Origin: a virus
Taxonomy: Duplodnaviria; Heunggongvirae; Uroviricota; Caudoviricetes
Length of the DNA: 38,518 nucleotides
Direction: 5' to 3' (one strand)
Virus record (IMG/VR): IMGVR_UViG_2671181134_000015
Part shown: one piece after another, positions 1 through 38,518 of the stretch
How the letters are laid out: each line of letters opens with the position of its first letter
How positions within the stretch are numbered: the first letter of the stretch is position 1
Made by a program: the position numbers and the translations under genes
The notes under the pieces: generated by a model
Told to the model about the DNA's origin: nothing
Database searches by the model: none
What the model saw: only the letters and a program-made list of their open reading frames with translations

Positions 1-1293
<1,293 letters not shown>

Positions 1294-1412
1294 TACCCAA
1301 TTTTTCTGAATCTAAAAAGCGCCTGCGGGCGGTTTTTGCATGAGATTAATTAACTGAAAATAAAAGGGATTTATTTTCAGGTGTCCATATAATGTCCATC
1401 TTTGAAACAAAA

Positions 1413-1450
1413 AAGCCCGCAGTTTTTACGCTACGGGCTTTGTTTTTCTT
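1413..1450. terminator. Bidirectional intrinsic terminator-like hairpin (AAGCCCG ... CGGGCTT with A-run upstream and T-run downstream)
   Basis: 7-bp GC-rich stem at 1413-1419 and 1434-1440, T-run 1441-1450 on + strand and A-run 1405-1412 giving a U-run on the minus strand; sits at the 3' end of minus-strand hok copy A. A weaker hairpin plus T5 at about 1319-1338 may be the proximal serS terminator. Confidence 0.5.
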
Positions 1451-1467
1451 TGTGACTTGCGTGTGAG

Positions 1468-1835
1468 GGTGCTACTTTCGACCGAACCTTTGGCAACCGG
1501 ATAGCGGGGGCTTTCACCCCCGCTGCGGTTTCTTACGGTTTACACTGCAAGAACGCCGCAAATTCTGACCACATGATGTTAAGTCTGAACTCACACGGCG
1601 AACGGTGTATCATCCAGACTGTCAACAACATGGTTAAGCATAAAATGCTCACGATGATCGTTTTTTGCGGCATAGCGCTTGCTCCTTTTTCAAAGAGGCG
1701 CTAACCTTCCACTTGCGAAGGTTAGATGGTTAGGGCCTCGGGTTAAACAAATGTTTGACTCGGGGCCTTTTCACATCCGGCCTTCAGGTAATCCTTCCAG
1801 CCGTCAGCCGAAAGGCACCCACGTGTAATCTACTG
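1468..1835. repeat. Direct repeat copy A (about 370 bp) carrying a hok-type locus
   Basis: Aligns by eye with 1942-2312 at about 470-bp offset; near-identical across the toxin ORF and more divergent in the leader region upstream of it. Confidence 0.8.
1533..1673 (-). CDS. Hok/Gef-family type I toxin, copy A (46 aa)
   Basis: Minus-strand ORF MPQKTIIVSILCLTMLLTVWMIHRSPCEFRLNIMWSEFAAFLQCKP: N-terminal transmembrane helix, then CEFR and EFAAF resembling the Hok CEIR and EVAAF signatures; GGAG 8 nt upstream of ATG; below the 60-aa cutoff of the ORF track. Confidence 0.6.
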   Translation of the reverse strand: MPQKTIIVSILCLTMLLTVWMIHRSPCEFRLNIMWSEFAAFLQCKP

Positions 1836-1889
1836 ATTTCCCTTTGTGCGCGCAATGCTCAGTGTTGAAACTGTTTAGGGGGGGGCGGC

Positions 1890-1912
1890 AAAAAAGCCCG
1901 CATATTGCGGGC
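1890..1912 (-). terminator. Intrinsic terminator for minus-strand transcripts (hok copy B)
   Basis: GCCCGCA-TAT-TGCGGGC hairpin at 1896-1912 preceded on + strand by A6 (1890-1895), i.e. hairpin followed by U6 on the minus strand. Confidence 0.6.
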
Positions 1913-1941
1913 AAATACGTCTGTAATCCAATGGAGAAAGG

Positions 1942-2312
1942 GGTGCCATATCGACTGAACCCGACAACCGGATAGCGGGGCCGTTCACCCCCGCTGCGGT
2001 TTCTTACTGTTTACACTGCAAGAACGCCGCAAATTCTGACCACATGATGTTAAGTCTGAACTCACACGGCGAACGGTGTATCATCCAGATGGCCAACAAC
2101 ATGGTTAAGCATAAAATGCTCACGATGATCGTTTTTTGCGGCATAGCGCTTGACTCCTTTTACAGGGAGGCGCTAACCTTCCACTTGTCTAGGGTAGGAA
2201 TGGTTAGGGCCTCGGGTTAAACAATATGTTTGACTCGGGGCCTTTCCACATCCGGCCTTCAGGTTTTCCTTCCAGCCGTCAGCCGAAAGGCACCCGCGCG
2301 TAATGTACTGGT
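1942..2312. repeat. Direct repeat copy B carrying the second hok-type locus; right end overlaps the 3' end of ogr
   Basis: Aligns with 1468-1835; see copy A. Confidence 0.8.
2004..2144 (-). CDS. Hok/Gef-family type I toxin, copy B (46 aa)
   Basis: MPQKTIIVSILCLTMLLAIWMIHRSPCEFRLNIMWSEFAAFLQCKQ; intact frame, 3 amino-acid differences from copy A; GGAG upstream. Confidence 0.6.
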   Translation of the reverse strand: MPQKTIIVSILCLTMLLAIWMIHRSPCEFRLNIMWSEFAAFLQCKQ

Positions 2313-2581
2313 TTTAAAGTCATACCGCAATCCTCCAGTTGTAGCGTTAACTGACTGCGTCCCTGATGGGATTTGCGCATTGTCTCCCGTGGAATATCTT
2401 TATCGTGGAAGATCAACTGAGGCTGGCCAATAATTCTGTGCACACTTTCCATTGTTGAAAATGTGGCGCTGCACTCAAGGTTATTGCACTGATAGTATTT
2501 GTAGCGGATGGTGCCGGTATCATTGGCGGCTTTACTGGTACGGATCCGGGCAGATGCGCCGCAGAATGGACAATGAAACAT
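2279..2581 (-). CDS. ogr: Ogr/Delta-type zinc-finger late-gene transcriptional activator
   Basis: MFHCPFCG...YYQCNNLECSATF four-Cys zinc finger as in P2 Ogr; start taken at MFHCP (ORF track extends 17 codons further upstream); about 28 aa longer at the C-terminus than P2 Ogr. Confidence 0.8.
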   Translation of the reverse strand: MFHCPFCGASARIRTSKAANDTGTIRYKYYQCNNLECSATFSTMESVHRIIGQPQLIFHDKDIPRETMRKSHQGRSQLTLQLEDCGMTLKPVHYARVPFG

Positions 2582-2624
2582 CGATATACCCCCTGGCTGA
2601 ACTGGGGTTGAACTCGTCGCTATT

Positions 2625-3749
2625 CTAACCATTGCTTTCCTTTTCGGCTATCCACTCGGGTATTCTTGCCTCCAGTTCAAGCCTTGTGGTGAAGCCGCTT
2701 CCGTCGATATTGTGTTCCACTTTTGCAATGAGCCAGTCCTGATTGTCTATCTCGGTTTTAAAGCCGGTTACCGTGCCATGCATTTCAGGGTAAAGCTCCG
2801 CTCTGCCCCGGGCCAGCGTGATGGAGAATTCAGCCGCACCGCGCTGTAATTGCTGCCACCTGGCGGCAGCTGCGCGCTGTGCAGCAATTTCATTTGGGTA
2901 GGTTTTTCTCAGAACGAACACGTTACCTTCTGCCCCCTCCATGTAGCTGCCTTCCCGGCTGCTGCTCTTTTCAGCGTGAGTTTTTCGTTTTTTTATGTTG
3001 ACGGCTTTCTTTTTGCCATGATTCAAATCCAGCCAGTACGCCTTCACCCCTGTGTATGCCTGGCGATCGGCTATTCTGAACTGGTGACTGTCTCCGTCAC
3101 TGCGTGCCAGTGCAAATGAGGGGAGTGGGCGCCCGTCAGCTGTCACGCCGCCACCCGGCAGAATGAACAGCAGACAGCCATTTTTGACGGTAGTGATGGC
3201 TCCCAGCATATCAGCCATGCGGGTAAGGAATGATATGTCGCTTTCTTCCGTCTGGTCGGCATGATCGATTTCAATATCCATAAGCATATCGCTTATCTGG
3301 GCTTTCAGTCCGTAACGGTGGGCAATAGCGGAAACCACGCGTTCAACAGTCACGTCGTGCCAGGATACTTCCCGTTTGACGTTAAATTCCTCCCTGAAGT
3401 CTGCGCTGTTTGCACTCAGTGTCAGCCGCTCCGGAGGTCCTTCATGAGCGACCTCATCAACAATGTAGGTGCCTTTATCAACCAGAGGTTCTCCCTTCCA
3501 TCCCAGCATGACTCTGATGTGTGTTCCCCGCCCGGGGAGAGCCAGCTGCCCGTCGGCATCATCCAGCACAAGAGTGACCCTGTCTGCTTCAAACCCCCGG
3601 TTGTCTGTCATGGAAAGCGATATCACCCGGTTATTCAGTTCCTGAAGAGTGTTTTTATCCTGCTCCCTGTCCAGTGAAACGCTGAAATCAGGCATTTTCA
3701 CCAGTTCTTTCAGGGGGGAATAAACCGTGTTACCGTTCAGCAATACCAT
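2625..3749 (-). CDS. P2 gpD-like tail protein (late control gene D)
   Basis: Motifs TDNRGFEAD, EVSWHD and FSITLARGRA as recalled for P2 gpD; start set at MVLLNGN (3749) with GGAGGA RBS; the 491-aa ORF in the track over-extends into the intergenic region. Confidence 0.8.
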   Translation of the reverse strand: MVLLNGNTVYSPLKELVKMPDFSVSLDREQDKNTLQELNNRVISLSMTDNRGFEADRVTLVLDDADGQLALPGRGTHIRVMLGWKGEPLVDKGTYIVDEVAHEGPPERLTLSANSADFREEFNVKREVSWHDVTVERVVSAIAHRYGLKAQISDMLMDIEIDHADQTEESDISFLTRMADMLGAITTVKNGCLLFILPGGGVTADGRPLPSFALARSDGDSHQFRIADRQAYTGVKAYWLDLNHGKKKAVNIKKRKTHAEKSSSREGSYMEGAEGNVFVLRKTYPNEIAAQRAAAARWQQLQRGAAEFSITLARGRAELYPEMHGTVTGFKTEIDNQDWLIAKVEHNIDGSGFTTRLELEARIPEWIAEKESNG

Positions 3750-3903
3750 AATTCCTCCGTTTTTCCCGCCACAGTTGCATACCAGAAACACCACCGGAAT
3801 GAGTTTGGGTTGTATGTGTATTGCGAGAAACCGCAGTTCGTGAAAAAGCTCCCCGTGTTCGTAAAGATCTCTGCTGAACTCACACGAATGCAGGGTGAAT
3901 AAT

Positions 3904-5091
3904 ATGGCTGAAACCCGTTTCCATGGCGTGCGGGTCCGGGAGAATGCGGATCTGGTCACGGCCATTAATGATATTGACTCCAGTGTGATTGGTATCGTGG
4001 CTGTTGCTGATGATGCTGATGCAAAAACATTTCCGCTGGATAAGCCGGTGCTCCTGACGCGTGTCATGGATGTGCTGGGTAAGGCCGGAAAAACCGGCAC
4101 GCTGTATAAAAGTCTGAAAGCTATTGCCGATCAGGTCAGCACCAGAGTTGTTGTGGTGCGGGTTGCTGCTGCGAAGGAGGGGGATGGTCAGCCGACACAA
4201 ACGCAGCTTGTTATTGGTGAGGTCAAAAATGACGGAACCTATACAGGCATGCAGGCGCTCCTGGTGGCTGAACAGAATGAGGCTGTTGGTGTTCGTCCCA
4301 GGATCCTGGCCGTGCCATCGCTTGACACCAAAGAGGTGGTGGCGGCACTGGTAACCGTCGCGAAAAAGCTGCGTGCCTTTGTGTATGCGGGCTGTCCCGG
4401 CTGTAATACCGTGCAGGAGGCTGTCACCTGGCGCGCCGATCTTGCTCACCGTGAAGTTATGCTGATCTGGCCTGATTTTATCGCGTACAACCCTAACAGT
4501 GGCCAGAATGAGGCTTTTCCTGCATCTGCGTATGCGTGCGGGTTGCGTGCGAAGATTGACCACGAGCAGGGCTGGCATAAATCCCTGTCCAATGTGGCAG
4601 TGAATAATGTCCTGGGTATTTCTGTGCCGGTGTTCTGGTCGCTCCAGGCAGAGGACAGTGACGCGGAAACCCTCAATGACAAGGAGATCACCACACTCAT
4701 TAAACGTAACGGCTTCCGTTTCTGGGGTAACCGGACTCTCGACACCACTACCTACACCTTTGAGACCTACACGCGTACGGCGCAGTCGCTGGCGGATACC
4801 ATCGCCGAATCGCAGTTTGAAACCGTGGACAAGCCGCTGACGCCGTCGAACGTGAAGGATGTGTTAAGCGATATCCGGGCAAAACTGAGTGCCTTTGTGA
4901 CAGCGGGTAAACTTATCGGGGCAGAGTGCTGGTATGACGTGGTGGATAACGGCACAACGGATCTGCGTCAGGGGGTTGTGCGCATTCGCTACAAGTATAC
5001 GCCGGTGCCACCGCTTGAAGATCTTGAGCTTCACCAGACGTTTACCGATGAATTCTTTGCGGGTGCATTTGCATCACTGGGAGGTGAGTAA
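3904..5091 (+). CDS. Contractile tail sheath protein (P2 gpFI-like)
   Basis: TFPLDKPVLLTRV, QGWHKSLSNV, GFRFWGNRT and YTPVPPLE match recalled P2 FI; start at MAETRF. Confidence 0.9.
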   Translation: MAETRFHGVRVRENADLVTAINDIDSSVIGIVAVADDADAKTFPLDKPVLLTRVMDVLGKAGKTGTLYKSLKAIADQVSTRVVVVRVAAAKEGDGQPTQTQLVIGEVKNDGTYTGMQALLVAEQNEAVGVRPRILAVPSLDTKEVVAALVTVAKKLRAFVYAGCPGCNTVQEAVTWRADLAHREVMLIWPDFIAYNPNSGQNEAFPASAYACGLRAKIDHEQGWHKSLSNVAVNNVLGISVPVFWSLQAEDSDAETLNDKEITTLIKRNGFRFWGNRTLDTTTYTFETYTRTAQSLADTIAESQFETVDKPLTPSNVKDVLSDIRAKLSAFVTAGKLIGAECWYDVVDNGTTDLRQGVVRIRYKYTPVPPLEDLELHQTFTDEFFAGAFASLGGE

Positions 5092-5600
5092 TGGCGGTAC
5101 CAAACAAACTTCGCGTTTTCACGGTGTACATCGATGGCGAAAACAAGCTGGGGCGGGTGACGTCCTTCACGTCGCCTAAACTGACCCGAAAAACGGAGTC
5201 CTTCCGTGGTGCCGGGATGCCCGGCAGTGTTTCCGTCGACTTTGGTCTTGATGATGGTGCACTGGATCTCTCTTTTGCGGTAGGCGGCGCAGATGCCCAC
5301 CTTTTCTCCCGTTATGCCGGGTCACTTGATGAAGTCCGTCTTCGCTTTTCCGGTGAGTACTATTCGGATGCGGATATCAGATATGTGGATATTGAGGTCC
5401 GTGGGCGCATCACTGAAATCGATATGGGGGAGGCGAAGCAGGGTGAAGACACTGAGCACAGTTATTCGATGAAAAACACCTGGTACAGACTGAGCGTGGA
5501 TGATCGGGAAAAAATCGAATTTGATGTGCTGAATTTTATCTGGCGCATTGACGGTAAGGATGTGCTGCCGGATCGCACCCGCTCGATGCTGGGCTTCTGA
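5091..5600 (+). CDS. Tail tube protein (P2 gpFII-like)
   Basis: 169 aa immediately after FI with TAATG stop-start overlap; size and position as P2 FII. Confidence 0.85.
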   Translation: MAVPNKLRVFTVYIDGENKLGRVTSFTSPKLTRKTESFRGAGMPGSVSVDFGLDDGALDLSFAVGGADAHLFSRYAGSLDEVRLRFSGEYYSDADIRYVDIEVRGRITEIDMGEAKQGEDTEHSYSMKNTWYRLSVDDREKIEFDVLNFIWRIDGKDVLPDRTRSMLGF

Positions 5601-5647
5601 TGATGGTTTAACAGAGAACGGCGGGGATCCCGCCGTGGAGACTGAAA

Positions 5648-6037
5648 ATGGATAAAGAAACGGAAATGACCACTGACACTGCCGTCAGTAACGGGGAGGC
5701 TTCCGCGGTGGCGGTTGCCGCTACGGCTGCACCTAAGAACGTGGTGAAGCTGACGGTGCCTGTTGTGCGCGGAGATGTGTCGTACAGTGAAATTAAAATC
5801 GGTCCGCTGGCGAATCAGGCCGGATCGCTGCGTGGGCTGTCTTTGCTTGCGCTTTACAACATGAACTGTGATGCCATGGTCACCTGGCTTGCGCGTGTGA
5901 CAGAGCCAAAACTCAAGGAGGCCGAAATGTATGCCATGAATGTGGCGGATTTTACGGCGCTGAGCTCGGCGGCGGTTAATTTTTTCGCACCCTCGGGGTC
6001 GAATGCACCGGCACCGGAGAACACGGCAGAGCCGTAA
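5648..6037 (+). CDS. Tail assembly chaperone gpE-like (zero-frame product)
   Basis: Position between tail tube and tape measure; slippery heptamer near its 3' end (see 5980-5986). Confidence 0.7.
   Translation: MDKETEMTTDTAVSNGEASAVAVAATAAPKNVVKLTVPVVRGDVSYSEIKIGPLANQAGSLRGLSLLALYNMNCDAMVTWLARVTEPKLKEAEMYAMNVADFTALSSAAVNFFAPSGSNAPAPENTAEP
5980..5986 (+). other. Slippery heptamer T TTT TTC for programmed -1 frameshift giving the E+E' fusion chaperone (extension open to TAA at 6193-6195)
   Basis: X XXY YYZ site in the E frame; the -1 frame is open from 5986 to 6195 and overlaps the tape-measure start, as in the P2 E/E' and lambda G/GT arrangement. Confidence 0.55.
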
Positions 6038-6184
6038 CCTGTCTTTGCTTTGACTGCATTGAAGATCCCGTTGCGGATATTGCTGTTATTTTTAACTGGC
6101 CGCCCGCAGAGATATTTGCAATGACGCCTGCAGAGGTGGTCGCCTGGCGTGAGCGGGCGGCTGCCAGAAGCGGAAGTCACAATC

Positions 6185-8977
6185 ATGATGAATAATCTGC
6201 ATATCAGGGTTGCTCTGGCGGCGGCAGACACCCTGACACAACCTCTCAGGCGCGCCCGCGAAACCGTGGGCGCGCTTTCTGATTCCCTCCGTGAAACTCA
6301 GGACTCCATCCGCTCGCTTGAACGGCAGAGTGAAGCCTTTGCTGCGGCACAGACTAAATTTGACGAAGCCACCCGGAAAATTGCCGCTGTTCAGCAGCAA
6401 CTGAACCGTCTGCAGCAGGCGGAGCGTGAGGGTACCGTGCTCAGTGAACGGCAGCGTGAAATGATGGCTTCGCTGACCACCCGGCTTGAACGTCTGAACC
6501 GGGTGAGGGATGTACATCAGCGACGCCTGGAGGATTCACGCCGGGAGCTGGAGAGACACGGTATTGCCGCAGAGGGCAGCAGTCAGACCATACAGGCAGC
6601 CATTCGCCGGACGGCAGAGTATAACGAAGAGCTGGCGCGACAGCGGCAGGCGCTCGCACAGGTGACCCGTGCACAGCAACGCTATGAACAGGCGCAGGAG
6701 CGACTCGGGCGGATACGTAATGCCGGTGCGGCGGCACTGGCTGCCGGTGCAGCAGGACTTTACGCTGGCGGGCGTGCTGTTGCGCCGGTGATGGATCTCC
6801 AGCGTCATGGTGCCGTCATTGCGGCTCAGGCAGGAGAGGGCGCGTCAGATGCCGTGGGGTATACCGGGGTTATAAACCACATGGTTCATACCGGTATCAC
6901 ACCGGATGCACAACTGGCGGCTGAAGCTGTGGGTGCTGTCCGCTCCACTCTGGGTGGGCTGGGGGCGGTTAGTGAGAATGAACTGACCCGAATCACCCGA
7001 AAAATGCTGGATATGCAGGCCGTGATGGGGGGCGATATCCCGCAGCACATTCAGGCGGCTGCCATCATGATCAAAAACGGTCTTGCACGCAGCAGTGACG
7101 AGGCGGTTGATCTGATGGTGGCGGGCATGCAGCGCATGGGGCCGGTTATGCGCGATGAGCTGCCTGAGATCCTTCACGAGTATTCGACCCATTTTCGTAA
7201 CATGGGGCTGACAGGGTCGGAAACCATGACGCTCCTTGCGGATATGGCGCAGCAGGGGAAGTTTGCGCTGGATAAAACCGGCGATGCCATCAAGGAGTTC
7301 AGTATTCGCGGCTCCGATATGTCAAAGGCGAGTGCTGAAGCGTATGCGCTTATCGGGCTGGATGCAGCCAGGATGTCATCGGCTGTAGCCAGTGGTGGAA
7401 CGGCTGCACGGGCTGCGCTGCAGAAAACAGCCTCGGGTCTGTTGCAGATCGTCGATCCGGCTGAGCGGGCCAATGCGGCCATCGCACTTTTTGGTACACC
7501 GGTTGAAGATCTGTCTGTCGATCAAATCCCTGCCTTTCTTGGCGCGCTGGCGCGGGTGTCTGACCGTATGGCTGACGTGTCTGGTGTGGCGGACCGGATG
7601 GGGCAAACCCTGCGTGACAATCTGAGTGGTGATGTGGCGCGGCTTACCGGGACGTTCAGCGCGCTGAGAAGTGGGATTATCGGGGAGATTACGGACGATC
7701 TGCGTGGGCTTGTCCGGATGGCCACAGCGTGGGGTGAGCGTCTGCAGGCGTGGGTGAATGCGCATCCGGAACTGGTGCGAATGATTGCGCTGACGACGGG
7801 AGCGGTGCTGGCGTTAACCACAGCGATGGGGGCGTTGTCCGTTGCGGCCTGGATGGTTGTCGCACCGTTACTGAAACTGCGTCTGGGGCTTGCCCTGCTT
7901 CGCGCGATCCCGGCCGGACTCTCTGTTGCCGGTACGCTGTTTGGCGGACTGACGGGTGTGATTTCAGCCGTGGGGGCTGCGCTGGGGGCGCTGACCTGGC
8001 CGGTTGTGGTGGCGGTGGGAGCCCTGGTCGGTGGTGCTCTGCTGATCTGGCGCTACTGGGATCGGGTCAGGGCGTTTGTGAGCGGATTTATTGAAGGGGT
8101 ACAGTCAGCACTGGCGCCCTTCATGGCGACAGCCTCCCGTTTTGCGCCGCTGCTGGATCTGGTTTCAGGGGCACTGTCCCGTATTCTGGGATGGTTTAAA
8201 TCCCTGTTAACGCCGGTCTCCTCCACGCGTGATTTGCTTGAGCAGTGCACCTCTGCCGGGCAGACGTTCGGGAGCACTCTGGCCGGTGCGTTAGCCACGG
8301 TTTTTTCGCCCCTGAAAGCTCTGATTGACGGTCTGGCGTGGGTGCTGGAAAAACTCGGTGTTCTGCCCGGTGAAGCTGAGCGGGTTAAGCGAAAACTGGA
8401 TGAGGCCCGTAAAACGCCGGTGGCATGGGAGTGGGATCCGGAACAGAAAAAAATGGTTCAGAAGGCGTGGCACTGGTCGCCTCCTGGTGGGGCCAGTGTG
8501 CCTTCCGGCGCCTCCGGTACACAGCCTCCGCCGGTGGCGCTCCCTGCGGGGATAGCGCCGGACGGTAACCGTAACGTTCTCCGTCACCTGAAAGGCATTG
8601 AGGGGAATACCGGTGGTCTGCTGGCTGAAAACCGTAAACGTATCGGACCCGGAGATATTGTGTTTAAACATCTTCCACGGGCGCTGGCGGTCCGGGGGCA
8701 GTGGCATGAACCTGTCGTTGCGCCGTCTTCCGGCGGAATGCGCGCGCTGCCACAGGAGGAGATTCAGGTGCAGCAATGGCCGACGGCACGCCCGGCGCCA
8801 CGAATGCACCAGCAGGAAACCTTCGCCAGCGCCTTTCAGGGGGAGATACATGTGCATCTTCACGGGGTGAGTTCGCATAATCCCCGGGAACTGGCGCGCA
8901 TGGTTGGTGACGCTGTCAGGGCGGAAATGAACAGAATGGCACGTGCCGGAACCGGCAGCTTCCGCGATCGCGACTGA
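6185..8977 (+). CDS. Tail tape measure protein (P2 gpT-like)
   Basis: About 930 aa, coiled-coil N-terminal region, Gly/Ala-rich hydrophobic segment, directly after E/E'; start taken at MMNNLHIR. Confidence 0.85.
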   Translation: MMNNLHIRVALAAADTLTQPLRRARETVGALSDSLRETQDSIRSLERQSEAFAAAQTKFDEATRKIAAVQQQLNRLQQAEREGTVLSERQREMMASLTTRLERLNRVRDVHQRRLEDSRRELERHGIAAEGSSQTIQAAIRRTAEYNEELARQRQALAQVTRAQQRYEQAQERLGRIRNAGAAALAAGAAGLYAGGRAVAPVMDLQRHGAVIAAQAGEGASDAVGYTGVINHMVHTGITPDAQLAAEAVGAVRSTLGGLGAVSENELTRITRKMLDMQAVMGGDIPQHIQAAAIMIKNGLARSSDEAVDLMVAGMQRMGPVMRDELPEILHEYSTHFRNMGLTGSETMTLLADMAQQGKFALDKTGDAIKEFSIRGSDMSKASAEAYALIGLDAARMSSAVASGGTAARAALQKTASGLLQIVDPAERANAAIALFGTPVEDLSVDQIPAFLGALARVSDRMADVSGVADRMGQTLRDNLSGDVARLTGTFSALRSGIIGEITDDLRGLVRMATAWGERLQAWVNAHPELVRMIALTTGAVLALTTAMGALSVAAWMVVAPLLKLRLGLALLRAIPAGLSVAGTLFGGLTGVISAVGAALGALTWPVVVAVGALVGGALLIWRYWDRVRAFVSGFIEGVQSALAPFMATASRFAPLLDLVSGALSRILGWFKSLLTPVSSTRDLLEQCTSAGQTFGSTLAGALATVFSPLKALIDGLAWVLEKLGVLPGEAERVKRKLDEARKTPVAWEWDPEQKKMVQKAWHWSPPGGASVPSGASGTQPPPVALPAGIAPDGNRNVLRHLKGIEGNTGGLLAENRKRIGPGDIVFKHLPRALAVRGQWHEPVVAPSSGGMRALPQEEIQVQQWPTARPAPRMHQQETFASAFQGEIHVHLHGVSSHNPRELARMVGDAVRAEMNRMARAGTGSFRDRD

Positions 8978-8987
8978 GGTGAAAAAG

Positions 8988-9479
8988 ATGATGATGATTT
9001 ATGGGATGTTTGTGTTTCAGTTAAGTACCCTGCCGCATCAGCAGGTGGAACAGAGTAAACGCTGGCGACACGTCAGTAATGAACGGGTTAACCGTTCATC
9101 CTCCTGGCAGTATATTGGCTCTGGTGAAGATCACATCACGATGTCCGGTGTGCTCTGTCCGGAAATCACCGGCGGGGAGGTGTCACTGACTGCCCTGAAC
9201 ACCCTGGCCTACACAGGATTACCCTGGCCACTGATTGATGGTGTCGGACAGATTTACGGGATGTATGTCATTACGGAAATCAGGACCACCCGTCAGGAGC
9301 TGGATCGCTATGGCATGGCCCGCAAAATTGAGTTCACTGTCAGCTTTCAGCGATGCAATGAAGATCTGCGTGAGCGTCTTCAGTCGGGCTCGGTGGGTGA
9401 TCTGATGGCAGGATTAAAAAACAGCGCGTCGTCGGCCCTGTCGTCGGCGTCCTCTGCGCTGTCTGGTCTCATGTTGTGA
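8988..9479 (+). CDS. Tail protein gpU-like
   Basis: 163 aa after the tape measure; GAGGTG RBS; size as P2 U. Confidence 0.75.
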   Translation: MMMIYGMFVFQLSTLPHQQVEQSKRWRHVSNERVNRSSSWQYIGSGEDHITMSGVLCPEITGGEVSLTALNTLAYTGLPWPLIDGVGQIYGMYVITEIRTTRQELDRYGMARKIEFTVSFQRCNEDLRERLQSGSVGDLMAGLKNSASSALSSASSALSGLML

Positions 9480-9489
9480 AGGTCACTGT

Positions 9490-18911: not shown

Positions 18912-19405
18912 CAGACCAGCTCCGCATAAATGCGGGTGACACCGCGTATGTCTGATATTGCCCAGCGGGCATCCCGCCACAAATCCTCAACCTGCATGTC
19001 CAGCGCGTCAGCCCTGCGGTCGCCTTTATCGGTGGTATCCACATCCCGGGTGCGCTCCAGTACAAACGCGCGGGTGAGTGCGAAAACGGCCCTGCGGTAG
19101 CGGTGGACGTGTACACTCTCTCCGTTCACCTGCGTGGCCGGAACGTCAGCCAGTGAGGCCGCGCCTTCAGCCATCCGCTCACGTTTCCAGAGCTCCAGTT
19201 CGGCGATCACATGGGCGACCGCTTCCGTTGCTGCATGTAACAGACGGGTTGTTGTTGTCCTCCCCGGAATGCGGGAAGCCAGGCGAATTTCATGCAGTGA
19301 GATCGCCGGCCAGAAGTCACCCGCGCTCACCATGGCGTCGCCGTCATCGGTGTCGGTGGTATCTGTGTCAGCGCTGTTCACGCGGGGTCTGGCTATCAGA
19401 CTCAT
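18911..19405 (-). CDS. Head completion/stabilisation protein gpL-like
   Basis: 164 aa, position after M. Confidence 0.8.
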   Translation of the reverse strand: MSLIARPRVNSADTDTTDTDDGDAMVSAGDFWPAISLHEIRLASRIPGRTTTTRLLHAATEAVAHVIAELELWKRERMAEGAASLADVPATQVNGESVHVHRYRRAVFALTRAFVLERTRDVDTTDKGDRRADALDMQVEDLWRDARWAISDIRGVTRIYAELV

Positions 19406-19509
19406 GCCTGTCTCCGTAAAAATCAGGCGGTGGGCAACCGGTAAAAAGAACGCGAAGCCTGTTCAGATCACCGGTTGCGCCGCCTGCCGACGAGGTGCGG
19501 TTCGTTAAA

Positions 19510-20307
19510 TCAGTTTGTTTTGCGCGCGGCTTTTTTCTGGCTGGCAGCGCTTTTCTTTTTTGCGCTGCTCTTTTTCCCGCCGGTGGTGGTTTTCCTGCCC
19601 GTTGTGGATGCAGGCACCACCTGATTTCCGTCTGCCAGTTTCCTGACCGCGCGCTCCAGCGTGGCAATTTCACGCTTCACTCCCGAAGCCGGATTGATCC
19701 GCATGGCTTCACGTAACAGGCTCAGCGACAGACGCAGATCATCGGGAGAGGAGGAGGCGCGGCGGGAAAATGCGCGTGCCTTGTGCAGTTTTGACCTGAC
19801 CTGGTCCGGCATATCCTGCTCACTGACCAGGTGGTTCAGCTCATCAAGCATGGCGGTGTACACAGACAAATCCGCCTCGCTGTCCGTTGTGGCCTGCGTC
19901 AGAACGGCGTCAGTAATCTCTTCAGCCAGTACCGTGGCGGCGTCACGGCCAAAGTTATCCGGCAGCGCCAGACCATGGCGGATCACGTACTCCCCGATAC
20001 GCAGTGCCAGCGGGTAGTCACGGCAGTCAATGGCCCACACCATCATGGTGGTGATGACCTCATCCTGGCGTCCGCTGTCTCCTGCCAGGGTGCCTTCAAT
20101 CCACCCTTCAAAGTCAGGCAACAGATGTTTTTTAAGCTCTGCCCTGGCGACGTTTGACTGAATACCCTTCAGCTGCATCTGTGCCAGCCTTAACTGGTGA
20201 AGGACCTGTTCATGTGCGGTTCTTTCCCGTTGTGTTTCCCGGGCGTTCATGGTCACCCGGTTGCGGGCCACCGCCTGTTGCACATAGCGTTGTGCCGGTG
20301 TCAGCAT
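19510..20307 (-). CDS. Terminase small (endonuclease) subunit gpM-like
   Basis: 265 aa, position after N; Lys-rich C-terminal tail. Confidence 0.8.
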   Translation of the reverse strand: MLTPAQRYVQQAVARNRVTMNARETQRERTAHEQVLHQLRLAQMQLKGIQSNVARAELKKHLLPDFEGWIEGTLAGDSGRQDEVITTMMVWAIDCRDYPLALRIGEYVIRHGLALPDNFGRDAATVLAEEITDAVLTQATTDSEADLSVYTAMLDELNHLVSEQDMPDQVRSKLHKARAFSRRASSSPDDLRLSLSLLREAMRINPASGVKREIATLERAVRKLADGNQVVPASTTGRKTTTGGKKSSAKKKSAASQKKAARKTN

Positions 20308-20347
20308 TTCTCAGCTCCTGTTAACGGGCGCGGCGCGCCCGTCCGGG

Positions 20348-21448
20348 TTATGCTTCGGGTTGCGGCTGTCCGCTTTCGGCGTTGTTGTCCGGATCTTCAC
20401 CTGCGAAGGTGATCCCCTCAATCAGCGCGCATTTTCCGTAGTCTTCCACCACGTAGCAGTCATTCATGGACTGGTAAGTCGCGATACGGTTGTATTCCGG
20501 CTCCTCGCGAATGAAACGGCGCAGTGAGCCTTTCTGGAAGTAGATCGACAGGTTTTTCAGCGACGTGATGAGCATGGCGTCTTTCGGGAAGTACGGCGCA
20601 AGATACGTCTGAAGACCACCGACGGTACGGGACGCCACAATCAGCTGCCCGGCAACAAGCTCAGTGTTCGGGTTGGTGGTGCTGATGGCGTTAATCATGG
20701 GAAGACGCAGTGTATTGAACAGATCCCGCCCCATCAGTACGACCAGATCCGGTGCGTCCTTATGCCATTCATCCAGCACGGATGAGCGGATGTCGTGCAC
20801 CATGGCATCCGGGTTACCATAGTCACCTTTTGCCACCAGTTTGTTTTCATCATCGCGACGGGTCAGGGTCATCCCTTTAACCACGCGGGTGGCAGCCTTG
20901 TCGCGGATGTGTTTCAGCCAGCCCGGGTTGACGTCCTGCAGGAGAGGGTTGGTGGCACGATCGGAAATCAGCGCGTGTGACTCCCCGTTGAAACCAATCA
21001 TGATTCGATCCAGGGCTACCTGGCGGGTGATTTGCGCGCTCAGCAGTTGCTGAAAGTTTTTCTGGCTGCTCCATGCGTCAATCTGTGCGTAGCTGATGAA
21101 GGTATCGTAGTTCACCTGCTCGCAGCGGTAACGGCGTGCATCCAGATCAGCAACTGATGCAGGATTGCGGCGTTTCACTCCGTCGCTCGTTGCGTTCGTG
21201 CTGGCAATGGGGCCGCTGGTGTCAATCAGGACTTTTTCACCTTCCTGGTCATCCACACCGATAAAATTGATTTCCTGTAACAGTCCGGCGCTTTCCTTGA
21301 TGGCGTTCTCCATCTTCTGCTGAATGGATGGATCCACGCTGAAGGTTTTACCCAGGCGCTCTGTTGTGATACCAGCCAGCGATGCCTGCTGAATCATATA
21401 GCGTTCCAGACTGTCACGTCCTTCACGGGAAAGGGATAAACGGGCCAT
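20348..21448 (-). CDS. Major capsid protein gpN-like
   Basis: 366 aa, position between O and M. Confidence 0.85.
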   Translation of the reverse strand: MARLSLSREGRDSLERYMIQQASLAGITTERLGKTFSVDPSIQQKMENAIKESAGLLQEINFIGVDDQEGEKVLIDTSGPIASTNATSDGVKRRNPASVADLDARRYRCEQVNYDTFISYAQIDAWSSQKNFQQLLSAQITRQVALDRIMIGFNGESHALISDRATNPLLQDVNPGWLKHIRDKAATRVVKGMTLTRRDDENKLVAKGDYGNPDAMVHDIRSSVLDEWHKDAPDLVVLMGRDLFNTLRLPMINAISTTNPNTELVAGQLIVASRTVGGLQTYLAPYFPKDAMLITSLKNLSIYFQKGSLRRFIREEPEYNRIATYQSMNDCYVVEDYGKCALIEGITFAGEDPDNNAESGQPQPEA

Positions 21449-21465
21449 AAATTACTCTTCTCCTG

Positions 21466-22302
21466 TCAGAATTCAGCCAGTGTCTGGTCAGTGCCGCCAG
21501 CGGAAGTAAAACGCTGCTGTGGATCGGCATCCTGGTTTCTCAGTTGCGCTTTCAGTGCTGCAAGCTCGTGACTGAGCTCATCCAGCGCCGTTTTGTCGAG
21601 GGCATGTTTCTGCTCCAGAGTGCTGAAACGGTCGATAAGATCTGCATGATCGGATGCGATGTTTTCCACAACGTCGCGCAGCTGGCTGAACTGCTCGCCA
21701 TCCGCTGTGCGTGTTTTGCTGATGAGTGCCATGACGCGGCTGAACCACTGACGGCTCTCTTCCGTTCGCTGTTCTGTGGTGGTAAGCATCTCTGCTTCCA
21801 TGGCGACGGTGAACATGGAGGGTTCTGTTGTGCACTTACTGAACTGCATGATGCTGGCGCGTTGCTGTGCGGCAAACTTCAGGCGTTCAGTGCCCAGACT
21901 TGCTGGCGTGTCGGTCATTGCCAGACCCACAATGTAAGGCCCCTTGACGGCGTCCAGCTCAGGCAACATCTCAATGCTCGAATACACTTTTTTCCCGTCA
22001 GCAATCATGTTTTTCATGCGGTCGGTGGGTTCAATTTCGGCATATAACGCTGTACGCCCTGCCAGTTTCCCTTCGGTGATTTCATCAGTTGACAGAGCGA
22101 TCAGATCACCCACTGCGCAGAGTTCACTGGATGGCCACATCGAAAGGACGTGCTCAATGTTCACCCGGGAGGCGTAAACGGACGGGTCATAGTTTTCTGC
22201 GGCCTGACGCAGCATTTCACCAGAAATTTCACGTCCGTCGATGGTTGAACCGGAAACGGCAACGCGAAATTTTTTGCGCTCTGGCGTGTTTTTGCTTCCC
22301 AT
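21466..22302 (-). CDS. Capsid scaffolding protein gpO-like
   Basis: ERKKFRVAVSGSTIDGREI resembles the P2 O N-terminus; start at MGSKNT with GGAG RBS. Confidence 0.8.
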   Translation of the reverse strand: MGSKNTPERKKFRVAVSGSTIDGREISGEMLRQAAENYDPSVYASRVNIEHVLSMWPSSELCAVGDLIALSTDEITEGKLAGRTALYAEIEPTDRMKNMIADGKKVYSSIEMLPELDAVKGPYIVGLAMTDTPASLGTERLKFAAQQRASIMQFSKCTTEPSMFTVAMEAEMLTTTEQRTEESRQWFSRVMALISKTRTADGEQFSQLRDVVENIASDHADLIDRFSTLEQKHALDKTALDELSHELAALKAQLRNQDADPQQRFTSAGGTDQTLAEF

Positions 22303-22374
22303 GGAAATTCTCCATAACCTGGTCGTTTTTCCCATGATGGCGGCAGATAACGGTGTGTCTCAAGGTGCTGAAGT

Positions 22375-22392
22375 TGTATGGCGACGGGGACA
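22375..22392. promoter_or_regulatory. TGT-N12-ACA dyad (Ogr-type late-promoter activator site) in the divergent O/P intergenic region
   Basis: Exact TGTATGGCGACGGGGACA; centred about 55-65 bp from the proposed O (22302) and P (22458) start codons. Confidence 0.4.
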
Positions 22393-22457
22393 ACACGGGC
22401 AAGTATCAGGCGGTATTGCTGAGGCTTAATCTTGCCCTGTTAATGTCAGGGGGTGCA

Positions 22458-24191
22458 ATGATCCAGGATGTCTTTATTCGTATGCGGGCGAAACAGCTTT
22501 ACTGGCAGGGGTATACCCCGGCGGATATCGCTCAGCTGATGGGAATAAACCAGAACACGATTTATTCGTGGAAAAAACGCGATGAGTGGGATGCCACCCC
22601 CCCGATCCAGCGGGTCACCCAGTCCATTGATGCACGCCTGATACAGCTCACCGCCAAACCGGATAAAAGCGGCGGTGACTTTAAGGAAATTGACCTGCTG
22701 ACGCGCCAGCTGAAAAAACTGAATGACGGTCAGGGAGAACAGGCTGTTTCCGGTAAGAAGCCCCGCAGGCGCAAACTGAAAAATCACTTCACCGAAGAGC
22801 AGATTGTCGCACTCAGGGAAAAAATCCTGCCGTCACTGGCCTGGCATCAGCGCGAATGGTACGACAACCGCCATCACCGCAACCGCATGATCCTGAAGTC
22901 GCGTCAGATTGGTGCGACCTGGTATTTTGCGCGCGAAGCACTCCTTGATGCACTGCGTGATGATGTCTCCGCCGGGTACCAGCGCAACCAGATATTTTTG
23001 TCCGCATCCCGTCGCCAGGCGTATCAGTTCAAACACTTTATTCAGCAGGCGGCGCTGGAAGTTGATGTCGAACTGAAAGGGGGTGACAAGATTGTTTTGT
23101 CTAACGGTGCAGAGCTTCACTTCCTTGGCACATCGGCAGCAACCGCTCAGTCGTATACCGGACACCTTAAATTTGATGAATTTTTCTGGGTCAGTAATTT
23201 TGTGCAGTTGCGAAAGGTGGCTGGCGCAATGGCAACCCTGAAAGGCCTTACCCGTACCTACTTTTCAACGCCATCGGGTGAAACGCATGAAGCTTATCAG
23301 TTCTGGACGGGGGATCGCTGGAACAGTGAGCGTCCCCGCTCAAAACGCACTGAATTCGATGTGTCTCATTCGAACCTGAAAGGGGGCGTGCTCTTCCCGG
23401 ATAAAACATGGCGGCAGATTGTCACCATTGAGGATGCAGTCGCGAACGGGTGGGAATATACGAGCATTGACGATATCCGGGATGAAAACACCGAAAGCGA
23501 ATTTCGTAACCTGTACATGTGCGAGTTCGTGCGTGATGGCGAGGCGGCGTTCAGTCTGAATGCGCTGATCGGCTGTGGTGTGGATGGATACGACGAATGG
23601 CCTGACTGGAAACCTTTTGCTGCGCGTCCGATGGGCGTGCGGGAAGTCTGGCTCGGGTACGACGCCAACGGCAGCAGCGGGAAGGGGGACTGCGGGGCGC
23701 TGTCGGTCTGCGTACCTCCACGGGTTACAGGCGGTCGTTTTCGTACCGTGGAGACGGTCAGGGTGCAGGGTATGGAGTTTGAACAGCAGGCGGCCCTGAT
23801 TGAGGAATACACCCAAAAATATAACGTGAAACATATCGGCATTGATGTGACCGGCGGGAACGGGGAGGGGGTTTATCAGATTGTGAAAAAGTTTTTCCCG
23901 ATGGCCGTACCGTACAACTTCAATATCGCCTCCAAGCGGGCACTGGTCATGAAAATGCTTCAGGTGGTGCGTGCCGGACGCTGGGAGTATGACCGCAGTG
24001 AACGTGACCTGATCCAGGCATTCGCATCGGTGCGAAAAATACAGACACCCGGCGGCTATATCACCTATGACACCGACCGCTCCCGCGGTGTGAGTCATGG
24101 GGATCTTGCCTGGGCAACCATGCTTGCTGTTATCAATGAGCCAATTGGTGCGGAGCGTGAGGATAATCGCGGCTTTGCAATGGAGTTCTGA
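22458..24191 (+). CDS. Terminase large (ATPase) subunit gpP-like
   Basis: N-terminal HTH LYWQGYTPADIAQLMGINQNTIYSWKK typical of gpP; about 577 aa from MIQDV with AGGGGG RBS; the ORF track begins at a GTG at 22353 that lies inside the promoter region. Confidence 0.85.
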   Translation: MIQDVFIRMRAKQLYWQGYTPADIAQLMGINQNTIYSWKKRDEWDATPPIQRVTQSIDARLIQLTAKPDKSGGDFKEIDLLTRQLKKLNDGQGEQAVSGKKPRRRKLKNHFTEEQIVALREKILPSLAWHQREWYDNRHHRNRMILKSRQIGATWYFAREALLDALRDDVSAGYQRNQIFLSASRRQAYQFKHFIQQAALEVDVELKGGDKIVLSNGAELHFLGTSAATAQSYTGHLKFDEFFWVSNFVQLRKVAGAMATLKGLTRTYFSTPSGETHEAYQFWTGDRWNSERPRSKRTEFDVSHSNLKGGVLFPDKTWRQIVTIEDAVANGWEYTSIDDIRDENTESEFRNLYMCEFVRDGEAAFSLNALIGCGVDGYDEWPDWKPFAARPMGVREVWLGYDANGSSGKGDCGALSVCVPPRVTGGRFRTVETVRVQGMEFEQQAALIEEYTQKYNVKHIGIDVTGGNGEGVYQIVKKFFPMAVPYNFNIASKRALVMKMLQVVRAGRWEYDRSERDLIQAFASVRKIQTPGGYITYDTDRSRGVSHGDLAWATMLAVINEPIGAEREDNRGFAMEF

Positions 24192-24196
24192 ACACA

Positions 24197-25240
24197 ATGA
24201 GTAAACGCAAAAAATACACCGGAAAGCGGGGGCAGGATTCGCTACACGATGCACTGAAATCAACGCCTGCACTCAGCGCATTCACCTTTGATGGGCCCTA
24301 TGAAGTCAGCCGCATGGATCTCCTGGATAACATGTCATGTGCAGATAACGGGCGCTACTTTGATACCCCCATGGACTGGAACGCTATCGCCCGTGCATCC
24401 CGTCGTGCGTCCTGGCATCAGTCGGCTTTGTACTTCAAGCGCAACGCCCTGAACGGGTGCTTTGTTCCTCACCCTCTGCTGTCCCGCCAGGCGTTTTCAG
24501 CCTTTGCGCTCGACTGGTTTGTGTTTGGTAATGCCTATCTTGAAGTGCGGCGTAACAGGCTGGGGGAACCACTCCTGCTTCGCCCGGCACTGGCAAAATA
24601 TACACGCAGGGGAAGTGACCTGGATACCTACTGGTATCTCAACGACGACGGTACGGAGTTCAGTTTCAGGAAAGGGACTGTGTGCCACGTGCTTAATCCT
24701 GATATTAATCAGGAGATCTACGGGATGCCGGAATATATCGGCGGGTTGCTGTCTGTCAGCCTGTCAAACTCAGCGGATACATTCCGCAAGCTCTACTACG
24801 ATAACGGCTCGCATGCCGGGTGTATTATCTATGTAGGCACACCTCAGGCGAATGCGGAAAGTGTCGAGGCCATTAAAAAAACGCTTACGGATTCCCGTGG
24901 TCGCGGGGCGTTTAAAAACCTGTTTCTTCATGCGCCGGGTGGTGGCAAGGATGGTGTGCAAATACTGCCGTTCCAGCAGATAACCGCAAAGGATGAATTC
25001 CTGAACATCAAGGGGAGCGCCCGCGACGATATCCTTGCTGCCCATCGTGTACCACCTCAACTGATGGGGGCAATGCCTGACGGGAATGCGGCGTTTGGTG
25101 ACGTTGAGAAAGCGGCGAGGGTGTTTTTCATCAACGAGTTGCAACCTGTCATGGAGGCCATGAAGCATGTCAATGAATGGCTTGGCGTTGAGGTGATGCG
25201 CTTTAACCCCTATGCCCTGCTTCTGGATAACGCCAGCTGA
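24197..25240 (+). CDS. Portal protein gpQ-like
   Basis: 347 aa immediately after P; size as P2 Q. Confidence 0.85.
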   Translation: MSKRKKYTGKRGQDSLHDALKSTPALSAFTFDGPYEVSRMDLLDNMSCADNGRYFDTPMDWNAIARASRRASWHQSALYFKRNALNGCFVPHPLLSRQAFSAFALDWFVFGNAYLEVRRNRLGEPLLLRPALAKYTRRGSDLDTYWYLNDDGTEFSFRKGTVCHVLNPDINQEIYGMPEYIGGLLSVSLSNSADTFRKLYYDNGSHAGCIIYVGTPQANAESVEAIKKTLTDSRGRGAFKNLFLHAPGGGKDGVQILPFQQITAKDEFLNIKGSARDDILAAHRVPPQLMGAMPDGNAAFGDVEKAARVFFINELQPVMEAMKHVNEWLGVEVMRFNPYALLLDNAS

Positions 25241-25305
25241 CGCGCTTCGCTTGTCTGCTGCTTCGCCGGGGCATAAAAAATTTATGCCCCGACTCTCCAG
25301 CTCTC

Positions 25306-25809
25306 TTAACGGAATGCGGATGGCGTTCTTCTTTGCAGCTTGCTGATAATATGCATCTTCATACTGTTTACTATCGGCAGCCATTCCCTGTCACCGTCTC
25401 CGTTGATGACCACGCGAATGGAGGTATCATCTTCCACGCGAACCCGAAGAGATACACCGTCTTTTCCGACGGAATGTAACTCCATTGCCAGGACTATGTT
25501 TACCGACTCTCCTTCATCGTGTGAGTCAACCCATGTTCTTACAGCCATCCGGAATATGTTATCTGTGTCGGTTGCAATCATATTTACCGGAAATGGCCTG
25601 AAGTCCCGATCGTTTCTGCACGGAAACCCCGTATCAACGTAACGATGATGCTCGCCGTCTTTGTCTTCCCATGTCTCTGAAGGCAATTCCAGCCACTGCT
25701 CATAAAAAGCAACCAGCTTTTCAGCCTGATTGCGCAGAATCCCTGTAACCTCCCGCCTCGCGTCCCGGCTCTTTTTGTTTGCCAGGTACAAATCGCGAAA
25801 ATGGCTCAT
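25306..25809 (-). CDS. Hypothetical protein (167 aa) in the accessory region between the portal gene and the early region
   Basis: Long ORF; no family recognised. Confidence 0.45.
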   Translation of the reverse strand: MSHFRDLYLANKKSRDARREVTGILRNQAEKLVAFYEQWLELPSETWEDKDGEHHRYVDTGFPCRNDRDFRPFPVNMIATDTDNIFRMAVRTWVDSHDEGESVNIVLAMELHSVGKDGVSLRVRVEDDTSIRVVINGDGDREWLPIVNSMKMHIISKLQRRTPSAFR

Positions 25810-26429
25810 GTCGCTCTCCTTTGGTCTGTTTATGCCAGCCTGTATTCTGCGCTCACCTCATATTGTGCGCAAGTTTTCACCCGTGAATGACTGATACTTT
25901 AAATTCTATTAACTTTATGATTTCAGTGATTTTTGTCTCTCTTTTTTATCCCGTTCGTCACGTCCGTTTCCCTCCCGATCTCCGACCTCGCCAGACGCAA
26001 TCAGACGCATTCTGACGGCCTGTTTCCCTGACCATGTTTTGATGTGGTTTTTCAAAACTGGCTTCACTGCGCGCGTATCACGCGCAATACGACCCCAAAT
26101 AAAGCAACCTGCCTTCCACCCCTCAATTCGGGCGCCCTTCCCTCGTCGCCTGCGCGCTGCAATTGCCTCGTTTTTCGTGCACCGTGCAAAGTGGCTTCAG
26201 CCCGCGCCGTTACTGGGCTGAGTGGGGATGAAACACATAAGAAAAATTGTGCAATTTCGTGCACTTTTGTGCAGTTTGAAACGGGTATCTGTTTGACACT
26301 GGTACTTACTTTGCGCTAACTTTACTCGACCAGAAATTTCAATGAATCGGATGAGGTTGTTTGTCATACGACCTCGGTTAGCTAGGTTGCCTTAATCAAA
26401 AGGCATGTTTGATACTGGAGGAGGTTAAT

Positions 26430-26465
26430 ATGAATAAAGCATTTGACGAATTTGATGGATTCTGA
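26430..26465 (+). CDS. 11-codon mini-ORF (MNKAFDEFDGF) with strong Shine-Dalgarno; candidate leader peptide
   Basis: GGAGGAGG at 26417-26424, 5 nt before ATG; followed 9 nt later by an intrinsic terminator. Confidence 0.3.
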   Translation: MNKAFDEFDGF

Positions 26466-26473
26466 ATGTGTTA

Positions 26474-26502
26474 ACCTCGATAAGGCGGAGACTGATCTCC
26501 GC
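26474..26502 (+). terminator. Intrinsic terminator (GGCGGAG-ACTGAT-CTCCGCC plus T6ATT) immediately upstream of the 26524 ORF
   Basis: Perfect 7-bp GC-rich stem with T-run; lies between the mini-ORF and the downstream gene start. Confidence 0.55.
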
Positions 26503-26523
26503 CTTTTTTATTGGTAAAGAAAT

Positions 26524-27027
26524 ATGGCTATGGACTCAGTAACGATACAAATCATTAGCAATATGATAGTCCTGTTTGGTGTCATTGTTGCTATCTGTAC
26601 AATTATCTATAACGTTCGTACGGCAAAAAAAACACAAACCGCTAATTTTTTATTTGAAAGTCGCCAGGATAAGGAATACCTGGAATCATTACATCTCCTC
26701 AGGAGAATTCATCGCTCAGGGAAATCGTTTCGTGCTTATGTTTTTCCTTGTGAAGGCGGGGCTATTACGGAAGAGGAGATGACCGAACGTCGCAAGTTTC
26801 AGTACATTCTTAACTTTTACGAGAGAGTTGCAGTTAGTATCCGTGAAGGTATTTATGATGAAAGGATGATCAAACGAACGTCCTTTACAACGATTATTAC
26901 AACTTATGATATTGCAGAACCCCTGATTAAGGCTATCAGAGAAGATACTCAATCAAAAACAGCGTACCAGGAGTTTGAATGGCTGGTAAAACGATGGAAA
27001 GCTCGTCCTCTTGATAGGGATGTGTAG
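26524..27027 (+). CDS. AT-rich gene for a 167-aa protein with one N-terminal transmembrane anchor; candidate accessory or defence effector
   Basis: Hydrophobic helix TIQIISNMIVLFGVIVAICTIIY then basic RTAKK; clearly more AT-rich than the flanking phage genes by eye; opposite orientation to the early operon; position equivalent to P2 tin/old. Confidence 0.55.
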   Translation: MAMDSVTIQIISNMIVLFGVIVAICTIIYNVRTAKKTQTANFLFESRQDKEYLESLHLLRRIHRSGKSFRAYVFPCEGGAITEEEMTERRKFQYILNFYERVAVSIREGIYDERMIKRTSFTTIITTYDIAEPLIKAIREDTQSKTAYQEFEWLVKRWKARPLDRDV

Positions 27028-27042
27028 TTTATTTCTTGCATT

Positions 27043-27076
27043 AGAGCGAGGTTATTGGTGCCTCGCTCTTTAAATT
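27043..27076 (+). terminator. Hairpin (AGAGCGAGG-N9-CCTCGCTCT) between convergent genes
   Basis: 9-bp perfect stem followed by TTTAAATT; 16 nt after the stop of the 26524-27027 gene. Confidence 0.4.
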
Positions 27077-27392
27077 ATCGAGCCGTTCTTGCGCTCATGA
27101 TGCTTTGCGCCAGCAACTGCCAGCCCTCTTTCTGTTGCCCGCGCTTGTCCTGATACCTGTTTACCTGCAAGTTTCCGTGCACCAGAATCAGATCGCCTTT
27201 TCTGTGTTTTGCCAGTTCTTCGTGCTGCTTCCCGAATGCAATAAGGTAAAGCCACATTGTGGTTGGCTGTTCTGCGCCATGGCAGGGTAGTGATACCGCC
27301 AGTTGTGCCGTTGTGACGTTGGTTCCTTTGGTTGTTCTCCTTGTGTTCGGGTCTGCTGCCAGTCGTCCCTCTGTTGCAACCTGTGTTGGCAT
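27075..27392 (-). CDS. Short SSB-like OB-fold protein (putative single-stranded DNA-binding protein)
   Basis: EGRLAADPNTRRTTKGTNVTTAQLAV and later blocks follow the SSB OB-fold pattern; lacks the acidic C-terminal tail. Confidence 0.45.
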   Translation of the reverse strand: MPTQVATEGRLAADPNTRRTTKGTNVTTAQLAVSLPCHGAEQPTTMWLYLIAFGKQHEELAKHRKGDLILVHGNLQVNRYQDKRGQQKEGWQLLAQSIMSARTAR

Positions 27393-27424
27393 ATTTGTCT
27401 CCCGTGTTGGTTTTATTGTTGGGG

Positions 27425-27763
27425 TTAGATGGCTGGCAGATCTCCGCCAGCGCCGTAGATAAACAGAATTCGCTTCATGATTTCGCTGCGCTTACAGGCT
27501 TCGATGACTGATTTTTCCTGTTGCCATTCAGTCCTTTGCGCCAGTTCCTGTCGTTCCTTTTCCGTTGGCTTGCGATAATGCGTTATCTTGTCCGTGTACC
27601 CGTCCACAACCAGCAGCCCTTCGCGTACCATCTTCCCGGCGGCCTGATTAATGATGGTCCTTTTCACGCCCAGTTTTTCAACCAGCTCTGGTGCGCTGAA
27701 GCGTGCGTGCGTTTCCAGGTAGCGTAAAATGATTACCTTTCCGGTCATTCTGGGTGTCTTCAT
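27425..27763 (-). CDS. Putative winged-helix DNA-binding protein
   Basis: Helix-turn-helix-like segment SAPELVEKLGVKRTIINQAAGKMVREGLL. Confidence 0.4.
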   Translation of the reverse strand: MKTPRMTGKVIILRYLETHARFSAPELVEKLGVKRTIINQAAGKMVREGLLVVDGYTDKITHYRKPTEKERQELAQRTEWQQEKSVIEACKRSEIMKRILFIYGAGGDLPAI

Positions 27764-27969
27764 TTGGCGGCTCCTTCGTTGTTCCGGCGTTCGCGGAGTT
27801 CGGTCAGTGCTGCCAGTAAATTTTCCCACCATGTTTCTTCCACAACCGGATTTCGTCGTGAAAGCAGCTGCTGCGCCGACTCAATCATTTTCGTAAGCTC
27901 TTTGTCGCTGATCCTCCTGATGTCGTTCATGGTGTGCTCCTTCGGTTTGCTGTTTCTGGTCATGTTCAT
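27760..27969 (-). CDS. Hypothetical small protein (69 aa)
   Basis: ORF in the early operon, start-stop overlaps with neighbours. Confidence 0.35.
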   Translation of the reverse strand: MNMTRNSKPKEHTMNDIRRISDKELTKMIESAQQLLSRRNPVVEETWWENLLAALTELRERRNNEGAAK

Positions 27970-27978
27970 GGTCTTTTG

Positions 27979-28383
27979 TTACCTGCGTGATTGCCTGCTG
28001 GCGGCCGAATGCACATAGCGGACAATTGCCGCTTTTCGGTTAACGACGGCCAGCGTTCTTGCCAGTTCTTCGTTGAGTTTTCTGGTCTGTTTTTCGTGGT
28101 ATGCCTGCATGATTTTTCCTACGGGAGTCAGTGGTTCAGGCTCTGATATGGCGCGACGAGGGCGCACGGCAACGATGAATGCGCTTCTGTCGGTGTTGAT
28201 TCTTGCAGTCAGGATGTCGGTCATAACGGTGTCTGTGCTGCGATCGGGACTGGCGATCGTGATTTCCAGTTCGTCGCCTGGCTGCGGTCGAACACTGACG
28301 CCGCTCAGTGTCAGTGCCGGAATGCGTGCGTTCATGATGGTGCTGAAATCATGGCGCTGGAGTACGCAATGGAATCGTGTCAT
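27979..28383 (-). CDS. Hypothetical protein downstream of the replication gene
   Basis: 134-aa ORF overlapping the A stop. Confidence 0.45.
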   Translation of the reverse strand: MTRFHCVLQRHDFSTIMNARIPALTLSGVSVRPQPGDELEITIASPDRSTDTVMTDILTARINTDRSAFIVAVRPRRAISEPEPLTPVGKIMQAYHEKQTRKLNEELARTLAVVNRKAAIVRYVHSAASRQSRR

Positions 28384-30893
28384 GGGTTAACCTCCGGTTG
28401 ATCTGCTGCCACCAGGCTTCGTGATTTTTCATCCCAGTGCACAATCCGCCCGTCAGGCAGGCGAACGCGTGCACCTCTGTGTACGGAAAGTGCTGCGCCA
28501 CTGTGTAGCTCCTCGCCCGTCGTGCTCAGTGCCGACTTGATTACGGTGGTGGTGACGTCAGTCAGCGGCAATGCTGTACGCACATGTATGACGTCATCGG
28601 GCGTGGTGGGGCCGCCGGTTTTCACGGTTTTTGTGTCAGATGGCGCATCTTTCAGCTGCCTGGTGAGTTGTTTTCTCTCTGTGGGGGTCAGTGACCTTAA
28701 CCATTCGCTCAAATCACCTTCCGGGATGGTCAGTTTTTGTTCTTTCCTGGTTTCCGGTGGTGGGGTTTTACCCTCTCCGGTGTCTGTTTTTTCATCATGG
28801 GGACAGTTATTGCCACGAGTCCAAGGTGCGGCAAAGCCGCACTCAACGTCAAAACCCTCGTCCGTGCTGTTGTCGGCTTTCGCTTCTTTTCTGACCAGTT
28901 TCCACTCGTCCGGATGGGTACAGATGGTGTAGCGCTCGCCGAGCGACGGGGCGCAAATTCCGTAGATGCGCTGCGGGAATTCGCCGTAGTCGTTGGCCTC
29001 ATCTGCGGTTTCGTATGCGGTGCGGACCAGGTACGCGTTGCGGGGAATGAGCACGCCACCCTGGCGGGTGATGTAGGTGGCAAAACACCCCACGTCAGCA
29101 GCGGCCAGAATGGCGTCAATGTCGTCATGATCCAGGCGCTTCGGTGATGCCGGGTTGCGCTCCATCTGTCCGGCAAGGCGGCGGAGTTCACGCCACACCT
29201 GGCGGGGCGGGATGCCGAAGAACTGGAACTGACGGATGCGATGGAGACTCGCCCAGGCAATGGCGTTTTCCACGGTTTCGGCCATGGTTTTCCCTGATTC
29301 CTCATCGGCGTAAGGTTTGCCGGTTTTCGGGTCATTGTCGTGAAAGGCGCTGGCGTCCAGGTTCTTGCCGATATAGGTTGCGATGTAACTTGCCGGTGTG
29401 CCTTTTGCCGGGTCGATTTTTTCGCACTTGAAGCGCGGCGAAATATCATCCCCCAGTTCTGCGCGATCTGATTTGACTGCCGCGTCACGCATGATTGCAA
29501 TGATGCGTTCTTCATTGTCCGGGGAGGTGAATACCAGCATGTGCCAGTGCGGTGTGCCGTCATGGTGTGGCTCAACGGTGCGCACCCCGTACCAGCTCAG
29601 GCCTTCTTTGTTGAGTTTTTTTCTTACAGCTGCAAAGACGTCGTACACCAGATAATCGCTGGCATCGCGCACGGTGGCACCGTTGTATTTCGGGTTCAGG
29701 CTGCCGTCCTCGTTTACGCTGTGAAAGCGGGAAGGGCAGGTCACTGTCACGAAGAACGCGGAGTCACCACGCGATTCGGCGACCTGTTCCATCCCTCTGA
29801 CGCAGGCCATCATCTCGTTGCGGCGGTTGCGCGGATTCCCCAGCCCTGACCAGTACACGTCCTCCAGACTCAGGCGTTCACCGTCTTCGTTTTCAATGTC
29901 CCAGCTTTTGAGAAAATCACGGGTGCGTTGGCGTTTCTCCCGGAATTCCTGGAGTGACTCATGGCTGATGTAGGGGGATGCCCTGCGCGATACTCTTCCG
30001 GCGGCACGCAGTAATTCCTCCCGCCAGAGATCGGCGAGGTGGCGCAGCTGGTTGTTCCACCAGGTGGCGCAGGTGATGCGCATTACTGCACCCGGTACCC
30101 GTTCAGGGTCTGGTGCCGTGCGGCGGTCACGTCTGAGCTCGAGTGACGGCCAGCATGGTGGGGTCACGCCCAGTTTTAACGCCATGCGCGCCAGCTGCTG
30201 GTAAGTCAGCAACCAGGTAAACAGGTTATCGTCGCCTTTTCCTGTCCGCTCAGTAACTTCATCACATATGCGTTCCAGTTCGGTGGAAAATGCCGCCGCT
30301 GTTAGTGTGGCAAGGCGCTGAATTTGATCACGGTTGAGTTGTGGCAGCATGAGTAATTCATCAAGGCGATGGCGTGCTGCGGTGGCTTTGAATGCCGTCG
30401 TGGCGAAGCATTCATTCACCTGTTCGATGCGTTTCAGGCGTGTGCGCAGTCCACGGCGAACAAAGTTATCAGCCACGTGTGTATTGTTGTTTTTCACGCC
30501 TTCATGGCGGGCGCTTTGCTGTTTGCGGTTTAAACGCGCCAGATCACGAATGAGCGCGTTGCCAAGAAACGAGGGCAGGGCGCGAAGTTCTGCCATGGCT
30601 TCCGATACCACTGTGGGCGGATTTTCGCGTTTGTGTCTCGCCAGTTTTTCCAGTCTGATCCGGCGCTCTTCGTCGTGGTGAAGATGCGAATTAATTCGCT
30701 TGCCTTCGTCTGTGTTTGTCAGGAAGTCGACGGTCTCTTCATCCAGTCTTGCATCAATGCGAATGTCTTCGTTGATGTAGCTCTGAATGGCCTGGCGTAA
30801 TGCGGTTGGTTGCGCTCTGCCGAACGTTTCAGGATCGATAACCGGTAGCGGGGCGTTCCACGGGTACGCCAGTTGTGCGTTATGGTCGCTCAT
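28380..30893 (-). CDS. Replication initiation endonuclease gpA-like (rolling-circle HUH family)
   Basis: 837 aa; GTPHWHMLVF HUH-type motif; ATGA overlap with the upstream gene. Confidence 0.85.
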   Translation of the reverse strand: MSDHNAQLAYPWNAPLPVIDPETFGRAQPTALRQAIQSYINEDIRIDARLDEETVDFLTNTDEGKRINSHLHHDEERRIRLEKLARHKRENPPTVVSEAMAELRALPSFLGNALIRDLARLNRKQQSARHEGVKNNNTHVADNFVRRGLRTRLKRIEQVNECFATTAFKATAARHRLDELLMLPQLNRDQIQRLATLTAAAFSTELERICDEVTERTGKGDDNLFTWLLTYQQLARMALKLGVTPPCWPSLELRRDRRTAPDPERVPGAVMRITCATWWNNQLRHLADLWREELLRAAGRVSRRASPYISHESLQEFREKRQRTRDFLKSWDIENEDGERLSLEDVYWSGLGNPRNRRNEMMACVRGMEQVAESRGDSAFFVTVTCPSRFHSVNEDGSLNPKYNGATVRDASDYLVYDVFAAVRKKLNKEGLSWYGVRTVEPHHDGTPHWHMLVFTSPDNEERIIAIMRDAAVKSDRAELGDDISPRFKCEKIDPAKGTPASYIATYIGKNLDASAFHDNDPKTGKPYADEESGKTMAETVENAIAWASLHRIRQFQFFGIPPRQVWRELRRLAGQMERNPASPKRLDHDDIDAILAAADVGCFATYITRQGGVLIPRNAYLVRTAYETADEANDYGEFPQRIYGICAPSLGERYTICTHPDEWKLVRKEAKADNSTDEGFDVECGFAAPWTRGNNCPHDEKTDTGEGKTPPPETRKEQKLTIPEGDLSEWLRSLTPTERKQLTRQLKDAPSDTKTVKTGGPTTPDDVIHVRTALPLTDVTTTVIKSALSTTGEELHSGAALSVHRGARVRLPDGRIVHWDEKSRSLVAADQPEVNP

Positions 30894-31306
30894 GCGTCGC
30901 ACTCCCCGGCAGTCGCCGCCTGAAACGCCGCGCGGTACAGCATGAGAAGGCGCTGGTATTCGCCGATAAAACCTTCTGCGGTGTATATACCTTTCACGGC
31001 CACGCTGTGGTTTGTCATTTCCAGAACCAGCGCCATCTCTGATGACGACCAGCTGATGGTGGTGCTGTCGGTGCCGTTGATGTGAAATAAACCCAGTCCA
31101 TCACCATCACCTTTCACGTCCACGCGGTAACGACCGTCAACGGTGAAGGAGAAATCCCCGGATGTGGTGATGCTGCGGGCAGCCTGTTTACAGGCGCGGC
31201 GGTAATAGTCGTGCCAGTCGTTCAGGCGGGAAGCCAGCCGGGGATCCACTGCCCACATCCAGTTAAAAAAATCCTGAATATCTGAAAGTCCCTTAACGCT
31301 CTTCAT
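30890..31306 (-). CDS. Hypothetical protein immediately upstream of gpA
   Basis: 138-aa ORF translationally coupled to A. Confidence 0.45.
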   Translation of the reverse strand: MKSVKGLSDIQDFFNWMWAVDPRLASRLNDWHDYYRRACKQAARSITTSGDFSFTVDGRYRVDVKGDGDGLGLFHINGTDSTTISWSSSEMALVLEMTNHSVAVKGIYTAEGFIGEYQRLLMLYRAAFQAATAGECDA

Positions 31307-31374
31307 GAGAACCTCCGGTAACAGATGTGCGGAAGCCTCCCGCGTACGGGTGCGGGATGGCTTCAGGATGTTGT

Positions 31375-31602
31375 TTAGTGGTGGTGTTGCTGGTTGATAA
31401 GGTCCTGCAGCTCCGCGAGATCATCCGCCAGGTAGCTGAAAACAGCGGCACAGTAACGGTTTGACAGAGCGTGAGTGCGCTCATGCAGCATGTTGATATG
31501 CATGATTTGCGCGACGCGTGTTGCGCGGAAAAGTCTGCGGTTGATTTCAGTCTGGATGTGACGACGCTCAGCGCGGGCGCGCTGTTGCTTGCGGTTTGCC
31601 AT
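31375..31602 (-). CDS. Hypothetical small basic protein (75 aa)
   Basis: MANRKQQRARAERRH... arginine-rich N-terminus. Confidence 0.4.
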   Translation of the reverse strand: MANRKQQRARAERRHIQTEINRRLFRATRVAQIMHINMLHERTHALSNRYCAAVFSYLADDLAELQDLINQQHHH

Positions 31603-31985
31603 GGTGTGGCCTCTTCGTTTGTGAATTTTGAAAACTCACCAACCAGAGGTTCCAAGCTCAGGGTGGCGAGACGTACAGGGTTGGAACTACCGGCAAACGA
31701 AGAAACCGGCCCGACCGAAGTCGGCCCTGTACGCCCCGCCATAATTCTGATGCGAAAAAGACGTGGCGATACAGTACGCACAAAAAAACCGCTGGCGCGG
31801 CTGTGCGCTTCGTTTGTCAGCGGGGTTCCAATCCCGGCACCCGTTTTATGAGGTGCAGCGGAAATGTAACCCGACACGACGAGCGCTGGCAAGCGGTTTT
31901 TGTGTTGCGTGCTGATGTGGTTAGAATGTGGCGAATTAATATCACCTGGCAACTGGTGATTGTCTGCATACGCGGGGTGTTTCTG

Positions 31986-32450
31986 ATGAGTGATAAGCTC
32001 CCTTCTGATTACGACATTCTTTTTGACCTGTGGTACAGCTACTGGCTTGAACGTATTACATGTGTGTTTCACCGACGCGTTTCTGCTGCTCTGCGAATCA
32101 GCGCCTTTCTGGTTGGTGTTGCGGCGTTTGTCCTGTGTGATTTTGTTGTGTTGGTACTCTTCAGTGTGGTTCTGTTTCTGCTCTGGCAGTGCATGGCTGC
32201 CAGTTTTGAACGCAGGGCTGAAAAGGCTGAATGGCAGACAGTCAGTTACCAGCGCCTTATCAGTCAGCGCCATGTGATTAGTAAGGAATGCATGATTGCG
32301 CGCCTCTCCTTTGTTGAGGAAAGTGACAGTCCCATCATGGAGTGCATGATTAATCTTGCCTGGAATAAAGCCTGTGAGGCGGTTGGCAGCTCTTCGCGCA
32401 ATCATGTTTCGTTCTCCGGTCGGTTACTCAGTCGCCTGTGCGGCTTCTGA
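31986..32450 (+). CDS. Putative membrane protein (about 154 aa) on the strand opposite the early operon; start uncertain
   Basis: Hydrophobic stretch ALRISAFLVGVAAFVLCDFVVLVLFSVVLFLLW; the antisense 370-aa ORF is low-complexity; overlaps the DUF4406-like gene 3' end by 27 nt. Confidence 0.3.
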   Translation: MSDKLPSDYDILFDLWYSYWLERITCVFHRRVSAALRISAFLVGVAAFVLCDFVVLVLFSVVLFLLWQCMAASFERRAEKAEWQTVSYQRLISQRHVISKECMIARLSFVEESDSPIMECMINLAWNKACEAVGSSSRNHVSFSGRLLSRLCGF

Positions 32451-32774
32451 CTGGCGAAGCAGCTGGGTGATGCTTTCACCGGCTGCCCTGTTTTCCGGGA
32501 ATGACACCGGCATGTTCAGCTTGCGTGCCATTGCGTACTCTGCCCGTGCGCCAGCTGACTCCGTCCAGCCTTCCAGTAAGTAAATGGCATCGGCACACAT
32601 GAGCATCGAAATACAAATGCTCATGTACTGCTGCTGGCTTAGTCCGTCCGGCAGTATGGCAGGGTTGAGTGCGGTGTATCCGGCTGACTTAAGCTTCATC
32701 GCCGCCATGGAAAACGCCGTTCTGTTGTGGTCTTTGTATCCGGTCATGGGACCGGCGATATAAATCACTGCCAT
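32424..32774 (-). CDS. DUF4406-like protein (nucleoside 2-deoxyribosyltransferase-like fold)
   Basis: N-terminal IYIAGPMTG signature. Confidence 0.55.
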   Translation of the reverse strand: MAVIYIAGPMTGYKDHNRTAFSMAAMKLKSAGYTALNPAILPDGLSQQQYMSICISMLMCADAIYLLEGWTESAGARAEYAMARKLNMPVSFPENRAAGESITQLLRQSEAAQATE

Positions 32775-32983
32775 GCTGTACCTCCCGTGTTGCGTGTTGC
32801 TGTCAGCACGCGTACTTCTTCCATGTTCGTGGCGCAGAAGTGCGAGCCGTTGATAAGGCGGATGTGATGCATCTCAGGATTGCGTGAGTCCTGGCGTGTC
32901 ATACCCGGGTCAATCAGGCTTTCGTCGACTTCGTACTGACGGCCGTTGGCTGTGAACCGGATAACGGTTGATTCCTGGATCAT
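32765..32983 (-). CDS. Hypothetical small protein (72 aa)
   Basis: ORF with start-stop overlap to neighbours. Confidence 0.4.
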   Translation of the reverse strand: MIQESTVIRFTANGRQYEVDESLIDPGMTRQDSRNPEMHHIRLINGSHFCATNMEEVRVLTATRNTGGTAWQ

Positions 32984-33252
32984 TGTTCGCCCCTTCCTCT
33001 CCGTTCCTTGTTTGCTGCGGTTTTAAGTGCCTCAATTTCCCGTTGCTGCTCCTCAATGATTTCAGCGGACCTGCTGGCAAGCATTGCCGTATAGCTGTGT
33101 CCAAGTGCCACAAATATCCCCGAATCCCGCTTCTCCACCGCCTCTCTTGCTTCCTGTTGTTTGATGCAGGCCAGATATCTCAGTGCTGAAACGACGATTG
33201 ATTGCTGCGTGCTTTTGTTATTCACCGGTTGACTCCTGTGTTGCTGATTCAT
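32980..33252 (-). CDS. Hypothetical small protein (about 90 aa)
   Basis: Start placed at MNQQ just downstream of the dam stop. Confidence 0.35.
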   Translation of the reverse strand: MNQQHRSQPVNNKSTQQSIVVSALRYLACIKQQEAREAVEKRDSGIFVALGHSYTAMLASRSAEIIEEQQREIEALKTAANKERRGRGEQ

Positions 33253-33260
33253 CTGGTTAT

Positions 33261-34235
33261 TCACGGGTGAGCAGAGGTAAACATCGCGCTGTACGTTGCA
33301 TCTCCCGTCGCCGGGCCGCAGTCCGGGCACCAGCCACCGCCATGGCGACCGCAGGTGTCGCACTGCTTCAGGGTGGCGATAACTTCCATTGCGGGTTCAC
33401 TGGTTCTTGCGCCAACGCTTCGTGGTGCCTGTATGCAGTTCATCCGGTAACCCTGATAAATGCGTCTGGTTTCCGGTGTGTCGGAATTGGAGATGGTGAT
33501 GCTGGTCATGCCGCCCGTTTCCTGTGAAAGGCGGTCAAGCGCTGCTCTCAGGCGAATGTGGTCGTCCTTCGTGAAGGGTTTTCCATAGGCGGTGAAATTG
33601 TCCCGGCCACTGAATGGCAGGTAAGGGGGATCGCAGTACACGCAAAGCGTGTTACCCATGCTGAACAGGTGGCTGGCACAGCTCAGCGTTTTTCGAAAAT
33701 CGCCATGAACAAGCAGTGTTCGGGTGCTGTTTGCCTTGTCTGCAAATGCGCGGATCTCCCGCTCAGGAAAATAATGTTTGCTGTAGCTGCCGAAAGGAAC
33801 GTTAAAATCGCCTTTTCCATTCACGCGGAACAGGCCGTTAAAACAGTGTCGGTTGAGGTACAAAAACATGGCGGCCAGTCGCAGTTTCCGACGGTCGCTT
33901 ATTCCCGTGCTCAGGAATGCATGATTCTCTGCATTAAAGGTGTTGCGGATGGCGAGATAGTCAGCCCTGTTGTTATGTTCCAGGAACAGGTCTTTTGCCT
34001 CATCGATCAGGCTGTCGGTGTTGTCCCGTGCTGCCCGCCAGAAATTAATCAGCGCACCGTTGGAATCTCCAAGGATGCAGCGGCTGTAACGGGTGTTCAT
34101 GAATACCGATGCGCCACCCACGAACGGCTCAACCAGGCAGTCAGCTTCTGGCAGGTGCGCCTTCAGTGTGTCCATGATGCGGTTTTTTCCGCCCACCCAT
34201 TTCAGCGGTGTGCCGGATAACAGTTTTTCGCTCAT
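33261..34235 (-). CDS. dam: DNA adenine methyltransferase (Dam / D12-class N6-adenine MTase) with Cys-rich C-terminal extension
   Basis: PFVGGASVF SAM-binding-like block and DPPY catalytic motif; C-terminal CDTCGRHGGGWCPDCGP cluster. Confidence 0.8.
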   Translation of the reverse strand: MSEKLLSGTPLKWVGGKNRIMDTLKAHLPEADCLVEPFVGGASVFMNTRYSRCILGDSNGALINFWRAARDNTDSLIDEAKDLFLEHNNRADYLAIRNTFNAENHAFLSTGISDRRKLRLAAMFLYLNRHCFNGLFRVNGKGDFNVPFGSYSKHYFPEREIRAFADKANSTRTLLVHGDFRKTLSCASHLFSMGNTLCVYCDPPYLPFSGRDNFTAYGKPFTKDDHIRLRAALDRLSQETGGMTSITISNSDTPETRRIYQGYRMNCIQAPRSVGARTSEPAMEVIATLKQCDTCGRHGGGWCPDCGPATGDATYSAMFTSAHP

Positions 34236-34469
34236 AACGCGGCCTCTCTGTTATAGGTTTCGTGCGTTAATAAATCCCATGACTTCCCGTTGTTTTTGCT
34301 CAGTAATCGCCAGCGAAAACCGATTCTTATGACCAGGTAGTCGTGGGGCTTTATGCGTGAAAAATTCCGCGCTCCGTTGCGAAATAAGCGCAGAGACGTG
34401 CGGGCTTTTGTTTCCACGTTCAGGGGGGGGGCGGCAACACACATTCAGGATGGCGACCATGGCTTCACC

Positions 34470-35060
34470 TCATATGTTCAGGAATGGTGTTGTGAAGCGC
34501 TGCCAGATTTCTGACACGACCTTTGCCTGGTAAACGGCATCGCCCAGTGCAGTGTGAGCAATAGCCTCCTTTCCTGATCTGCCTGGCATTTTCCATCCCG
34601 TTGACTCAGCCATGGCGATAAGCGGGCGCATACAGCGCTCGTTCCAGTAGCACCACGGAATGCTTTTTTCTCCGGCTGTGCGTGTTATGGCGGATTTCAG
34701 GATCGGGAAATCGAAGGATGCGCCCTTGCACCATATGGTCAGTGAATTGCCCGGGCTTTCGTCATGCATGTTGCGTGAAATGAACGCCAGAAATTCGGTT
34801 ACTGCCGCAAGCTCTGTTCCCTCTGCGTTGCGCAGGCAGGATCTGGCCTCCACGGATTGTCCGGCCCACCATACAGTGGTTGCTGCATTGACGGTTCCGC
34901 CGTTGCGTTCTGAATCCACCGGGTCGATGAATTGCTCAAACTGCTTGCCCAGCTTTCCGGTGAACGGGTCGAAAAACACCGCGCCAATTGCGAATATGAC
35001 GGCATCCGGTCCGGAGCCCAGTGTTTCAGTGTCAATCATGAGATGGTTCATTATGCGCAC
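34470..35060 (-). CDS. DnaQ-like 3'-5' exonuclease (DEDD family)
   Basis: MIDTETLG Exo I motif near the N-terminus, later H...D block. Confidence 0.7.
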   Translation of the reverse strand: MRIMNHLMIDTETLGSGPDAVIFAIGAVFFDPFTGKLGKQFEQFIDPVDSERNGGTVNAATTVWWAGQSVEARSCLRNAEGTELAAVTEFLAFISRNMHDESPGNSLTIWCKGASFDFPILKSAITRTAGEKSIPWCYWNERCMRPLIAMAESTGWKMPGRSGKEAIAHTALGDAVYQAKVVSEIWQRFTTPFLNI

Positions 35061-35281
35061 CCCTTCAGTTCGTCTGGGTTGGCGAGTATTGCAATCAGTC
35101 GTTCAATGGCTGCGCAGGTTTCCTGTGGACAGGTGTGTGTCTCTTTCGCTGTCTCAGTCAGCTCGCGCAGTAATTCGCAGATATGTGCACGCTCGGCTTT
35201 TCTTGCGGCCATGCTGATATGCGCATGATGGTTAGCTGGTCTGGCGGTTATTTCTCTGCCGGGTGATTCGGCTGTTCTCAT
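35051..35281 (-). CDS. Hypothetical small protein (76 aa)
   Basis: Start at MRTAE with GGAG RBS; the ORF track extends further upstream through a hairpin. Confidence 0.35.
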   Translation of the reverse strand: MRTAESPGREITARPANHHAHISMAARKAERAHICELLRELTETAKETHTCPQETCAAIERLIAILANPDELKGCA

Positions 35282-35387
35282 TTGTTGACTCCTGAAAAAA
35301 AGACAAAGGGAACCCGAAGGCATGAATGCCTTAATTAATTGCTCGTGTGTTTTCTGGTGTTATTCCGCGCCTGCTTTCGGCTTCAGG

Positions 35388-35483
35388 TTATTCCCAGATC
35401 TTCAGGGCTAACCAGATAAGCGCACTCACCTGAAATATCACCCATACAGTGGCGATGGTGTGTATTGCTTTTACATTCTTCAT
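35388..35483 (-). CDS. Small hydrophobic peptide (31 aa), unannotatable from sequence
   Basis: MKNVKAIHTIATVWVIFQVSALIWLALKIWE; no clear RBS; 12 nt after the preceding small ORF. Confidence 0.25.
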   Translation of the reverse strand: MKNVKAIHTIATVWVIFQVSALIWLALKIWE

Positions 35484-35495
35484 AAGGTTTTCGCT

Positions 35496-35621
35496 TTATT
35501 TACGGCGTTTATCGCCGGTAAAGAATAATTCGATATCCTTCAGTGTGTAGATAATTCGCATAATGCCGATTGCCATAAGCACGGAGATAATCAGAATTAC
35601 CCATGAAAGAAATATGCTCAT
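35496..35621 (-). CDS. Small hydrophobic peptide (41 aa)
   Basis: MSIFLSWVILIISVLMAIGIMRIIYTLKDIELFFTGDKRRK; ATGA overlap with the upstream gene. Confidence 0.3.
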   Translation of the reverse strand: MSIFLSWVILIISVLMAIGIMRIIYTLKDIELFFTGDKRRK

Positions 35622-35860
35622 GCGGCTACCCCTGTGAAGTAAGGCTCAACAATTTCACCTTCAAACAGTTCTGTCATAATCGACTTTAATTCTTCCAGCG
35701 CTTCACGGTCATCGCTGCCCAGTGCGCAGTTGTATAGCCCCATAATTGCGCCGCGCAGTGAGTTACGAAGGCTTTCATCCTTAGTTACGCCCCGGTTTGC
35801 GAGTTCAAAGTGATAACGTTGCAACGCGTTATTGATAAGTATTTTGTAGGCTTCGATCAT
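35618..35860 (-). CDS. Hypothetical early protein (80 aa)
   Basis: ORF in the early operon. Confidence 0.45.
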   Translation of the reverse strand: MIEAYKILINNALQRYHFELANRGVTKDESLRNSLRGAIMGLYNCALGSDDREALEELKSIMTELFEGEIVEPYFTGVAA

Positions 35861-35878
35861 GGCTGAATCCTTTATTTA

Positions 35879-36214
35879 TCAGTGCTTGCTTCCCGGATAT
35901 TGAAAACGCAGGCCGCTGATTAATCTGTCTGCCGTTCTTAAGGCTTCAAAAAATGTGAAGTCCTGTCCGAAGTAATCATCCCCGCGAGTCAGGGTGAAAT
36001 TAAATCTGCCAGTAACAGGGCTGCGAAAACTTTTGTGAATAACGATGCCAGTGTCGCCAATCGTCCAGGTGTGCTTGCCGGTTTGTTTTACCGGGTGACC
36101 GTCTGGTGTGGTATGGATTTCAGTGGTTGCGGTCGCACTATTTTTACGGAAGTGCTGGCGTGCAACGTGGCGTTCGGTGTTGTTATTGATGCGTGCATTT
36201 CGTTGTTGCTTCAT
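35879..36214 (-). CDS. Hypothetical early protein (111 aa)
   Basis: ORF in the early operon. Confidence 0.45.
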   Translation of the reverse strand: MKQQRNARINNNTERHVARQHFRKNSATATTEIHTTPDGHPVKQTGKHTWTIGDTGIVIHKSFRSPVTGRFNFTLTRGDDYFGQDFTFFEALRTADRLISGLRFQYPGSKH

Positions 36215-36239
36215 TCTTCACTCGGTCCTTATGCGATGA

Positions 36240-36434
36240 TTACAGTGATTCGTCTCTTGTCAGCCTAAAAATCACTTCAGCCATGACTTCGCTAATTACA
36301 TCGATCCCCTGATCGGTAAGGGCTTCTTTCCAGGCCTTGCTTGCACGTGTTGGATCCATCCTGCCTGATTGCTGTTGTATGATGATGAAGCGTAAATCGC
36401 TGTATAAGTCTTTTGTTTGAGTGGAGTCAGTCAT
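36240..36434 (-). CDS. Hypothetical early protein (64 aa)
   Basis: ORF in the early operon. Confidence 0.4.
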   Translation of the reverse strand: MTDSTQTKDLYSDLRFIIIQQQSGRMDPTRASKAWKEALTDQGIDVISEVMAEVIFRLTRDESL

Positions 36435-36485
36435 GTCAACACCTTCAAATCCCGATGCTCTTAATGATCCCGGTTTGTTTTGATG

Positions 36486-37010
36486 TCACTGGTTGCCTTC
36501 GCTGTATTGGTGTTGCTCCAGTTTTGACTTTCTTCCTGTGTAAACCCGCTTTCCATTGATGGTCTGGCAGTCTTCTTTGTTTGCCGGGGAAAACTTTCTT
36601 TTCTGTCGGTCGTACGTCCAGTAGCTTTTCCAGTTGTGCCATTCTGGCGGCTCGCATTCTGGTAGTTCGTCAGCCAGCTTGTCCCACTCTCTGGCGTTAA
36701 ACCACCATACGCCATCCGAATTTTCATCTTCAGGGTTTGAACGGGTCTTGTGTCCAGGCATCTGATTTCGCTGAAGCGCCACGCGCAATGCAGCTTTTGT
36801 CAACCCGATATAGGCTGCCCCTTTTTCAAGTGAGCAAAGTCCGGCTACCGGGCCATCCAGTCGCAAGGTTGCCCCTTTTTTGTAGGTGCGTTTTTTCTTT
36901 TCCTCTTGGTGTTCATCGTCGTTTTCCGCACCAACGGATTCGGTGATGCTGTCGTTTTCCTGAAGGGCTTGTGTGTCAGATAACTCTTTATCGGCAATTG
37001 ACTTCCGCAT
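36486..37010 (-). CDS. Cox/Apl-like excisionase-regulator candidate (first gene of the early operon; N-terminal extent uncertain)
   Basis: Divergent from the repressor gene; HTH-like YIGLTKAALRVALQRNQMPGHKT and W-rich block DGVWWFNAREWDKL resemble P2 Cox; the acidic N-terminal 50 aa may not be translated. Confidence 0.45.
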   Translation of the reverse strand: MRKSIADKELSDTQALQENDSITESVGAENDDEHQEEKKKRTYKKGATLRLDGPVAGLCSLEKGAAYIGLTKAALRVALQRNQMPGHKTRSNPEDENSDGVWWFNAREWDKLADELPECEPPEWHNWKSYWTYDRQKRKFSPANKEDCQTINGKRVYTGRKSKLEQHQYSEGNQ

Positions 37011-37072
37011 TTGCTATCCTCTTGCGTTGGTGCGCTTGTCGCGCATCATGAAGGTTTGTTTAGGTTTATAAA

Positions 37073-37092
37073 AGATACTCGTGCGAGTATCT
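37073..37092. promoter_or_regulatory. Perfect 9-bp inverted repeat AGATACTCG-TG-CGAGTATCT in the cox/C divergent region; candidate operator
   Basis: Lies between the divergent starts at 37010 and 37115; a second palindrome TGCGC-N5-GCGCA is at 37031-37045 and TATAAA at 37067-37072. Confidence 0.4.

Positions 37093-38518: not shown

Follow-up and report, generated by a model that had tools for sequence, protein, structure and literature searches.

Two tandem cassettes of the hok/sok type as probable cargo at the ogr end of a P2-like prophage

Tandem repeats and their toxin reading frames

The window analyzed here, a stretch of 38,518 nucleotides from a virus of the Caudoviricetes (IMG/VR record IMGVR_UViG_2671181134_000015), contains at 1406-2330 two direct repeats of ~472 bp each that code on the minus strand. 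The repeats comprise paired segments at 1494-1690 and 1965-2161 (95% identity), 1740-1839 and 2215-2314 (88% identity), 1682-1725 and 2154-2197, and 1726-1750 and 2200-2224, each pair being offset by 471-475 bp. An earlier reading of these letters alone (the first-pass annotation) had described two tandem direct copies of roughly 370 bp, and the direct copies are real. In a pairwise alignment the units, hereafter A and B, are 89% identical overall, with a patchy divergence that amounts to 2.8% in the ORF, 25% in the predicted antisense tail and ~50% in the 3′ spacer.

Each unit encodes an intact ORF of 46 amino acids on the minus strand, here called hokA (1533-1673; MPQKTIIVSILCLTMLLTVWMIHRSPCEFRLNIMWSEFAAFLQCKP) and hokB (2004-2144; MPQKTIIVSILCLTMLLAIWMIHRSPCEFRLNIMWSEFAAFLQCKQ). 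The former is preceded by the Shine-Dalgarno sequence AAGGAG (1682-1687, minus strand) and the latter by a Shine-Dalgarno sequence at 2154-2159 on the same strand. The ORFs are separated by one synonymous and three non-synonymous changes, and the peptides accordingly by three residues (T18A, V19I and P46Q). An uncharged stretch (residues 5-22; TIIVSILCLTMLLTVWMI) lies near the N-terminus of the peptide, and the CEFR and EFAAF motifs on which the first-pass annotation had based a Hok/Gef assignment are legible in both translations, their aligned counterparts in R1 Hok being LCEIR and EVAAF. The overall identity to R1 Hok is 34% over 44 aa (E = 2e-8).

The search against Hok/Gef models that had been suggested for these peptides places both above the gathering score of 22 of Pfam HOK_GEF (PF01848), with 27.8 bits for hokA and 26.6 for hokB over profile positions 7-42 of 42, and both also match PHROG 251, "MokW-like host killing" (69 and 67 bits). 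All 25 of the 25 database relatives of the peptides carry the Hok/Gef name. In a 100%-identical genome, RefSeq annotates the two ORFs as "Hok/Gef family protein" (WP_001135720.1 for hokA and WP_001135719.1 for hokB), and the same protein sequences stand at the same positions in E. coli STEC17-183 and ~10 further complete genomes; this annotation covers the ORFs only and leaves the antisense RNA and mRNA features unannotated. Scores against the NCBIfam HokA equivalog NF007290 (37.9 and 36.6 bits) and the Hok subfamily NF007279 (27.3 and 27.0 bits) fall far under the respective cut-offs of 89 and 73, and thus the peptides are neither HokA nor any named chromosomal Hok. Of 5426 complete E. coli genomes, 736 possess the 46-aa Hok family, its ORF length is retained in nearly all of ~60 distinct units, and the median dN/dS among 55 distinct ORFs is 0.24. 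A search of the locus against the PADLOC catalogue of anti-phage defence gave no match.

The ogr gene, the attachment site and carriage by the prophage

To the right of the repeats lies a gene for an ogr/Delta-like late transcription activator (2279-2581, minus strand; Pfam Ogr_Delta, 58 bits), whose coordinates are those given by RefSeq in the identical genome. The predicted hokB transcript opens with the last 17 nt of ogr, the ogr stop codon stands inside the hokB 5′ leader, and the predicted hokB promoter (2302-2330, minus strand; TTGCGG at 2325-2330, a 17-nt spacer and TACATT at 2302-2307) is situated within the 3′-terminal coding sequence of ogr. The first-pass annotation had noticed an overlap of copy B with the last 9 codons of this gene, which is approximately right, the overlap of the repeat being 34-36 nt. 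The corresponding hokA promoter is predicted at 1827-1855 on the minus strand (TTGCGC at 1850-1855, a 17-nt spacer and TAGATT at 1827-1832). The pattern TTGC(C/G)N-17-TA(G/C/A)ATT-6-GGGTGCC is kept in 66 different upstream contexts, among them those of Stx phages that have no ogr at that place.

The left attachment-site core, AAAGCGCCTGCGGGCGG, is found at 1316-1332 (plus strand) within the serS terminator, and everything rightward of it is prophage. The core CCTGCGGGCG is common to the empty K-12 site, attL and attR, and comparison with the empty site shows that K-12 homology ends at ~1337. Both copies are therefore on the prophage side of the region downstream of serS, for which a comparison across strains had been advised, and not between serS and the prophage where they had initially been placed. 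Furthermore, a block consisting of the att arm, hokA, hokB, ogr and D, 99.5% identical and encoding the same two WP proteins, occurs at three unrelated chromosomal sites, namely between serS and dmsA, beside gyrA, and after a tRNA-Lys/Val cluster, and at all three the homology starts at the same att core, AAAGCGCCTGCGGGCG. Because the same hokA-hokB-ogr end recurs at three attachment sites, both cassettes are inside the integrated element and move with it. One such cassette is likewise found between an ogr-like gene and int in the deposited genome of the P2-like phage Chuche. The backbone of the present prophage has no close phage relatives at the nucleotide level, with only ~75% identity over the tail genes to Xuanwuvirus-type phages.

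The location of copy A within the prophage also bears on the earlier suggestion that this copy is a host-side relic of a previous phage integration at serS, with copy B alone belonging to the present prophage. The segment 1836-1877 does resemble the ogr 3′ end upstream of copy B, a 36-codon frame ending ...VDYTWVPFG and a stop is still open upstream of copy A, and other genomes possess 1, 2 or 3 copies at serS beside different or degraded prophages. Yet what had been taken for a decayed ogr 3′ end is a similarity that falls chiefly on the -35, the -10 and the leader, which is to say on the conserved hok promoter with its many upstream contexts, including those of Stx phages devoid of ogr. No att-core scar was found between copies A and B, and the junction of a B-type terminator with an A-type promoter recurs within 3-copy arrays, as expected for cassette amplification. 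Since the complete block is shared by three chromosomal sites, a relic at serS is very improbable, and both copies are better regarded as cargo of one mobile element.

Predicted hok mRNAs and their fold-back structure

Transcription from the two promoters would produce full-length mRNAs spanning 1406-1820 for hokA and 1890-2295 for hokB (both minus strand), with minimum free energy (MFE) folds of -177.7 and -163.6 kcal/mol, respectively. The unit A fold has a z of -10.6, with 0 of 100 shuffled sequences as good, and that of unit B a z of -5.9. The predicted 5′ ends, 1820 and 2295, coincide with position 1 of the Rfam sok model (RF01794). This model represents the hok 5′ leader and aligns end to end on the hok strand at 1663-1820 (E = 2.4e-9) and 2133-2295 (E = 3.5e-8), in both cases under its gathering score of 59 (48.3 and 43.9 bits).

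Each transcript would begin with a tac-like 5′ element, located at 1804-1820 in the hokA mRNA (GGGTGCCTTTCGGCTGA) and at 2279-2295 in the hokB mRNA. Allowing up to 3 mismatches, this 17-mer occurs exactly twice in the whole window, compared to 0.14 occurrences expected. Its putative partner in the hokA mRNA is an fbi-like 3′ element (1467-1488) that is complementary to the 5′ end at 1799-1820 and pairs with transcript nt 1-22 in the MFE fold, while the fbi-like element of the hokB mRNA (1941-1958) pairs with the 5′ end through 7 bp, an internal loop and 8 bp. The imperfect complementarity between the ends of each unit that was recorded in the first-pass annotation is hence borne out, as both GGGTGCTACTTTCG at 1467-1480 (plus strand) and CGAAAGGCACCC at 1809-1820 occur and pair with each other in the whole-transcript fold, and the structure prediction then called for returns a 5′-3′ fold-back for both units. 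When truncated, the B mRNA is predicted to refold such that its 5′ end pairs with +49 to +59.

Just past the hokA stop codon, the MFE fold features a stable hairpin at 1502-1525 (minus strand; helix 17), five pairs of which display compensatory changes, and this is likely the 3′ protective hairpin of a processed hokA mRNA. Intrinsic terminators are read on the minus strand at 1412-1441 for hokA, where an 11-pair stem that forms the 3′ hairpin of the fold is followed by TTTGTTTC, and at 1896-1912 for hokB (GCCCGCAATATGCGGGC followed by TTTTTT), close to the positions given for them previously (1413-1450 and 1890-1912).

Projected onto 37 relatives, a structure that was taken from unit A is 84.6% paired, compared to 35-45% in slid controls, and 32 pairs are changed on both sides compared to 8-21 in those controls. 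The relatives were collected by an exact 17-mer from the transcript 5′ end, which fixes the 5′ side, so that the covariation of helix 1 (tac-fbi; 90.4% paired in the 37 relatives) is one-sided only and consists of G-C to G-U changes on its 3′ side.

Predicted Sok-like antisense RNAs

On the plus strand, candidate promoters for Sok-like RNAs can be read at 1679-1707 (TTGCTC-17 nt-TAACCT, with the -10 at 1702-1707) and at 2150-2179 (TTGACT-18 nt-TAACCT, with the -10 at 2174-2179). Their -35 elements overlap the hok Shine-Dalgarno region, as in the R1 Sok promoter, and the complement of the -10, GGTTAG, is nearly invariant among 37 family members. A generic promoter scan brought neither the hok nor the Sok-like promoters to threshold. 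The only plus-strand promoter-like matches of that scan, at 1619-1646 and 2090-2117, are inside the ORFs. They were considered as antisense promoters and dropped because the family's other ORF group has a different sequence there; with 9 of 12 matching positions they are at chance level (2 found and 1.5 expected).

The RNA predicted for unit A (1714-1771, plus strand) would consist of a single-stranded 5′ tail of ~18 nt, a 17-bp hairpin (1732-1769) and a U run (1768-1771), the start of which is overlapped by the hairpin. The RNA predicted for unit B (2186-2245, plus strand) has a 5′ tail that is ~25% different from that of A. The hairpins are 12-15 kcal/mol more stable on the plus strand than on the minus strand in both A (-32.5 versus -17.2 kcal/mol) and B (-33.6 versus -20.3 kcal/mol), and the antisense strand is favored in this way in 23 of 23 distinct family variants. 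The predicted antisense region stops ~30 nt short of the hok Shine-Dalgarno sequence, on its upstream side.

Predicted specificity of the two antisense tails

The first-pass annotation had drawn attention to toxin ORFs that are nearly identical alongside leaders that diverge where an antisense RNA would act, and the tails do discriminate in silico. Duplexes of each tail with its cognate target reach -32.2 and -37.7 kcal/mol, and crossed duplexes only -12.4 and -14.6 kcal/mol. It is a part of established knowledge on R1 that the single-stranded Sok tail makes the first contact. On the basis of these models, each antidote probably recognizes its own mRNA much better than that of the other cassette.

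The two copies might instead be a simple and recent duplication, functionally redundant, such that either Sok-like RNA would repress the two mRNAs alike and the differences in the leaders would be neutral. The hairpin parts of antisense RNAs A and B are one inserted base apart with no other difference, and duplexes of the whole RNAs remain very stable when crossed (-106 and -109 kcal/mol, versus -134 and -141 kcal/mol for cognate pairs), so some cross-talk is possible. Co-resident cassettes were also surveyed for avoidance of identical tails, and 10 of 10 pairs differ by at least 21%, but this is not significant (~0.18, a rough estimate) because among random pairs that have similar ORFs but are not co-resident ~78% differ as well, as redundancy would allow. 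A recent duplication does not readily account for divergence as uneven as that seen between the ORFs, tails and 3′ spacers of A and B, however, nor for an array at another locus (L026) in which the ORFs are identical and the antisense tails 26% different. Family-wide, the divergence of tails is decoupled from that of ORFs, and this, taken together with the weaker tail pairing upon crossing and the role of the tail in R1, renders full redundancy rather unlikely and argues for antidotes that are largely specific to their own cassettes.

Absence of a conserved mok frame

In R1, hok can be translated only when mok is translated as far as the hok Shine-Dalgarno sequence (PMC9841398). A point overlooked in the first-pass annotation is that a canonical mok frame is missing here. 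Among 77 distinct units scanned for ORFs with ATG, GTG or TTG starts that overlap the hok start, a long overlapping frame exists in 11 only and none is conserved. The site corresponding to the mok start of R1 lacks a start codon, and the ORF that opens at a conserved AUG at +45 has 1 codon in A, 15 in B, and between 1 and 79 across the family. Without a conserved mok frame, the canonical control of hok by Sok cannot apply as such.

It might follow that the cassettes look intact and are silent, either because the hok ORF is never translated without mok or because toxicity of the peptide has been lost. Several chromosomal hok loci of K-12 are silent, and the dependence of R1 hok on mok, the very short +45 ORFs of A and B and the low NCBIfam scores would all be compatible with such a fate. 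Silent genes, on the other hand, would hardly be expected to exhibit the low dN/dS and the constant ORF length reported above, to conserve promoter, Shine-Dalgarno, tac, fbi and antisense elements alike, or to be so widespread in E. coli, and the hok ORF has a strong AAGGAG of its own at a distance of 8-9 nt from the ATG. Silence is thus quite unlikely, and functional cassettes are the preferred reading.

A further proposal, speculative and on balance unlikely, is that the 46-aa Hok subfamily constitutes a mok-less variant of hok/sok with a non-canonical antisense action. As the antisense RNA would bind 30 nt or more ahead of the hok ribosome-binding site, it would have to act by a non-canonical route such as decay, a structural switch or the blocking of a standby site. 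The cassettes would then be modular, with a nearly invariant toxin and leader joined to a fast-changing antisense "address" of ~20 nt, reassorted by recombination and stacked in arrays of 1-3 at the ends of P2-like phages, where they could serve as addiction or lysis-assist modules, orthogonal to one another and immune to neutralization by a related co-resident prophage.

Interpretation and significance

Taken together, the region 1406-2330 of the window is best interpreted, with a probability of roughly 0.85, as two tandem type I toxin-antitoxin cassettes of the hok/sok type, carried as cargo (morons) of a P2-like prophage between ogr and the left attachment site, with fold-back mRNAs and tail-specific antisense control. 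Pfam, PHROG 251, RefSeq, Rfam and the RNA folds concur in supporting the core of what had first been proposed, that is, two tandem hok-family type I loci associated with a phage end. The analysis covers the anatomy of the cassettes, the family to which the peptides belong, the predicted folds, the strand asymmetry of the antisense hairpins, conservation with covariation, and carriage by the phage, and their transcription, processing, toxicity and antisense control are expected by homology with hok/sok of R1 and hokW/sokW of Sp5.

In this model, each cassette would have its own sigma-70-like promoter, from which leftward transcription would yield an mRNA of ~400 nt, the first 17-22 nt of which would pair with a segment ~350 nt downstream, and this fold-back probably prevents both translation of the full-length mRNA and access of the antisense RNA to it. 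Slow trimming from the 3′ end would remove the 3′ partner, upon which the 5′ end may re-pair with GGAAAGGCCCC at +48 to +58 and the leader would open. An antisense RNA of ~58 nt, made from the opposite strand by a promoter that overlaps the Shine-Dalgarno region of hok and ended by a terminator hairpin and U run, would bind the opened leader through its single-stranded 5′ tail and lead to decay or a block of translation. Were the antisense RNA lost, the 46-aa membrane peptide would be made and would damage the inner membrane.

The importance of these observations is modest and lies in the finding that P2-like phages carry type I toxin-antitoxin cassettes as cargo at the junction of ogr and att, where a hok promoter is built into the coding end of ogr and arrays of variable copy number have a toxin in common and differ in their predicted antisense recognition tails. 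The toxin genes have already been named in annotation; the antisense RNAs and mRNA features, predicted here, have not. If confirmed, such arrays would offer a natural test bed for the evolution of antisense specificity in hok/sok and for the control of Hok without mok. A prophage hok/sok module promotes lysis and phage release (PMC8621323), and stacked cassettes could therefore affect prophage stability or the timing of the burst in Shiga-toxin-producing E. coli hosts.

Comparison with known systems

The cassettes are an uncharacterized member of a known family, and tandem type I toxin loci are themselves already known; a literature search on hok in P2-like phages or on tandem hok arrays found nothing specific. 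The archetype is hok/mok/sok (parB) of R1, which, together with the hok mRNA family studied by Gerdes and co-workers, is summarized in PMC9841398. As in R1, the peptide is small and of the Hok/Gef type, with a transmembrane helix at its N-terminus and the motifs C-E-x-R and AAF, its predicted mRNA of ~400 nt has a 5′ tac/3′ fbi fold-back, a post-stop hairpin and an alternative partner for its 5′ end, RF01794 aligns end to end, and a cis antisense RNA of ~60 nt is predicted with a single-stranded 5′ tail, a terminator hairpin and a promoter overlapping the hok Shine-Dalgarno region. Unlike R1, the peptide has 46 rather than 52 aa at 34% identity, the Rfam score remains under gathering, and the cassettes are phage-borne and in tandem; the mok frame is not conserved, so that the antisense RNA cannot block translation of mok.

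Carriage of a hok/sok-type module by a prophage is shared with the functional type I toxin-antitoxin system hokW-sokW of the Stx2 prophage Sp5/933W (Takada et al. 2021, PMC8621323). The possibility that the present peptides are the published HokW was considered and discarded, as HokW of Sp5 is a different paralogue of 51 aa with another N-terminus (MKQQKAM...; PMC8621323) and "MokW-like" is simply the name of a PHROG family. The closest relatives of the units in Stx phages, at 77-84% nucleotide identity, occupy a locus separate from hokW and next to lom, and in older records these are unannotated or labeled "hypothetical".

As tandem arrays, the cassettes resemble chromosomal type I loci of E. 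coli, namely ldr-rdl (the LDR repeats), ibs-sib and zorO-orzO/zorP-orzP (Fozo et al. 2010, PMC2887945; PMC3919570). In both, a unit of a few hundred bp is directly repeated, and each copy has a small toxin ORF together with a dedicated cis antisense RNA, which is predicted in the present case; copy number varies among strains. Cognate-specific repression through small sequence differences has been shown for Sib and Ibs. The toxins belong to different families, and whereas those loci are chromosomal and intergenic, the hok array is borne by a phage beside its attachment site.

Toxin cassettes and peptide family

The two tandem minus-strand cassettes at 1406-2330, hokA and hokB, are of the hok/sok type and belong to a Hok subfamily that is uncharacterised, for which all functional statements made here are predictions. 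Both repeats, their intact 46-aa minus-strand ORFs (1533-1673 and 2004-2144), the two terminators and the end-to-end complementarity described in the first-pass annotation were all recovered, at coordinates that proved exact or a few bases off. The repeat period is 471-475 bp, with the copies 95% identical over the ORF and 3' hairpin and ~90% identical in the leader, but poorly matched between the fbi element (the 3' partner of the 5' tac element) and the terminator. The family membership first proposed from sequence hallmarks was borne out by Pfam HOK_GEF, which both peptides match at 27.8 and 26.6 bits (gathering score 22), as they do PHROG 251 (69 and 67 bits). They share 34% identity with R1 Hok over the transmembrane helix, CE(I/F)R and AAF. 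RefSeq names both "Hok/Gef family protein" (WP_001135720.1 and WP_001135719.1), as are 25/25 database relatives, all 25 from E. coli. Neither peptide reaches the cut-offs of the NCBIfam HokA and Hok subfamily models, and so the pair constitutes a separate, unnamed subfamily. Relatives detectable by megablast occur in 736 of 5426 complete E. coli genomes (~14%), at up to 7 places per genome, and 55 distinct ORFs give a median dN/dS of 0.24. Existing annotation covers the toxin ORFs but neither the antisense RNAs nor the mRNAs.

Predicted mRNA fold and promoters

Rfam RF01794 ("sok"), which in practice describes the hok-strand 5' leader, matches over its full length at 1663-1820 and 2133-2295. 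Both hits score short of the gathering threshold (E = 2.4e-9 and 3.5e-8), and position 1 of the model lands on GGGUGCC in both units. With transcript 5' ends set at 1820 (A) and 2295 (B), full-length folds of -177.7 kcal/mol (A; z = -10.6) and -163.6 kcal/mol (B; z = -5.9) were obtained. Both folds bring the 5'-terminal 17-22 nt into a helix with the sequence immediately preceding the terminator spacer, as the anticipated fold-back would require. When the B transcript is deprived of its 3' partner, GGG-GCCUUUC is predicted to pair instead with GGAAAGGCCCC at +49 to +59, an alternative pairing of the expected kind. Among 120 viral contigs bearing the 17-mer GGGTGCCTTTCGGCTGA, 77 distinct units were found and 37 aligned. 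On this alignment the unit-A structure reaches 84.6% pairing, compared to 35-45% in slid controls, with 32 pairs changed on both sides (8-21 in the controls), figures that relate to a structure derived from unit A and to a 5' 17 nt fixed by the search itself. Clear compensatory changes are seen in the post-stop and antisense-terminator hairpins.

In all 66 distinct contexts, GGGTGCC is preceded by TTGC(C/G)N, 17 nt, TA(G/C/A)ATT and 6 nt, across several ogr alleles, inter-unit spacers and Stx phages without ogr at that position. By this shared pattern the hokA promoter is placed at 1850-1855 and 1827-1832 (minus strand), and that of hokB at 2325-2330 and 2302-2307 (minus strand), within the coding end of ogr.

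Predicted antisense RNAs and control

Putative plus-strand antisense promoters, TTGCTC-17-TAACCT at 1679-1707 (A) and TTGACT-18-TAACCT at 2150-2179 (B), overlap the hok Shine-Dalgarno regions, the position occupied by the Sok promoter in R1. These weak matches were not called by a generic promoter scan. The predicted plus-strand RNAs (~1714-1771 and ~2186-2245; ~58-60 nt) each carry an unpaired 5' tail ahead of a 17-bp hairpin, after which comes a U run. Folding of these hairpins is more stable on the plus strand (-32.5 and -33.6 kcal/mol for A and B) than on the mRNA strand (-17.2 and -20.3), since the G-U pairs of one strand correspond to A-C mismatches in its complement. This asymmetry holds in 23/23 distinct variants (mean -21.2 vs -13.6) and argues for a functional plus-strand RNA. 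Promoter-like matches (9 of 12) also lie antisense within each hok ORF (1619-1646 and 2090-2117, plus strand); these were rejected as antisense promoters, their count being no greater than chance and the ORF sequence there differing in the family's other ORF group.

At the start position of R1 mok, the leader frame overlapping hok, the units read AUC, AUU, ACU and the like, and a long frame overlapping hok is found in only 11 of the 77 distinct units, with no conserved mok. It is therefore unsafe to presume that the units work by the canonical mechanism with three genes. An AUG at +45 of the hok mRNA (1774-1776 in A and 2249-2251 in B, minus strand), preceded by GAAGG, is nearly invariant; it opens a frame of 1 codon in A, 15 in B and 1 to 79 across the family. 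Some 30 nt separate the end of the predicted antisense region from the hok Shine-Dalgarno sequence downstream of it, and control would probably be exerted through duplex-triggered decay or structural occlusion. Partial dependence on RNase III has been reported for hokW/sokW (PMC8621323).

The predicted antisense tail diverges by 25% between the copies, against 5.7% over the initial 53 nt and 2.8% for both the ORF and the hairpin, in keeping with the near-identical ORFs and diverged antisense target originally noted. The further proposal that they do not cross-regulate fares unevenly in duplex modelling: tail-only duplexes discriminate between cognate (-32.2 and -37.7 kcal/mol) and crossed partners (-12.4 and -14.6), but whole-RNA crossed duplexes remain strong (-106 and -109 kcal/mol). 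Arrays of two or three units occur in the retrieved annotated E. coli genomes and IMG/VR contigs (L002, L008, L009, L026 and L096), and tails differ by 21-31% in 10/10 co-resident pairs, among them one (L026) whose ORFs are identical. These data do not establish statistically that arrays avoid identical tails. Family-wide, no module varies more than the tail, and tail divergence is uncoupled from ORF divergence, which points to modular reassortment.

The prophage and carriage of the cassettes

The window begins with E. coli serS (1-1293), beyond which the match to K-12 and most E. coli runs for only 44 bases, ending at ~1337, and ends with the phage integrase gene (37526-38518). NZ_CP075652.1 is 100% identical from serS to D (1294-2700) and carries the integrase, then CCTGCGGGCG, then dmsA. 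This 10-mer also lies within the serS terminator (1322-1331) and, together with the end of K-12 homology, marks the sequence from ~1332 rightward as an integrated P2-like prophage. The P2-like backbone is supported by Ogr/Delta (Pfam, 58 bits) and by late control D, tail sheath and tail tube genes. NZ_CP075652.1 is ~550 bp longer between the serS-hok-ogr end and the integrase stop codon, and thus an indel somewhere distinguishes the two prophage bodies. The phage arm that separates the att core from the hokA terminator bears an AT-rich inverted repeat with perfect 11-bp arms (CTGAAAATAAA/TTTATTTTCAG, 1354-1364 and 1370-1380) and two direct TGTCCAT repeats (1382-1388 and 1393-1399); this region (1354-1399, plus strand) may hold integrase arm or IHF sites. 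Elsewhere, Rfam matches above gathering score to C4 antisense RNA (31659-31746, minus strand; 86 bits) and isrK (31782-31856, minus strand; 69 bits) constitute a P1/P7-type antisense immunity element in a P2-like prophage, and ~16135-17093 is ~74-80% identical to a Stx-phage SASA-family carbohydrate esterase (NanS-like) gene.

The stop codon of ogr, the late activator gene (2279-2581, minus strand), lies at 2279-2281, inside the hokB leader. As the hokB promoter and leader overlap this end, the last ~17 codons of the 100-aa Ogr are encoded by hok-cassette sequence; the C-terminus ...DCGMTLKPVHYARVPFG* corresponds to the hok promoter plus the initial 17 nt of hokB mRNA (2279-2330, minus strand). 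No terminator was found between ogr and hokB in the 2279-2330 region, and ogr transcripts should, on sequence grounds, run on into hokB.

The sequence at 1836-1877 had been read as a decayed ogr 3' end, and copy A as the relic of an older integration. The former resembles ogr because both carry the conserved hok promoter, and is not a decayed gene. The latter is at odds with the att-arm-hokA-hokB-ogr-D block, which recurs at 99.5% identity, encoding the same pair of proteins, at three chromosomal sites (serS-dmsA, beside gyrA, and following the tRNA-Lys/Val-RtT cluster), each time with homology that begins at AAAGCGCCTGCGGGCG; both cassettes thus travel with the phage. The three sites share AAAGCGCCTGCGGGCGG (window 1316-1332; L132 and L133, each ~3501), and the phage uses such terminator-like sequences as alternative attachment sites. 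Comparison downstream of serS across strains, as originally suggested, reveals an empty site in K-12, where dmsA directly follows serS, and related prophages with one, two or three cassettes. In a one-copy prophage (L003), the unit body equals A except for one base and is fused directly to its own ogr, and the B-type terminator/A-type promoter junction recurs within three-copy arrays. No att scar was found between copies A and B. Cassette amplification and exchange, putatively by recombination in the highly conserved leader, fits these observations, whereas an older-integration relic does not.

Comparison with known systems

Three features make these loci interesting: the absence of mok, an antisense tail that is modular and variable, and an array at the phage end whose promoter is fused into ogr. 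P2-like phage Chuche carries one cassette, between an ogr-like gene and int. In Stx phages, a homologous cassette (77-84% identical) lies between lom and the next gene (933W, AF125520, L005 1501-1896; L007 1501-1897); the original 933W record leaves this cassette without annotation, and it is a different locus from the published hokW. HokW, an experimentally studied prophage Hok, is a 51-aa paralogue that differs from the 46-aa peptides described here (PMC8621323). The tac/fbi fold-back that defines hok mRNAs (PMC9841398) is common to the predicted hokA and hokB mRNAs, and their tandem arrangement follows a known tendency of type I toxin loci to duplicate, as in ldr-rdl, ibs-sib and zor-orz (PMC2887945).

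Follow-up and report, generated by a model that had tools for sequence, protein, structure and literature searches.

The two long G-runs of this prophage, eight bases in a non-coding spacer of a tandem hok/sok array (site 1) and nine bases within a small early gene (site 2), are most probably independent homopolymers whose flanks resemble each other by coincidence, with site 2 acting as a neutral slippage hot spot. The window, which is the whole stretch of 38,518 nucleotides that was analysed, starts with the 3' end of E. coli serS (1-1293), and a P2-like prophage fills the rest of it up to the integrase stop codon at 38518. Its sequence at site 2 is contained, letter for letter, in contig LOGR01000080.1 of assembly GCA_001608165.1.

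The shared G-run motif and its expectation by chance

The initial annotation had described one motif at two distant positions. The sequence bears out its G8 run at 1878-1885, but the second run, which had been placed at 34413-34421, lies 10 nt higher, as a G9 at 34423-34431; the strings that were quoted for the two sites map to 1865-1891 and 34410-34437. These are the only runs of G8 or longer in the window, and there is no third copy. The common pattern is also present as described, with GTT-N-A before the run and CGGCAA after it (GTTTA-G8-CGGCAA at site 1 and GTTCA-G9-CGGCAA at site 2), and the longest exact string common to both sites is 14 nt, G8CGGCAA, with homology ending at the motif edges.

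A blastn-short comparison of a 65-nt query with the one window gave the 14-mer an E value of 0.007. Once hokB is left out, 8 direct 14-mer pairs remain in the window, against 2.9 ± 1.7 in Markov simulations. Matches of G8, of which three were observed, were reached by 21 of 100 shuffles and are thus not unusual. The case for more than chance is weakened, too, by the five occurrences of GGCGGCAA against 1.2 expected, an over-representation of about 4-fold, and by the A that directly precedes 29 of the 54 runs of five or more G. Had the pair of sites been specified beforehand, the match of both flanks (GTT-N-A and CGGCAA) would be improbable, about 1e-5 by our own estimate, so the case for coincidence leans on the observation being post hoc and on the comparative data.

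Independent variation of the two sites

Across related phages the two sites vary independently of each other. The states of site 1 and site 2 are G8 and G9 in the window, G8 and G8 in STEC17-183, G5AG3 and G8 in SCU-106, G5AG3 and G9 in LZSFT34, G5AG3 and G7 in both KY203 and KY208, and G4AGA and G7 in one IMG/VR contig. The features that make the match are polymorphic on both sides, namely the unbroken run at site 1 and the CGG or CAG that follows the run at site 2, where the 3' flank in relatives reads either CGGCAA or CAGCAA. The shared form of the flanked motif is not conserved in related genomes, and the orthologues differ at exactly the positions that the two sites of the window have in common. 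The polymorphic matching features, the independent variation, the coding nature of site 2, the position of site 1 against a terminator and the lack of a third copy together argue that the likeness is coincidental.

It is highly improbable that a single short mobile or repeated element gave rise to both sites, or that one was templated from the other by gene conversion or within a recombination scar. Such a relationship would account for the agreement of 18 of 19 flank-plus-run positions, allowing one base of run length, and for an inverted 11-mer, AAAAGCCCGCA, that is common with the hok terminator and adjoins site 2. It fits poorly with a motif of just two copies whose homology stops at its edges, with the absence of the shared form from the orthologous sites of relatives and with a site 2 that is coding sequence and evolves as such; an Rfam search of 1250-2450 around site 1 returned only sok matches and weak chance hits. 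The short repeated element that had been proposed was thus not upheld.

The recombination scar that had also been suggested fares no better. At about 1322-1340, away from both runs, the serS terminator CCTGCGGGCG(N)TTTTTG forms the att core, and its partner copy in STEC17-183 lies about 130 nt past the int stop, before dmsA, in the minus-strand reading. The spacer that holds site 1 is conserved across arrays at three integration sites, being the same in prophages at serS, at tRNA-Leu/pgsA and at prpB, and on these grounds an att-site origin of site 1 was rejected.

The inverted 11-mer AAAAGCCCGCA occupies 34399-34409, 14 nt from the site 2 run, and corresponds to the first terminator arm of both hok genes (1410-1420 and 1891-1901). 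We considered it as a trace of a templated rearrangement and rejected this, as it encodes (Glu-)Thr-Lys-Ala-Arg of the site 2 gene product and most haplotypes read GAAAG...GCCCGCG; we judge it a second small coincidence.

Site 1 and its setting in a tandem hok/sok array

Beside serS the minus-strand order is hokA, hokB, ogr and gene D, and the features around site 1 are as follows.

1533-1673, minus strand: hokA, Hok/Gef family coding sequence (RefSeq annotation of the identical stretch of STEC17-183)
1804-1863, minus strand: ogr-like 3' remnant, encoding ...VPFG-stop, located between the two hok genes (aligned with the intact ogr genes of SW070917 and the window)
1878-1885, no strand assigned: site 1 G8 run, C8 on the hok/ogr strand, non-coding (sequence)
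1890-1912, minus strand: hokB intrinsic terminator, stem-loop GCCCGCAATATGCGGGC (1912-1896) followed by T6 (1895-1890) (terminator scan)
2004-2144, minus strand: hokB, Hok/Gef family coding sequence of the second tandem unit (annotation; Rfam sok match at 2133-2295)
2279-2581, minus strand: intact ogr/Delta-like zinc-finger gene of the prophage (annotation)

The prophage is a mosaic with respect to its nearest relatives. Its hok-ogr end (1300-2400) is 100% identical to STEC17-183, its early region (compared over 31000-38518) is only about 94.6% identical to that genome, and the closest relatives of the early region are KY177, KY179 and SCU-106 (97-98%).

The run of site 1 is found 10 nt past the hokB terminator stem and 58 nt before the hokA sok-like region, and a scan of the intergenic spacer detected no promoter beside it. 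The terminator stem has seven pairs, six of them G-C, and its T6 is followed by GCCG and then by the C8 run. The hokA sok-like region (1663-1820) matches Rfam RF01794 with 48.3 bits and an E value of 1.9e-9, below the gathering score of 59. The two tandem units are evident from the match of 1467-1840 to 1941-2315, and the ogr-like remnant can be traced from its stop at 1804 to about 1863, where homology ends 14 nt before the run. We also tried to read the run as a relic of this remnant, with Leu-Pro-Leu codons, and discarded the idea because DNA homology falls 14 nt short and the peptide extension was matched by 283 of 1000 shuffles.

Site 1 had been described as an insertion relative to the segment at copy A. 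What stands of this is that TTGAAAC and a 14-mer, the first terminator arm, are common to both copies; the 3' regions of hokA and hokB are otherwise non-homologous, and their terminators differ except for this 14-nt first arm. In the three-copy array of strain 154 the same spacer is present at both junctions, which indicates that the spacer is part of the repeated unit and not a locus-specific insertion.

Arrays in which two or three hok/sok modules repeat in tandem about every 471-474 bp, with an ogr 3'-end remnant in each internal unit, occur at the ogr/att end of P2-like prophages at three loci (serS, tRNA-Leu beside pgsA, and prpB), and single-copy versions exist too. A literature search found no paper on tandem hok arrays in P2-like phages. 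Site 1 resembles type I toxin-antitoxin cargo in its setting, between two Hok/Gef genes that each have a sok-like region and their own intrinsic terminator. Unlike the modules themselves, the run is outside every recognisable hok/sok element and varies freely among arrays, which carry anything from G4 to G8, interrupted or not.

Over the region 1300-2400, STEC17-183 is 100% identical to the window, and eight further genomes are 99.6% identical with one extra base. These eight read GTTTAGGGGGAGGGCGGCAAAAAAG at site 1, and the alignment places the extra base as an A that is missing from the window and STEC17-183. A distant search with the spacer recovered 22 genomes, with G8 in one, G5AG3 in nine and more diverged tandem-hok arrays making up the remainder; when read directly, the diverged arrays carry G5, G4 or G4AGA. 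In total, G5AG3 is present in 13 related sequences (nine RefSeq genomes, one IMG/VR contig and three metagenome contigs), and outside the window G8 is found only in STEC17-183. A pattern scan of IMG/VR and metagenome contigs that was open to any run length gave only G5AG3, G5 or G4AGA. Site 1 therefore shows G8 against interrupted or short forms and no stepwise length change of a long run, and its G8 probably arose from an ancestral G5AG3 by loss of the single A. We conclude that site 1 is a variable G-rich non-coding patch, of which G8 is a rare derived allele, and we infer that it is neutral.

Site 2 lies in a ParE_like gene between exonuclease and dam genes

The second run had been assigned to a proline stretch in a small ORF between an exonuclease gene and dam, and this proved correct. 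The features of this part of the early operon are given below, with the two reading frames that bear on its translation.

33261-34235, minus strand: Dam-family adenine methyltransferase, downstream (TIGR00571 E 4.5e-68, PF02086 E 4.3e-52)
34232-34460, minus strand: ParE_like small gene, frameshifted, 229 nt against 228 nt in G8 relatives (PF24732, PHROG 1525)
34232-34444, minus strand: 70-aa ORF of the ParE_like frame that begins at a second ATG (34444) without Shine-Dalgarno, the annotated form in the source assembly (WP_074433386.1)
34251-34460, minus strand: 69-aa out-of-frame ORF read from the Shine-Dalgarno-linked ATG in G9 (translation)
34423-34431, minus strand: site 2 run, C9 as read on the coding strand (G9 on the plus strand), codons 10-13 of ParE_like, the in-frame C8 plus one base (sequence)
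34470-35060, minus strand: 3'-5' exonuclease (Rv2179c-like), upstream, early operon (Pfam PF16473 E 8.4e-50)

ParE_like starts at the ATG at 34460-34458, 9 nt from the exonuclease gene, with a Shine-Dalgarno GAGGTG (34471-34466) at this gap; its codons 10-13 read Arg-Pro-Pro-Leu, and when the run is G8, its stop codon and the dam start share ATGA. The G8 reconstruction matches Pfam PF24732 with an E value of 6.7e-18 and a score of 64.9 bits (cut-off 24.4). It also matches PHROG 1525, annotated as 'unknown function', with an E value of 1.6e-27, and the RefSeq label of the orthologue is 'ParE family toxin-like protein'. Homologues of about 60% identity, almost all of exactly 75 aa, are found in Klebsiella, Salmonella, Enterobacter, Citrobacter and Pantoea, and the order exonuclease, ParE_like, dam is kept in the P2/186-like early operons of the Klebsiella and Salmonella loci examined. 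The homologues of this length and the kept gene order indicate that the 75-aa frame is the native one. The Klebsiella and Salmonella homologues lack any run (AGC GCA CCG CTG). Searches of a phage GenBank collection in near and distant modes gave no match to the site 2 region, a protein-based scan of GTDB representative genomes gave no relative, and a literature search found no paper on the gene, its family or its run.

The likeness of ParE_like to type II toxins of the ParE/RelE superfamily lies in its above-threshold match to PF24732 and, weakly, in its predicted fold. An AlphaFold2 model (pLDDT 86) is a small alpha/beta fold, whose best Foldseek neighbours in the PDB, YoeB, HigB and YafQ, come from this superfamily with weak scores (E 0.09-1, TM 0.34-0.58). 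Unlike these toxins, ParE_like has just 75 aa, gave no match to PDB sequences in a profile search, has fold matches that are weak (TM about 0.5) and has no adjacent antitoxin candidate in the window, where no ORF lies between it and dam. PADLOC gave no match for it.

Two further observations concern its neighbours. The Klebsiella and Salmonella operons have an extra 64-aa ORF between ParE_like and dam (2725-2919 of those loci), overlapping both neighbours, which has no Pfam match, is absent from the E. coli version and could be an antitoxin-like partner. The Dam protein carries a Cys-rich C-terminal extension, CDTCGRHGGGWCPDCG (33261-33400, residues about 279-324), with a weak match to part of an exodeoxyribonuclease VIII model (NF007259, E 2e-4).

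The site 2 run varies in length on identical flanks

Both runs had been described as prone to slippage, which is supported for site 2, where public assemblies contain runs of 6, 7, 8 and 9 as well as an interrupted allele, and not for site 1, with its interrupting A or short runs. The site 2 region is present in 27 of 5426 complete E. coli genomes in RefSeq. With run length taken from matched length, and read directly in 18 of the 27, these comprise 19 with G8, three with G9 (NCTC9112, LZSFT34 and STEC2018-607), three with G7 (KY208, MSB1_4I and KY203) and two with the interrupted form GGGTGGGG (2013C-3033 and KY176). Ten IMG/VR contigs divide into five with C8, three with C7 and two with C9. 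In the protein collection there are gene products that match runs of 6, 7, 8 and 9, and for one haplotype 200 contigs carry the 75-aa form and 89 the out-of-frame 69-aa one; C9 was confirmed in ten independent samples with the 69-aa form.

Four flank haplotypes, each identical over 100 nt on either side, carry two or three run lengths each, in a biased sample, as certain loci were chosen for retrieval by their allele. Over 625-829 nt, three contigs are separated from the window by two SNPs and a one-base change of the run. Several lengths on identical flanks indicate that the run slips repeatedly. On these alignments, the site 2 run slips recurrently and belongs to the E. coli lineage of ParE_like alone: a C-run in a conserved 75-aa early gene acts as a hot spot of replication slippage, with eight bases as the in-frame state.

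Homopolymers of 8-9 G are error-prone in sequencing, and the G9 of the window, perhaps with the G8 of site 1, could reflect a sequencing or assembly error, the more so as the source, LOGR01000080.1, is a draft contig and three near-identical contigs have C8. We consider this quite unlikely as an explanation, given that C9 and C7 recur in numerous independent assemblies and across pipelines (RefSeq complete genomes, IMG/VR, Logan assemblies of sequencing runs and ENA metagenomes), that the contig of the window is reported for three samples and that the window and STEC17-183, two genomes with 5% divergence between their early regions, both have the G8 of site 1. The G9 of this one contig could be an assembly error, which would leave the general picture unchanged.

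A C7 run in the terminase gene (22597-22603), at which the 60 listed genomes align without length change, was tried as a control for artefacts and set aside as uninformative, since the run is interrupted in the relatives. Two relatives that were read directly at this large-subunit gene carry ACTCCCCCG and ACACCTCCG; SCU-106 has ACT CCC where the window has ACC CCC, a single T-to-C difference that leaves the Thr codon unchanged.

Consequences of run length for translation

The consequences of run length for the reading frame were obtained by translation. With G8, the Shine-Dalgarno-linked ATG (34460) leads in frame into the 75-aa ParE_like protein. With G9, as in the window, the same ATG gives 69 aa, out of frame after codon 12 and ending at a stop at 34251, 15 nt before the dam ATG, and the ParE_like frame can be reached only from the ATG at 34444, which lacks a Shine-Dalgarno. 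With G7, the same ATG gives a 12-aa peptide with a TGA right after the run, and the ParE_like frame can be reached only via GTG or TTG starts, again without Shine-Dalgarno. In the window, ribosomes that start at the linked ATG would leave the ParE_like frame after codon 12, and ParE_like would be off, or made weakly from the second ATG. Expression of dam should survive G9, as the GAGAGG upstream of dam is its own.

The 69-aa product has no match in Pfam, NCBIfam or PHROG. In all haplotypes seen, the frame of the G9 state is open for 57 more codons, so that a 69-aa 'protein' is called on about 90 or more contigs; this open frame is probably meaningless, the chance probability of such an open stretch being about 0.07.

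A contingency switch or a neutral hot spot

Simple-sequence contingency loci, which change by Streisinger slippage, are known from the poly-G/C tracts of Campylobacter, Neisseria, Haemophilus and Bordetella. Site 2 shares with them a G:C run of 8-9 in the 5' coding region, uninterrupted and at least about seven bases long, and recurrent +1 and -1 frame-shifting alleles on identical backgrounds. The off-frame alleles are frequent, as in the haplotype with 89 against 200 contigs, and candidate starts are present upstream of the run in all three frames, so every run length could still yield some product. Site 2 might then be a selected contingency locus in a temperate E. coli phage, in which the run would be kept for its reversible slippage, a toxin-like early protein being ON with 8 bases and OFF with 7 or 9. 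If this were true, sibling prophages would differ in a lytic-cycle or host-interaction trait.

We regard such a switch as unlikely. Unlike contingency loci, site 2 lies in an early gene of an E. coli prophage, the run is absent in other genera, where the Klebsiella and Salmonella homologues keep their 75 aa without it, and a stabilised interrupted allele, CCCCACCC, is widespread in E. coli. Sets of clonal isolates are uniform by matched length (three SW0716, two UCPROB and three G strains, with a direct reading for G1/2 only), and the alternative starts have no Shine-Dalgarno. The location also weighs against selection for switching, as ParE_like belongs to the early operon and is opposite in direction to the repressor and integrase genes. 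The early operons of P2/186-type phages are repressed in lysogens, and frameshifts in ParE_like would thus be nearly neutral in a lysogen.

Significance of the site 2 run

Taken as a neutral hot spot, site 2 adds a new case to a very well known class of mutational hot spots, and the shared motif as it had been proposed is a coincidence of no importance. The gene affected, ParE_like (PHROG 1525), is a widespread 75-aa early gene of P2-like prophages, and in its E. coli lineage roughly one public copy in four to one in three has the C8 run out of frame. The changes in run length have led to five or more annotated lengths and start codons for ParE_like across pipelines, and these differences in annotated length should not be taken for distinct genes. 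The same alleles provide a natural on/off set for probing the function of this uncharacterised toxin-like protein.

Follow-up and report, generated by a model that had tools for sequence, protein, structure and literature searches.

The gene for the late-gene activator Ogr in a P2-like prophage of Escherichia coli runs on, at its 3' end, through the promoter of the toxin gene that follows it on the same strand. The DNA that specifies the final residues of this Ogr consists of the predicted promoter of a hok/sok-type cassette and of 17 nt at the start of the hok mRNA, and the residues that are conserved in this stretch are held in place by constraint on the nucleotides. The result is a real but ordinary gene overlap. 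We consider it likely that the tail is a by-product of the joining of the ogr and hok modules and is carried as a tolerated, disordered appendage on a working Ogr.

The arrangement can be outlined simply. As in related phages, a hok/sok-type cassette lies directly after ogr, at the place where relatives without hok have the ogr terminator. The ogr frame of this lineage has no stop at the point where most relatives stop, 39-45 nt before the hok start, and runs through the hok promoter to a UGA in the 5' element of the hok mRNA. The sequence of the resulting tail of 17-20 residues is thus set by the promoter and the RNA start of hok, and not by any need of Ogr. Transcripts of ogr would, in addition, run on through the adjoining toxin unit, hok B, to a terminator at 1912-1896.

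The prophage and its ogr gene

The window, by which we mean the whole stretch of 38,518 nt that was analyzed (IMG/VR record IMGVR_UViG_2671181134_000015), begins with serS (1-1293), and the remainder is a P2-like prophage that ends at its own integrase gene. DNA searches give E. coli as the host, and one complete genome, that of STEC17-183, is 100% identical across positions 1200-2700. The prophage is P88-like and sits in the serS terminator. It belongs to the genus Xuanwuvirus of the Peduoviridae, whose members P88, P88_4B11, Chuche and Citrobacter phage PhiSM are its nearest relatives among sequenced phages. In the interval from ogr to the stop of int, the sequence NZ_CP075652.1, which is 100% identical over 1200-2700, exceeds the window by about 550 bp; relative to it, the window may come from another strain or from a prophage with an internal insertion or deletion. 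When Rfam was searched at its gathering thresholds, nothing was found at the hok loci, and the only matches within the window were C4 antisense RNA (minus strand, 31746-31659, 86.1 bits) and, adjoining it, isrK (minus strand, 31856-31782, 69.3 bits), both above their gathering scores. The presence of this pair in the early region of the prophage points to a putative P1/P7-type antisense immunity element.

The ogr gene is found on the minus strand at 2279..2581, with an ATG at 2581 and a TGA stop at 2281-2279, and its 303-nt coding sequence specifies a protein of 100 amino acids inclusive of the tail. It follows the tail gene D, the homologue of which (PF05954) ends at 2625, and lies near the att end of the prophage. 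A GGGGG Shine-Dalgarno sequence is located 8 nt upstream of the ATG, and RefSeq annotates the same 303-nt coding sequence (WP_062864355.1) in a genome whose sequence across the junction of the prophage is identical to that of the window. A mechanical list of open reading frames begins ogr at an ATG at 2632, which would give a protein of 117 amino acids and an overlap with the end of D. This version was rejected in favor of the start at 2581, and hence of the 100-residue protein, because the homologues, the Shine-Dalgarno sequence and RefSeq all agree. One IMG gene call in the 83-residue cluster has a similar spurious N-terminal extension.

The resemblance of the zinc-finger core to that of P2 Ogr, which an earlier note on this DNA had remarked upon, is borne out by a match of residues 3-51 to the Pfam family Ogr_Delta (PF04606; 58.7 bits against a cut-off of 26.3) and by 52% identity with P2 Ogr over residues 1-54. 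The zinc-binding cysteines are C4, C7, C32 and C37. From its family membership, the protein is predicted to activate late promoters via RNA polymerase. Modeling with AlphaFold2, on an alignment of only 5 sequences, returned residues 1-49 with confidence and a pLDDT below 50 for residues 50-97.

The length of Ogr among relatives

In P2 the ogr gene is 219 nt long and encodes 72 amino acids, and the earlier note was correct in stating that the present frame is about 28 codons longer. The closest relatives, which are P88-like Xuanwuvirus phages and prophages, have an Ogr of 83-86 amino acids. The extension that is specific to this lineage is therefore one of 14-17 residues, and about half of the 28 codons (11-14) that are extra in comparison with P2 are normal for the genus.

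This comparison draws on around 100 related loci taken from IMG/VR, species-representative genomes and public assemblies. The scan of species-representative genomes contributed 11 loci, and the breadth comes from the IMG/VR scan and from cluster look-ups. The majority class (~70 loci, including the P88-like phages) has an Ogr of 86 residues, with hok downstream and the ogr stop 45 nt before the hok start motif. A class of 83 residues (7 loci) also has hok downstream, with its stop 39 nt before the motif. Proteins of 79-94 residues are found at about 13 loci where no hok lies downstream, and the 100-residue class comprises 12 loci, where hok is always downstream and has its start motif 17 nt within the ORF. 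All of these classes share a C-terminal motif, IP...(P).SH(R/Q)G..Q(L/M).L.L, that ends near residue 82, and a 1-nt indel near codon 78 separates the 83- from the 100-residue class. The latter consists of three diverged sub-lineages with 59-62% protein identity, each of which ends in VHYARVPFG.

The long form is common in E. coli: 121 contigs carry the exact Ogr of the window and 506 carry a sister form, and an ogr of the window type occurs in 12 of 5,426 complete genomes. Among 201 deposited phage genomes, none matches the Ogr of the window beyond residue 84, and the 100-residue form was seen only in prophages. Alignment of the homologues for their natural C-terminal length, which the earlier note had proposed, finds the long tail only where hok follows ogr. 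A long C-terminus is not a uniform feature of these proteins in the absence of hok, because the hok-less relatives, at 79-94 residues, are without the tail. The 100-residue state arose either by loss of a stop or, conversely, the 83- and 86-residue forms arose by gain of one. An intrinsic terminator is found 2-22 nt after the ogr stop in six of the seven hok-less loci that were read, which shows that the hok cassette occupies the place of the ogr terminator.

The overlap of ogr with the hok B unit

The window harbors two hok units, hok A and hok B, on the same strand and arranged in tandem with a unit length of 471-475 nt. The hok B unit, which adjoins ogr, extends over 1935..2295 (minus strand) and is made up of a leader, the hok coding sequence and a 3' fold-back element at ~1958-1941. 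The toxin itself, of 46 amino acids, is encoded at 2004..2144 (minus strand) and is assigned to the Hok/Gef family by RefSeq and by Pfam HOK_GEF (PF01848), with scores of 26.6 bits for hok B and 27.8 bits for hok A against a cut-off of 22. In a local search, the Rfam leader model RF01794 matches hok B at 2295-2133 on the minus strand with 43.9 bits (E = 3.3e-8), which is under the gathering score of 59. The minimum-energy fold of the hok B mRNA pairs nt 1-17 with the 3' element at 1958-1941 (z = -5.55), and hok mRNAs are typically closed in this way. No mok-like ORF of at least 25 amino acids, beginning with ATG, GTG or TTG upstream of hok and overlapping it, was detected; all that is open there is a run of 37 codons that lacks a start codon at the 5' end. 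An overlapping mok frame is typical of the R1 and K-12 loci, and the Pfam family does not require mok.

A candidate antisense gene, sok B, can be read from the sequence on the plus strand at 2150..2246. Its predicted promoter has a -35 hexamer TTGACT (2150-2155) and, after 18 nt, a -10 hexamer TAACCT (2174-2179), and the RNA would be about 60 nt in length, ending in a hairpin at ~2206-2246. The candidate was not flagged by a consensus promoter scan because the -10 is weak, and we take its position by analogy with that of sok in R1.

The predicted promoter of hok B lies at 2302..2330 (minus strand) and has a -35 hexamer TTGCGG (2330-2325), a 17-nt spacer and a -10 hexamer TACATT (2307-2302). 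In alignments of hok cassettes, including those that adjoin ogr and those that do not, these hexamers are kept throughout and the spacers are variable. Initiation would be at 2295, the position with which the first position of RF01794 aligns, and this placement comes from the Rfam leader model, at its score below the gathering threshold, and from promoter geometry; the promoter probably fires at this position. The first 17 nt of the mRNA, GGGUGCCUUUCGGCUGA (2279..2295, minus strand), are invariant or nearly so in ~90 hok-carrying loci, and in the ogr frame they read R-V-P-F-G-stop. The UGA of ogr corresponds to nt 15-17 of the hok mRNA, and thus lies inside the 5' element that pairs with the 3' end of the message.

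The earlier note had proposed that the ogr tail and the hok promoter region overlap. This is what is found, since the predicted -35, -10 and transcription start are all within the last 17 codons of ogr. It had also counted the last 9 codons as lying inside the repeat shared by the two hok units; here the overlap stands but the count does not, the actual number being the last 11 codons and the stop. The gapless part of the repeat comprises 2215-2314 of copy B and 1740-1839 of copy A, with 88% identity, and recognizable similarity, in the form of the -35 hexamer, continues to 2330. A dyad upstream of the hok promoter, CAGTT-N8-AACTG with its center near -49, was considered as an Ogr-type binding site and set aside, as it is unlike the known site and so short that chance may account for it.

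A terminator scan predicted no intrinsic terminator between ogr and hok, and for this reason ogr transcripts probably cross hok B. The first terminator predicted downstream of ogr is the one that follows hok B at 1896..1912 (minus strand), in which GCCCGCAATATGCGGGC is succeeded by TTTTTT. With such an overlap, transcription of ogr may interfere with the expression of hok or the reverse, as the earlier note had suggested. The layout also raises the possibility of a regulatory coupling, whereby ogr transcripts made upon induction would read into hok B, tie Hok to late-gene activation and so aid lysis. Ribosomes that terminate at the UGA could undo the end-to-end closure of the hok mRNA, the read-through could collide with convergent sok transcription, or both, and translation of Hok would be set free. 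Consistent with this putative coupling, the stop of ogr sits within the helix that closes the hok mRNA, no terminator is predicted where hok-less relatives do carry one, and the hok units of the window have 77-84% DNA identity to hok loci in Stx-converting phages. In prophage Sp5, moreover, induction activates hokW-sokW, and this locus raises the release of phage twofold (PMC8621323).

We nonetheless regard a regulatory coupling of this kind as unlikely. Most of the hok-carrying relatives, namely those with an Ogr of 83 or 86 residues, stop ogr 39-45 nt upstream of the hok mRNA start, which means that entry of ribosomes into the hok message is not needed for whatever role hok plays in these phages. 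In the R1 model, furthermore, the 5' element of hok is also required for hok activation, and the direction of any effect of coupling is for this reason not predictable. The overlap is better accounted for as a by-product of the joining of the two modules with no stop between them.

The tail of Ogr as hok-cassette DNA

The tail consists of codons 81-100 and the stop (2279..2341, minus strand), and its assignment to the DNA of the hok cassette draws on an edge of homology, a jump in divergence, the codon pattern and the pLDDT. The edge of homology is seen at a chromosomal hok locus of EDL933, beside ykgM, where there is no ogr nearby. This locus is homologous to the window up to ~2340, which is ~10 nt beyond the -35, and it contains a TGA in the frame equivalent to that of ogr.

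The jump in divergence is seen in a nearly identical prophage at the tamB site, in which D is 0.5% and codons 1-80 of ogr are 0.4% divergent from the window, as against 13% for the tail and promoter and 4-5% for hok. At the protein level, the Ogr of this prophage (P0009) is changed at 4 of 16 residues in the tail and at 1 of 84 elsewhere (Fisher p = 0.002). The jump marks a mosaic boundary at the edge of the cassette.

The codon pattern comes from a comparison of the 100-residue sub-lineages with one another. Their zinc cores differ at 27 of 52 third positions, whereas codons 91-101 differ at only 0-1 of 11, and in codons 81-90 the differences are spread about evenly over the three positions. 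This pattern reflects constraint on the nucleotides of the -10 and the RNA 5' end, with no constraint on the peptide encoded by the spacer. The conserved residues of the tail coincide exactly with the -10 hexamer, the discriminator and positions +1 to +17 of hok, and the spacer residues vary freely, as GMTL, ASQS, APHV or GISS. That the frame is open through the tail is no evidence of selection, because a random stretch of 14 codons has about an even chance of being open.

The alternative that selection maintains the tail as a functional C-terminal module of Ogr, such as a contact for RNA polymerase or a stability element, appears very improbable when set against these data. The widespread occurrence of the 100-residue form, and its retention with the VHYARVPFG ending in three sub-lineages that are only 59-62% identical, do leave room for a modest function. 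However, the conserved residues are free of synonymous change, as is expected of nucleotide constraint, while the residues of the spacer are at liberty to differ. The same DNA is found with an in-frame stop at a hok locus without ogr, and the tail is absent from most relatives and predicted to be disordered. We therefore favor module joining as the source of the tail, which probably has no function in the Ogr protein.

The hok A unit and the prophage boundary

The hok A unit is recognized by Pfam, Rfam and its fold at 1465..1820 (minus strand), with a fold-back element at ~1485-1467 and a coding sequence at 1673-1533. Its leader matches RF01794 at 1820-1663 on the minus strand with 48.3 bits (E = 2.2e-9) in the local search, again against a gathering score of 59, and the minimum-energy fold pairs nt 1-17 of the mRNA with its 3' end (z = -8.14). 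The promoter, taken from the alignments of hok cassettes, is at 1827..1855 (minus strand) and has a -35 TTGCGC and a -10 TAGATT that are 17 nt apart. An intrinsic terminator is predicted after the unit at 1412..1441 (minus strand).

An ORF beside this copy, at 1804-1914, ends in TEHCAHKGKSVDYTWVPFG and a stop (VDYTWVPFG-stop). The earlier note saw in it a diverged copy of the ogr 3' end. The resemblance on which this was founded is there, with 9 of 19 residues matching the ogr tail and the same VPFG and stop, but the ORF is not a relic of ogr; what it reads through is the hok A promoter. Between copies A and B, the DNA is identical at 17 of 17 positions from +1 to +17, at 5 of 6 in the -10, at 5 of 6 in the -35 and at 7 of 17 in the spacer. 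In the 30 nt upstream of the -35, only 10 positions are identical, which is the level expected by chance. As the likeness is confined to the promoter elements and the 5' end of the RNA, the hok promoter explains it and no ogr remnant has to be invoked. The VPFG-stop ending is simply the 5' end of the hok RNA read in that frame. Distal hok copies in other phages have the same promoter as hok A and the same sequence upstream of it, which is unrelated to ogr.

Variation in the hok units is evident in other strains. In STEC2018-607 (L114), which has the prophage at the same site and is otherwise 99-100% identical, the distal hok A has been swapped for a different allele: with respect to window positions 1433-1771, the hok A coding sequence is 32% different and its flanks 11-14%, with hok B, ogr and D unchanged. 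The units seem to be exchanged as cassettes. At the serS sites of three other E. coli (L110, L111 and L112), 2-3 hok units lie beside serS and are followed by different genes with no ogr, and the serS-proximal Hok in two of the three is identical to the product of hok A in the window (WP_001135720.1). Different elements at the serS site thus appear to share or accumulate hok units at their serS-proximal ends. Two of these loci, L111 (4076-4366) and L112 (3854-4144), contain an annotated hypothetical coding sequence of 96 residues, with a GTG start and low complexity, the stop of which is inside the -10 of a hok promoter; it forms a second instance of an upstream ORF call that enters a hok promoter, and may be spurious.

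The true boundary of the prophage is marked by the att core (attR), the 10-nt sequence CCTGCGGGCG at 1322-1331 (plus strand), which lies inside the terminator hairpin of serS. The core emerged when the window was compared both to the unoccupied site of K-12 and to the junction beside dmsA on the int side. As the window stops at the int stop codon, attL was read from a near-identical genome. It follows from the position of the core that all of the DNA from ~1332 onward is prophage, inclusive of both hok copies. Between the hok region and the int end, no copy of the att core or long direct repeat was found, the only match being one of 14 nt that is rich in G. Integration splits the serS terminator hairpin (window 1313-1340) at the att core, and the prophage side brings a new T-run (GGTTTTTGC), so that the junction again provides serS with a terminator-like structure.

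The earlier note had also entertained a prophage junction passing through the ogr and hok region. In its fuller form, the idea is that the tail is an integration scar, or the trace of an earlier prophage, with a junction through ogr and a remnant left beside copy A. The VPFG ending of the copy-A ORF and the variation in hok copy number at serS among strains might be taken to suggest as much, but the idea is contradicted by the position of the att core, upstream of both hok copies, and by the chance-level identity upstream of the -35 in copy A. It is also at odds with the order D-ogr-hok in packaged phage genomes and at no fewer than four other chromosomal sites (prpB, flk, tamB and pgsA/uvrC), and with the tandem hok pairs at ~470-nt spacing in related prophages of the 83-residue class, for example at uvrC/pgsA. 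We attach hardly any probability to it. Least credible of all is that the long ogr ORF results from a mistake in sequencing or annotation, for instance a frameshift, a suspicion for which the 1-nt indel between the 83- and 100-residue classes could be cited, given that the same 100-residue ORF recurs in 12 complete genomes, as an exact protein on 121 contigs and in IMG/VR contigs, with sister forms on hundreds more. The joining of ogr to a hok cassette within the prophage, with the tail as its by-product, remains the reading that we prefer.

Relation to known systems and significance

Both partners in this overlap belong to families that are already well known, the Ogr/Delta activators and the hok/sok cassettes, and the 100-residue coding sequence is already in RefSeq. 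A search of the literature for hok in connection with ogr, P2-like phages and phage P88 found no description of a linkage or overlap between ogr and hok. The Ogr of the window shares the four zinc cysteines and the PF04606 match with Ogr of P2, B of 186 and Delta of P4, and, as in P2-like genomes, its gene follows the tail gene D close to the att end of the prophage. Unlike P2 Ogr, it is 28 residues longer, it has no terminator after its stop, and its last 17-20 codons are hok sequence. The resemblance to the Xuanwuvirus phages P88, P88_4B11, Chuche and PhiSM is closer, and extends to the order D-ogr-hok, the hexamers of the hok promoter, the 5' end of hok and the C-terminal motif of Ogr. These phages differ in that their Ogr has 86 residues and stops ~6 nt before the -35.

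As for the toxin, the hok cassettes of the window have in common with R1 hok/sok a small hydrophobic toxin and a full-length mRNA predicted to pair at its ends, and, as candidate features, a long structured leader and an antisense gene within it. In contrast to R1, the location is chromosomal or prophage and there are two copies in tandem, the leader scores under the Rfam gathering threshold, and no mok-like ORF with a start codon was found. The hokW-sokW locus of the Stx2 prophage Sp5 is likewise a Hok/Gef cassette on a temperate phage, and both toxicity and neutralization by the antisense RNA have been demonstrated for this related system (PMC8621323). It differs in that Sp5 is a lambdoid phage, in which the cassette has neither ogr beside it nor an upstream gene that runs into its promoter.

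The main value of these observations lies in annotation and in the reading of phage genome mosaics. A C-terminus that looks conserved, such as VHYARVPFG, can reflect constraint on a promoter and an RNA and not on a peptide, and by the same token the ORF beside copy A should not be taken for the remnant of a gene. In P88-like phages, the hok cassette stands in place of the ogr terminator. Were the coupling of ogr to hok to prove real, P2-like phages would have a link between late-gene control and a type I toxin, and this would extend what is known of hokW-sokW from Stx phages to a system in which the late activator times toxin-assisted lysis.

Follow-up and report, generated by a model that had tools for sequence, protein, structure and literature searches.

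In phage P2, the tail genes FI-FII-E-T-U-D-ogr form a single co-oriented unit that is separated from the preceding H-G by Z/fun, and D has no promoter of its own. The DNA studied here, a viral stretch of 38,518 nucleotides (IMG/VR record IMGVR_UViG_2671181134_000015; this whole stretch is called the window below), departs from that order: the block from FI to U lies on the plus strand, between D and ogr on one side and the fibre genes on the other, both of which lie on the minus strand. A first-pass annotation had offered 2 explanations, a genuine inversion of roughly 5.7 kb in the window itself or an assembly artefact. This raises the question of whether the block was wrongly joined, whether it switches orientation, or whether it simply belongs where it is. 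We find that the order (ogr and D leftward, FI to U rightward, and G, H, I, J, W and V leftward again) is the normal one in the branch of P2-like phages from which the window comes, and is neither an error nor a switch. In other words, the flipped sheath-to-U block is real yet ordinary for its branch, and reflects no recent event.

A P2-like prophage with D and FI in divergent orientation

Gene identities and strands were assigned from open reading frames, PHROGs and Pfam, and start and stop codons were checked. On the minus strand lies an ogr-like late activator gene of 100 aa (2279..2581; Pfam Ogr_Delta, E = 5e-16), whose verified ATG is identical to the PGAP start in an E. coli copy, and which is located 43 nt downstream of the stop codon of D. 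D itself, encoding the baseplate hub/late control protein gpD (2625..3749, minus strand; phrog_52, E = 7e-150; Pfam Phage_GPD), is divergent from FI, and its product shares 47% identity with P2 D and 66-78% with the D proteins of the inverted clade described below. The plus-strand block consists of the tail sheath gene FI (3904..5091; phrog_23, E = 8e-117), the tail tube gene FII (5091..5600; phrog_55, E = 1e-54; named "phage major tail tube protein" by PGAP), the tail chaperone gene E (5648-6037, or 5648..6195 for E+E'; phrog_103, with Pfam Phage_P2_GpE on 6058-6195), the tape measure gene T (6185..8977; phrog_28, E = 2e-105) and the tail protein gene U (8988..9479; Pfam Phage_P2_GpU, E = 8e-39). 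The starts used for T and U, 6185 and 8988, are those of PGAP in a 99%-identical E. coli copy, and differ from the starts of the longest open reading frames. E contains a slippery heptamer, T_TTT_TTC, at 5980-5986, and the -1 frame is open from 5980 to 6195, which indicates that E/E' would be made by a programmed -1 frameshift at a T-rich heptamer, as in P2.

The minus strand resumes with a gene in the position of G (9490..10077; Pfam DUF4376, E = 5e-18; phrog_1141), a putative tail fibre assembly protein or chaperone, followed by the tail fibre gene H (10089..11429; Pfam Phage_tail_fib and Phage_fiber_2) and by I (11429..12061). Using tblastn, the G-position protein had no match in P2 or in the other loci fetched, except in the near-identical E. 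coli copy; judged by its place, the DUF4376 gene is a positional analogue of P2 G, without detectable homology to it.

The gene set as a whole is that of P2, and comprises Q, P, O, N, M, L, X, lysis genes, R, S, V, W, J, I, H, FI, FII, E/E', T, U and D (from PHROGs, Pfam and the PGAP names in the 99%-identical copy). Proteins V, W, J, I, H, FI, FII, T, U, D and Ogr have tblastn matches to P2, at identities of only 27-55%, and an Ogr/Delta zinc-finger late activator gene adjoins D, as expected of a P2-like phage. The window contains an intact P2-like (Peduoviridae) prophage, adjoining serS. Most of the layout given by the first-pass annotation was borne out: the identities and strands of FI to U (plus) and of G/H and D/ogr (minus), the gap of 154 bp between D and FI, and the gap of 10 bp between the convergent stop codons of U and G could all be read from the sequence. 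The P2 record likewise agrees with its account of FI-FII-E-T-U-D as co-oriented after H-G, relative to which the block is inverted. Z/fun is absent from the prophage, as it had stated, and our results support its view that D, cut off physically from FI-U, must have a promoter of its own.

The inverted order is shared by a branch of enterobacterial P2-like phages

The first-pass annotation had stated that its reading would fall if related complete phages natively had this orientation, and such phages do exist. Phage P88_4B11 has the layout V W J I H G (plus strand), U T E' E FII FI (minus strand), D ogr (plus strand), and the same layout is found in SEN5, phiT5282H and KSP20. Orientation sorts with protein similarity: all 25 genome loci with FI identities of 68-77% to the window are inverted, and P2 and the loci at 47-51% are all canonical. 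The 25 inverted prophages span about 15 enterobacterial genera, and 56 loci, including P2, keep the canonical order V-W-J-I-H-FI-FII-E-T-U-D-ogr. The 32 inverted loci fall into a single clade in each of 3 neighbor-joining trees (FI, D and U), and the window lies inside it every time. The window also has the arrangement that defines this clade (D divergent from FI, FI-U convergent with the fibre genes), and its D-FI gap of 154 bp falls within the clade range of 146-181 bp. The order is thus native and fixed in a monophyletic branch. Members of this branch make infectious particles (PMC5285337, PMC6456863, PMC5261728, PMC9826266), and P88, phiSM and SEN4/5 have been isolated as plaque-forming phages (PMC5285337, PMC6456863, PMC5261728).

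The closest described systems are P88 and P88_4B11 (Peduoviridae, genus Xuanwuvirus) and the Citrobacter phage phiSM, which have the same module order and strands, with hok-like genes after D and ogr. Both P88 and phiSM are functional temperate phages (PMC5285337, PMC6456863). In the P88-like phages, FI and D are 76% and 77% identical to those of the window (FI is 48% identical to that of P2). They differ from the window in having a Tfa-type assembly gene where it has the DUF4376 gene, and a DNA invertase with an invertible fibre segment between G and U where it has the 10-bp gap. Only 8-22% of the window DNA aligns to their records, at about 75% identity: for P88, P88_4B11 and phiSM, 8% of 2200-12100 and 12-22% of 12100-37000, at 73-76%. 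By the ICTV guideline, genomes of one genus share about 70% nucleotide identity along their full length. With so little of its DNA aligning, the window prophage does not group with Xuanwuvirus by this measure and probably belongs to a genus other than that of P88. Salmonella SEN4/5 (Senquatrovirus), Enterobacter phiT5282H (Novemvirus) and Serratia KSP20 also share D divergent from FI and FI-U converging on a fibre assembly gene, with FI identities of 59-73% to the window; their accessory genes and integration modules differ from those of the window, and their gaps between U and the fibre genes measure 155-204 bp, compared with 10 bp in the window.

The arrangement is thus already known from the annotation of reference genomes in several Peduoviridae genera, as well as from many enterobacterial prophages, and for this reason has little value as a discovery. 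We found no explicit statement on the inversion in the full-text literature on P88, phiSM, SEN4/5, Serratia PP4 and Burkholderia P2-like phages, so that its status as known rests on deposited annotations. For annotators and those scanning genomes, it is a reminder that the P2 gene order is not universal among P2-like phages, and the divergence of D and FI provides a clean synapomorphy by which the branch can be spotted.

Considering all evidence, we judge it very probable that the arrangement is best explained by an ancient inversion of pF-FI..U that is fixed in the branch, with D on a late promoter sharing the pF dyad. The segment carrying the pF promoter, FI, FII, E/E', T and U would have inverted once, long ago, and then become fixed in one branch of the Peduoviridae.

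One activator box between D and FI may serve both directions

If D was cut off from the FI-U operon in this way, its transcription has to be accounted for. The D-FI intergenic region (3750..3903), a putative bidirectional late promoter, contains conserved blocks in an alignment of 26 distinct clade sequences. The first-pass annotation had reported no perfect TGT-N12-ACA dyad here and one-mismatch versions at 3811 and 3815 only; the first part is correct, but a further one-mismatch version starts at 3773. The missing perfect dyad carries no weight in any case, since the annotated activator sites of P2 at pF and pO/pP read TGT-N12-CCA, and the one-mismatch site at 3811 is conserved. Perfect TGT-N12-ACA matches number 8 in the window, compared with 9.3 expected by chance; with the count at chance level and the annotated sites of P2 imperfect, we dropped the perfect match as a promoter criterion.

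The candidate Ogr-type activator box is TGTATGTGTATTGCGAGA (TGT-N12-AGA; 3811..3828, centre 3819.5). A box is present at this place in all 29 distinct clade sequences, with AGA as the right half-site in 22, AGG in 3 and ACA in 4, although these and the following counts overstate the support, as the sequences are related and not independent. The clade alignment gives it as TTTTTGTTGTC-N10-AGA, flanked by conserved blocks on either side. It is the same TGT-N12-AGA in the P88-like phages, has AGA in phiT5282H, and is a perfect TGT-N12-ACA in SEN5 and KSP20. In the window the right half-site is AGA, not ACA. Spacing is conserved as well: the box centre is 84.5 nt from the FI ATG in the window, compared with 82.5 nt for P2 pF and 78.5-88.5 nt in the clade, and 70.5 nt from the D ATG, compared with 68.5-71.5 nt in the clade. 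In an Ogr-dependent late promoter of the P2 type, the TGT-N12-ACA dyad has its centre near -55, the -10 is weak and a -35 is lacking. The gap fits this description, with a box that has one mismatch, as at P2 pF and pO/pP, and a scan of 2200-12100 for promoters and simple terminators, with counts within shuffle expectation, found no sigma-70-like promoter in it.

On the FI side, a -10-like hexamer, AAAGAT, is located at +44..+49 from the box centre (3863..3868, plus strand), and its A2 and T6 are found in 29 of the 29 clade sequences; FI-U would be transcribed rightward from pF, with a predicted start near 3875. On the D side, a TGn plus -10-like hexamer (TG C AACTGT; 3771..3779, minus strand) is found at the mirrored distance from the box, from which D, probably with read-through into ogr, would be transcribed leftward by a second late promoter with a predicted start near 3764. 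At this mirrored +44..+49 offset, A2/T6 is kept in 27 of the 29 sequences and TG at +41/42 in 26, and the element of the window (TGcAACTGT) departs from the clade consensus (GATCCT/AATCAT). In P2, the hexamers GAAACT, TAGCCT and CAATCT are found at the same offset, upstream of annotated late starts.

P2 also provides a precedent for sharing: its record gives one activator site for pO and pP, whose transcription starts (3016 and 3127) lie 111 bp from each other. We propose the same architecture for D and FI, and because the box with its mirrored hexamers shares the geometry of P2 pP/pO, D is most likely transcribed from an Ogr-type late promoter of its own, which draws on the dyad brought along by pF. 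The inversion would have carried pF, with its dyad-symmetric box, to a point about 70 nt ahead of the D start codon; being symmetric, such a box should be usable in either direction. A comparable layout is found elsewhere in the window, where a perfect TGT-N12-ACA box (22375..22392) in the divergent O-P intergenic region has its centre 81.5 nt from the O ATG and 74.5 nt from the P ATG, as at the shared pO/pP site of P2. In the P-O gap of P88_4B11 no clean TGT-N12-ACA was seen, so that this comparison draws on P2 and the window only.

Alternatively, the order could be typical of the lineage just the same, but with D driven from the conserved GC-rich block that precedes it, by an Ogr-independent promoter or through an activator site of its own. 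In most members this block reads ATGATTTCACGCGCGCG; it exceeds a -10 element in size and might be bound by another factor, it has diverged in the window, and the further one-mismatch dyad lies at 3773. That dyad, however, has its centre a mere 32 nt or so from the D ATG, which is too close for a -55 site; moreover, the gap lacks a recognizable sigma-70-like promoter, the D-side hexamer keeps its exact mirrored offset in nearly all sequences, and P2 pP/pO is a direct precedent for one shared site. We therefore consider a separate D promoter unlikely. The full form of the shared-box reading, in which the gap is a single-dyad, bidirectional, Ogr-dependent promoter made by the inversion, and D (with ogr by read-through) was rescued by the other face of the box, we put at about even odds. 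If true, this would be a naturally occurring example in which an operon was split and its parts then came to share a promoter. The conserved region would then offer a compact, testable example of one dyad serving 2 divergent late promoters, and would extend the pP/pO precedent of P2 to tail genes.

Predicted convergent transcription at the U-G junction

At the other end of the block, the gap between the convergent stop codons of U and the G-like gene is 10 bp long (9480..9489; AGGTCACTGT). The FI-U transcript and the fibre operon would converge here, probably ending inside each other's last gene, and the late transcripts may have overlapping 3' ends. A simple terminator scan of 2200-12100 found nothing at this gap, with counts within shuffle expectation. 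RNA folding points to a candidate terminator-like hairpin at 9533..9573 (plus strand), within the 3' end of the G-like gene, at which the FI-U transcript could end; it has a 9-bp GC-rich stem, an 11-nt loop and a CTCTTTTTT tail, and escaped the simple scan, which allowed loops of up to 8 nt. For the minus-strand fibre operon, a weak candidate with a large loop and a T-run is found inside the 3' end of U (9411..9464), its fold stability not above that of shuffled sequence. In general, the hairpins with T-runs in the folds of this junction were no more stable than shuffled sequence.

Direction and age of the inversion

The change could also have run the other way, with the D-FI-divergent order ancestral and the co-linear F operon of P2 derived. 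In the midpoint-rooted FI tree, the 2 arrangements are reciprocally monophyletic sister clades, which does not polarize the change. The inverted clade is, however, nested inside canonical loci in the neighbor-joining trees of D and U, and the inverted order occurs in Enterobacterales only, while the canonical order is found in Enterobacterales, Pseudomonas, Burkholderia, Oligella, Paracidovorax and Oceanospirillaceae. Furthermore, U and D as a rule adjoin each other in the same orientation in contractile tail clusters further removed from P2, such as that of Mu. As the FI tree is silent here, the canonical-to-inverted direction draws on the D and U trees and on this adjacency, and we regard the reverse polarity as improbable.

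A strain-specific flip, or a phase-variable segment turned by a Gin/Cin-type invertase, would make the inversion recent or reversible. The window resembles Gin/Cin/Hin-type tail fibre segments in having DNA of opposite orientation in the tail region, and some relatives do have an invertase at one breakpoint: in P88_4B11, a DNA invertase and alternative fibre segments lie between G and U, where the window has the 10-bp gap only. Yet such segments swap alternative fibre tips, whereas the block in the window is 5.7 kb of essential structural genes. PGAP named no invertase in the 99%-identical E. coli copy, and none was found among the window proteins scanned. No inverted repeats were found between 3750-3903 and 9480-9489; the longest inverted pair (3702-3729/8296-8323, 28 nt) is internal to D and T and appears to be a chance match. 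The opposite orientation was found at high identity in none of 5,426 genomes, and a single orientation prevails throughout the clade, even though its proteins have diverged to about 54-70% identity. We therefore reject an active invertible element, and consider a recent or reversible inversion of any kind highly improbable.

Finally, region 2200-12100 is collinear in 12 complete E. coli chromosomes at 95-99.5% identity. A probe across the D-FI junction matched at full length in 11/11 genomes carrying that junction, a probe across the U-G junction did so in 12/12 E. coli genomes, and no high-identity half-matches of either were found among the 5,426 genomes. That the block was mis-oriented when contigs were joined, a reading whose sole support is the prior expectation from the P2 gene order, is consequently rejected and carries almost no probability, as the 12 E. 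coli genomes were assembled independently and have both junctions intact, the layout recurs in the 25 prophages of other genera and in isolated phage genomes, and the conserved intergenic elements keep their register with the gene on either side. Three of the E. coli copies (H29, H31 and H32) show a length difference of about 476 bp; in SCU-106 (H29), the one copy inspected, it falls within the region of the tail fibre gene H, annotated there as pseudogene fragments, and away from the junctions.

Organization of the prophage

The window carries a P2-like prophage oriented opposite to the standard P2 map, with serS (1-1293) as its left-hand neighbour and its right end within an integrase gene (from 37511), both identified by Pfam scan. 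Gene assignments were concordant between an ORF listing, PHROG and Pfam scans and a 99.5%-identical copy in E. coli as annotated by PGAP, and start and stop codons were verified for all listed genes. On the minus strand lie ogr (2279-2581) and D (2625-3749), followed on the plus strand by FI (3904-5091), FII (5091-5600), E (5648-6037, with E' to 6195), T (6185-8977) and U (8988-9479), and then, again on the minus strand, by the gene in the G position (9490-10077), H (10089-11429) and, beyond H, I, J, W and V. The E/E' frameshift signal is intact, with T_TTT_TTC at 5980 and the -1 frame open to 6195. The first-pass annotation had described FI-U as opposite in strand to D/ogr and G/H, with gaps of 154 bp between D and FI and 10 bp between U and G, and all of this holds in the sequence. 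It had also described P2 correctly, whose record shows FI-FII-E-T-U-D-ogr co-oriented after H-G, with Z/fun between; compared with P2, the window belongs to the same family but has a rearranged F module. In one detail it differs: the gene that it called G encodes a DUF4376 protein without detectable similarity to P2 G.

The inversion is neither an assembly artefact nor a switch

The strand arrangement had been read as either a genuine inversion or an assembly artefact. The latter can be rejected: 12 complete E. coli chromosomes match a 9.9-kb probe (2200-12100) collinearly over its whole length (95-99.5% identity), and the two junctions were recovered whole, with one-piece, full-length matches to a 951-bp D|FI probe in 11/11 genomes holding that junction and full-length matches to a 901-bp U|G probe in 12/12 high-identity genomes. 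The remaining U|G matches (75-78%) were to DUF4376 genes of other prophages. An invertible segment can be rejected as well, since none of the half-matches expected from a flipped block occurred among 5,426 genomes, no inverted repeats were found at the two block boundaries, and no invertase is annotated by PGAP in the near-identical E. coli copy. In evolutionary terms the block is a genuine inversion, and neither an artefact nor recent or strain-specific.

In three of the E. coli copies, the match was about 476 bp longer than the query. In SCU-106, the one inspected, the H tail fibre gene (9202-10206 of that locus) is annotated as pseudogene fragments, and at least this copy is probably defective.

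A native gene order in a branch of P2-like phages

What had been presented as an anomaly proved to be the native orientation in related complete phage genomes. In P88_4B11 (genus Xuanwuvirus), one strand carries V W J I H G and, beyond the oppositely oriented U T E' E FII FI, also D and ogr; the same layout occurs in Salmonella phage SEN5 (Senquatrovirus), Enterobacter phage phiT5282H (Novemvirus) and a Serratia KSP20 fragment, in whose record the depositors labelled a minus-strand 'gpD-like' gene adjoining a plus-strand 'gpFI-like' gene. We also searched one-genome-per-species bacterial assemblies with FI, which yielded 80 loci. All 25 loci with 68-77% FI identity have the order ogr- D- | FI+ FII+ E+ T+ U+, and any fibre and baseplate genes found with them occupy the minus strand (H- I- J- W- V-), with a single exception in Trabulsiella. 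Their genera include Citrobacter, Salmonella, Edwardsiella, Enterobacter, Kosakonia, Symbiopectobacterium, Erwinia, Pantoea, Trabulsiella, Izhakiella, Mixta, Klebsiella and Kluyvera. All loci with 47-51% FI identity are canonically co-linear, as is P2 itself (48%).

In neighbour-joining trees of FI, D and U, built from 32 inverted and 56 canonical loci with extra phages included, the inverted loci were monophyletic in all three and nested within the canonical loci in the D and U trees, which points to a single, old inversion that has since become fixed. The window prophage works like P88, SEN4 and KSP20-type phages, and both its gene order and the phylogeny of FI, D and U place it in their clade. 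Only 8-22% of its DNA aligns to P88-like records, at about 75% identity, placing it outside the genus Xuanwuvirus at the nucleotide level. Members of the inverted branch are functional: P88 can be induced and forms plaques (PMC5285337), phiSM is released spontaneously and lysogenises K-12 (PMC6456863), and SEN4/5 and the KSP20-like PP4 form myovirus particles (PMC5261728, PMC9826266). An explicit description of the inversion was not found in the published papers searched; anyone consulting the public records of several reference phages can nevertheless see the arrangement in their annotation, so the finding is already known, and only the single-dyad bidirectional promoter that we infer between D and FI is modestly new.

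The Trabulsiella odontotermitis locus (14161-17000) is the only one in the inverted clade with I and H homologues co-stranded with FI-U, following U on the plus strand. It also lacks a D start at the usual distance, and may have been rearranged again or be degraded or tailocin-like.

A candidate shared late promoter between D and FI

The D|FI gap indeed lacks a perfect TGT-N12-ACA dyad, but this is uninformative, because the P2 pF and pO/pP sites are themselves imperfect (TGT-N12-CCA) and perfect dyads are no commoner than chance in the whole window (8 observed, 9.3 expected). When the 200-nt stretches preceding FI in 26 distinct clade members are aligned, five blocks stand out as conserved, in a region flanked by proteins that are only ~70% identical: the start codon of D with its ribosome-binding site, a block on the D side, a central box TTTTTGTTGTC-N10-AGA(C), G.GATTAT on the FI side and the leader of FI. 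The one-mismatch site previously noted at 3811 is real, being the window copy of this central box (3811-3828). Among 29 distinct sequences, the box is TGT-N12-AGA in 22, while the right half reads AGG in three and a perfect ACA in four (SEN5, KSP20 and the inverted loci L023 and L026). From its centre to the FI ATG the distance is 78.5-88.5 nt in the clade (84.5 in the window, 82.5 for P2 pF), and to the D ATG 68.5-71.5 nt (70.5 in the window). At +44 to +49 from the centre, a -10-like hexamer on the FI side (AAAGAT, 3863-3868) has A2 and T6 in 29/29 sequences; the mirrored D-side hexamer has them in 27/29, with TG at +41/42 in 26/29 (TG-C-AACTGT, 3779-3771 in the window). Hexamers at the identical offset precede the annotated P2 late starts (pO GAAACT, pP TAGCCT, pV CAATCT).

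P2 itself has such a design, with one annotated activator binding site (3057-3087) serving divergent pP and pO, whose transcription starts (3016 and 3127) each lie 55.5 nt from the dyad centre. In the O|P gap of the window, a perfect TGT-N12-ACA is found at 22375-22392, with the start codons on either side at distances of 81.5 and 74.5 nt, suggesting that the central-dyad design is used there also. The most economical reading of this comparative anatomy is probably that D and FI share one dyad: the inversion would have carried pF and its symmetric activator site to D's side, leaving pF as the promoter of FI-U (predicted start near 3875) and giving D a leftward late promoter (predicted start near 3764, with a 14-nt leader containing GGAGG). 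Since ogr lies on the same strand 43 nt downstream of D, read-through from D would keep late Ogr feedback, the counterpart of F-operon read-through in P2, whose record lists a single terminator for the ogr transcript and the F operon alike.

The D-ogr spacing of 43 nt (2582-2624) compares with 81 nt, including annotated -35/-10 elements, in P2; an Ogr-independent early ogr promoter would need to sit within the 3' end of D. Another perfect dyad (14388-14405) lies inside S and precedes the V start by ~520 bp. Because S overlaps V, there is no intergenic pV region like that of P2, and the dyad is either a pV-type promoter or a chance match, given the window-wide frequency.

The convergent U|G end

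A terminator scan found no canonical terminator in the 10-bp U|G gap. A plus-strand hairpin with a 9-bp GC-rich stem followed by CTCTTTTTT (9533-9573) lies within the 3' end of the G-like gene, and a weaker minus-strand hairpin with a T-run (9464-9411) within that of U; both fold no better than shuffled sequence and are thus candidates only. In phiT5282H and SEN5, by comparison, 155-204 bp separate U from the neighbouring minus-strand gene, and P88_4B11 has a DNA invertase and an invertible alternative fibre cassette exactly at this junction (14322-16233), both of which the window lineage lacks. Where P88-like relatives have a Tfa-type assembly gene, the window has the DUF4376 gene.

Accessory genes and host neighbours

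Near-identical prophages have different host neighbours, serS in the window and E. coli SCU-106 versus a tRNA-Lys/Val cluster downstream of cpoB in E. coli S19-651, reflecting either different attachment sites or a later rearrangement that moved the prophage. Two tandem Hok/Gef-family toxin genes are annotated just outside ogr in 99%-identical E. coli copies, corresponding to ~1500-2150 (minus strand) of the window, between serS and ogr; in P88_4B11, too, a hok-like gene follows ogr. Finally, a 688-aa ORF (15299-17365, minus strand) that separates the lysis genes from R/S (tail completion) combines DUF1737, a SASA (sialate O-acetylesterase) domain and DUF6645, reminiscent of NanS-p esterases encoded by Stx prophages. 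The ORF has the look of accessory cargo (a 'moron') within a late operon of P2 type, and may be the source of the many matches of 12100-37000 to Stx-converting phages.

Follow-up and report, generated by a model that had tools for sequence, protein, structure and literature searches.

The interval between gpA and gpQ is, as a whole, the cos-proximal hotspot of P2-like phages, and its anti-phage role is experimentally supported (Rousset et al. 2022, PMC9122126). Rousset et al. 2022 (PMC9122126) also record cargo there that is unrelated to defence, for example cytolethal distending toxin and partition systems, and genes of unknown function in the P4 and P2 hotspots are often defensive (PMC13586616). 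The old and tin genes of P2 are optional, swappable cargo between A and Q, next to cos, and both lie on the A side of it. On the Q side, the stop codon of Q is 167 nt from the cos cut in P2, the corresponding distance in 186 being 176 nt, and only a terminator (tQ in P2, tW in 186) occupies the interval. Single-protein defence is also known in the form of Tai (tail assembly inhibition), which is found in prophages, PICIs and P4-like satellites (He et al. 2024, PMC11364771). Tai genes are small, solo and highly divergent; they occupy accessory sites, commonly close to cos or immediately ahead of the packaging module, and the action of their products is not catalytic but consists in binding to a phage protein (PMC11364771).

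Here we describe ORF167, a 167-aa gene on the minus strand (25306-25809) of a P2-family E. coli prophage which, like old and tin, is optional, swappable cargo between A and Q next to cos, but which lies on the Q side. The window referred to throughout is the whole stretch of DNA that was analysed, 38,518 nucleotides in length. A reading of the letters that preceded this analysis (the original prediction) had singled the ORF out as extra cargo, on the premise that the cohesive end site of P2 is immediately beside Q; the P2 layout given above bears this premise out. The gpA-gpQ hotspot itself was already known, optional genes within it are expected and do not contradict current understanding, and a sister of ORF167 has been catalogued as ‘hypothetical’ in the hotspot table of Rousset et al. 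2022 (PMC9122126). What is new here is the exact extent of the ORF167 cassette, the Q side of cos as a recurrent slot for one protein family, a confident model of its fold, and the spread of the family across other sites in temperate phages.

The Q-to-cos interval of a P88-like prophage

The prophage is closest to the P88-like (Xuanwuvirus) group. Its terminase and portal DNA is ~72-74% identical to that of P88, Citrobacter phage Shae_phiSM and vB_EcoM-569R5, and E. coli JNEC-KY208 carries a prophage that is near-identical to it. The portal gene, a homologue of P2 Q, occupies 24197-25240 on the plus strand (Pfam Phage_portal, E = 2.4e-18; RefSeq likewise calls it phage portal protein in the near-identical prophage). 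It is preceded by the large terminase gene (22353-24191), and it faces the gene for the gpO scaffold, which is the P2 order in reverse. ORF167, on the minus strand, is convergent with the portal gene, as had been predicted. Beyond it come a non-coding block of 714 bp (25810-26523, no strand), the DUF4760 gene on the plus strand (26524-27027) and then, all on the minus strand, the SSB gene (27075-27392), a MarR/Ren-like gene (27425-27832), two small ORFs (27760-27969 and 27979-28383) and the gene for replication endonuclease A (28380-30902). ORF167 is located between gene A and portal gene Q, inside the hotspot as it has been defined. It had been suggested that it may be a second hotspot occupant. 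A second occupant it is, on the Q side of cos, the other being the DUF4760 gene on the A side; it does not mark a new hotspot, as the whole gpA-gpQ interval had already been defined as one (PMC9122126).

A candidate cos 19-mer, GGCGACGAGGGAAGGGCGC (reverse complement), was found at 26132-26150 on the minus strand in a MAFFT junction alignment with the cos 19-mers of P2 and 186. It is identical to the P2 19-mer at 13/19 positions, which is not significant alone since 10 sites in the window score at least 13. Comparison of the P2 and 186 cos junctions with the window by BLAST gave nothing significant either, and because of these two results the site was assigned by collinearity only. The flanking motifs, GTTTTTCGTGCAC and a triple repeat TGTGCAA-N5-GTGCAC-N5-TGCAG (26172-26274, unstranded), are collinear with GTTTTAATGCAC and the triple ATGCA repeats in the cos flanks of P2 and 186. 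In the MAFFT junction alignment the consensus GTTTT(A/T)(A/C)(T/G)TGCAC is seen ~19 nt beyond the candidate cos, and the triple (A/G)TGCA repeat (TGTGCAATTTCGTGCACTTTTGTGCAG) is at 26246-26274. These motifs may be recognition sites for terminase, and they are conserved in all five relatives aligned. The candidate cos block is non-coding and is conserved in all relatives aligned, whatever cargo is present on either side of it.

The collinear MAFFT alignment and the flank motifs together put cos, provisionally, at about 26132-26150. Neither the P88_4B11 record nor that of phage 500465-2 begins at cos, so neither fixes the cut site. With the end of Q at 25240 and the start of the candidate cos at 26132, ORF167 occupies most of the interval. 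The earlier placing of the ORF between Q and a cos-like region is correct relative to this candidate, cos itself being a probable site and not a proven one.

ORF167 as optional cargo

The minus-strand ORF that had been predicted at 25306-25809 is confirmed by the ORF list, with an ATG start, and a Shine-Dalgarno sequence, AGGAGA (25815-25820, minus strand), can be read 5 nt before the ATG. At the matching site of a 77%-identical homologue (L022, from another E. coli prophage) the sequence is GAGGAGA. Over the 167 codons compared between these two genes, dN is 0.116 and dS is 0.735, giving a dN/dS of 0.157, and because of this ratio ORF167 is judged from the codon comparison to be a genuine gene under purifying selection. 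The same ORF is annotated in RefSeq as a hypothetical protein (WP_471724009.1). The GC content of the gene is 49.0%, a little below the 53.5% of the portal gene and the window average of 53.8%.

It could be argued that ORF167 is a decaying remnant or a mis-called ORF, since the curated families give it no match and an internally deleted copy exists in two genomes. However, the dN/dS of 0.157 is sustained over 167 codons at a dS of 0.73, 11 genomes carry the frame uninterrupted and at 99.4% identity or more, 111 homologous clusters conserve its length, and the structure model described below is confident. A remnant or mis-call is therefore scarcely credible; the cluster count, the structure model and the dN/dS effectively exclude a spurious or decaying ORF.

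It is clear from comparison of the slot in relatives that ORF167 is optional accessory cargo. There are no genes between Q and cos in P2, 186, E. coli SW071611, Shae_phiSM, P88_4B11 and many sister prophages. In SW071611, Shae_phiSM and P88_4B11 the module at the end of the portal gene (see below) runs straight into the cos block, so that the genes that flank the insert are adjacent in relatives lacking it, as in the definition of a moron. The cargo segment, which comprises ORF167 and 172 bp upstream of it, was delimited to 25314-25981 (unstranded) from pairwise breakpoints against SW071611 and a five-way alignment; its ~670 bp stand in place of ~107 bp in this gene-less sister. ORF167 is present at a minimum of 99.4% identity in 11 of 5426 complete E. 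coli genomes, compared with 1142 that carry the module, and an internally deleted remnant of it is found in 2 further genomes, KY174 and Bongo. Empty, deleted and alternative states of the slot are all seen among otherwise collinear prophages. The claim that the ORF is extra cargo is upheld by these comparisons: the gene is far from being conserved in all P2-like phages with an assigned packaging or structural role, as it is found in 11/5426 complete E. coli genomes and is missing from relatives with the same backbone. The evidence as a whole supports a horizontally mobile single-gene cassette, probably autonomous, that encodes a binding-type protein. At ~0.7 kb, with its own upstream region, the cassette is precisely delimited and is a cheaply testable candidate.

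E. coli JNEC-KY177 (NZ_AP045173.1) has two copies of the ORF167 locus, at about 3,276,931 and about 4,452,400, which seem to belong to two P2-like prophages.

On its left the cargo slot is bounded by a 66-bp module (25237-25302, unstranded) which contains the Q stop codon and a hairpin and is near-invariant across relatives. The module is present in the 1142/5426 E. coli genomes at 90-100% identity, and at 95% or more in all but 9 of them. It is identical in Shae_phiSM and P88_4B11 despite portal and terminase DNA that is only ~72-74% identical; for the portal genes next to the module the figure is ~70-74%. The module could owe such conservation to a role as an anchor for recombination when cargo is swapped, as part of an RNA 3' end or as a binding site for a protein.

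The hairpin within the module was recovered by a repeat search as a perfect 11-bp stem with a 3-nt loop (25267-25291, unstranded; arms 25267-25277 and 25281-25291, 100% complementary). It lies 15 nt past the stop codon of ORF167 and 27 nt past that of Q. A perfect hairpin with a 10-bp stem (25268-25290) and no U-run had been predicted to separate the two genes; the hairpin is real and does lack a U-run, but its stem is one base pair longer. Its folding z-score is -4.9 on the plus strand and -6.0 on the minus strand, with 0/200 shuffles folding as well. The stem is followed by ACTCTCC on the plus strand and by GCGAAGC on the minus strand, where P2 and 186 have TTTTTT and TTTTT, and the terminator scan, with a U-run absent on both strands, did not call this hairpin. 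The position equivalent to tQ of P2 and tW of 186 is occupied, then, by a G+C-rich stem-loop but not by a U-run. The hairpin is the sole stem-loop downstream of ORF167, and it is part of the backbone module, not of the insert.

Upstream of ORF167 there is a candidate sigma-70-like promoter, TTGCGC-N17-CAGAAT (25844-25872, minus strand). It would be weak, as it agrees with the consensus at 7/12 positions and falls below the threshold of the promoter scan, which called no minus-strand promoter upstream of the gene. The L022 counterpart is TTGCGC-N17-GAAAAT; when it is set against the site in the window, the differences are in the spacer and the hexamers are kept. The gene of the 569R5 type (see below) has a similarly weak TTGCCG-N17-CAAAAT upstream. 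A search by eye for an Ogr-type late-promoter dyad, TGT-N12-ACA, upstream of ORF167 found only GGT-N12-ACA at the wrong distance. Just upstream of the putative -35 there is a palindrome, TTCAC-GG-GTGAA (TTCACGGGTGAA on the minus strand, 25862-25880), which is fully conserved in L022. It could be an operator, and is too short for significance alone.

The PHROG 5091 family and its possible role

The ORF had been described as having no recognisable motifs. This is true of Pfam, NCBIfam and PADLOC, none of which gave a match, but not of PHROG: residues 1-165 of the protein align with positions 2-162 of the 164 in the phrog_5091 profile at E = 1e-40 (annotation: function unknown), a full-length match. 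When 64 family members were searched singly, none matched Pfam, and 63/64 had no match in PADLOC, the remaining one giving E = 0.0091. Neither PHROG 5091 nor the protein accessions are mentioned in any paper found.

A second type of the family is represented by the 174-aa gene beside the portal gene of vB_EcoM-569R5. Its protein is 24% identical to that of ORF167 (24-27% for the type) with a pairwise E = 1e-10, and it matches phrog_5091 at E = 1.4e-67; the homology between the two emerged from positional comparison only. This is the sister type that stands as ‘hypothetical’ in the hotspot table of Rousset et al. 2022. Like ORF167, the 174-aa type (WP_000236495.1 in ST131 EC958) is located in the Q-to-cos interval, convergent with the portal gene, and the two have a common motif, Y-E-x-x-L-E-L-P-S-x-T-W-x-D-x-x-G-x-x-x-x-Y-V. 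They differ in their insertion points, ORF167 being on the cos side of the 66-bp module and the 174-aa type between the Q stop codon and the module. Because the two types flank the module in this way, deeply diverged relatives are found a few tens of bp apart in one slot. Furthermore, the 174-aa type brings its own canonical bidirectional terminator, unlike ORF167. It is also much the commoner of the two, being present in 397/5426 complete E. coli genomes, that of ST131 EC958 included, as compared with 11 for ORF167. Either type is thus found in (397 + 11) of the 1142 module-bearing E. coli genomes, roughly 36%, and ~64% are without a family member.

In two loci (L002 4445-4870, in E. coli JNEC-KY174, and L022 5505-5818) the portal stop codon is separated from the 66-bp module by 315-430 bp of additional DNA that carries no annotation. 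This is a third insertion point in the Q-to-cos slot, and the ORF167-type gene beside it is intact in L022 and internally deleted in KY174.

An exhaustive profile search recovered 111 clusters at 50% identity, nearly all of 150-185 aa. Positions Y36, L40, L42, W47, G52, Y57, T92 and K151 are near-invariant. The members that could be named are from Enterobacterales only (E. coli, Salmonella, Citrobacter, Trabulsiella, Providencia, Morganella, Xenorhabdus, Serratia and Hafnia), and their clusters are very small; a locus search of representative genomes with a narrow alignment gave Trabulsiella and Salmonella only. Among 50,697 phage records, tblastn with ORF167 gave no match at 1e-5, and three family queries gave 4 matches, all in P88-like temperate phages and none in virulent ones.

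In P2-like elements the family gene and the portal gene converge directly, as is the case at all 42 IMG/VR loci and at L027 (Salmonella) and L022 (E. coli). In a Trabulsiella prophage (L025) the family gene adjoins gpA instead. More distant members are found between a lambdoid Q antiterminator and holin (L018), between lysis genes and HNH (L015 and L016), in Arc/antirepressor regions (L014, L019 and L020) and between baseplate genes, inside the baseplate operon (L017). One further group (L011-L013) is in a chromosomal islet among metabolic genes. Family genes are solo in every context examined, with no recurring partner gene. PHROG 5091 is a fast-diverging family whose members turn up again and again in accessory positions of unrelated temperate phages.

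The structure of the ORF167 protein was predicted with AlphaFold2 from the 64-sequence alignment (pLDDT 90.4, pTM 0.85). In the model an N-terminal helix of 37 residues is followed by a short beta-hairpin, which bears the conserved motif, then by an antiparallel sheet of four strands and a C-terminal helix of 20 residues. It resembles the FP domains of PI31 (score 7.5) and Fbxo7 (7.1), actin-capping protein beta (7.0) and, at 5.5-5.9, type III secretion chaperones, the sequence identity to these structural matches being 5-12%. The FP (Fbxo7/PI31) domain and the actin-capping subunits are helix-sheet-helix dimerisation modules, but they are eukaryotic, their biology is unrelated to that of ORF167, and the ORF167 family has no Pfam match to the FP domain or capping families. 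The likeness suggested by the model would be one of fold only, and says just ‘binding module’. A Foldseek search of the BFVD viral structures with the model gave nothing below E = 0.037, and the family profile had no match among PDB sequences. There is no recognisable effector domain. The protein is mildly acidic (pI 6.1; family median 5.2), is soluble by prediction and has no hydrophobic segment. Taken with the model, ORF167 is probably a soluble, non-enzymatic binding protein without catalytic or membrane features. A DNA mimic of the Ocr/ArdA kind was considered and dropped, the acidity being only mild at these pI values.

The constant adjacency to the portal gene in P88-like phages, with cos nearby, raises the question of whether ORF167 might be an accessory of packaging or virion assembly that assists or regulates terminase or portal, and some members are indeed inside baseplate gene clusters. 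However, P2, 186, Shae_phiSM and P88_4B11 manage without the gene, as do ~64% of module-bearing E. coli prophages, and the position of members differs within otherwise similar tail modules (L014 as against L017). Nor is there any match to a virion-protein fold in BFVD, where the best E-value was 0.037. An accessory role of this sort is thus very improbable, and a core role in packaging is effectively excluded.

A different proposal is that ORF167 is a lysogenic-conversion or housekeeping gene, encoding a chaperone or adaptor for host physiology, prophage maintenance or induction. The fold is like that of type III secretion chaperones, frataxin/CyaY and DUF2170 regulators, one clade is chromosomal and sits amid metabolic genes, and, as noted above, the gpA-gpQ interval also bears non-defence cargo (PMC9122126). 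Against this, a conserved partner gene or operon is absent in every context examined, and the sporadic distribution with fast turnover is typical of conflict genes. We consider this proposal unlikely.

Several features point to a role in conflict between phages or between phage and host: the location in an anti-phage hotspot, the restriction to temperate elements, an orientation that in P2-like phages is against the late operon, and rapid diversification of the family combined with purifying selection within types. On this analysis ORF167 is a reasonable candidate for a phage-versus-phage conflict gene. The reading that we favour, though tentatively and as something short of an even chance, is that ORF167 is a moron in the Q side of the gpA-gpQ hotspot and encodes a phage-conflict protein which is expressed from the prophage and acts by binding. 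A weak promoter of its own would drive transcription of the gene towards Q as far as the shared hairpin of the module, where it would stop. The protein, likely a dimer, would bind another protein and so act stoichiometrically; when made by the prophage, it might block one of the steps that a superinfecting phage goes through, as the Tin protein of P2 and the Tai proteins do. Alternatively, it might neutralise a host defence.

The exclusion favoured here, in which a prophage-expressed protein would bind a protein of the incoming phage, follows the logic of P2 Tin and of Tai, despite the rejection of homology to Tin, to Orf97 of 186 and to TaiEcA. The hhalign probability was 0.3% for Tin and 0.1% for Orf97, and for TaiEcA (phi80 orf63, 204 aa), compared with the 64-sequence family profile, it was 0.1% with 1 aligned column. 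The Tai comparison covered TaiEcA only, one of a set of Tai variants; the others are 22-43% identical to each other. Tai and PHROG 5091 genes are alike in being small, solo and highly divergent genes at accessory sites of temperate phages. No partner resembling anti-Tai is seen adjacent to ORF167.

The main rival to exclusion is counter-defence, in which ORF167 would be a small, soluble, mildly acidic inhibitor of an immune protein of the host or of a competitor, made on infection or induction. It is favoured by those members of the family that are embedded in late operons: in L017, L014 and L018 the gene is co-oriented inside late or tail operons. This suggests expression in the lytic cycle, and a role in counter-defence or assembly would account for it no less well than exclusion. 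However, in P2-like phages the gene always opposes the late operon and has its own upstream region, and virulent phages, in which anti-defence genes are common, are without a family member as judged by the three tblastn queries of 50,697 records. Furthermore, the acidity is too modest for a DNA mimic, and similarity to AcrIIA11 is at the level of noise. Counter-defence appears somewhat doubtful, though it is to be taken more seriously than a housekeeping function.

For the family as a whole, it is possible, and we put this a little more cautiously than the favoured reading of ORF167 itself, that PHROG 5091 is an unrecognised single-protein phage-conflict system, serving either anti-phage exclusion or anti-defence, which acts stoichiometrically through a dimeric fold like that of the FP domain and capping proteins and has repeatedly colonised the Q side of cos. 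If such a phenotype is true, this would be a new single-gene system present in ~7.5% of complete E. coli genomes ((397 + 11)/5426), those of pandemic ST131 included, and the Q side of cos would be a usable cargo slot of the P2 family alongside the A-side position of old and that of tin.

Genes on the A side of cos

The DUF4760 gene, common among P88-like prophages including that of EC958, is not an obligate neighbour of ORF167-family genes. Its protein, also of 167 aa, has an N-terminal hydrophobic segment, and the GC content of the gene is 39.7% as compared with 53.8% for the window. It belongs to PHROG 2284, has no match in PADLOC or NCBIfam, and has essentially no literature. Ahead of it, in the region 26418-26523, a mini-ORF of 11 codons (26431-26466, MNKAFDEFDGF*) follows a strong GGAGGAGG ribosome-binding site, and is itself followed by a canonical terminator (26482-26505) with a T-run, 18 nt ahead of the DUF4760 start codon. 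The mini-ORF and terminator are kept in Shae_phiSM and 569R5, and from their arrangement they look like a leader-peptide attenuator for DUF4760. A search of Rfam over 25150-26600 gave no match above the gathering score; an isrP-like match at 26441-26509 was sub-threshold, with 27.6 bits against a gathering score of 45.

Further along, the gene at 27425-27832 adjoins SSB; its product is a MarR-type winged-helix protein with a match (E = 1.9e-28) to PHROG 142, ‘Ren-like exclusion protein’. The relatives conserve this gene as part of their backbone.

Follow-up and report, generated by a model that had tools for sequence, protein, structure and literature searches.

In the ToxIN system, a promoter is followed by an antidote, a terminator and an effector, and the terminator sets the excess of the antidote. 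ToxIN is carried on mobile elements and mediates abortive infection, from which phages escape by means of antidote mimics. A terminator-set excess of substrate is also found in the microcin C operon and in many RiPP operons. In the microcin C operon, the short transcript is abundant and the ratio of peptide to downstream protein is high (Zukher et al. 2014, PMC4231749). Other short ORFs located ahead of a terminator and a gene are the leaders trpL, pheL and pyrL, while arrest peptides of the TnaC, SpeFL and SecM type have conserved residues next to the site of stalling.

The locus described here belongs to a P2-like prophage of E. coli contained in a DNA stretch of 38,518 nucleotides (IMG/VR record IMGVR_UViG_2671181134_000015), hereafter called the window. 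Its site between the portal and replication genes, its small, AT-rich and replaceable cassette and its own promoter recall the old/tin region of P2. As in mccA-terminator-mccB, a promoter and a tiny ORF (7 codons there, 11 here) precede an intergenic intrinsic terminator and read-through expression. However, the downstream gene encodes a DUF4760 protein alone instead of an MccB adenylyltransferase, the leader of the window shows no upstream sequence that attenuates the terminator, and the peptide is not known to undergo modification or export. The order of elements matches that of ToxIN, with antidote and toxin roles being putative here, but the ToxIN antidote is a tandem-repeat RNA whereas this leader has no repeats and its conserved element is a peptide; in addition, DUF4760 is not a ToxN/AbiQ RNase. 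In contrast to trpL, pheL and pyrL, there is neither an antiterminator nor a codon run, and, unlike in TnaC/SpeFL-type peptides, the stop codon is unconstrained. The micro-ORF also differs from trpL/pheL/pyrL and TnaC/SpeFL in that it also occurs with nothing downstream to regulate. Our preferred reading, to which we give a probability of roughly 0.4, is that the cassette constitutes a two-gene module, with DUF4760 as the presumed target of the peptide and the terminator presumably determining the peptide excess. Among known layouts, mccA-terminator-mccB and ToxIN come closest to it.

The cargo cassette, of about 750 bp, contains the following elements (the -35 hexamer, the Shine-Dalgarno sequence and the 3' hairpin were read from the sequence):

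26278..27069, plus strand: cargo cassette, comprising promoter, leader, micro-ORF, terminator, DUF4760 gene and 3' hairpin
26293..26298, plus strand: -35 hexamer TTGACA
26317..26322, plus strand: best candidate for the -10 hexamer, TAACTT, weak, with a spacer of 18 nt
26353-26375 and 26388-26405, plus strand: two predicted 5'-leader hairpins, in MFE and centroid structures alike
26417..26424, plus strand: Shine-Dalgarno (SD) sequence GGAGGAGG of the micro-ORF, 5 nt before the ATG at 26430
26430..26465, plus strand: unannotated micro-ORF MNKAFDEFDGF-stop, 11 codons plus TGA
26470..26479, plus strand: anti-SD strand GTTAACCTCG; its predicted partner is 26420-26428 (helix P1, which encloses the micro-ORF)
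26482..26511, plus strand: intrinsic terminator with a 10-bp stem, CTGA loop and T-run, -16.3 kcal/mol
26524..27027, plus strand: gene for the DUF4760 protein, 167 aa (PF15956, E 2.7e-35), with an alternative start at 26530
26551..26607, plus strand: single transmembrane helix, residues 10-28 of the protein (Kyte-Doolittle maximum 2.71)
27043..27069, no strand assigned: 3' hairpin AGAGCGAGG/CCTCGCTCT between the convergent DUF4760 and SSB genes

The cassette sits between the portal gene (24197-25240) and the replication endonuclease gene (28380-30902), a position that is the cos-proximal gpQ-gpA hotspot as defined by Rousset et al. 2022 (PMC9122126). This hotspot also houses cargo other than defence genes, for example CDT and partition systems (PMC9122126). 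The left junction is located near 26278, since positions 26200-26277 are common to other E. coli P2-like prophages (91-95% identity) and the sequences diverge beyond. The region 26242-27027 recurs at 82% in Citrobacter phage Shae_phiSM and E. coli no107, whose surrounding backbone differs. The GC content over 26250-27000 is 36-41% versus 50-57% in the flanks, and an unrelated 178-aa gene, to which Pfam and PADLOC searches gave no assignment, occupies the equivalent site in syntenic E. coli prophages. These data support the original prediction of a self-contained, AT-rich cargo unit in the P2 hotspot equivalent to old/tin. A search of the window with a candidate P2 cos sequence gave no match with three or fewer mismatches. 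At the right end, the consensus scan did not return the hairpin at 27043..27069 and gave a weaker, overlapping 6-bp site at 27034-27051. Other settings also harbour DUF4760 genes: a Morganella siphophage carries one as a moron, a Pseudomonas mobile island has a lone copy at its edge, and further copies are chromosomal singletons. The layout of promoter, SD, mini-ORF and terminator is kept together with the DUF4760 gene in dozens of loci, so the cassette features are not due to chance.

The elements originally predicted at the 5' end are present, namely the perfect -35 hexamer TTGACA at 26293-26298, a structured leader, which folds more stably than shuffled sequences (z -3.1), and a strong SD followed by an 11-codon ORF at 26430-26465. 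Homologous cassettes keep TTGACA or TTGACT at the equivalent relative position, and the candidate -10 hexamer TAACTT aligns to TAATTT of other cassettes; 3 of its 6 positions agree with the consensus, and so it was missing from the consensus scan. Hairpins of different sequence were seen by eye at the equivalent leader position of other cassettes. TRF detected a single repeat, which consists of three 10-nt units at 26247-26277 and belongs to the backbone. Helix P1 appears in the MFE structure of 24 of the 31 distinct leaders and is absent from distant leaders. When P1 and the terminator were tested for covariation, a MAFFT alignment, in which the helices are misaligned, gave values not above those of shuffles. 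P1 is therefore regarded as a lineage-specific helix, predicted by the folding of individual sequences.

The conservation of the micro-ORF was assessed in 63 distinct regions upstream of DUF4760 genes, gathered through protein homology or a C-terminal protein motif and without using the peptide; distant loci were sought with a DNA pattern for the protein motif YQEFExL..RW. This set covers Enterobacterales, Vreelandella (33% identity) and metagenomic clades. The micro-ORF is present in 61 of the 63 regions, compared with 5 of 3150 shuffled controls (0.16%), and still precedes DUF4760 where protein identity falls to 25-35% and where the intergenic architecture differs. Co-inheritance in a small cassette could inflate this linkage among close relatives, but not across 25-35% identity. 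The conserved part comprises the last 4-6 residues before the stop codon, the N-terminus being variable, and consists of a motif of acidic/aromatic residues, glycine and a hydrophobic residue (DEFDGF, DEYDWF, DENDGL and EGWDGF, among others). Further peptides linked to DUF4760 are MMIKLVKRDDYEGF in Pseudomonas, MATMYRDEYEGL in the locus L267 and MQDGFDFI in Cardiobacterium, all of them followed by a stop codon.

Among the 31 distinct leaders, the first and second positions of the last six codons are almost invariant and the third positions are free (GAT/GAC 21:10, GAA/GAG 16:15, GAC/GAT 20:11, GGC/GGT/GGA, TTC/TTT). Nearly all this variation is synonymous, and the rare amino-acid changes are conservative. 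In Enterobacterales leaders the SD, GGAGG or GGGGG, is also conserved, 5-9 nt ahead of the ATG. This codon pattern shows that the micro-ORF is real and under selection at the peptide level, and, together with the strong SD, it suggests that the micro-ORF is translated. The mini-ORF could otherwise be a chance ORF within a structured 5' UTR or a small RNA, as the structured leader and a sub-threshold Rfam match to isrP at the terminator region (27.6 bits vs 45) might indicate. However, no family reached its gathering score in the Rfam scan, TRF found no tandem repeats over 26293-26523, and the frequency of the micro-ORF relative to shuffles and its synonymous pattern effectively refute this explanation, whose probability is negligible. 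A literature search for the peptide sequence DEFDGF, covering 8.0 million papers, returned nothing relevant and no mention of the peptide. Among 15 long DUF4760 homologues, no natural fusion to the peptide usable for modelling was found, one of them being a tandem DUF4760 duplication.

The intrinsic terminator exists as predicted, but the coordinates given for it, 26474-26502, were about 8 nt too far to the left. The stem AAGGCGGAGA/TCTCCGCCTT occupies 26482-26491 and 26496-26505, and the T-run extends to about 26509, only some 14 nt from the ATG. In this window, DUF4760 expression must pass this strong terminator and hence depends on read-through, as had been proposed. Most DUF4760 loci have a terminator of unrelated sequence at the equivalent place. 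At least four distant loci have none, and their micro-ORF overlaps the DUF4760 start (TAATG, in L235 and L250) or lies 3 nt (L236) or 10 nt (L265) away from it.

The position of the micro-ORF, presumably translated, and of the intrinsic terminator upstream of a gene is attenuator-like, and leader-peptide attenuation had been suggested for this layout. Classical attenuation is not supported, since constrained folding gave no antiterminator able to compete at any ribosome position on the micro-ORF: all 10 terminator pairs are present in the MFE structure at 12 of 12 ribosome positions, and the best terminator-free structure is 13.6 kcal/mol worse. Moreover, MNKAFDEFDGF contains no run of regulatory codons, a fixed motif being conserved instead, and the peptide gene is also present at terminator-less DUF4760 loci and, elsewhere, as a terminal cistron.

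A broader possibility, which we consider doubtful, is that translation of the micro-ORF controls DUF4760 in cis, perhaps through nascent-chain stalling at DEFDGF-stop, the peptide product itself being functionless. Such control could take the form of attenuation, of ribosome-controlled termination as at mccA or of occlusion of an overlapping start codon. The order of promoter, SD, tiny ORF, terminator and gene, which leaves no space for another promoter, agrees with this, as does the concentration of conservation beside the stop codon in the fashion of TnaC-type arrest peptides. The spacing of stop codon and stem varies little, being 16-21 nt for 28 of the 31 distinct leaders (all enterobacterial), and ribosome-controlled termination at a 7-codon ORF has a precedent (PMC4231749). 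However, besides the missing antiterminator and codon runs, a ribosome on the micro-ORF stop codon would have its edge about 6 nt short of the terminator stem in the window, and several distant DUF4760 loci have no terminator. The identity of the stop codon is also free, as the micro-ORF copies use all three. The idea that biased stop-codon use marks RF-specific arrest was rejected, since TAG ends the micro-ORF in 25 further viral contigs.

The downstream 167-aa protein, left without a family in the original prediction, was assigned to Pfam DUF4760 (PF15956, 122 bits vs a cut-off of 25, model positions 2-141 of 141) and to phrog_2284 (E 2.4e-68). RefSeq labels identical or near-identical proteins as 'DUF4760 domain-containing protein', and PGAP starts the homologues at the second ATG, 26530. 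The family comprises more than 2000 50%-identity clusters, and most of the best 150 of 2179 representatives are 150-200 aa long. Residues N97, E100, R139 and W158 are invariant. No second domain was found with Pfam, NCBIfam gave no match, PADLOC-DB 2.0.0 returned no defence family at E up to 1, and a profile search of PDB sequences gave nothing at E up to 10. The N-terminal transmembrane helix already proposed is confirmed as a single segment; its flanks (net charge -1 on the N-terminal side, +2 on the C-terminal side) predict an N-out/C-in orientation. The AF2 model (pLDDT 88.4) is all-alpha, with the transmembrane segment as part of a long helix (5-48), and depicts DUF4760 as a 130-residue helical bundle plus one transmembrane helix. 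When this model is compared with the EP domain of EDS1/PAD4/SAG101, identity is about 10% and the Foldseek E value about 0.6-3; the possible resemblance concerns the fold and is no evidence of homology. DUF4760 also differs from these plant proteins in lacking the lipase-like domain, in its membrane anchor and in being bacterial or phage-borne. We know of no relative of the EDS1-family EP domain outside plants; an EP-like fold, if confirmed, would be the first. A literature search for DUF4760 or PF15956 gave nothing relevant. The text of Table S5A of Rousset et al. lists DUF4760 arrangements 197 times, and the term 'DUF4760' is absent from the supplementary files of cloned systems of that study (PMC9122126).

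According to the two-gene module reading, a moderately strong promoter would drive a structured leader with a well-translated gene for an 11-residue peptide, whose functional part would be the C-terminal FDEFDGF-COOH. The strong intrinsic terminator would halt most transcripts, so that DUF4760 would be made only from the read-through fraction and with a weak RBS. This would leave the peptide far more abundant than the DUF4760 protein. The latter would be a single-pass, N-out membrane protein with its all-helical domain (residues about 32-167) in the cytoplasm, and the peptide would act in trans as a ligand of this domain, in the simplest case as a short-lived antidote or inhibitor. The module might then behave as a toxin-antitoxin-type abortive-infection or exclusion device, its function possibly being phage exclusion. 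Peptide-protein binding, the sign of its effect and the anti-phage role are what we infer. The two architectures, terminator-separated and overlapping or close, share only the peptide, as expected of co-produced partners. An antidote-first logic matches the strong SD of the peptide and the weak RBS and terminator read-through of the protein, and the hotspot position and replaceable cargo also favour the module. Further points for it are the family-wide linkage, the selection on the peptide, the lack of an antiterminator and the independent spread of the micro-gene.

Peptides of 8-11 residues are normally degraded quickly, which counts against the module. In addition, P1 would sequester the SD of the peptide in the terminated transcript, a poor fit with the need for peptide excess. 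Should the peptide work in trans as a ligand or antidote, no smaller protein antidote would be known, and it would offer a simple, synthesisable switch for a membrane effector. The linkage provides a first functional handle on DUF4760, a family recurring in a validated defence hotspot and apparently tied to an unannotated micro-gene as its obligatory partner.

It is very improbable that the two genes form a precursor/processing pair, in which DUF4760 would modify, anchor or export the peptide and the terminator would provide substrate excess. The operon logic is that of mccA-terminator-mccB, where the short transcript abounds and the long one is scarce (PMC4231749), and the conserved C-terminus recalls MccA, which is modified at its C-terminus. 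However, DUF4760 shows no nucleotide-binding, peptidase or transporter signature, no conserved partner enzymes are found near DUF4760 loci, and the stand-alone micro-ORFs are devoid of a processing gene.

These stand-alone copies show that the micro-gene has spread independently of DUF4760. Among the matches listed, more than 120 viral contigs, from many unrelated phages, contain the micro-ORF (MHDEFDGF, MKDEFDGF and others), and only 15 of those viral copies, again among the matches listed, are upstream of DUF4760. The carriers without DUF4760 include epsilon15/phiV10-like, rV5-like, T4-like and P2-like phages, in the latter after ogr. Large virulent phages have several copies in succession, and for many micro-ORFs translation is coupled to that of an unrelated gene upstream (Phage_gp49_66, ClpX-type zinc finger, phosphoesterase). 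A micro-ORF family with the motif [DE][DE][FYW][DE]G[FL]-stop is conserved in many model and environmental phages, below every gene-calling length threshold. Homology between DUF4760 and a 174-aa protein behind another set of micro-ORFs was rejected (hhalign probability 0.04).

This wide distribution, the successive copies and the translational coupling would agree with an independent micro-gene, in which xDEFDGF is a short linear motif for a host or phage protein and DUF4760, functionally separate, only shares its transcript. The xDEFDGF-COOH end presumably resembles the free acidic/aromatic C-terminal tail, ending in Phe, of SSB and T7 gp2.5. We consider an independent micro-gene unlikely, since retention of the micro-ORF by DUF4760 down to 25-35% identity and across architectures is difficult to account for unless the two are functionally linked. 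Nevertheless, among the matches listed, stand-alone micro-ORFs outnumber the DUF4760 loci of the same viral collection, which is odd for a dedicated antidote and points to a possible different and more general target of the peptide.

Under the two-gene module, the free-standing DEFDGF micro-genes would be orphan copies of the ligand, possibly counter-measures. A more specific proposal, quite unlikely in our estimation, is that xDEFDGF-COOH peptides are undescribed, widespread phage products of 8-14 residues and that DUF4760, with a cytoplasmic domain of the EP fold, is their membrane-anchored receptor and effector, silenced by the prophage peptide, an antidote that owes its excess to the terminator, and deceived by the free copies as decoys. 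The carriers of such counter-defence copies would be the epsilon15-, rV5-, T4- and P2-like phages, and, if true, this would be an arms race fought through an element of about 30 nt invisible to gene callers.

The genomic contexts of the stand-alone copies also bear on control in cis. In phiV10-like and T4-like phages a hairpin lies 2-5 nt past the micro-ORF, where a terminating ribosome would occlude it, in favour of such control. However, the stand-alone micro-ORF frequently ends its transcription unit: a convergent gene or a promoter lies beyond it, and there is no downstream target to regulate. Many copies have no same-strand gene after them, which speaks indirectly against stalling that would alter such a gene's expression; a convergent ORF comes next in 31 of 145 copies, for example after p50+MKDEFDGF in epsilon15. 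The motif is also duplicated within some micro-ORFs, such as MFDEFDGFDEFDGF and MKNLNEGWNGFVAMEGWDGF, which would be unexpected in an arrest peptide.

The window is a P2-like (Peduoviridae) prophage of E. coli, and this region is present with 99.9% identity in two complete E. coli genomes. Between its portal and gpA genes lies the interval that Rousset et al. 2022 (PMC9122126) described as the cos-proximal hotspot in P2-like phages; here it is occupied by a cassette with an 11-codon micro-ORF and a DUF4760 gene.

Genes in and around the hotspot
22353-24191, terminase, preceding the portal
24197-25240, portal
25306-25809, minus strand, conserved hypothetical gene (167 aa, phrog_5091) between the portal and the cos-proximal region; a backbone gene kept in sister prophages
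26278-27069, plus strand, cassette
27075-27392, minus strand, SSB homologue downstream of the cassette, convergent with the DUF4760 gene; just 105 aa, limited to an OB fold (PF00436, E 6e-15) and lacking the acidic C-terminal tail
between SSB and the replication endonuclease, MarR-like regulator
28380-30902, minus strand, gpA-type replication endonuclease

Sister prophages share the backbone until about position 26277 and thereafter carry an unrelated 178-aa gene. The same cassette (26242-27027, 82% identity) lies next to parMR rather than SSB in Citrobacter phage Shae_phiSM and in E. coli no107. These exchanges show that the cassette, with a GC content of 36-41% versus 50-57% in the flanks, is a mobile, replaceable unit of about 750 bp. 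The 178-aa replacement gene (WP_000801013.1) is located at 4156-4692 of the E. coli STEC2018-607 locus (L004) and in 16 other E. coli genomes, and neither Pfam nor PADLOC assigns it. Three 10-nt repeats (TTGTGCAATT) at 26247-26277, immediately ahead of the cassette junction, contain the inverted repeat GTGCA-N6-TGCAC. They are conserved in P2-like backbones whatever the cargo, being probably a cos-proximal element of the backbone.

Every cassette feature listed in the original prediction was found in the sequence, and corrections are limited to terminator coordinates and family assignment. The -35 TTGACA lies at 26293-26298 and is separated by an 18-nt spacer from a weak -10 (TAACTT); the leader is indeed structured (folding z -3.1). 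The micro-ORF (MNKAFDEFDGF, 26430-26465) has the Shine-Dalgarno (SD) sequence GGAGGAGG 5 nt ahead of its ATG at 26430. The intrinsic terminator is present and strong (-16.3 kcal/mol), but had been placed about 8 nt off: its 10-bp stem spans 26482-26505 and the T-run extends to 26509. The 167-aa reading frame starts at 26524 and contains the single transmembrane segment described for it (residues 10-28), with a predicted N-out/C-in topology. This protein, left without a family in the original prediction, belongs to Pfam DUF4760 (122 bits) and phrog_2284. In most enterobacterial cassettes ATGGATGAAA is conserved right after the T-run (columns 108-131 of alignment A4; ATTGGTAAAG in the window); a role as the weak DUF4760 RBS is possible, as is some other function.

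DUF4760 loci were gathered without reference to the peptide by four routes: tblastn-confirmed loci in genomes and viral contigs, exact-protein look-ups, a metagenome scan for YQEFExL..RW (a motif of the DUF4760 protein itself), and annotated records. A micro-ORF of at most 30 codons, in which two or more acidic residues directly precede a terminal [GW][FLIVYM]-stop, occurs in 61 of the 63 distinct upstream regions, compared with 5 of 3150 mononucleotide shuffles of the same regions. Locus L041, one of the two exceptions, is a natural uncoupling mutant: an IS186-type transposase element (4675-5995), inserted in the leader-terminator loop, cuts off promoter and micro-ORF from DUF4760. The other, L230, carries the variant peptide MNYQDGWDE. 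C-termini in this tally include DEFDGF (43 regions), DEYDWF, DEFEGF, DDYDGI, DEFEWV, DENDGF/L, DDDEGL, EGWDGF/Y and TEGGF, among others; three later look-ups added DDYEGF (Pseudomonas), DEYEGL (L267) and DGFDFI (Cardiobacterium). Across 31 distinct leaders, differences in the six C-terminal codons fall almost entirely at third positions (GAT/GAC 21:10, GAA/GAG 16:15, GAC/GAT 20:11, three Gly codons, TTC/TTT 24:6), and neither the N-terminal residues nor any flanking nucleotides are constrained. This synonymous pattern marks selection on the peptide sequence, and the micro-ORF is a conserved coding element.

An intrinsic terminator separates micro-ORF and DUF4760 in Enterobacterales, Vreelandella, Pseudomonas and several metagenomic loci. 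The terminator sequences of different loci are mutually unrelated, 28 of the 31 distinct leaders have 16-21 nt between stop and stem, and DUF4760 starts close behind the T-run. In other clades this terminator is absent: loci L235 and L250 have the micro-ORF stop and the DUF4760 start overlapping as TAATG, in L236 and L265 the two are 3-10 nt apart, the DUF4760 frame opens straight after the stop in L230, and L203 has a gap of about 40 nt with no evident terminator. Since these clades retain the peptide gene, it is the constant feature of DUF4760 loci, the terminator being one of two coupling modes.

The original prediction had proposed leader-peptide attenuation. To mimic a ribosome on the micro-ORF, the window leader was folded while a 28-nt footprint was kept unpaired, for the 12 codon positions in turn. 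The terminator retained its ten pairs in all 12 cases, the best terminator-less structure being 13.6 kcal/mol worse, and a ribosome with the stop codon in its A site ends about 6 nt short of the terminator stem. A helix (P1) between the SD and AACCTC, which directly follows the stop, is predicted in 24 of 31 leaders; it lacks covariation support and is missing from distant leaders. Neither regulatory codon runs in the micro-ORF nor RNA repeats or an Rfam family in the leader were found. Therefore, classical attenuation is not supported, and the simplest reading is a constitutive, leaky terminator. Action of the micro-ORF in cis, as a translational or transcriptional leader, seems rather unlikely.

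The peptide motif is also found away from DUF4760. A degenerate DNA pattern for DEFDGF-TAA/TGA matched at least 120 viral contigs, and the DEFDGF-TAG version 25 further ones; these free-standing micro-ORFs (at least 145 contigs, IMG/VR L059-L202) belong to several unrelated phage groups. Among the matches listed, 15 of 120 copies in the TAA/TGA scan are upstream of DUF4760, and almost all copies are micro-ORFs of 8-14 codons. MHDEFDGF (47 copies among the matches listed, in phiV10/TL-2011b-like podophages) is placed ahead of terS, with a 12-bp palindrome on one side and a terminator on the other. In epsilon15, MKDEFDGF overlaps a Phage_gp49_66 gene at its stop, with a bidirectional terminator and convergent terL behind it; in contigs of 117-140 kb, the flanks of which have only short matches to rV5-like phage records, it also lies ahead of a promoter-like site. 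MTITDEFDGF comes after ogr in P2-like phages, and MFSLRKFDAEDVDFFDEFDGF lies upstream of a Mre11-like gene in phages of 100-170 kb. Some micro-ORFs are in tandem (MNDEHPDF, NDEYEKV, MNDEFDGF), some peptides are internally duplicated (MFDEFDGFDEFDGF), and MYDEFDGF is also seen. The next ORF is on the opposite strand in 31 of 145 copies among the matches listed. These contexts speak for the peptide, or at minimum its own translation, having a function, rather than for a gene-specific attenuator. That the micro-ORF is an independent micro-gene with another target, as its free-standing copies might suggest, is improbable.

Best supported is a two-gene module, with micropeptide and DUF4760 acting jointly. 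DUF4760 would stay far below the peptide level in the window, owing to terminator and weak RBS. Our preferred reading, at a probability of about 0.4, is the peptide as a trans-acting ligand or antidote of the DUF4760 cytoplasmic domain. The closest functional logic is that of ToxIN, whose order is antidote-terminator-toxin. The closest documented architecture is mccA-terminator-mccB (PMC4231749); a precursor-processing pair is very improbable here. Hotspot position, composition and single-pass membrane topology fit a possible role of the module in phage exclusion.

The AlphaFold2 model of the 167-aa protein (67-sequence alignment, pLDDT 88.4) is all-alpha, with a long helix (5-48) that holds the transmembrane segment and a four-helix cytoplasmic domain. 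The most conserved stretch of DUF4760, YQEFEWL (residues 148-154; 26965-26985), resembles the peptide motif (DEFDGF, DEFEWV, DEYDWF), the Morganella peptide RDEFEWV being one example; from this resemblance it may be speculated that the peptide mimics that helix. The family comprises 2179 representatives at 50% identity (E <=1e-3); its contexts include the P2 hotspot, a Morganella siphophage in which it is a moron flanked by tail genes, the edge of a Pseudomonas island with umuDC-type, SRAP and Dam-methylase genes, and isolated chromosomal singletons. No source examined gives DUF4760 a functional name. Both DUF4760 and its occurrence at the hotspot were already on record: the hotspot table of Rousset et al. 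includes arrangements such as DUF4760+StbA+Plasmid_stab_B, and the term is absent from their files of cloned systems (PMC9122126). The obligatory micro-ORF, the family-wide architecture, the free-standing phage micro-ORFs and the possible EP-like fold (a resemblance to the EP domain of the plant EDS1 family) were not found in the searchable literature.

None of the GenBank records inspected, phiV10/TL-2011b-like ones included, annotates the micro-ORF; reference sites are epsilon15 NC_004775 (~2170-2200) and TL-2011b NC_019445 (~11520-11545). Most DUF4760 cassette promoters have an inverted repeat, ATTACC-N5-GGTAA(T/C), across their -10 (L006-L055; position relative to the peptide motif about -85 to -106), of which the window's promoter shows only a degenerate version; the repeat is also just upstream of terS in phiV10-like phages (L061-L173, at +63). 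It occurs in 72 of 181 distinct micro-ORF contexts versus a background of 0.12 per kb, and the epsilon15 record annotates it as a lysogeny-repressor binding site (12-27, 2931-2947). The 12-bp palindrome GTGACATGTCAC is directly before the micro-ORF in phiV10-like phages and directly after it in epsilon15-like ones (L067, L087, L149, others). Since position 1 of the phiV10 record (NC_007804) falls inside it, a link to the genome end or to packaging is possible.

In a second recurrent pairing, an (N)DEFDGF micro-ORF precedes, by 41-46 nt without terminator, a 174-aa protein (MKKYEYMLMKEALR...) that matches neither Pfam nor PHROG (L072, L077, L078, L082, L084, L104, L110, L139, others). This pair lies downstream of a Plasmid_stab_B (ParR-like) gene, where the motif frame has no ATG, or of a ClpX-type zinc-finger gene. 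Genes directly upstream of free-standing micro-ORFs often encode small zinc-finger or Cys-rich proteins (L178_up, L078_up, L067_up, L092_up), such as Ogr/Delta, ClpX C4 finger, the phrog_536 transcriptional regulator and DUF5486.

Follow-up and report, generated by a model that had tools for sequence, protein, structure and literature searches.

What occupies the stretch of about 380 nucleotides in the early operon of a P2-family prophage where no conventional gene is found, and what is the gene of opposite strand that stands beside it? The question was raised by a preliminary description of the window (the whole stretch of 38,518 nucleotides that was analysed, IMG/VR record IMGVR_UViG_2671181134_000015), in which positions 31603-31985 were reported to have no convincing minus-strand gene and to be structured. 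The absence of any conventional minus-strand protein gene over this interval was confirmed from the list of open reading frames. Here we surveyed and analyzed the RNA genes, the reading frames and the related loci of this region, and we consider it quite probable that it is an RNA immunity cassette of the P4/P1 type, held in the early operon of a P88-like prophage together with one cargo gene on the opposite strand. The RNA matches, their pairing, the epsilon homology and the P4-like layout together lead to this reading of the gap.

Setting of the locus

The whole window is a P88-like (P2-family) prophage of E. coli. The region 31300-32800 has 99.2% identity to a chromosomal region of E. coli JNEC-KY177, where the counterpart belongs to an early operon of the minus strand in which a Cox-like gene, a Dam methylase, the DUF4406 gene and the replication endonuclease come in this order. 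With isolated P88-type phages (Xuanwuvirus, Peduoviridae) the window shares positions 31387-31905 only, and the prophage family is highly mosaic in the gap region. The module of the cassette also occurs in isolated phages such as P88, and sequence matching the stretch, mostly its module part, was found in 1384 of 5426 complete E. coli genomes (about a quarter). The repressor of the prophage (37115-37456) shows 35% identity to P2 C (E 2e-21), and P2 C-like repressors are the class inactivated by P4 epsilon. The features of the locus are collected in Table 1.

Table 1. Positions, strands and supporting details of the features described at the locus
Feature	Position	Strand	Details
DUF4406 gene	32424..32774	minus	Pfam PF14359, E 7e-34; early-operon gene directly upstream
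370-codon eta-like ('Ash family') frame	32405..31293	minus	start GGAG-N8-ATG, 19 nt after the DUF4406 stop
Predicted membrane-protein gene, 154 aa (phrog_6315)	31986-32450	plus	divergent from isrK, convergent on DUF4406
Putative ribosome-binding signal of the plus ORF	31974-31977	plus	GGGG
Promoter-like signals of the plus ORF	31900..31979	plus	TTGTGT 31900-31905, 16-nt spacer, TAGAAT 31922-31927
Promoter-like site of the isrK/C4 transcript	31892..31863	minus	TTGCCA 31892..31887, 18-nt spacer, TACATT 31868..31863
isrK / P4 seqA-like small RNA	31856..31782	minus	Rfam RF01394, 69.3 bits (gathering score 50), full-length
b1 (target mimic in isrK)	31831..31825	minus	UUGGAAC, loop of isrK hairpin 2
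a1 (target mimic in isrK)	31816..31808	minus	CAAACGAAG
Predicted isrK intrinsic terminator	31802..31782	minus	stem 31802..31787, then T7
C4 / P4 CI-like antisense RNA	31746..31659	minus	Rfam RF01695, 86.1 bits (gathering score 45)
a' (C4 recognition segment)	31702..31694	minus	CUUCGUUUG, loop of C4 hairpin 2
b' (C4 recognition segment)	31687..31681	minus	GUUCCAA, single-stranded junction after hairpin 2
Leader of the derepression gene	31655..31610	minus	carries the downstream targets b2 and a2
b2 (leader target)	31655..31649	minus	UUGGAAC
a2 (leader target)	31621..31610	minus	CAAACGAAGAGG
Predicted derepression (P4 epsilon-like) protein gene, 75 aa	31602..31375	minus	Pfam PF25738, phrog_3688
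Phage_GPA protein (840-aa ORF; replication gene A)	30902..28380	minus	Pfam

Two RNA genes in the gap

The window of 38.5 kb was scanned against Rfam at curated thresholds, and exactly two features were returned (E 6e-13 and 9e-16 over the whole window), both of them in the gap and both on the minus strand, namely isrK and C4. The covariance-model scan which the preliminary description had proposed was thus the right test, as both matches stand above their gathering scores; the C4 match spans the full model (positions 1-87 of 87). A permissive scan of 31300-32500 added solely a sub-threshold c4-a1b1 match overlapping isrK, and the RefSeq annotation of the 99% identical genome has no RNA genes in the gap. 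The scan for tRNA and tmRNA genes found none in the window, so the tRNA-like 'GGTTCCAATCCC' is taken as the loop of isrK hairpin 2.

The read-through RNA of 267 nt (31856..31590) folds with z = -4.6 against 200 shuffles, and this together with the two Rfam matches supports the earlier claim that the gap is structured and non-protein-coding. The structured elements are not features of the plus strand but minus-strand RNA genes, lying on the strand of the early operon and belonging to known families (isrK/seqA and C4/CI). The hairpin noticed near 31780-31815 is real, and it corresponds to the predicted minus-strand intrinsic terminator of isrK. Hairpin 1 of C4 shows compensatory changes among relatives (CCGAC/GUCGG vs CCAGC/GCUGG). 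The promoter-like site of the isrK/C4 transcript is one of only 2 such sites in 31300-32800, where 0.8 was expected from shuffles; it ends 7 nt before the first base of the isrK model, with a predicted start near 31856, and it is kept in phage P88 and in all other relatives.

Three-way pairing and its co-variation

In the window the recognition segments a' and b' of C4 are exactly complementary to a1/b1 in isrK and also to a2/b2 in the leader of the derepression gene, and a2 includes the Shine-Dalgarno sequence AAGAGG (31615..31610), placed 7 nt ahead of the AUG at 31602. In the minimum-free-energy fold of the read-through RNA, a1b1 pairs with a'b' in cis. About 90 related loci were gathered for comparison, and the subsets used were 59 or 61 unique modules, 70 unique loci and an alignment of 50 modules; the scan of genome contigs for related loci gave 3 loci only.

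Among the 50 distinct modules, the pairing of a1b1 with a'b' holds in 99.4% of cells, and 11 of the 16 pairs show compensatory changes; for a'b' with a2b2 the figures are 98.0% of 800 cells and 10 of 16 pairs. The covariation scores were 0.70 for a1b1:a'b' and 0.69 for a'b':a2b2 against 0.13 in shuffles, and sliding the pairing partners by 1-3 columns gave at most 0.24. The 59 unique modules hold 16 versions of a' and 6 of b' in 25 combinations, and for every version there is a fitting a1/a2 or b1/b2 of its own; the mean duplex length is 9, 10.8, 7.3 and 7.4 nt for cognate partners and 4-6 nt for non-cognate ones. This comparison of sequences argues strongly for a functional three-way pairing whose specificity has been diversified.

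Derepression gene and the long minus-strand frame

The 75-aa protein encoded behind the leader was matched to PF25738 ('Derepression') with 30.8 bits (cut-off 27), a family whose founding member, P4 epsilon, scores 170 bits, and 50 aa of it align with P4 epsilon at 30% identity (E 5e-8). The variable sites of the gene are distributed over the three codon positions as 18:19:40, and from its position it would be the first gene translated from the predicted isrK promoter. The cassette stands directly ahead of the gene for a 138-aa protein and of replication gene A. The 138-aa ORF was compared as a candidate relative of P4 orf151, and no similarity was found.

A minus-strand frame of 370 codons had also been reported across the region, and it is indeed open over the whole of its length. 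The preliminary description had set it aside, and it deserves attention. It has a common reading frame with the DUF4406 gene; the TAA stop codon of that gene (32426..32424), read on the other strand, is codon 147 (TTA) of the plus ORF. From its start the long frame passes antisense to the plus ORF, crosses the promoter-like site, isrK and C4, overlaps the derepression gene in another frame, and ends 14 nt within the next gene (ATG 31306). Its portion over isrK and C4 was matched to Phage_ASH (Pfam PF10554) with 20.2 bits (E 8.7e-4), which is under the cut-off of 26, and the frame is therefore named eta-like and not a member of the family; its 206-aa equivalent in P88 passes with 27.1 bits and P4 eta has 82.2 bits. 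BLASTP of the frame against P4 eta was not significant, the frame also matches PHROGs annotated 'transcriptional regulator', and isrK and C4 lie in it in the same register as in P4 eta.

The frame is open, with 372-374 codons, in relatives down to 87% identity, and over the module it runs without a stop in 59 of the 61 unique modules. Stop codons occur 190 times in 12 alignment columns and 111 times in 14 in the other two frames, against 2 times in the eta-like frame. The ATG of the next gene overlaps the stop of the long frame in all of the 70 unique loci, as ATGA in 48 and with an offset of 11 nt in 22 (the window is among the latter), and in 64 of the 70 an ATG stands 3-12 codons into the open stretch of the long frame. 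The variable sites of the frame by codon position are 51:20:30 in the part over the plus ORF and 19:40:18 in the part over the derepression gene, so the variation falls on first or second positions and no selection on amino acids is seen, which fits a translation that matters in itself and not a functional protein. Taken with the homology to P4, these patterns suggest that the eta-like frame is probably translated from early-operon transcripts, with the RNAs as the main products.

On synonymous resampling of the derepression gene the overlapping frame stays open 10% of the time, and thus part of the open-frame signal may be inherited chance or shared ancestry. Across the plus ORF of the window the same resampling gave P ~0.004 for the openness of the antisense frame; in diverged relatives of P2 context, with the codon usage of their own neighbours, P was 0.15-0.17. 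As a trait of the whole plus-ORF family the open antisense frame was rejected, as 2-13 antisense stops are found in Mu-like, lambdoid and other phages. Because of the weak values in the relatives and the stops elsewhere, the idea that the plus ORF keeps its antisense frame open is suggestive only.

Plus-strand gene beside the RNA genes

The plus ORF with its hydrophobic segment, pointed out in the preliminary description, is a real gene, which runs from the ATG at 31986 to the stop at 32450 and overlaps the 3' end of the convergent DUF4406 gene by 27 nt (32424-32450), as had been noticed. Its residues 6-154 match positions 2-149 of the 152 of phrog_6315 (E 3.8e-54), and an exhaustive HMMER search gave 20 clusters of homologues of about 151-161 aa with conserved motifs. 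The variable sites by codon position are 31:21:51, most of them at third positions. The AlphaFold2 model of the protein has two helices of about 40 residues followed by shorter helices (mean pLDDT 70.6).

The plus ORF has promoter-like signals of its own: the TAGAAT noticed earlier is present, and a relative whose protein is 39% identical (L097) has TATAAT at the same position. The combination TTGTGT-16-TAGAAT reaches 8/12, and for this reason it falls under the threshold of the promoter scanner and was not listed. The same relative has a GGAGG Shine-Dalgarno sequence at the same position as the putative signal of the window, and its gene lies in the same slot beside isrK. In the 99% identical genome PGAP places the start of the plus ORF at 31926; the positions of TATAAT and GGAGG in the relative argue that the true start is 31986.

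In Mu-like, lambdoid and other phages the members of this family are lone opposite-strand genes within co-directional blocks, a placement which is the classic arrangement of accessory genes ('morons'). The plus ORF is probably an independently transcribed accessory gene of this kind, expressed in the lysogen and, as the structure model suggests, encoding a two-helix membrane protein. A role at the membrane of the lysogen such as superinfection exclusion is a reasonable guess, though no more than that. The plus ORF and its remote homologues gave nothing credible against PADLOC, NCBIfam and Pfam, no PADLOC-DB defence protein matched the plus ORF at E <= 0.1, and its fold search had no informative match. 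A near-invariant block of 175 nt (31878-32052) folds no better than shuffles on either strand, and the perfect inverted repeat within it (31941-31960) is not kept in the lineage of 39% identity, so no separate RNA or operator is claimed for it.

Could the plus ORF be a mere shadow of the minus-strand frame and no gene at all? It is the exact in-register antisense of that open frame, and the gene callers disagree on its start, giving 154, 174, 215 or 263 aa. Its third codon positions nevertheless vary most, its homologues of 22-39% identity, which occur in Mu-like, lambdoid and other phages with a closed antisense frame, keep a constant length of about 155 aa, the -10 box and the Shine-Dalgarno sequence are conserved in position, and the predicted hydrophobic helices are typical for a membrane protein. 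We regard such a shadow as very improbable.

Comparison with known systems

P4 has the same Rfam matches in the same order and strand (isrK as seqA, C4 as CI) upstream of epsilon, in the layout PLE - seqA - CI RNA - seqC - kil/eta - epsilon - ... - alpha. In both elements a complementary site stands on each side of the antisense RNA, upstream and downstream, the internal promoter (constitutive in P4 and predicted to be so here) and both RNAs lie within a long ORF of the eta / Ash kind which starts upstream of that promoter, and a derepression gene of the epsilon family follows, with the replication genes further downstream. In P4, eta encloses CI and seqA as well as a constitutive promoter; ribosomes translate eta in full only on transcripts from an upstream promoter, in coupling with the gene before it, and termination is prevented by this translation (PMC10111431). 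The preliminary description had taken a translated long minus frame as a refutation of the non-coding gap, which is a false choice, as in the P4 paradigm the RNAs sit within a translated ORF (eta).

The first translated gene of P4 is kil, whereas here it is the epsilon-like gene whose own Shine-Dalgarno sequence lies within the downstream target. P4 is a satellite, and the cassette here is housed by a complete P2-like phage which has a C repressor, cox and structural genes of its own; a P2-type gene A endonuclease lies downstream in place of the alpha primase of P4, and the eta-like frame of the window is extended to 370 codons across the antisense gene. The epsilon-like gene is out of frame inside the eta-like ORF, whereas P4 epsilon comes after eta, and for this reason the logic of P4 may not transfer fully. 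The early region of P2 has neither an isrK nor a C4 match, and the module is absent there.

The immI region of P1 and P7 has the layout P51 - a1 b1 - c4 - a2 b2/icd - ant. Like the cassette of the window, it holds a C4-family RNA processed from the transcript under its own control (a processing which is predicted here), duplicate targets a1b1 and a2b2, with the downstream pair lying across the ribosome-binding site of the first ORF, the control of an anti-repressor (likewise predicted here) as a second layer of immunity, and a specificity set by few bases which co-vary with their targets; P1 and P7 are heteroimmune. The regulated protein here is of the P4 epsilon family, P1 having Icd and Ant downstream of c4, and the proteins downstream in the window match PF25738 or have no Pfam match. 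Two further features, the terminator hairpin of isrK type and the eta-like ORF around the RNAs, resemble P4 and also set the window apart from P1/P7.

SeqA of P4-like phages is a structural homologue of IsrK, and in Gifsy-1 an isrK read-through mRNA, a processed RNA of ~80 nt downstream of isrK and translational control have been described (PMC4825925). The Gifsy-1 region (isrK-orf45-anrP; PMC4825925) shares with the window an isrK-family RNA with a terminator, leaky in Gifsy-1 and predicted to be leaky here, and a read-through mRNA holding a ~80-nt RNA complementary to IsrK, whose processing is likewise predicted in the window, as is the post-transcriptional control of anti-repressor translation. 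It differs in being part of a lambdoid phage with another family of anti-repressor, and its orf45 ends at the start of the anti-repressor, while the long frame here bypasses the anti-repressor gene and couples to the gene that follows.

Proposed mechanism and alternative explanations

The following mechanism is drawn from the sequence and from homology to P4, P1 and Gifsy-1. In the lysogen the promoter at 31892..31863 would be constitutive and would start a transcript at ~31856, most copies of which would go no further than the isrK terminator, yielding a short isrK/seqA-like RNA. The transcripts that read through would bear the C4/CI-like RNA, which may be excised as a stable antisense RNA of ~88 nt; its a'/b' would pair with a2/b2, hide the Shine-Dalgarno sequence and block the translation of the epsilon-like gene. 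Polarity, that is Rho-dependent termination on the untranslated RNA, would then keep both the 138-aa gene and replication gene A, which lie downstream, silent. The pairing of a'/b' with a1/b1 in isrK may aid termination, as in P4, or the free short RNA may titrate C4, as in Gifsy-1. During lytic growth the transcripts from the early promoter Pe would include the start codon of the eta-like frame, which lies upstream of the internal promoter. Ribosomes would then cross isrK, C4 and the leader, override the termination and the antisense control, and reach the following gene, the start of which lies over the eta-like stop.

A positive control of the Gifsy-1 kind may operate instead, and we think this possible though rather unlikely. 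The read-through mRNA would then be shut in cis, either by a1b1:a'b' or by C4 on the leader, and the module would serve mainly as a trigger of induction: once the mRNA is opened, the derepression protein would be made and the prophage induced. In Gifsy-1 the short IsrK acting in trans raises anti-repressor translation ~140-fold and an RNA of ~80 nt is processed from the read-through transcript (PMC4825925); here the isrK match is full-length and has its terminator, the minimum-free-energy fold joins the isrK and C4 sites in cis, and a1/b1 co-vary with a'/b'. Against it, C4 also matches the Shine-Dalgarno region through a2, which is a repressive contact of the P1 type, and the arrangement of orf45, a short ORF ending at the start of the anti-repressor, is not reproduced. 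The same pairing also backs P4/P1 repression and the two models are not mutually exclusive; since the pairing fits both, sequence alone cannot separate them.

The long minus frame may also be read as encoding a functional regulatory protein of the 'Ash family' or Eta-like kind, in which the amino acids matter and the Rfam matches are secondary. Its matches to Phage_ASH and to the 'transcriptional regulator' PHROGs agree with this, as does the fact that hardly any relative has the frame closed and that its start and stop contexts look like those of a gene. We judge it improbable, because the variable sites of the frame lie on first or second codon positions (51:20:30 and 19:40:18), the variable a/b segments freely rewrite its residues while the RNA-RNA pairing is preserved, its translation is polar and of low complexity, and the immunity factor of P4 is the CI RNA and not a protein of this frame (PMC4825925; PMC10111431). 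The gap might also be seen as a scar of recombination or a remnant in decay, without any function today, but this is hardly credible: it draws on the absence of a conventional gene and on a prophage family which is highly mosaic here, while the module is intact, full-length and widespread (1384/5426 complete E. coli genomes; P88) and its interacting sites show compensatory evolution.

Beyond the RNA immunity cassette itself we offer, tentatively and as one joint proposal, a wider reading in which the P4 cassette (seqA-CI-epsilon in eta) would act in P88-like phages of the P2 family as a checkpoint before gene A, having diversified into a combinatorial RNA 'barcode' of at least 16 x 6 specificities, with the frame as a bridge for ribosomes. 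As part of the same proposal, the frame would be translated with its protein sequence unselected, taking the ribosomes of the early operon over the RNA genes and, in this lineage, over the antisense accessory gene, and the codon choice of the accessory gene would be shaped to hold the opposite frame open. If this were true, a module of helper-type phages would go back to the same origin as the RNA immunity of P4 and its gene for helper derepression, and a genuine gene could have its antisense strand selected for 'openness only'.

Implications

The gap is an example of a known phage switch, made of known RNA families in a known regulatory architecture, and a literature search found no published description of such a cassette in a P88-like host element. 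A gap which is annotated as empty or as 'hypothetical protein' may thus hold a regulatory switch. The apparatus of immunity and derepression of P4 is tied by this locus to a homologous cassette in phages of the P2 family, the family that P4 parasitises, and this link bears on the origin of P4 epsilon and of the CI RNA. The many co-varying types of specificity suggest that P2-like prophages residing together are heteroimmune to each other by way of RNA. For experiments, the parts of interest are the eta-like frame and the range of specificities.

In related genomes a 62-aa 'hypothetical protein' of the plus strand is annotated across C4/isrK; neither this annotation nor the long ORF is to be taken as an ordinary protein gene.

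Conservation around the divergent promoter-like sites

The promoter-like site of isrK on the minus strand and the signals of the divergently oriented membrane-protein gene on the plus strand (the plus ORF) lie back to back, and the sequence around them was found to be nearly invariant among the relatives, with only 3–4 variable columns in the block although the same relatives differ by 5–18% on both of its flanks. No significant RNA fold was predicted for the block on either strand. The near-invariance could be the result of recent recombination, of a sweep or of overlapping constraints. An inverted repeat, ATCACC-N8-GGTGAT, which occurs as a single exact copy within the window, is located inside the block, and it might serve as an operator or form a 5′-UTR hairpin. 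In L097, the lineage whose plus-ORF protein is 39% identical, the block is not conserved and the inverted repeat is absent.

Features of the divergent promoter region
Feature	Position	Description
Near-invariant block	31878-32052	175 nt; spans the divergent promoter region and plus-ORF codons 1-22
Perfect inverted repeat	31941-31960	about 7-27 nt downstream of the putative plus-strand start site

Variation beside the RNA module

Among P88-like phages (loci L017-L096), cargo differs in the slot directly upstream of the isrK promoter, a variable part of the early operon. The plus ORF together with the DUF4406 gene occupies it in 28 of the 92 loci, a lipoprotein similar to P88 gp12 in 15, and other same-strand genes, which end about 68 nt before isrK, in about 40. 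The C repressor/cox region at window 36486-37456 differs from that at 11304-12277 of L001, the relative with 99% identity across window 31300-32800, and coordinates do not transfer between the two; the immunity regions have thus been exchanged independently of the RNA module.

Duplicated and chimeric modules

The whole module is duplicated in tandem in L012 (NZ_CP075697, 1576-3474), where the derepression gene, C4, isrK and a truncated plus ORF are followed by a second, full copy, and the two copies differ in both a and b specificity types. L021 (224-490) holds a chimeric module, in which C4 and the derepression-leader sites a2/b2 share a specificity type that differs from that of the isrK sites a1/b1, with cognate duplexes of only 5 and 4 nt. 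It is a natural recombinant, and its isrK should no longer be able to pair with its own C4.

Annotation and assembly quality

In L002 (phage P88, 5277-5465) and L009 (1864-2052), a 'hypothetical protein' of 62 aa is annotated on the plus strand right over C4 and isrK, in deposited and RefSeq records. This call, antisense to the RNA genes, is almost certainly spurious. The copy in L008 (UGFC01000006, an NCTC assembly, 3386-4867) has many frameshifts, with the GPA and DUF4406 genes split and the plus ORF scrambled; either the prophage is decaying or the assembly is rich in errors, and this copy was left out of the statistics. In L015 (NZ_JBQPOM010000071), an assembly labelled as the Gram-positive Vagococcus sp. 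WN89Y, the module is enterobacterial and P88-like, and its derepression gene is 82% identical; contamination or mislabelling is the probable cause.

Follow-up and report, generated by a model that had tools for sequence, protein, structure and literature searches.

A candidate two-layer accessory block in the early operon of a probable P2-like prophage of Escherichia coli

The early operon of phage P2 (cox-orf78-B-orf80-83-A) has the HTH repressor and the integrase divergent from cox and gpA as its last gene, and genes for an exonuclease, a Dam, a ParE-like or a DUF4406 protein are absent from its annotated region. T4 DexA, a member of the PF16473 exonuclease family, is annotated for replication and host DNA degradation, while a second member, EcD (HREX), degrades 5hmC-modified T4 DNA, not unmodified dsDNA, and protects E. 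coli from T4 when expressed from a plasmid (Kang et al., NAR 2025, PMC12153337). EcD was handled in that paper as a bacterial gene, and the word 'prophage' occurs in it 0 times (PMC12153337). The exonuclease gene described here belongs to the same family as EcD and DexA and has the same DEDDh residues, but it sits in the early operon of a probable P2-like prophage, next to a ParE-like gene and a Dam methyltransferase gene, whereas no prophage is named for EcD.

Locus and operon organisation

The window, a 38,518-nucleotide stretch of tailed-phage DNA (IMG/VR record IMGVR_UViG_2671181134_000015), is best explained as a whole as an E. coli prophage of the P2-like (Peduoviridae) type in which an ordinary accessory stretch has been accommodated in the early (lytic) operon, a reading of moderate confidence. 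As in P2, the HTH repressor (37115-37456) and the integrase are divergent from a Cox-like gene, here the first gene of the early operon (36486..37010, minus strand; a weak PF10743 Phage_Cox match and phrog_23196 transcriptional regulator, E 2e-119), and gpA comes last. The gpA replication endonuclease (28380..30902, minus strand; PGAP 'replication endonuclease' in a 97%-identical relative) forms the downstream boundary and is followed by an SSB gene (27075-27392). Unlike P2, the window phage has different small ORFs (DUF4761 and DUF4754) and an insert before gpA consisting of isrK RNA, C4 RNA and a derepression protein.

Four assignable genes and two small ORFs are packed tightly on the minus strand between the Cox-like switch gene and gpA. 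Three of the four had been named from the sequence in the initial annotation, and Pfam searches placed each in the family claimed, far over the curated cut-offs: a DEDDh 3'-5' exonuclease (34470..35060; PF16473 Rv2179c-like, E 8e-50, 169.4 bits), a Dam-family (D12 class) N6-adenine DNA methyltransferase (33261..34235; PF02086, E 4e-52, 177.8 bits against a cut-off of 22) and a DUF4406 protein (32424..32774; PF14359, E 7e-34, 116.5 bits against a cut-off of 22). Among the small ORFs that it had left unassigned, one (34232-34444) belongs to a ParE/RelE-like gene with a 'ParE-like toxin domain' (34232..34460, minus strand; PF24732, E 5e-18, 65.2 bits against a cut-off of 24.4), while two are still without assignment. 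The first of these, of 81 aa (32980..33225, minus strand, alternative start 33252), has a weak phrog_9338 match, is a PGAP hypothetical in the close relative L001 and co-occurs with orf72 and DUF4406 in the E. coli subset of loci; the second, of 72 aa (32765..32983, minus strand; phrog_3459, E 8e-34), overlaps its neighbours by 4 and 10 nt.

The gene junctions between orf90 and the DUF4406 gene measure -10 to +9 nt, in keeping with one operon under translational coupling, and a Shine-Dalgarno sequence lies ahead of every start. A promoter scan gave about the same result as shuffled sequence (6 sites found, 5.8 expected). In a lysogen the early operon should be silenced by the C repressor, so that any role of the exonuclease in protecting the lysogen would need leaky or internal expression.

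Conservation of the cassette

In many P2-like phages of enterobacteria the order exonuclease, ParE-like gene, Dam forms a conserved cassette just before gpA, and gpA follows it in most related loci. Across 80 viral-contig loci, which were chosen by their ParE-like gene and are phylogenetically redundant so that the counts overstate independence, the exonuclease gene immediately precedes the ParE-like gene in 79 and a D12 Dam gene immediately follows it in 73; a C5 methyltransferase is also present in 12, DUF4406 in 10, and Dam is absent from 7. The same order is found in a Klebsiella Reipivirus phage, in a Pantoea prophage and in metagenomic contigs. In relatives the slot before gpA is filled by Dam, by Dam with a C5 methyltransferase or by a PP-loop/PAPS-reductase-like gene. 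Salmonella phage SI7 lacks the exonuclease, and in SI7 and two further loci (L009 and L010) the ParE-like gene comes after Dam instead of after the exonuclease. Since Dam, the exonuclease or DUF4406 is missing from some loci, the parts are separable. The description of these genes as cargo, not core replication functions, is borne out by their absence from P2 and by the variable content of the slot. Of 5,426 complete E. coli genomes, 27 contain exactly this exonuclease/ParE-like/Dam junction, and RefSeq PGAP names for the same genes are already present in E. coli; there is nothing new in a gene set that is common and already annotated, and the finding is an ordinary one.

The DUF4406 protein carries IYIAGPMTG at residues 4-12 and has the deoxyribosyltransferase-type flavodoxin-like fold (nucleoside 2-deoxyribosyltransferase/MilB-like), with Glu79 as putative catalytic residue. 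Glu79 is invariant in the family and Tyr5 nearly so; judged by motif spacing, they may correspond to E98 and Y7 of the L. leichmannii deoxyribosyltransferase. The superfamily named as closest includes the CMP/hmCMP hydrolase MilB, NDT and Rcl/DNPH1, and a literature search for functional work on DUF4406 found none. DUF4406 genes occur in 557 phage records of many types. A methyltransferase lies within 4 kb at 21 of 78 viral-contig DUF4406 loci, the other 57 having none nearby, and at 17 of these 21 it is at most 215 nt away on the same strand (16 upstream, 1 downstream) and of several classes. The pairing is also seen in N15 (gp57-gp58) and in Shewanella phage 1/41. The suggestion that the block is a DNA-modification module is thereby supported in part, by methyltransferases in the pre-gpA slot and by DUF4406 genes beside methyltransferases.

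This distribution is explained best, with a modest preference, by an accessory block in two layers. The first, shared across enterobacterial P2-like phages and mostly directly before gpA, would consist of a DexA/EcD-type DEDDh exonuclease, a ParE/RelE-fold protein and a zinc-ribbon Dam; the second, comprising the two small ORFs and DUF4406, would be an add-on of the E. coli lineage. The genes could instead be unlinked mosaic cargo that has collected, with no joint function, in a permissive insertion slot of the early operon. The parts do occur apart (the exonuclease is found in 1,463 phage records and DUF4406, as above, in far from all cassette loci and often away from methyltransferases), and this is a possible reading, albeit a tentative one; a near-invariant exonuclease–ParE-like–Dam order across genera with stop/start overlaps, and the close DUF4406-methyltransferase adjacency whenever one is nearby, would however be hard to get by chance.

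The methyltransferase, the exonuclease and DNA modification

The Dam-family protein scores 229.8 bits against TIGR00571 (cut-off 114.85) and 180 bits against E. coli Dam structures. Its FVGGA at residues 38-42 is a variant of the AdoMet FxGxG-type motif that other phage Dams share, and DPPY lies at 202-205. In an alignment to 2G1P its K12, N133, L135, R137 and P147 keep E. coli Dam K9, N120, L122, R124 and P134, the GATC base contacts of the published Dam-DNA structure; the equivalents of N126, N132 and Y138 are also kept (N139, N145 and Y151), and two contacts of the E. coli enzyme are changed (Y119 to Phe and R137 to Ser). With its motifs intact and most of these contacts in place, the enzyme is predicted to be GATC-specific. 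Its top PADLOC model is an orphan methyltransferase, and a type II restriction-modification system was rejected, as the neighbours of Dam have no endonuclease family match in Pfam, PHROG, NCBIfam or PADLOC. It was also rejected as an ortholog of the host Dam, scoring 217 bits, under the NF008152 equivalog cut-off of 441.

Compared with E. coli Dam, the window protein is extended by a tail of ~45 aa, which bears a CxxC-x7-CxxC zinc ribbon absent from the host enzyme (33291..33362, minus strand; C292-x2-C295-x7-C303-x2-C306, followed by GDATY at 311-315), corresponding to the C-terminal cysteine cluster that had been pointed out from the sequence. Over 43 aa the ribbon shows 49% identity to a lambdoid ExoVIII-N/DEDDh protein (residues 527-568). 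It occurs in 42 records of the phage collection, all of them either P2-like Dams, at whose C-terminus it lies, or 'exodeoxyribonuclease VIII'/recE proteins; P2-like Dams of Klebsiella and Salmonella have it too.

The true start of the exonuclease is likely the ATG at 35051 (193 aa), the family consensus, which is used by PGAP in L001 and by cluster members, and not the GTG at 35060 from which the initial annotation had read it. The catalytic residues D10, E12, D117, H169 and D174 are intact and align with D7, E9, D119, H186 and D191 of T4 DexA, the top solved relative (8KEN/8KEL). The published EcD forward primer maps to 35023-35039 with 16 of 17 bases, at codon M8, and the reverse primer to 34470-34488 with 19 of 20 bases and one gap, at the stop. 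Ala85, which is A78 in 189-aa forms, matches EcD A78 and occupies the position of DexA D90, a tetramer contact; W139 occupies that of DexA W152. DexA D169 falls in a gapped region of the MAFFT alignment, where Ser153 is aligned to it and Glu152 is one column off. Homologs in E. coli are 85-97% identical. On the strength of the primers and the residue numbering the window exonuclease is identified as the EcD ortholog; the EcD accession HAK9828821.1 was absent among the cluster members listed. The homolog in most Klebsiella-type relatives lacks 2-3 of the 5 catalytic residues, and the conserved role of the gene may not be nucleolytic.

The initial annotation had also proposed an anti-restriction module. 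In a pure form of it every gene would serve to protect phage DNA, Dam by masking GATC and the exonuclease and DUF4406 by aiding modification or destroying host restriction intermediates. An intact, orphan-type Dam with predicted GATC specificity and the frequent presence of further methyltransferases in the slot would suit such a module, the window shows no strong avoidance of GATC (observed/expected 0.85), and phage Dams are commonly viewed in this way (10.1101/2020.06.22.160242). Pfam, PHROG and NCBIfam scans of all ORFs, however, gave no Ard, Ocr or similar family; the PADLOC output is irrelevant to this question because its models cover defence systems and no anti-restriction proteins. E. 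coli hosts are already Dam+ and methylate GATC themselves, so that a phage GATC methyltransferase looks partly redundant. Furthermore, the ortholog EcD was reported to act against modified foreign DNA and not to protect self DNA, and its digestion of 5hmC-containing T4 DNA together with protection from T4 would mark the exonuclease as a nuclease for attack or defence no less than for anti-restriction. Anti-restriction would thus not be the best reading for the exonuclease, and as an account of the whole block it is rather unlikely.

A role as accessories to gpA rolling-circle replication and repair, with Dam blocking MutH cuts on hemimethylated DNA and the exonuclease trimming 3' ends, is more doubtful still. 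The cassette is directly upstream of gpA and in the same operon in most relatives, the SSB gene lies beyond gpA, and the annotation of DexA includes replication, but P2 replicates although it has none of them, some relatives lack Dam or the exonuclease, and catalytic residues have been lost from most Klebsiella-type homologs.

The ParE-like gene and the role of the block

The ParE-like gene belongs to a 75-aa family with an invariant core (KP.YLVIR...WRLLSK...THETYN). It is frameshifted in the window by a C9 homopolymer at codons 10-13 (34423..34431, minus strand): C8 gives the intact 75-aa protein, C9 shifts the frame, and a 70-aa ORF (34232-34444) remains, starting from an in-frame ATG at 34444. 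The tract is C7 in L001 and L098, C8 in L096, L099 and L095, and interrupted in L100; two other genomes also have a frameshifted gene, without obvious consequence. The stop codon of the ParE-like gene and the start codon of Dam overlap in an ATGA (-4 nt). With RelE/ParE type II toxins the protein shares its PF24732 match and a predicted order of helix, four strands and helix, and some phage relatives are annotated as HigB-like or as mRNA interferase. It has one N-terminal helix, however, where canonical ParE/RelE proteins have two, and the gene is set between exonuclease and methyltransferase genes without an antitoxin-like partner, no antitoxin domain being found next to it in Pfam and NCBIfam scans. 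A profile search against PDB sequences matched no solved toxin, and the AF2 model is poor (pLDDT 59), with best Foldseek E-values of ~2-4 and RelE and ParE only among the noise.

It is a long shot that the exonuclease-like gene, the ParE-like gene and a DNA-modification enzyme make up a hitherto undescribed conflict cassette of three genes in P2-like phages. If so, a DEDDh-fold protein that is catalytically inactive in most lineages would partner or neutralise a RelE/ParE-fold effector, with EcD/HREX as one active-nuclease offshoot; Dam and RecE-like nucleases would be directed to a shared target by the RecE-type zinc ribbon; phase variation at the poly-C tract would affect both the ParE-like gene and Dam, whose translation is coupled to it; and DUF4406 would serve as a nucleotide glycosidase associated with methyltransferases, clearing, for instance, methylated nucleotides or S-adenosylhomocysteine. 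Least probable is a toxin-antitoxin-like or abortive-infection pair of exonuclease-like and ParE-like proteins, with the DEDDh-fold protein as neutraliser and the modification gene as passenger: the near-constant adjacency of the two genes ahead of a variable downstream gene, the retention of an exonuclease homolog that is degenerate in most lineages, the invariant core and the short or overlapping spacing would fit it, but the ParE-like gene follows Dam in three loci, the scans and structural comparisons yielded neither a known antitoxin domain nor a significant RelE/ParE match, and the frameshifts have no obvious consequence.

Under the preferred reading, that of a two-layer accessory block, the genes would be cotranscribed from Pe and translationally coupled, as their junctions suggest. 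Dam, with its motifs intact and most contact residues kept, would methylate GATC on replicating phage DNA, and this fast-replicating DNA, once fully methylated, could escape both GATC-directed restriction and MutH. The exonuclease, by analogy with its near-identical homolog EcD, may be a modification-sensitive 3'-5' DNase that attacks differently modified competitor DNA and would not serve the phage in evading restriction. DUF4406, judged by its fold and conserved Glu, probably works as an N-glycosidase on a (deoxy)nucleotide and is recurrently coupled to methyltransferases. The balance of evidence leans towards a block that would be centred on DNA modification and self/non-self discrimination, not on the core replication machinery.

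The exonuclease and its relation to EcD

The gene at 34470-35060 (minus strand), read in the initial annotation as a 3'-5' exonuclease, matches PF16473 (Rv2179c-like 3'-5' exonuclease, E 8e-50). The start typical of the family is the ATG at 35051, giving a protein of 193 aa, and the catalytic residues D10, E12, D117, H169 and D174 are present. Its best solved relative is PDB 8KEN/8KEL, a 227-aa 'Exodeoxyribonuclease', which is the T4 DexA reported by Kang et al. (Nucleic Acids Res 2025, PMC12153337). A second enzyme in the same paper is EcD (HREX), an 'uncharacterized E. coli exonuclease' that has an alanine (A78) at the DexA D90 tetramer contact and retains the tryptophan used for 5hmC recognition; EcD digests T4 DNA, does not digest unmodified dsDNA and, when expressed from a plasmid, protects E. 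coli against T4 (PMC12153337).

At sequence level the window exonuclease is identified as an EcD ortholog because of the primer matches, the correspondence of two diagnostic residues and its identity to E. coli homologs. The EcD forward cloning primer (PMC12153337 supplement) matches 16 of 17 bases at 35023-35039, from codon M8 (MIDTET), and the reverse primer matches 19 of 20 bases with one gap at 34470-34488, stop codon included. In the 196-aa ORF the position of DexA D90 is occupied by Ala85, which carries number 78 in 189-aa family forms such as the database protein P0321, and Trp139 aligns with DexA W152. Homologs in E. coli are 85-97% identical. The listed cluster members did not include the EcD accession, HAK9828821.1, and the link to EcD is made via the primers and residue numbering. 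The position of DexA D169 is ambiguous: in a MAFFT alignment with T4 DexA, Ser153 is aligned and Glu152 lies one column off, and a search of the C-terminal fragment against the PDB to place this residue gave no match.

The initial annotation grouped this gene with its neighbours as a DNA-modification or anti-restriction module. An anti-restriction role is hypothetical for the block and, for the exonuclease, is contradicted by the published activity of EcD; a theme of DNA modification and discrimination is supported, as is a conserved cassette order. The word 'prophage' is absent from the EcD paper (PMC12153337), so the present analysis adds this context: an EcD-type gene lying in a P2-like prophage, within its early operon.

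Prophage setting and operon layout

The prophage is P2-like (Peduoviridae), resides in E. coli and has the usual set of P2 structural genes, with cycA, fklB and ytfB in its flanks; the closest complete genome is NZ_AP045173, with 97% identity over window 30800-37500. Its minus-strand early operon extends from a Cox-like gene (36486-37010) to the gpA replication endonuclease (28380-30902) and is faced by the integrase and an HTH repressor (37115-37456, plus strand). A tightly packed run of genes has orf90 (35051-35323, minus strand) at its upstream end. Since the junctions from orf90 to the DUF4406 gene measure only -10 to +9 nt and a Shine-Dalgarno sequence precedes every start, this run looks like one translationally coupled unit. 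A scan for an internal promoter able to express the block in lysogens performed no better than shuffled sequence.

The annotated early region of P2 reads cox, orf78, B, orf80-83, A and contains no exonuclease, ParE-like, Dam or DUF4406 gene, as the initial annotation had stated. With these genes absent from P2 and the slot before gpA variable, they are accessory, and a reading as core replication functions was rejected. A restriction-modification system was likewise rejected for lack of an endonuclease partner, none having been found among the neighbours of the Dam gene. The exonuclease–Dam block is not novel as a finding, since it is common and already annotated: 27 of 5,426 complete E. coli genomes have the exact cassette junction (exonuclease–ParE-like–Dam), PGAP names all four assignable genes, and relatives are found in many Klebsiella, Salmonella and Pantoea prophages.

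Other features lie around the operon. Convergent to it is a 174-aa ORF (31926-32450, plus strand) with hydrophobic stretches, assigned to phrog_6315 and without a match in Pfam, NCBIfam or PADLOC; its 3' end overlaps that of the DUF4406 gene by 27 bp, and it is a possible moron, interrupting the early operon and driven from a promoter of its own. A unit resembling P1 immI (31375-31856, minus strand), placed between DUF4406 and orf138/gpA, comprises an isrK RNA (31782-31856, minus strand, 69 bits), a C4 antisense RNA (31659-31746, minus strand, 86 bits) and a 'derepression protein' of 75 aa (31375-31602, minus strand, PF25738), along with a promoter-like site at 31892-31863 and, within isrK, a hairpin resembling a terminator. 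Its DNA is 84-86% identical to that of P88-like (Xuanwuvirus) phages, and the unit is probably an RNA-controlled antirepressor. Located 3' of gpA are a phrog_14984 ORF (27979-28383), a MarR-like ORF (27425-27832) and an SSB gene (27075-27392); beyond them comes a stretch of low GC (0.43 at 26-27 kb) in which both strands carry ORFs, and the region 25000-28380 is the positional equivalent of the P2 old/tin hotspot. In NZ_AP045173, two Hok/Gef family genes (L002:29008-29620) sit just past ogr at the prophage end.

The exonuclease–ParE-like–Dam cassette

The D12-class adenine methyltransferase proposed at 33261-34235 (minus strand) was borne out by a PF02086 match (E 4e-52), with the motifs FVGGA at residue 38 and DPPY at 202, and against E. 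coli Dam structures its score is 180 bits. Aligned with E. coli Dam, it keeps K9, N120, L122, R124, N126, N132, P134 and Y138, with Y119 changed to Phe and R137 to Ser; these residues are the DNA contacts that set GATC specificity in the published Dam-DNA structure. Because most of them are kept, the window Dam is expected to be GATC-specific. The protein scores above the TIGR00571 subfamily cut-off and below the host-Dam equivalog cut-off, and its best PADLOC model is an orphan methyltransferase. GATC is mildly under-represented in the window (observed/expected 0.85).

The extra C-terminal cysteine region was also found as described, with the spacing C292-x2-C295-x7-C303-x2-C306 followed by GDATY. 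This ribbon (33291-33362; pattern CxxCG.xGGGxCPDCG...GDATY) is a discrete mobile module. It shares 49% identity over 43 aa with residues 527-568 of an 813-aa lambdoid protein (L007:7120-9561), in which the ribbon lies between a RecE N-terminal domain (PF06630) and a DEDDh domain of PF16473; the DEDDh domain of this RecE-type protein belongs to the same family as the exonuclease neighbouring Dam. A search of 1.84 billion representatives with the ribbon tail was swamped by giant Cys-repeat proteins and returned only the database proteins P0047 and P0158 as true relatives, and the distribution was taken instead from tblastn of 50,697 phage records. There the ribbon occurs in 42 records, only at P2-like Dam C-termini and inside 'exodeoxyribonuclease VIII'/recE proteins. 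P2-like Dams of Klebsiella and Salmonella also have it. We infer that it may have a shared targeting or interaction role in Dam and RecE-type proteins.

Between the exonuclease and Dam, one of the small ORFs left unassigned in the initial annotation (34232-34444) can be given a family, matching the PF24732 ParE-like toxin domain (E 5e-18); the other small ORFs are present as described. This label rests on the Pfam model, since neither Foldseek against the PDB nor a profile search of PDB sequences gave a significant match to a solved toxin; the AF2 model is poor (pLDDT 59), and no antitoxin-like gene was found next to it. Family members have 75 aa and share an invariant core, and the stop codon of the gene overlaps the Dam start (ATGA). 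Near the ParE-like start, a homopolymer of nine C (C9, 34423-34431) puts the gene out of frame in the window; only C8 is in frame and yields an intact protein, and a 70-aa ORF can still be read from the in-frame ATG at 34444. Tract lengths were read from five E. coli genomes; the cases seen outside the window are C8 (n=3), C7 (n=2) and an interrupted tract, and pattern scans of viral and metagenome contigs yielded one locus each. The variation in length reflects either homopolymer sequencing error, which is possible for C7 because both cases come from one sequencing series, or slipped-strand (phase) variation.

A conserved cassette is supported by comparison with other phages. Among 80 viral-contig loci bearing the ParE-like gene, an exonuclease homolog is directly upstream in 79 and a D12 Dam directly downstream in 73; a C5 methyltransferase is also present in 12, and gpA then follows in most. 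These loci are phylogenetically redundant and the counts are therefore descriptive, not statistical. A Klebsiella Reipivirus phage, a Pantoea prophage and metagenomic contigs share this order. Variants include Dam–ParE-like–C5 in Salmonella SI7 and in L009/L010, ParE-like running directly into gpA (L114), and a locus (L136) in which Dam is replaced by a PP-loop/PAPS-reductase-like gene (L136:3245-4261), whose 338-aa product has the PP-loop motif SGGKDS and by eye resembles PAPS reductase. Given the Dam, C5 and PP-loop variants, the position before gpA is a slot for DNA-modification genes, and the PP-loop case suggests that alternative modification chemistries occupy it.

The most constant pair in the cassette is the exonuclease and the ParE-like gene, and the window exonuclease is of the intact E. 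coli type. All five DEDDh residues are kept in only about 10 of 77 exonuclease homologs from the 80 loci; in most Klebsiella- and Pantoea-type homologs (L005:3405-3971, L008:4387-5004 and most of L112-L181) two or three of the five are gone, for example with D-x-I for D-x-E or with H replaced by R, C or T. The degenerate homolog is likely a pseudo-enzyme retained beside the ParE-like gene.

DUF4406 and neighbouring methyltransferases

The DUF4406 assignment at 32424-32774 (minus strand) holds, with a PF14359 match (E 7e-34), IYIAGPMTG at residues 4-12 and an AF2 model of pLDDT 93. Glu79 never varies (motif S73-x-G75-A76-x2-E79) and Tyr5 hardly does; judged by motif spacing, they would be equivalent to the catalytic Glu and Tyr of the L. 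leichmannii enzyme. DUF4406 occurs in 557 phage records, including N15 (gp57), phiKO2, PY54, D6 and many actinophages, and a literature search for its function found no functional report. Literature searches on deoxyribosyltransferase-like anti-defence roles and on P2-like early-operon cargo also returned nothing specific.

Within the cassette loci DUF4406 is an occasional member (10 of 80), usually accompanied by orf72 (32765-32983 in the window) and sometimes by orf81 (32980-33225). A methyltransferase lies within 4 kb in 21 of 78 viral-contig DUF4406 loci, with none nearby in the other 57. In 17 of the 21 it is on the same strand and no more than 215 nt away (16 upstream, one downstream), and the neighbouring enzymes include D12, T1-type N6 and C5 fusions, and MT-A70-type ones. 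The same pairing is found in N15 gp57-gp58, where gp58 is a C5 methyltransferase, and in Shewanella phage 1/41. Even with 57 of 78 loci lacking a nearby methyltransferase, this supports a putative functional tie between DUF4406 and DNA methylation. Separately, the E. coli protein P0292 (117 aa) joins a D12 methyltransferase fragment to DUF4406 (PF02086 plus PF14359), and is probably the product of a deletion fusing both genes in a related prophage.

The recurrent adjacency of DUF4406 and methyltransferase genes provides a concrete biochemical lead for the DUF4406 family, while the exonuclease–ParE-like–methyltransferase order, strongly conserved between genera, together with the catalytic residues lost in many lineages, hints at a non-nucleolytic partnership. 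Furthermore, the published 'bacterial' anti-T4 nuclease EcD/HREX is a prophage gene, placed in a repressed early operon and adjoining a Dam methylase. This location changes how the natural role of EcD should be tested, namely by asking whether expression occurs in lysogens or is confined to lytic growth of the P2-like phage.

Follow-up and report, generated by a model that had tools for sequence, protein, structure and literature searches.

Downstream of the DUF4754 gene in the early operon of a P2-like prophage lie two small ORFs in tandem, of 41 and 31 codons (ORF1 and ORF2), and the question that they raise is whether either is a gene and, if so, what so short a peptide would do for the phage. 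The window, that is, the whole stretch of viral DNA analysed here (38,518 nucleotides; IMG/VR record IMGVR_UViG_2671181134_000015), had received an initial annotation made from its letters alone, in which the two ORFs were put forward as possible membrane-active regulators, toxins or host-takeover factors. Both were recovered on the minus strand with exactly the coordinates and translations first given for them. The best explanation overall, with a probability of about 0.6, is that ORF1 is a translationally coupled membrane-protein gene whose product would act as a modulator, and that ORF2 is an add-on to it. The finding is a fairly ordinary one and both ORFs leave current concepts unchanged; the ORF1 family offers a clean target for the study of small phage membrane proteins and a way into the early DUF4754/DUF4761 module of P88-like phages, and ORF2 shows how difficult it is to judge the coding status of a 31-codon ORF confined to one lineage.

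The prophage and its early operon

The window holds a P2-like prophage of the P88/Xuanwuvirus type (Peduoviridae), with serS (1-1293) on one flank and, in identical prophages, dmsA on the other; Ogr and gpD genes are also present. On the minus strand the genes follow one another in the order Cox-like, 64-aa gene, DUF4761, DUF4754, ORF1, ORF2, 76-aa gene, exonuclease, ParE-like and Dam, with the gpA replication endonuclease further on. The label of early operon is given because of the established layout of P2, in which C and Cox are divergent and gpA lies downstream, and the original placement of both ORFs in that operon is upheld by their position on the Cox side. A terminator and promoter scan of 34900-37300 found no excess of such sites interrupting the operon. 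The features needed below are listed here in descending order of position:

37511 onward: integrase, which with the HTH repressor lies opposite the Cox-like gene
37115-37456, plus strand: HTH repressor, facing the Cox-like gene
36486-37010, minus strand: Cox-like gene, divergent from the HTH repressor
35879-36214, minus strand: DUF4761 gene of the early operon, after the 64-aa gene
35618-35860, minus strand: DUF4754 gene, 80 aa (Pfam PF15946, E=1e-15; called a DUF4754 family protein by PGAP in relatives)
35629-35632, minus strand: GGGG Shine-Dalgarno-like core, 7 nt upstream of the ORF1 ATG and within the DUF4754 coding sequence
35618-35621, minus strand: ATGA stop/start overlap (DUF4754 TGA 35618-35620, ORF1 ATG 35619-35621)
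35496-35621, minus strand: ORF1, predicted single-pass membrane protein of 41 aa, MSIFLSWVILIISVLMAIGIMRIIYTLKDIELFFTGDKRRK (a PGAP hypothetical protein in near-identical prophages)
35484-35495, minus strand: A-rich 12-nt spacer AGCGAAAACCTT that separates ORF1 from ORF2 and, as in the variants, lacks a Shine-Dalgarno sequence
35388-35483, minus strand: ORF2, lineage-specific candidate small membrane peptide of 31 aa, MKNVKAIHTIATVWVIFQVSALIWLALKIWE
35317-35332, minus strand: hairpin AAGGCA-UUCA-UGCCUU, an inverted repeat (AAGGCAT-TC-ATGCCTT) with effectively a 6-bp stem and a UUCA loop
35051-35281, minus strand: 76-aa gene, 3' of the hairpin, PHROG 22206 with function not assigned (match E=1e-45; PGAP annotation in the related locus L001)
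34470-35060, minus strand: 3'-5' exonuclease gene of the early operon

Elsewhere in the prophage, a protein with a ParE-like toxin domain (PF24732, E=5e-18) is encoded at 34232-34444 on the minus strand, between the 3'-5' exonuclease and Dam genes, and an adjacent antitoxin gene is not obvious. Two near-identical tandem ORFs of 46 aa (1533-1673 and 2004-2144, both minus strand) match Pfam HOK_GEF (E=2e-6 and 5e-6); they lie between serS and the prophage Ogr gene and probably represent type I toxin cargo carried at the end of the prophage, and no Sok-type Rfam match at gathering score was found for them.

ORF1 and its coupling to the DUF4754 gene

The first ORF had been described as a single hydrophobic helix with a basic tail, and this description was borne out and found to be conserved. 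ORF1 ranks first for hydrophobicity among the 182 ATG-initiated ORFs of 25-60 aa in the window (best 19-residue Kyte-Doolittle window 2.75). Its TM helix is predicted at residues 3-24 (35550-35615) and its tail, YTLKDIELFFTGDKRRK, is basic; by the positive-inside rule, the short N-terminus would face the periplasm and the tail is predicted to lie in the cytoplasm. The TM segment is the best-conserved part of the protein and is nearly invariant (MSIF-SW--LIISV--AIGIMRII), the tail being less conserved. In 45-aa variants from P88-type phages (L010, L093, L094 and L117; P0028 and P0030), the conserved FFTGE tail has been swapped for a frameshifted one, for example RFSLANNRANKTTG, which suggests either that the tail is dispensable or that those copies are decaying.

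The homologue of ORF1 in phage P88 is gp07 (YP_009113050, 37 aa), which is annotated as ‘membrane protein’, and ORF1 has the build of the gp07-like family, a hydrophobic helix of about 22 residues at the N-terminus and then a short tail with charged residues. In P88 the DUF4754 protein is gp06 and is followed by gp07 with the same 4-nt overlap; likewise, in the Xuanwuvirus phages and in Citrobacter phage phiSM the homologue occupies the same slot right after DUF4754, with the ATGA overlap and the N-terminal TM helix. The subfamily in the window differs in its length of 41 aa and in ending GDKRRK, where P88 gp07 ends GE, and P88 has no counterpart of ORF2. Searches with tblastn gave 66-68% identity, across the whole length of ORF1, to the P88 and phiSM homologues (E=5e-10), 11 phage records with 61-68% identity (E from 5e-10 to 1e-7) and a partial match in Chuche covering residues 1-30 (E=4e-3). 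Of the 14 phage records with DUF4754, 12 have ORF1 as well, and the two that lack it (phage 503458) match residues 1-52 only of DUF4754.

Among complete E. coli genomes, the ORF1 segment was found by BLASTN in 507 of 5426 (about 9%), adjoined by the DUF4754 gene throughout the matches listed. Exact-sequence look-up placed the 37-aa forms in more than 1000 contigs each, from E. coli, Shigella, Salmonella and E. albertii, under the UniRef name ‘Prophage membrane protein’; the family also occurs in Citrobacter prophages. A profile search of 1.84 billion representative proteins returned 13 matches, all of them members of the ORF1 family. A DUF4754 scan for relatives outside the E. coli-centred collections yielded 252 DNA-pattern stretches, none of which was confirmed, and the hairpin pattern gave none. 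ORF1 is therefore already deposited and annotated many times as a hypothetical protein, and its family is absent from curated libraries: no Pfam or PHROG family was found for ORF1 or ORF2 (no PHROG match below E=0.07), and in NCBIfam ORF2 was unmatched and ORF1 had two weak non-toxin matches far under the cut-offs (TIGR01218, E=0.022; PRK04561, E=0.2). Within the library searched, no papers were found to mention DUF4754 or the N-termini of the peptides.

By its pattern of substitution, ORF1 was shown to be a genuine protein-coding gene under purifying selection. The 135 loci compared comprise 59 DNA haplotypes and 47 protein variants; over all pairs (Nei-Gojobori), pN/pS is 0.25 in frame, as against 1.2 and 1.7 in the two other frames. 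Between the window and P88, pS is 0.73 and pN is 0.19.

One group of relatives carries a different peptide at this position. In L003 (NZ_CP053234, about 3376-3480, minus strand), an unannotated hydrophobic ORF of 34 aa, MSSTLIIIASWVILLASFVVSYFVVKLLTQYLNL, stands in place of ORF1, and the same type was found in three other E. coli genomes and in the metagenome locus L143. It is ATGA-coupled to a divergent DUF4754 and has weak but significant similarity to ORF1 (P=0.006-0.016 against shuffles), and since it is both coupled and ORF1-like, it is suggested that RefSeq misses a gene there. The DUF4754 protein of L003 as a single-protein query found nothing in viral contigs, and an alignment query found no L003-type loci.

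The coupling of the first ORF to the gene upstream by an ATGA overlap, proposed in the initial annotation, was confirmed: the TGA of DUF4754 and the ATG of ORF1 overlap at 35618-35621. All 85 distinct contexts examined for ORF1 homologues show the overlap, and even the most divergent members (P0025 and P0026, 51-61% identity) keep both it and the DUF4761-DUF4754-peptide synteny. A GGGG, GGAG or GAGG core stands at an equal distance from the start codon in all ORF1 types. At the level of sequence, the arrangement of ORF1 was thus shown to be one of translational coupling to DUF4754, in an operon under repressor control.

The two coupled genes have diverged to different degrees. Identity to P88 is 70% for ORF1 and 41% for the neighbouring DUF4754 protein; between the window and L002, DUF4754 is 25% identical and ORF1 93%, the DNA becoming homologous again a few bases ahead of the ATG, and across pairs the identities of ORF1 and DUF4754 are uncorrelated. 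Comparison of the window with L002 and L011 places a sharp mosaic boundary at 35618-35625, beyond which ORF1 and everything downstream are 93-99% identical, and this sharp change in identity at the junction points to recombination at or near the ATGA overlap. The AF2 model of the DUF4754 protein is a three-helix bundle with a disordered C-terminal tail (pLDDT 81); the tail carries an invariant P-Y motif adjoining the junction, and Foldseek found no fold match in the PDB below E=0.7.

ORF2 and the downstream hairpin

The second ORF had been described as an amphipathic peptide, and this could not be sustained: its helix has a hydrophobic moment of 0.07 and a mean hydrophobicity of 0.67, which is of the transmembrane type. 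The TM-like helix covers approximately residues 9-27 (35403-35459) and follows a basic N-terminus (MKNVKAIH), so that the peptide is predicted to adopt an N-in orientation, opposite to that of ORF1. The distribution of ORF2 is narrow. Among 5426 E. coli genomes, only 21 contain its DNA, at an identity of at least 94.6%, and tblastn found no relatives in phage records. NCTC9112 and SCU-172 have both ORFs, and NZ_CP067426 has ORF1 alone. The exact ORF2 sequence is deposited as the hypothetical protein KGM81220.1 and in a few TPA Caudoviricetes records, and exact look-up showed all ORF2 forms, together with the L003 peptide, to be rare deposited hypothetical proteins; a word-index protein search with the concatenated ORF2 and L003 peptides returned nothing, which reflects a limit of the index and not absence. 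There are six ORF2 haplotypes, namely two of 31 aa (with H or L at residue 8), three of 33 aa and one of 34 aa, and scans of IMG/VR and metagenomes keyed on the downstream hairpin added loci and no haplotype beyond these six. The 33/34-aa form, which is that of the more divergent haplotypes, is probably ancestral. In the 34-aa form the additional codon falls within an ATA repeat, where slippage could account for the in-frame insertion.

On its sequence, ORF2 has about an even chance of being a translated and selected gene. The competing explanation, for which the odds are a little under even, is that it is a chance open frame in a lineage-specific spacer of about 150 nt between ORF1 and the hairpin, and that ORF1 alone is functional. 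The rarity of ORF2 fits this explanation, as do the lack of a Shine-Dalgarno sequence before it, the lack of a RefSeq annotation in any of its 21 carrier genomes, the absence of a homologue from phage records and the hundreds of genomes in which ORF1 occurs without it; its 5′ end, moreover, resembles non-coding DNA downstream of ORF1 in P88-type phages, and a 1-nt indel rewrites its last three to five residues (LKNLGII vs LKIWE). All six haplotypes are open and retain the ATG, but remaining stop-free is expected by chance (P=0.42 under a null in which mutations are relocated). Against a chance origin, 10 of the 19 substitution events in the first 28 codons are synonymous and nine nonsynonymous, where random relocation of the mutations gives an expectation of 5.6 synonymous (P=0.013, a test underlain by some 19 events), and the excess is confined to the ORF2 frame, with pN/pS of 0.30 in frame and of 1.4-1.6 in the other forward frames. 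This excess gives modest support to coding. The replacements are conservative (V/A, V/L, I/V and S/C), and the TM-grade helix is in the top 4% of small ORFs, ranking 8 of 182 for hydrophobicity in the ORF1 comparison set. Nonsynonymous divergence in ORF2, at about 0.14 per site, exceeds the divergence of about 0.07 per site in the adjacent downstream non-coding spacer. The conservation of the frames in relatives, which had been named as a check, holds clearly for ORF1 and weakly for ORF2; ORF1 goes beyond chance by its rank and its purifying selection, whereas the openness of ORF2 does not and its synonymous excess is modest.

Two possible origins of ORF2 were rejected. As a tandem duplicate of ORF1 it scored P=0.09-0.23 in Smith-Waterman comparison with composition-preserving shuffles, and only weak direct repeats were seen; similarity to ORF1 or gp07 as family members was likewise absent by the same type of test (P=0.09-0.73). 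Homology to the 34-aa ORF of L003, which had been suggested by MAFFT, did not survive a shuffle test (P=0.46-0.62).

The hairpin at 35317-35332 had been placed after the first ORF. The inverted repeat is real but does not directly follow ORF1: it lies 55 nt past the ORF2 stop, and the AGGAG ribosome-binding site of the 76-aa gene comes about 35 nt further on. Its sequence, AAGGCAUUCAUGCCUU, is invariant in all window-type and L003-type loci. The terminator scan made no call at 35317-35332, and the hairpin is not terminator-like; as judged by its conservation, it probably belongs to the early transcript as an RNA element. P88-type relatives (L004-L010, L148, L152 and about 67 other contexts) have UCCGC-NNNN-GCGGA in the equivalent place, about 20-35 nt upstream of the ribosome-binding site, with variable loops and a compensatory change of C-G to U-A (UCCGU-AUUA-ACGGA, 15 contexts; a G-U intermediate, 3 contexts).

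That a hairpin with compensatory changes is kept in all relatives, and that the spacer after ORF2 is better conserved than ORF2 itself, are the grounds for supposing that the conserved signal of the region is an RNA or DNA element, such as a processing site, an attenuator or an operator, rather than peptides. This is considered very improbable, since the substitutions in ORF1 are codon-periodic and frame-specific and the hairpin lies outside both ORFs. The 231-nt RNA from the ORF1 stop to the next gene, moreover, folds no better than shuffles (z=-0.14), and no Rfam family was matched at E<=1 in 34900-37300.

Possible roles in the membrane and comparison with known systems

In the explanation favoured here, ORF1 is a genuine early gene of the Cox-side lytic operon that encodes a bitopic inner-membrane protein of 41 residues. 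Its product would be made by termination-reinitiation at the ATGA, a coupling to which both sequence and conservation point, and would be expressed only after derepression, such that the ORF1 and DUF4754 proteins would appear together once the C repressor is lifted. In the membrane it may act through specific helix-helix contacts, which are proposed because the TM segment is conserved better than the tail, because frameshifted tails exist and because ORF1 retains more identity to P88 than does DUF4754 (70% vs 41%). The likeliest role would be that of a small modulator of a host, or possibly a phage, inner-membrane protein during early lytic growth, a non-specific pore-forming toxin being less favoured; the specific assignment of ORF1 as a modulator of a larger inner-membrane protein is a tentative one. 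ORF2 would be a lineage-restricted add-on between ORF1 and the hairpin. If translated, it would be made by weak reinitiation 12 nt past the ORF1 stop and would give a second TM peptide of opposite topology.

AcrZ, MgrB, SgrT, Blr and Caulobacter SidA all belong to the small regulatory inner-membrane proteins. In enterobacteria this group also includes MgtS and MgtR, which are 30-50 aa in length, have one TM helix and act by binding to a bigger protein of the membrane (PMC12648545). Such a mode of action fits the way in which the TM helix of ORF1 is conserved, namely in its specific sequence, but as an analogy only: ORF1 has no sequence relationship to such proteins and, unlike them, is phage-encoded and controlled as part of a lytic operon.

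The main rival on mechanism is that ORF1 anchors the DUF4754 protein, translated along with it, to the inner membrane, with the ATGA setting the stoichiometry and with either the tail or the juxtamembrane RII-x3-K-x-IE docking the three-helix bundle. The co-occurrence and overlap of the two genes are strict, and DUF4754 is a small helical bundle with a disordered tail and a P-Y motif beside the junction; an anchor is nevertheless considered unlikely. Recombination has broken the pair exactly at the junction (as in L002, where a 25% identical DUF4754 precedes a 93% identical ORF1), and the divergence of one protein is uncorrelated with that of the other, both of which count against co-evolution of the two as partners. 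The tail, one of the two proposed docking sites, is replaced in the 45-aa variants.

Another rival starts from the dimensions of the peptides: one of them, or both, would be a toxin of the type I sort (Hok/Ldr/Ibs/TisB-like) that poisons the membrane by depolarising it and is restrained by an antisense RNA. Type I toxins such as Hok/Gef, Ldr, Ibs, TisB, ShoB and ZorO are small hydrophobic single-helix peptides and are often prophage-borne (PMC12648545). In their length (<60 aa), their hydrophobicity, their lone TM helix and their short charged termini, the ORFs agree with what is described for such toxins (PMC12648545), and the genuine Hok/Gef genes elsewhere in the prophage make toxin cargo plausible. 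The gene organisation does not fit: ORF1 overlaps the DUF4754 stop within a polycistronic, repressor-controlled lytic operon and is no independent unit with its own promoter and structured leader, as the fold z-score of the intergenic RNA also indicates. An antisense or divergent small RNA antitoxin was not found, there being no Rfam antisense match at E<=1 and no excess of promoter-like sites over shuffles on either strand (4 vs 3.0±1.7). Toxin families of Pfam and NCBIfam (HOK_GEF, Ldr, Ibs and others) match neither ORF1 nor ORF2, though the Pfam scan does detect the true Hok/Gef ORFs. The toxin explanation is accordingly given very little weight. A role as phage holin or lysis peptides was also rejected for both ORFs, which belong to the early operon, in the interval from Cox to gpA, and not to the late lysis cassette, and have no holin-family match (no PHROG match below E=0.07).

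A bolder form of the modulator explanation, and an unlikely one at present, is that P88-like phages have in ORF1, possibly joined by ORF2, an early factor dedicated to host takeover, whose conserved TM helix would bind a particular inner-membrane machine of the host (for instance a transporter, a sensor kinase or part of the divisome) and inhibit or re-programme it. Small early or delayed-early proteins that are made on induction and block cell division include lambda Kil, Rac KilR, DicB and T7 gp0.4, which are soluble and target FtsZ or MinC. ORF1 and ORF2 are likewise small, early-operon genes, but they encode membrane helices and have no sequence similarity to these proteins. Were the takeover explanation true, a small membrane peptide from a P2-like early operon would for the first time have a function assigned to it, and ORF2 would represent a second effector of recent acquisition.

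Further small elements were noted in the same prophage. A 57-aa hydrophobic ORF in the late region (14979-15152, minus strand) matches DUF1378 (E=3e-27) and is another prophage small membrane protein. In the early region, upstream of the replication gene, Rfam gathering-level matches to the C4 antisense RNA (31659-31746, minus strand, 86 bits) and to the Hfq-binding RNA isrK (31782-31856, minus strand, 69 bits) lie side by side.
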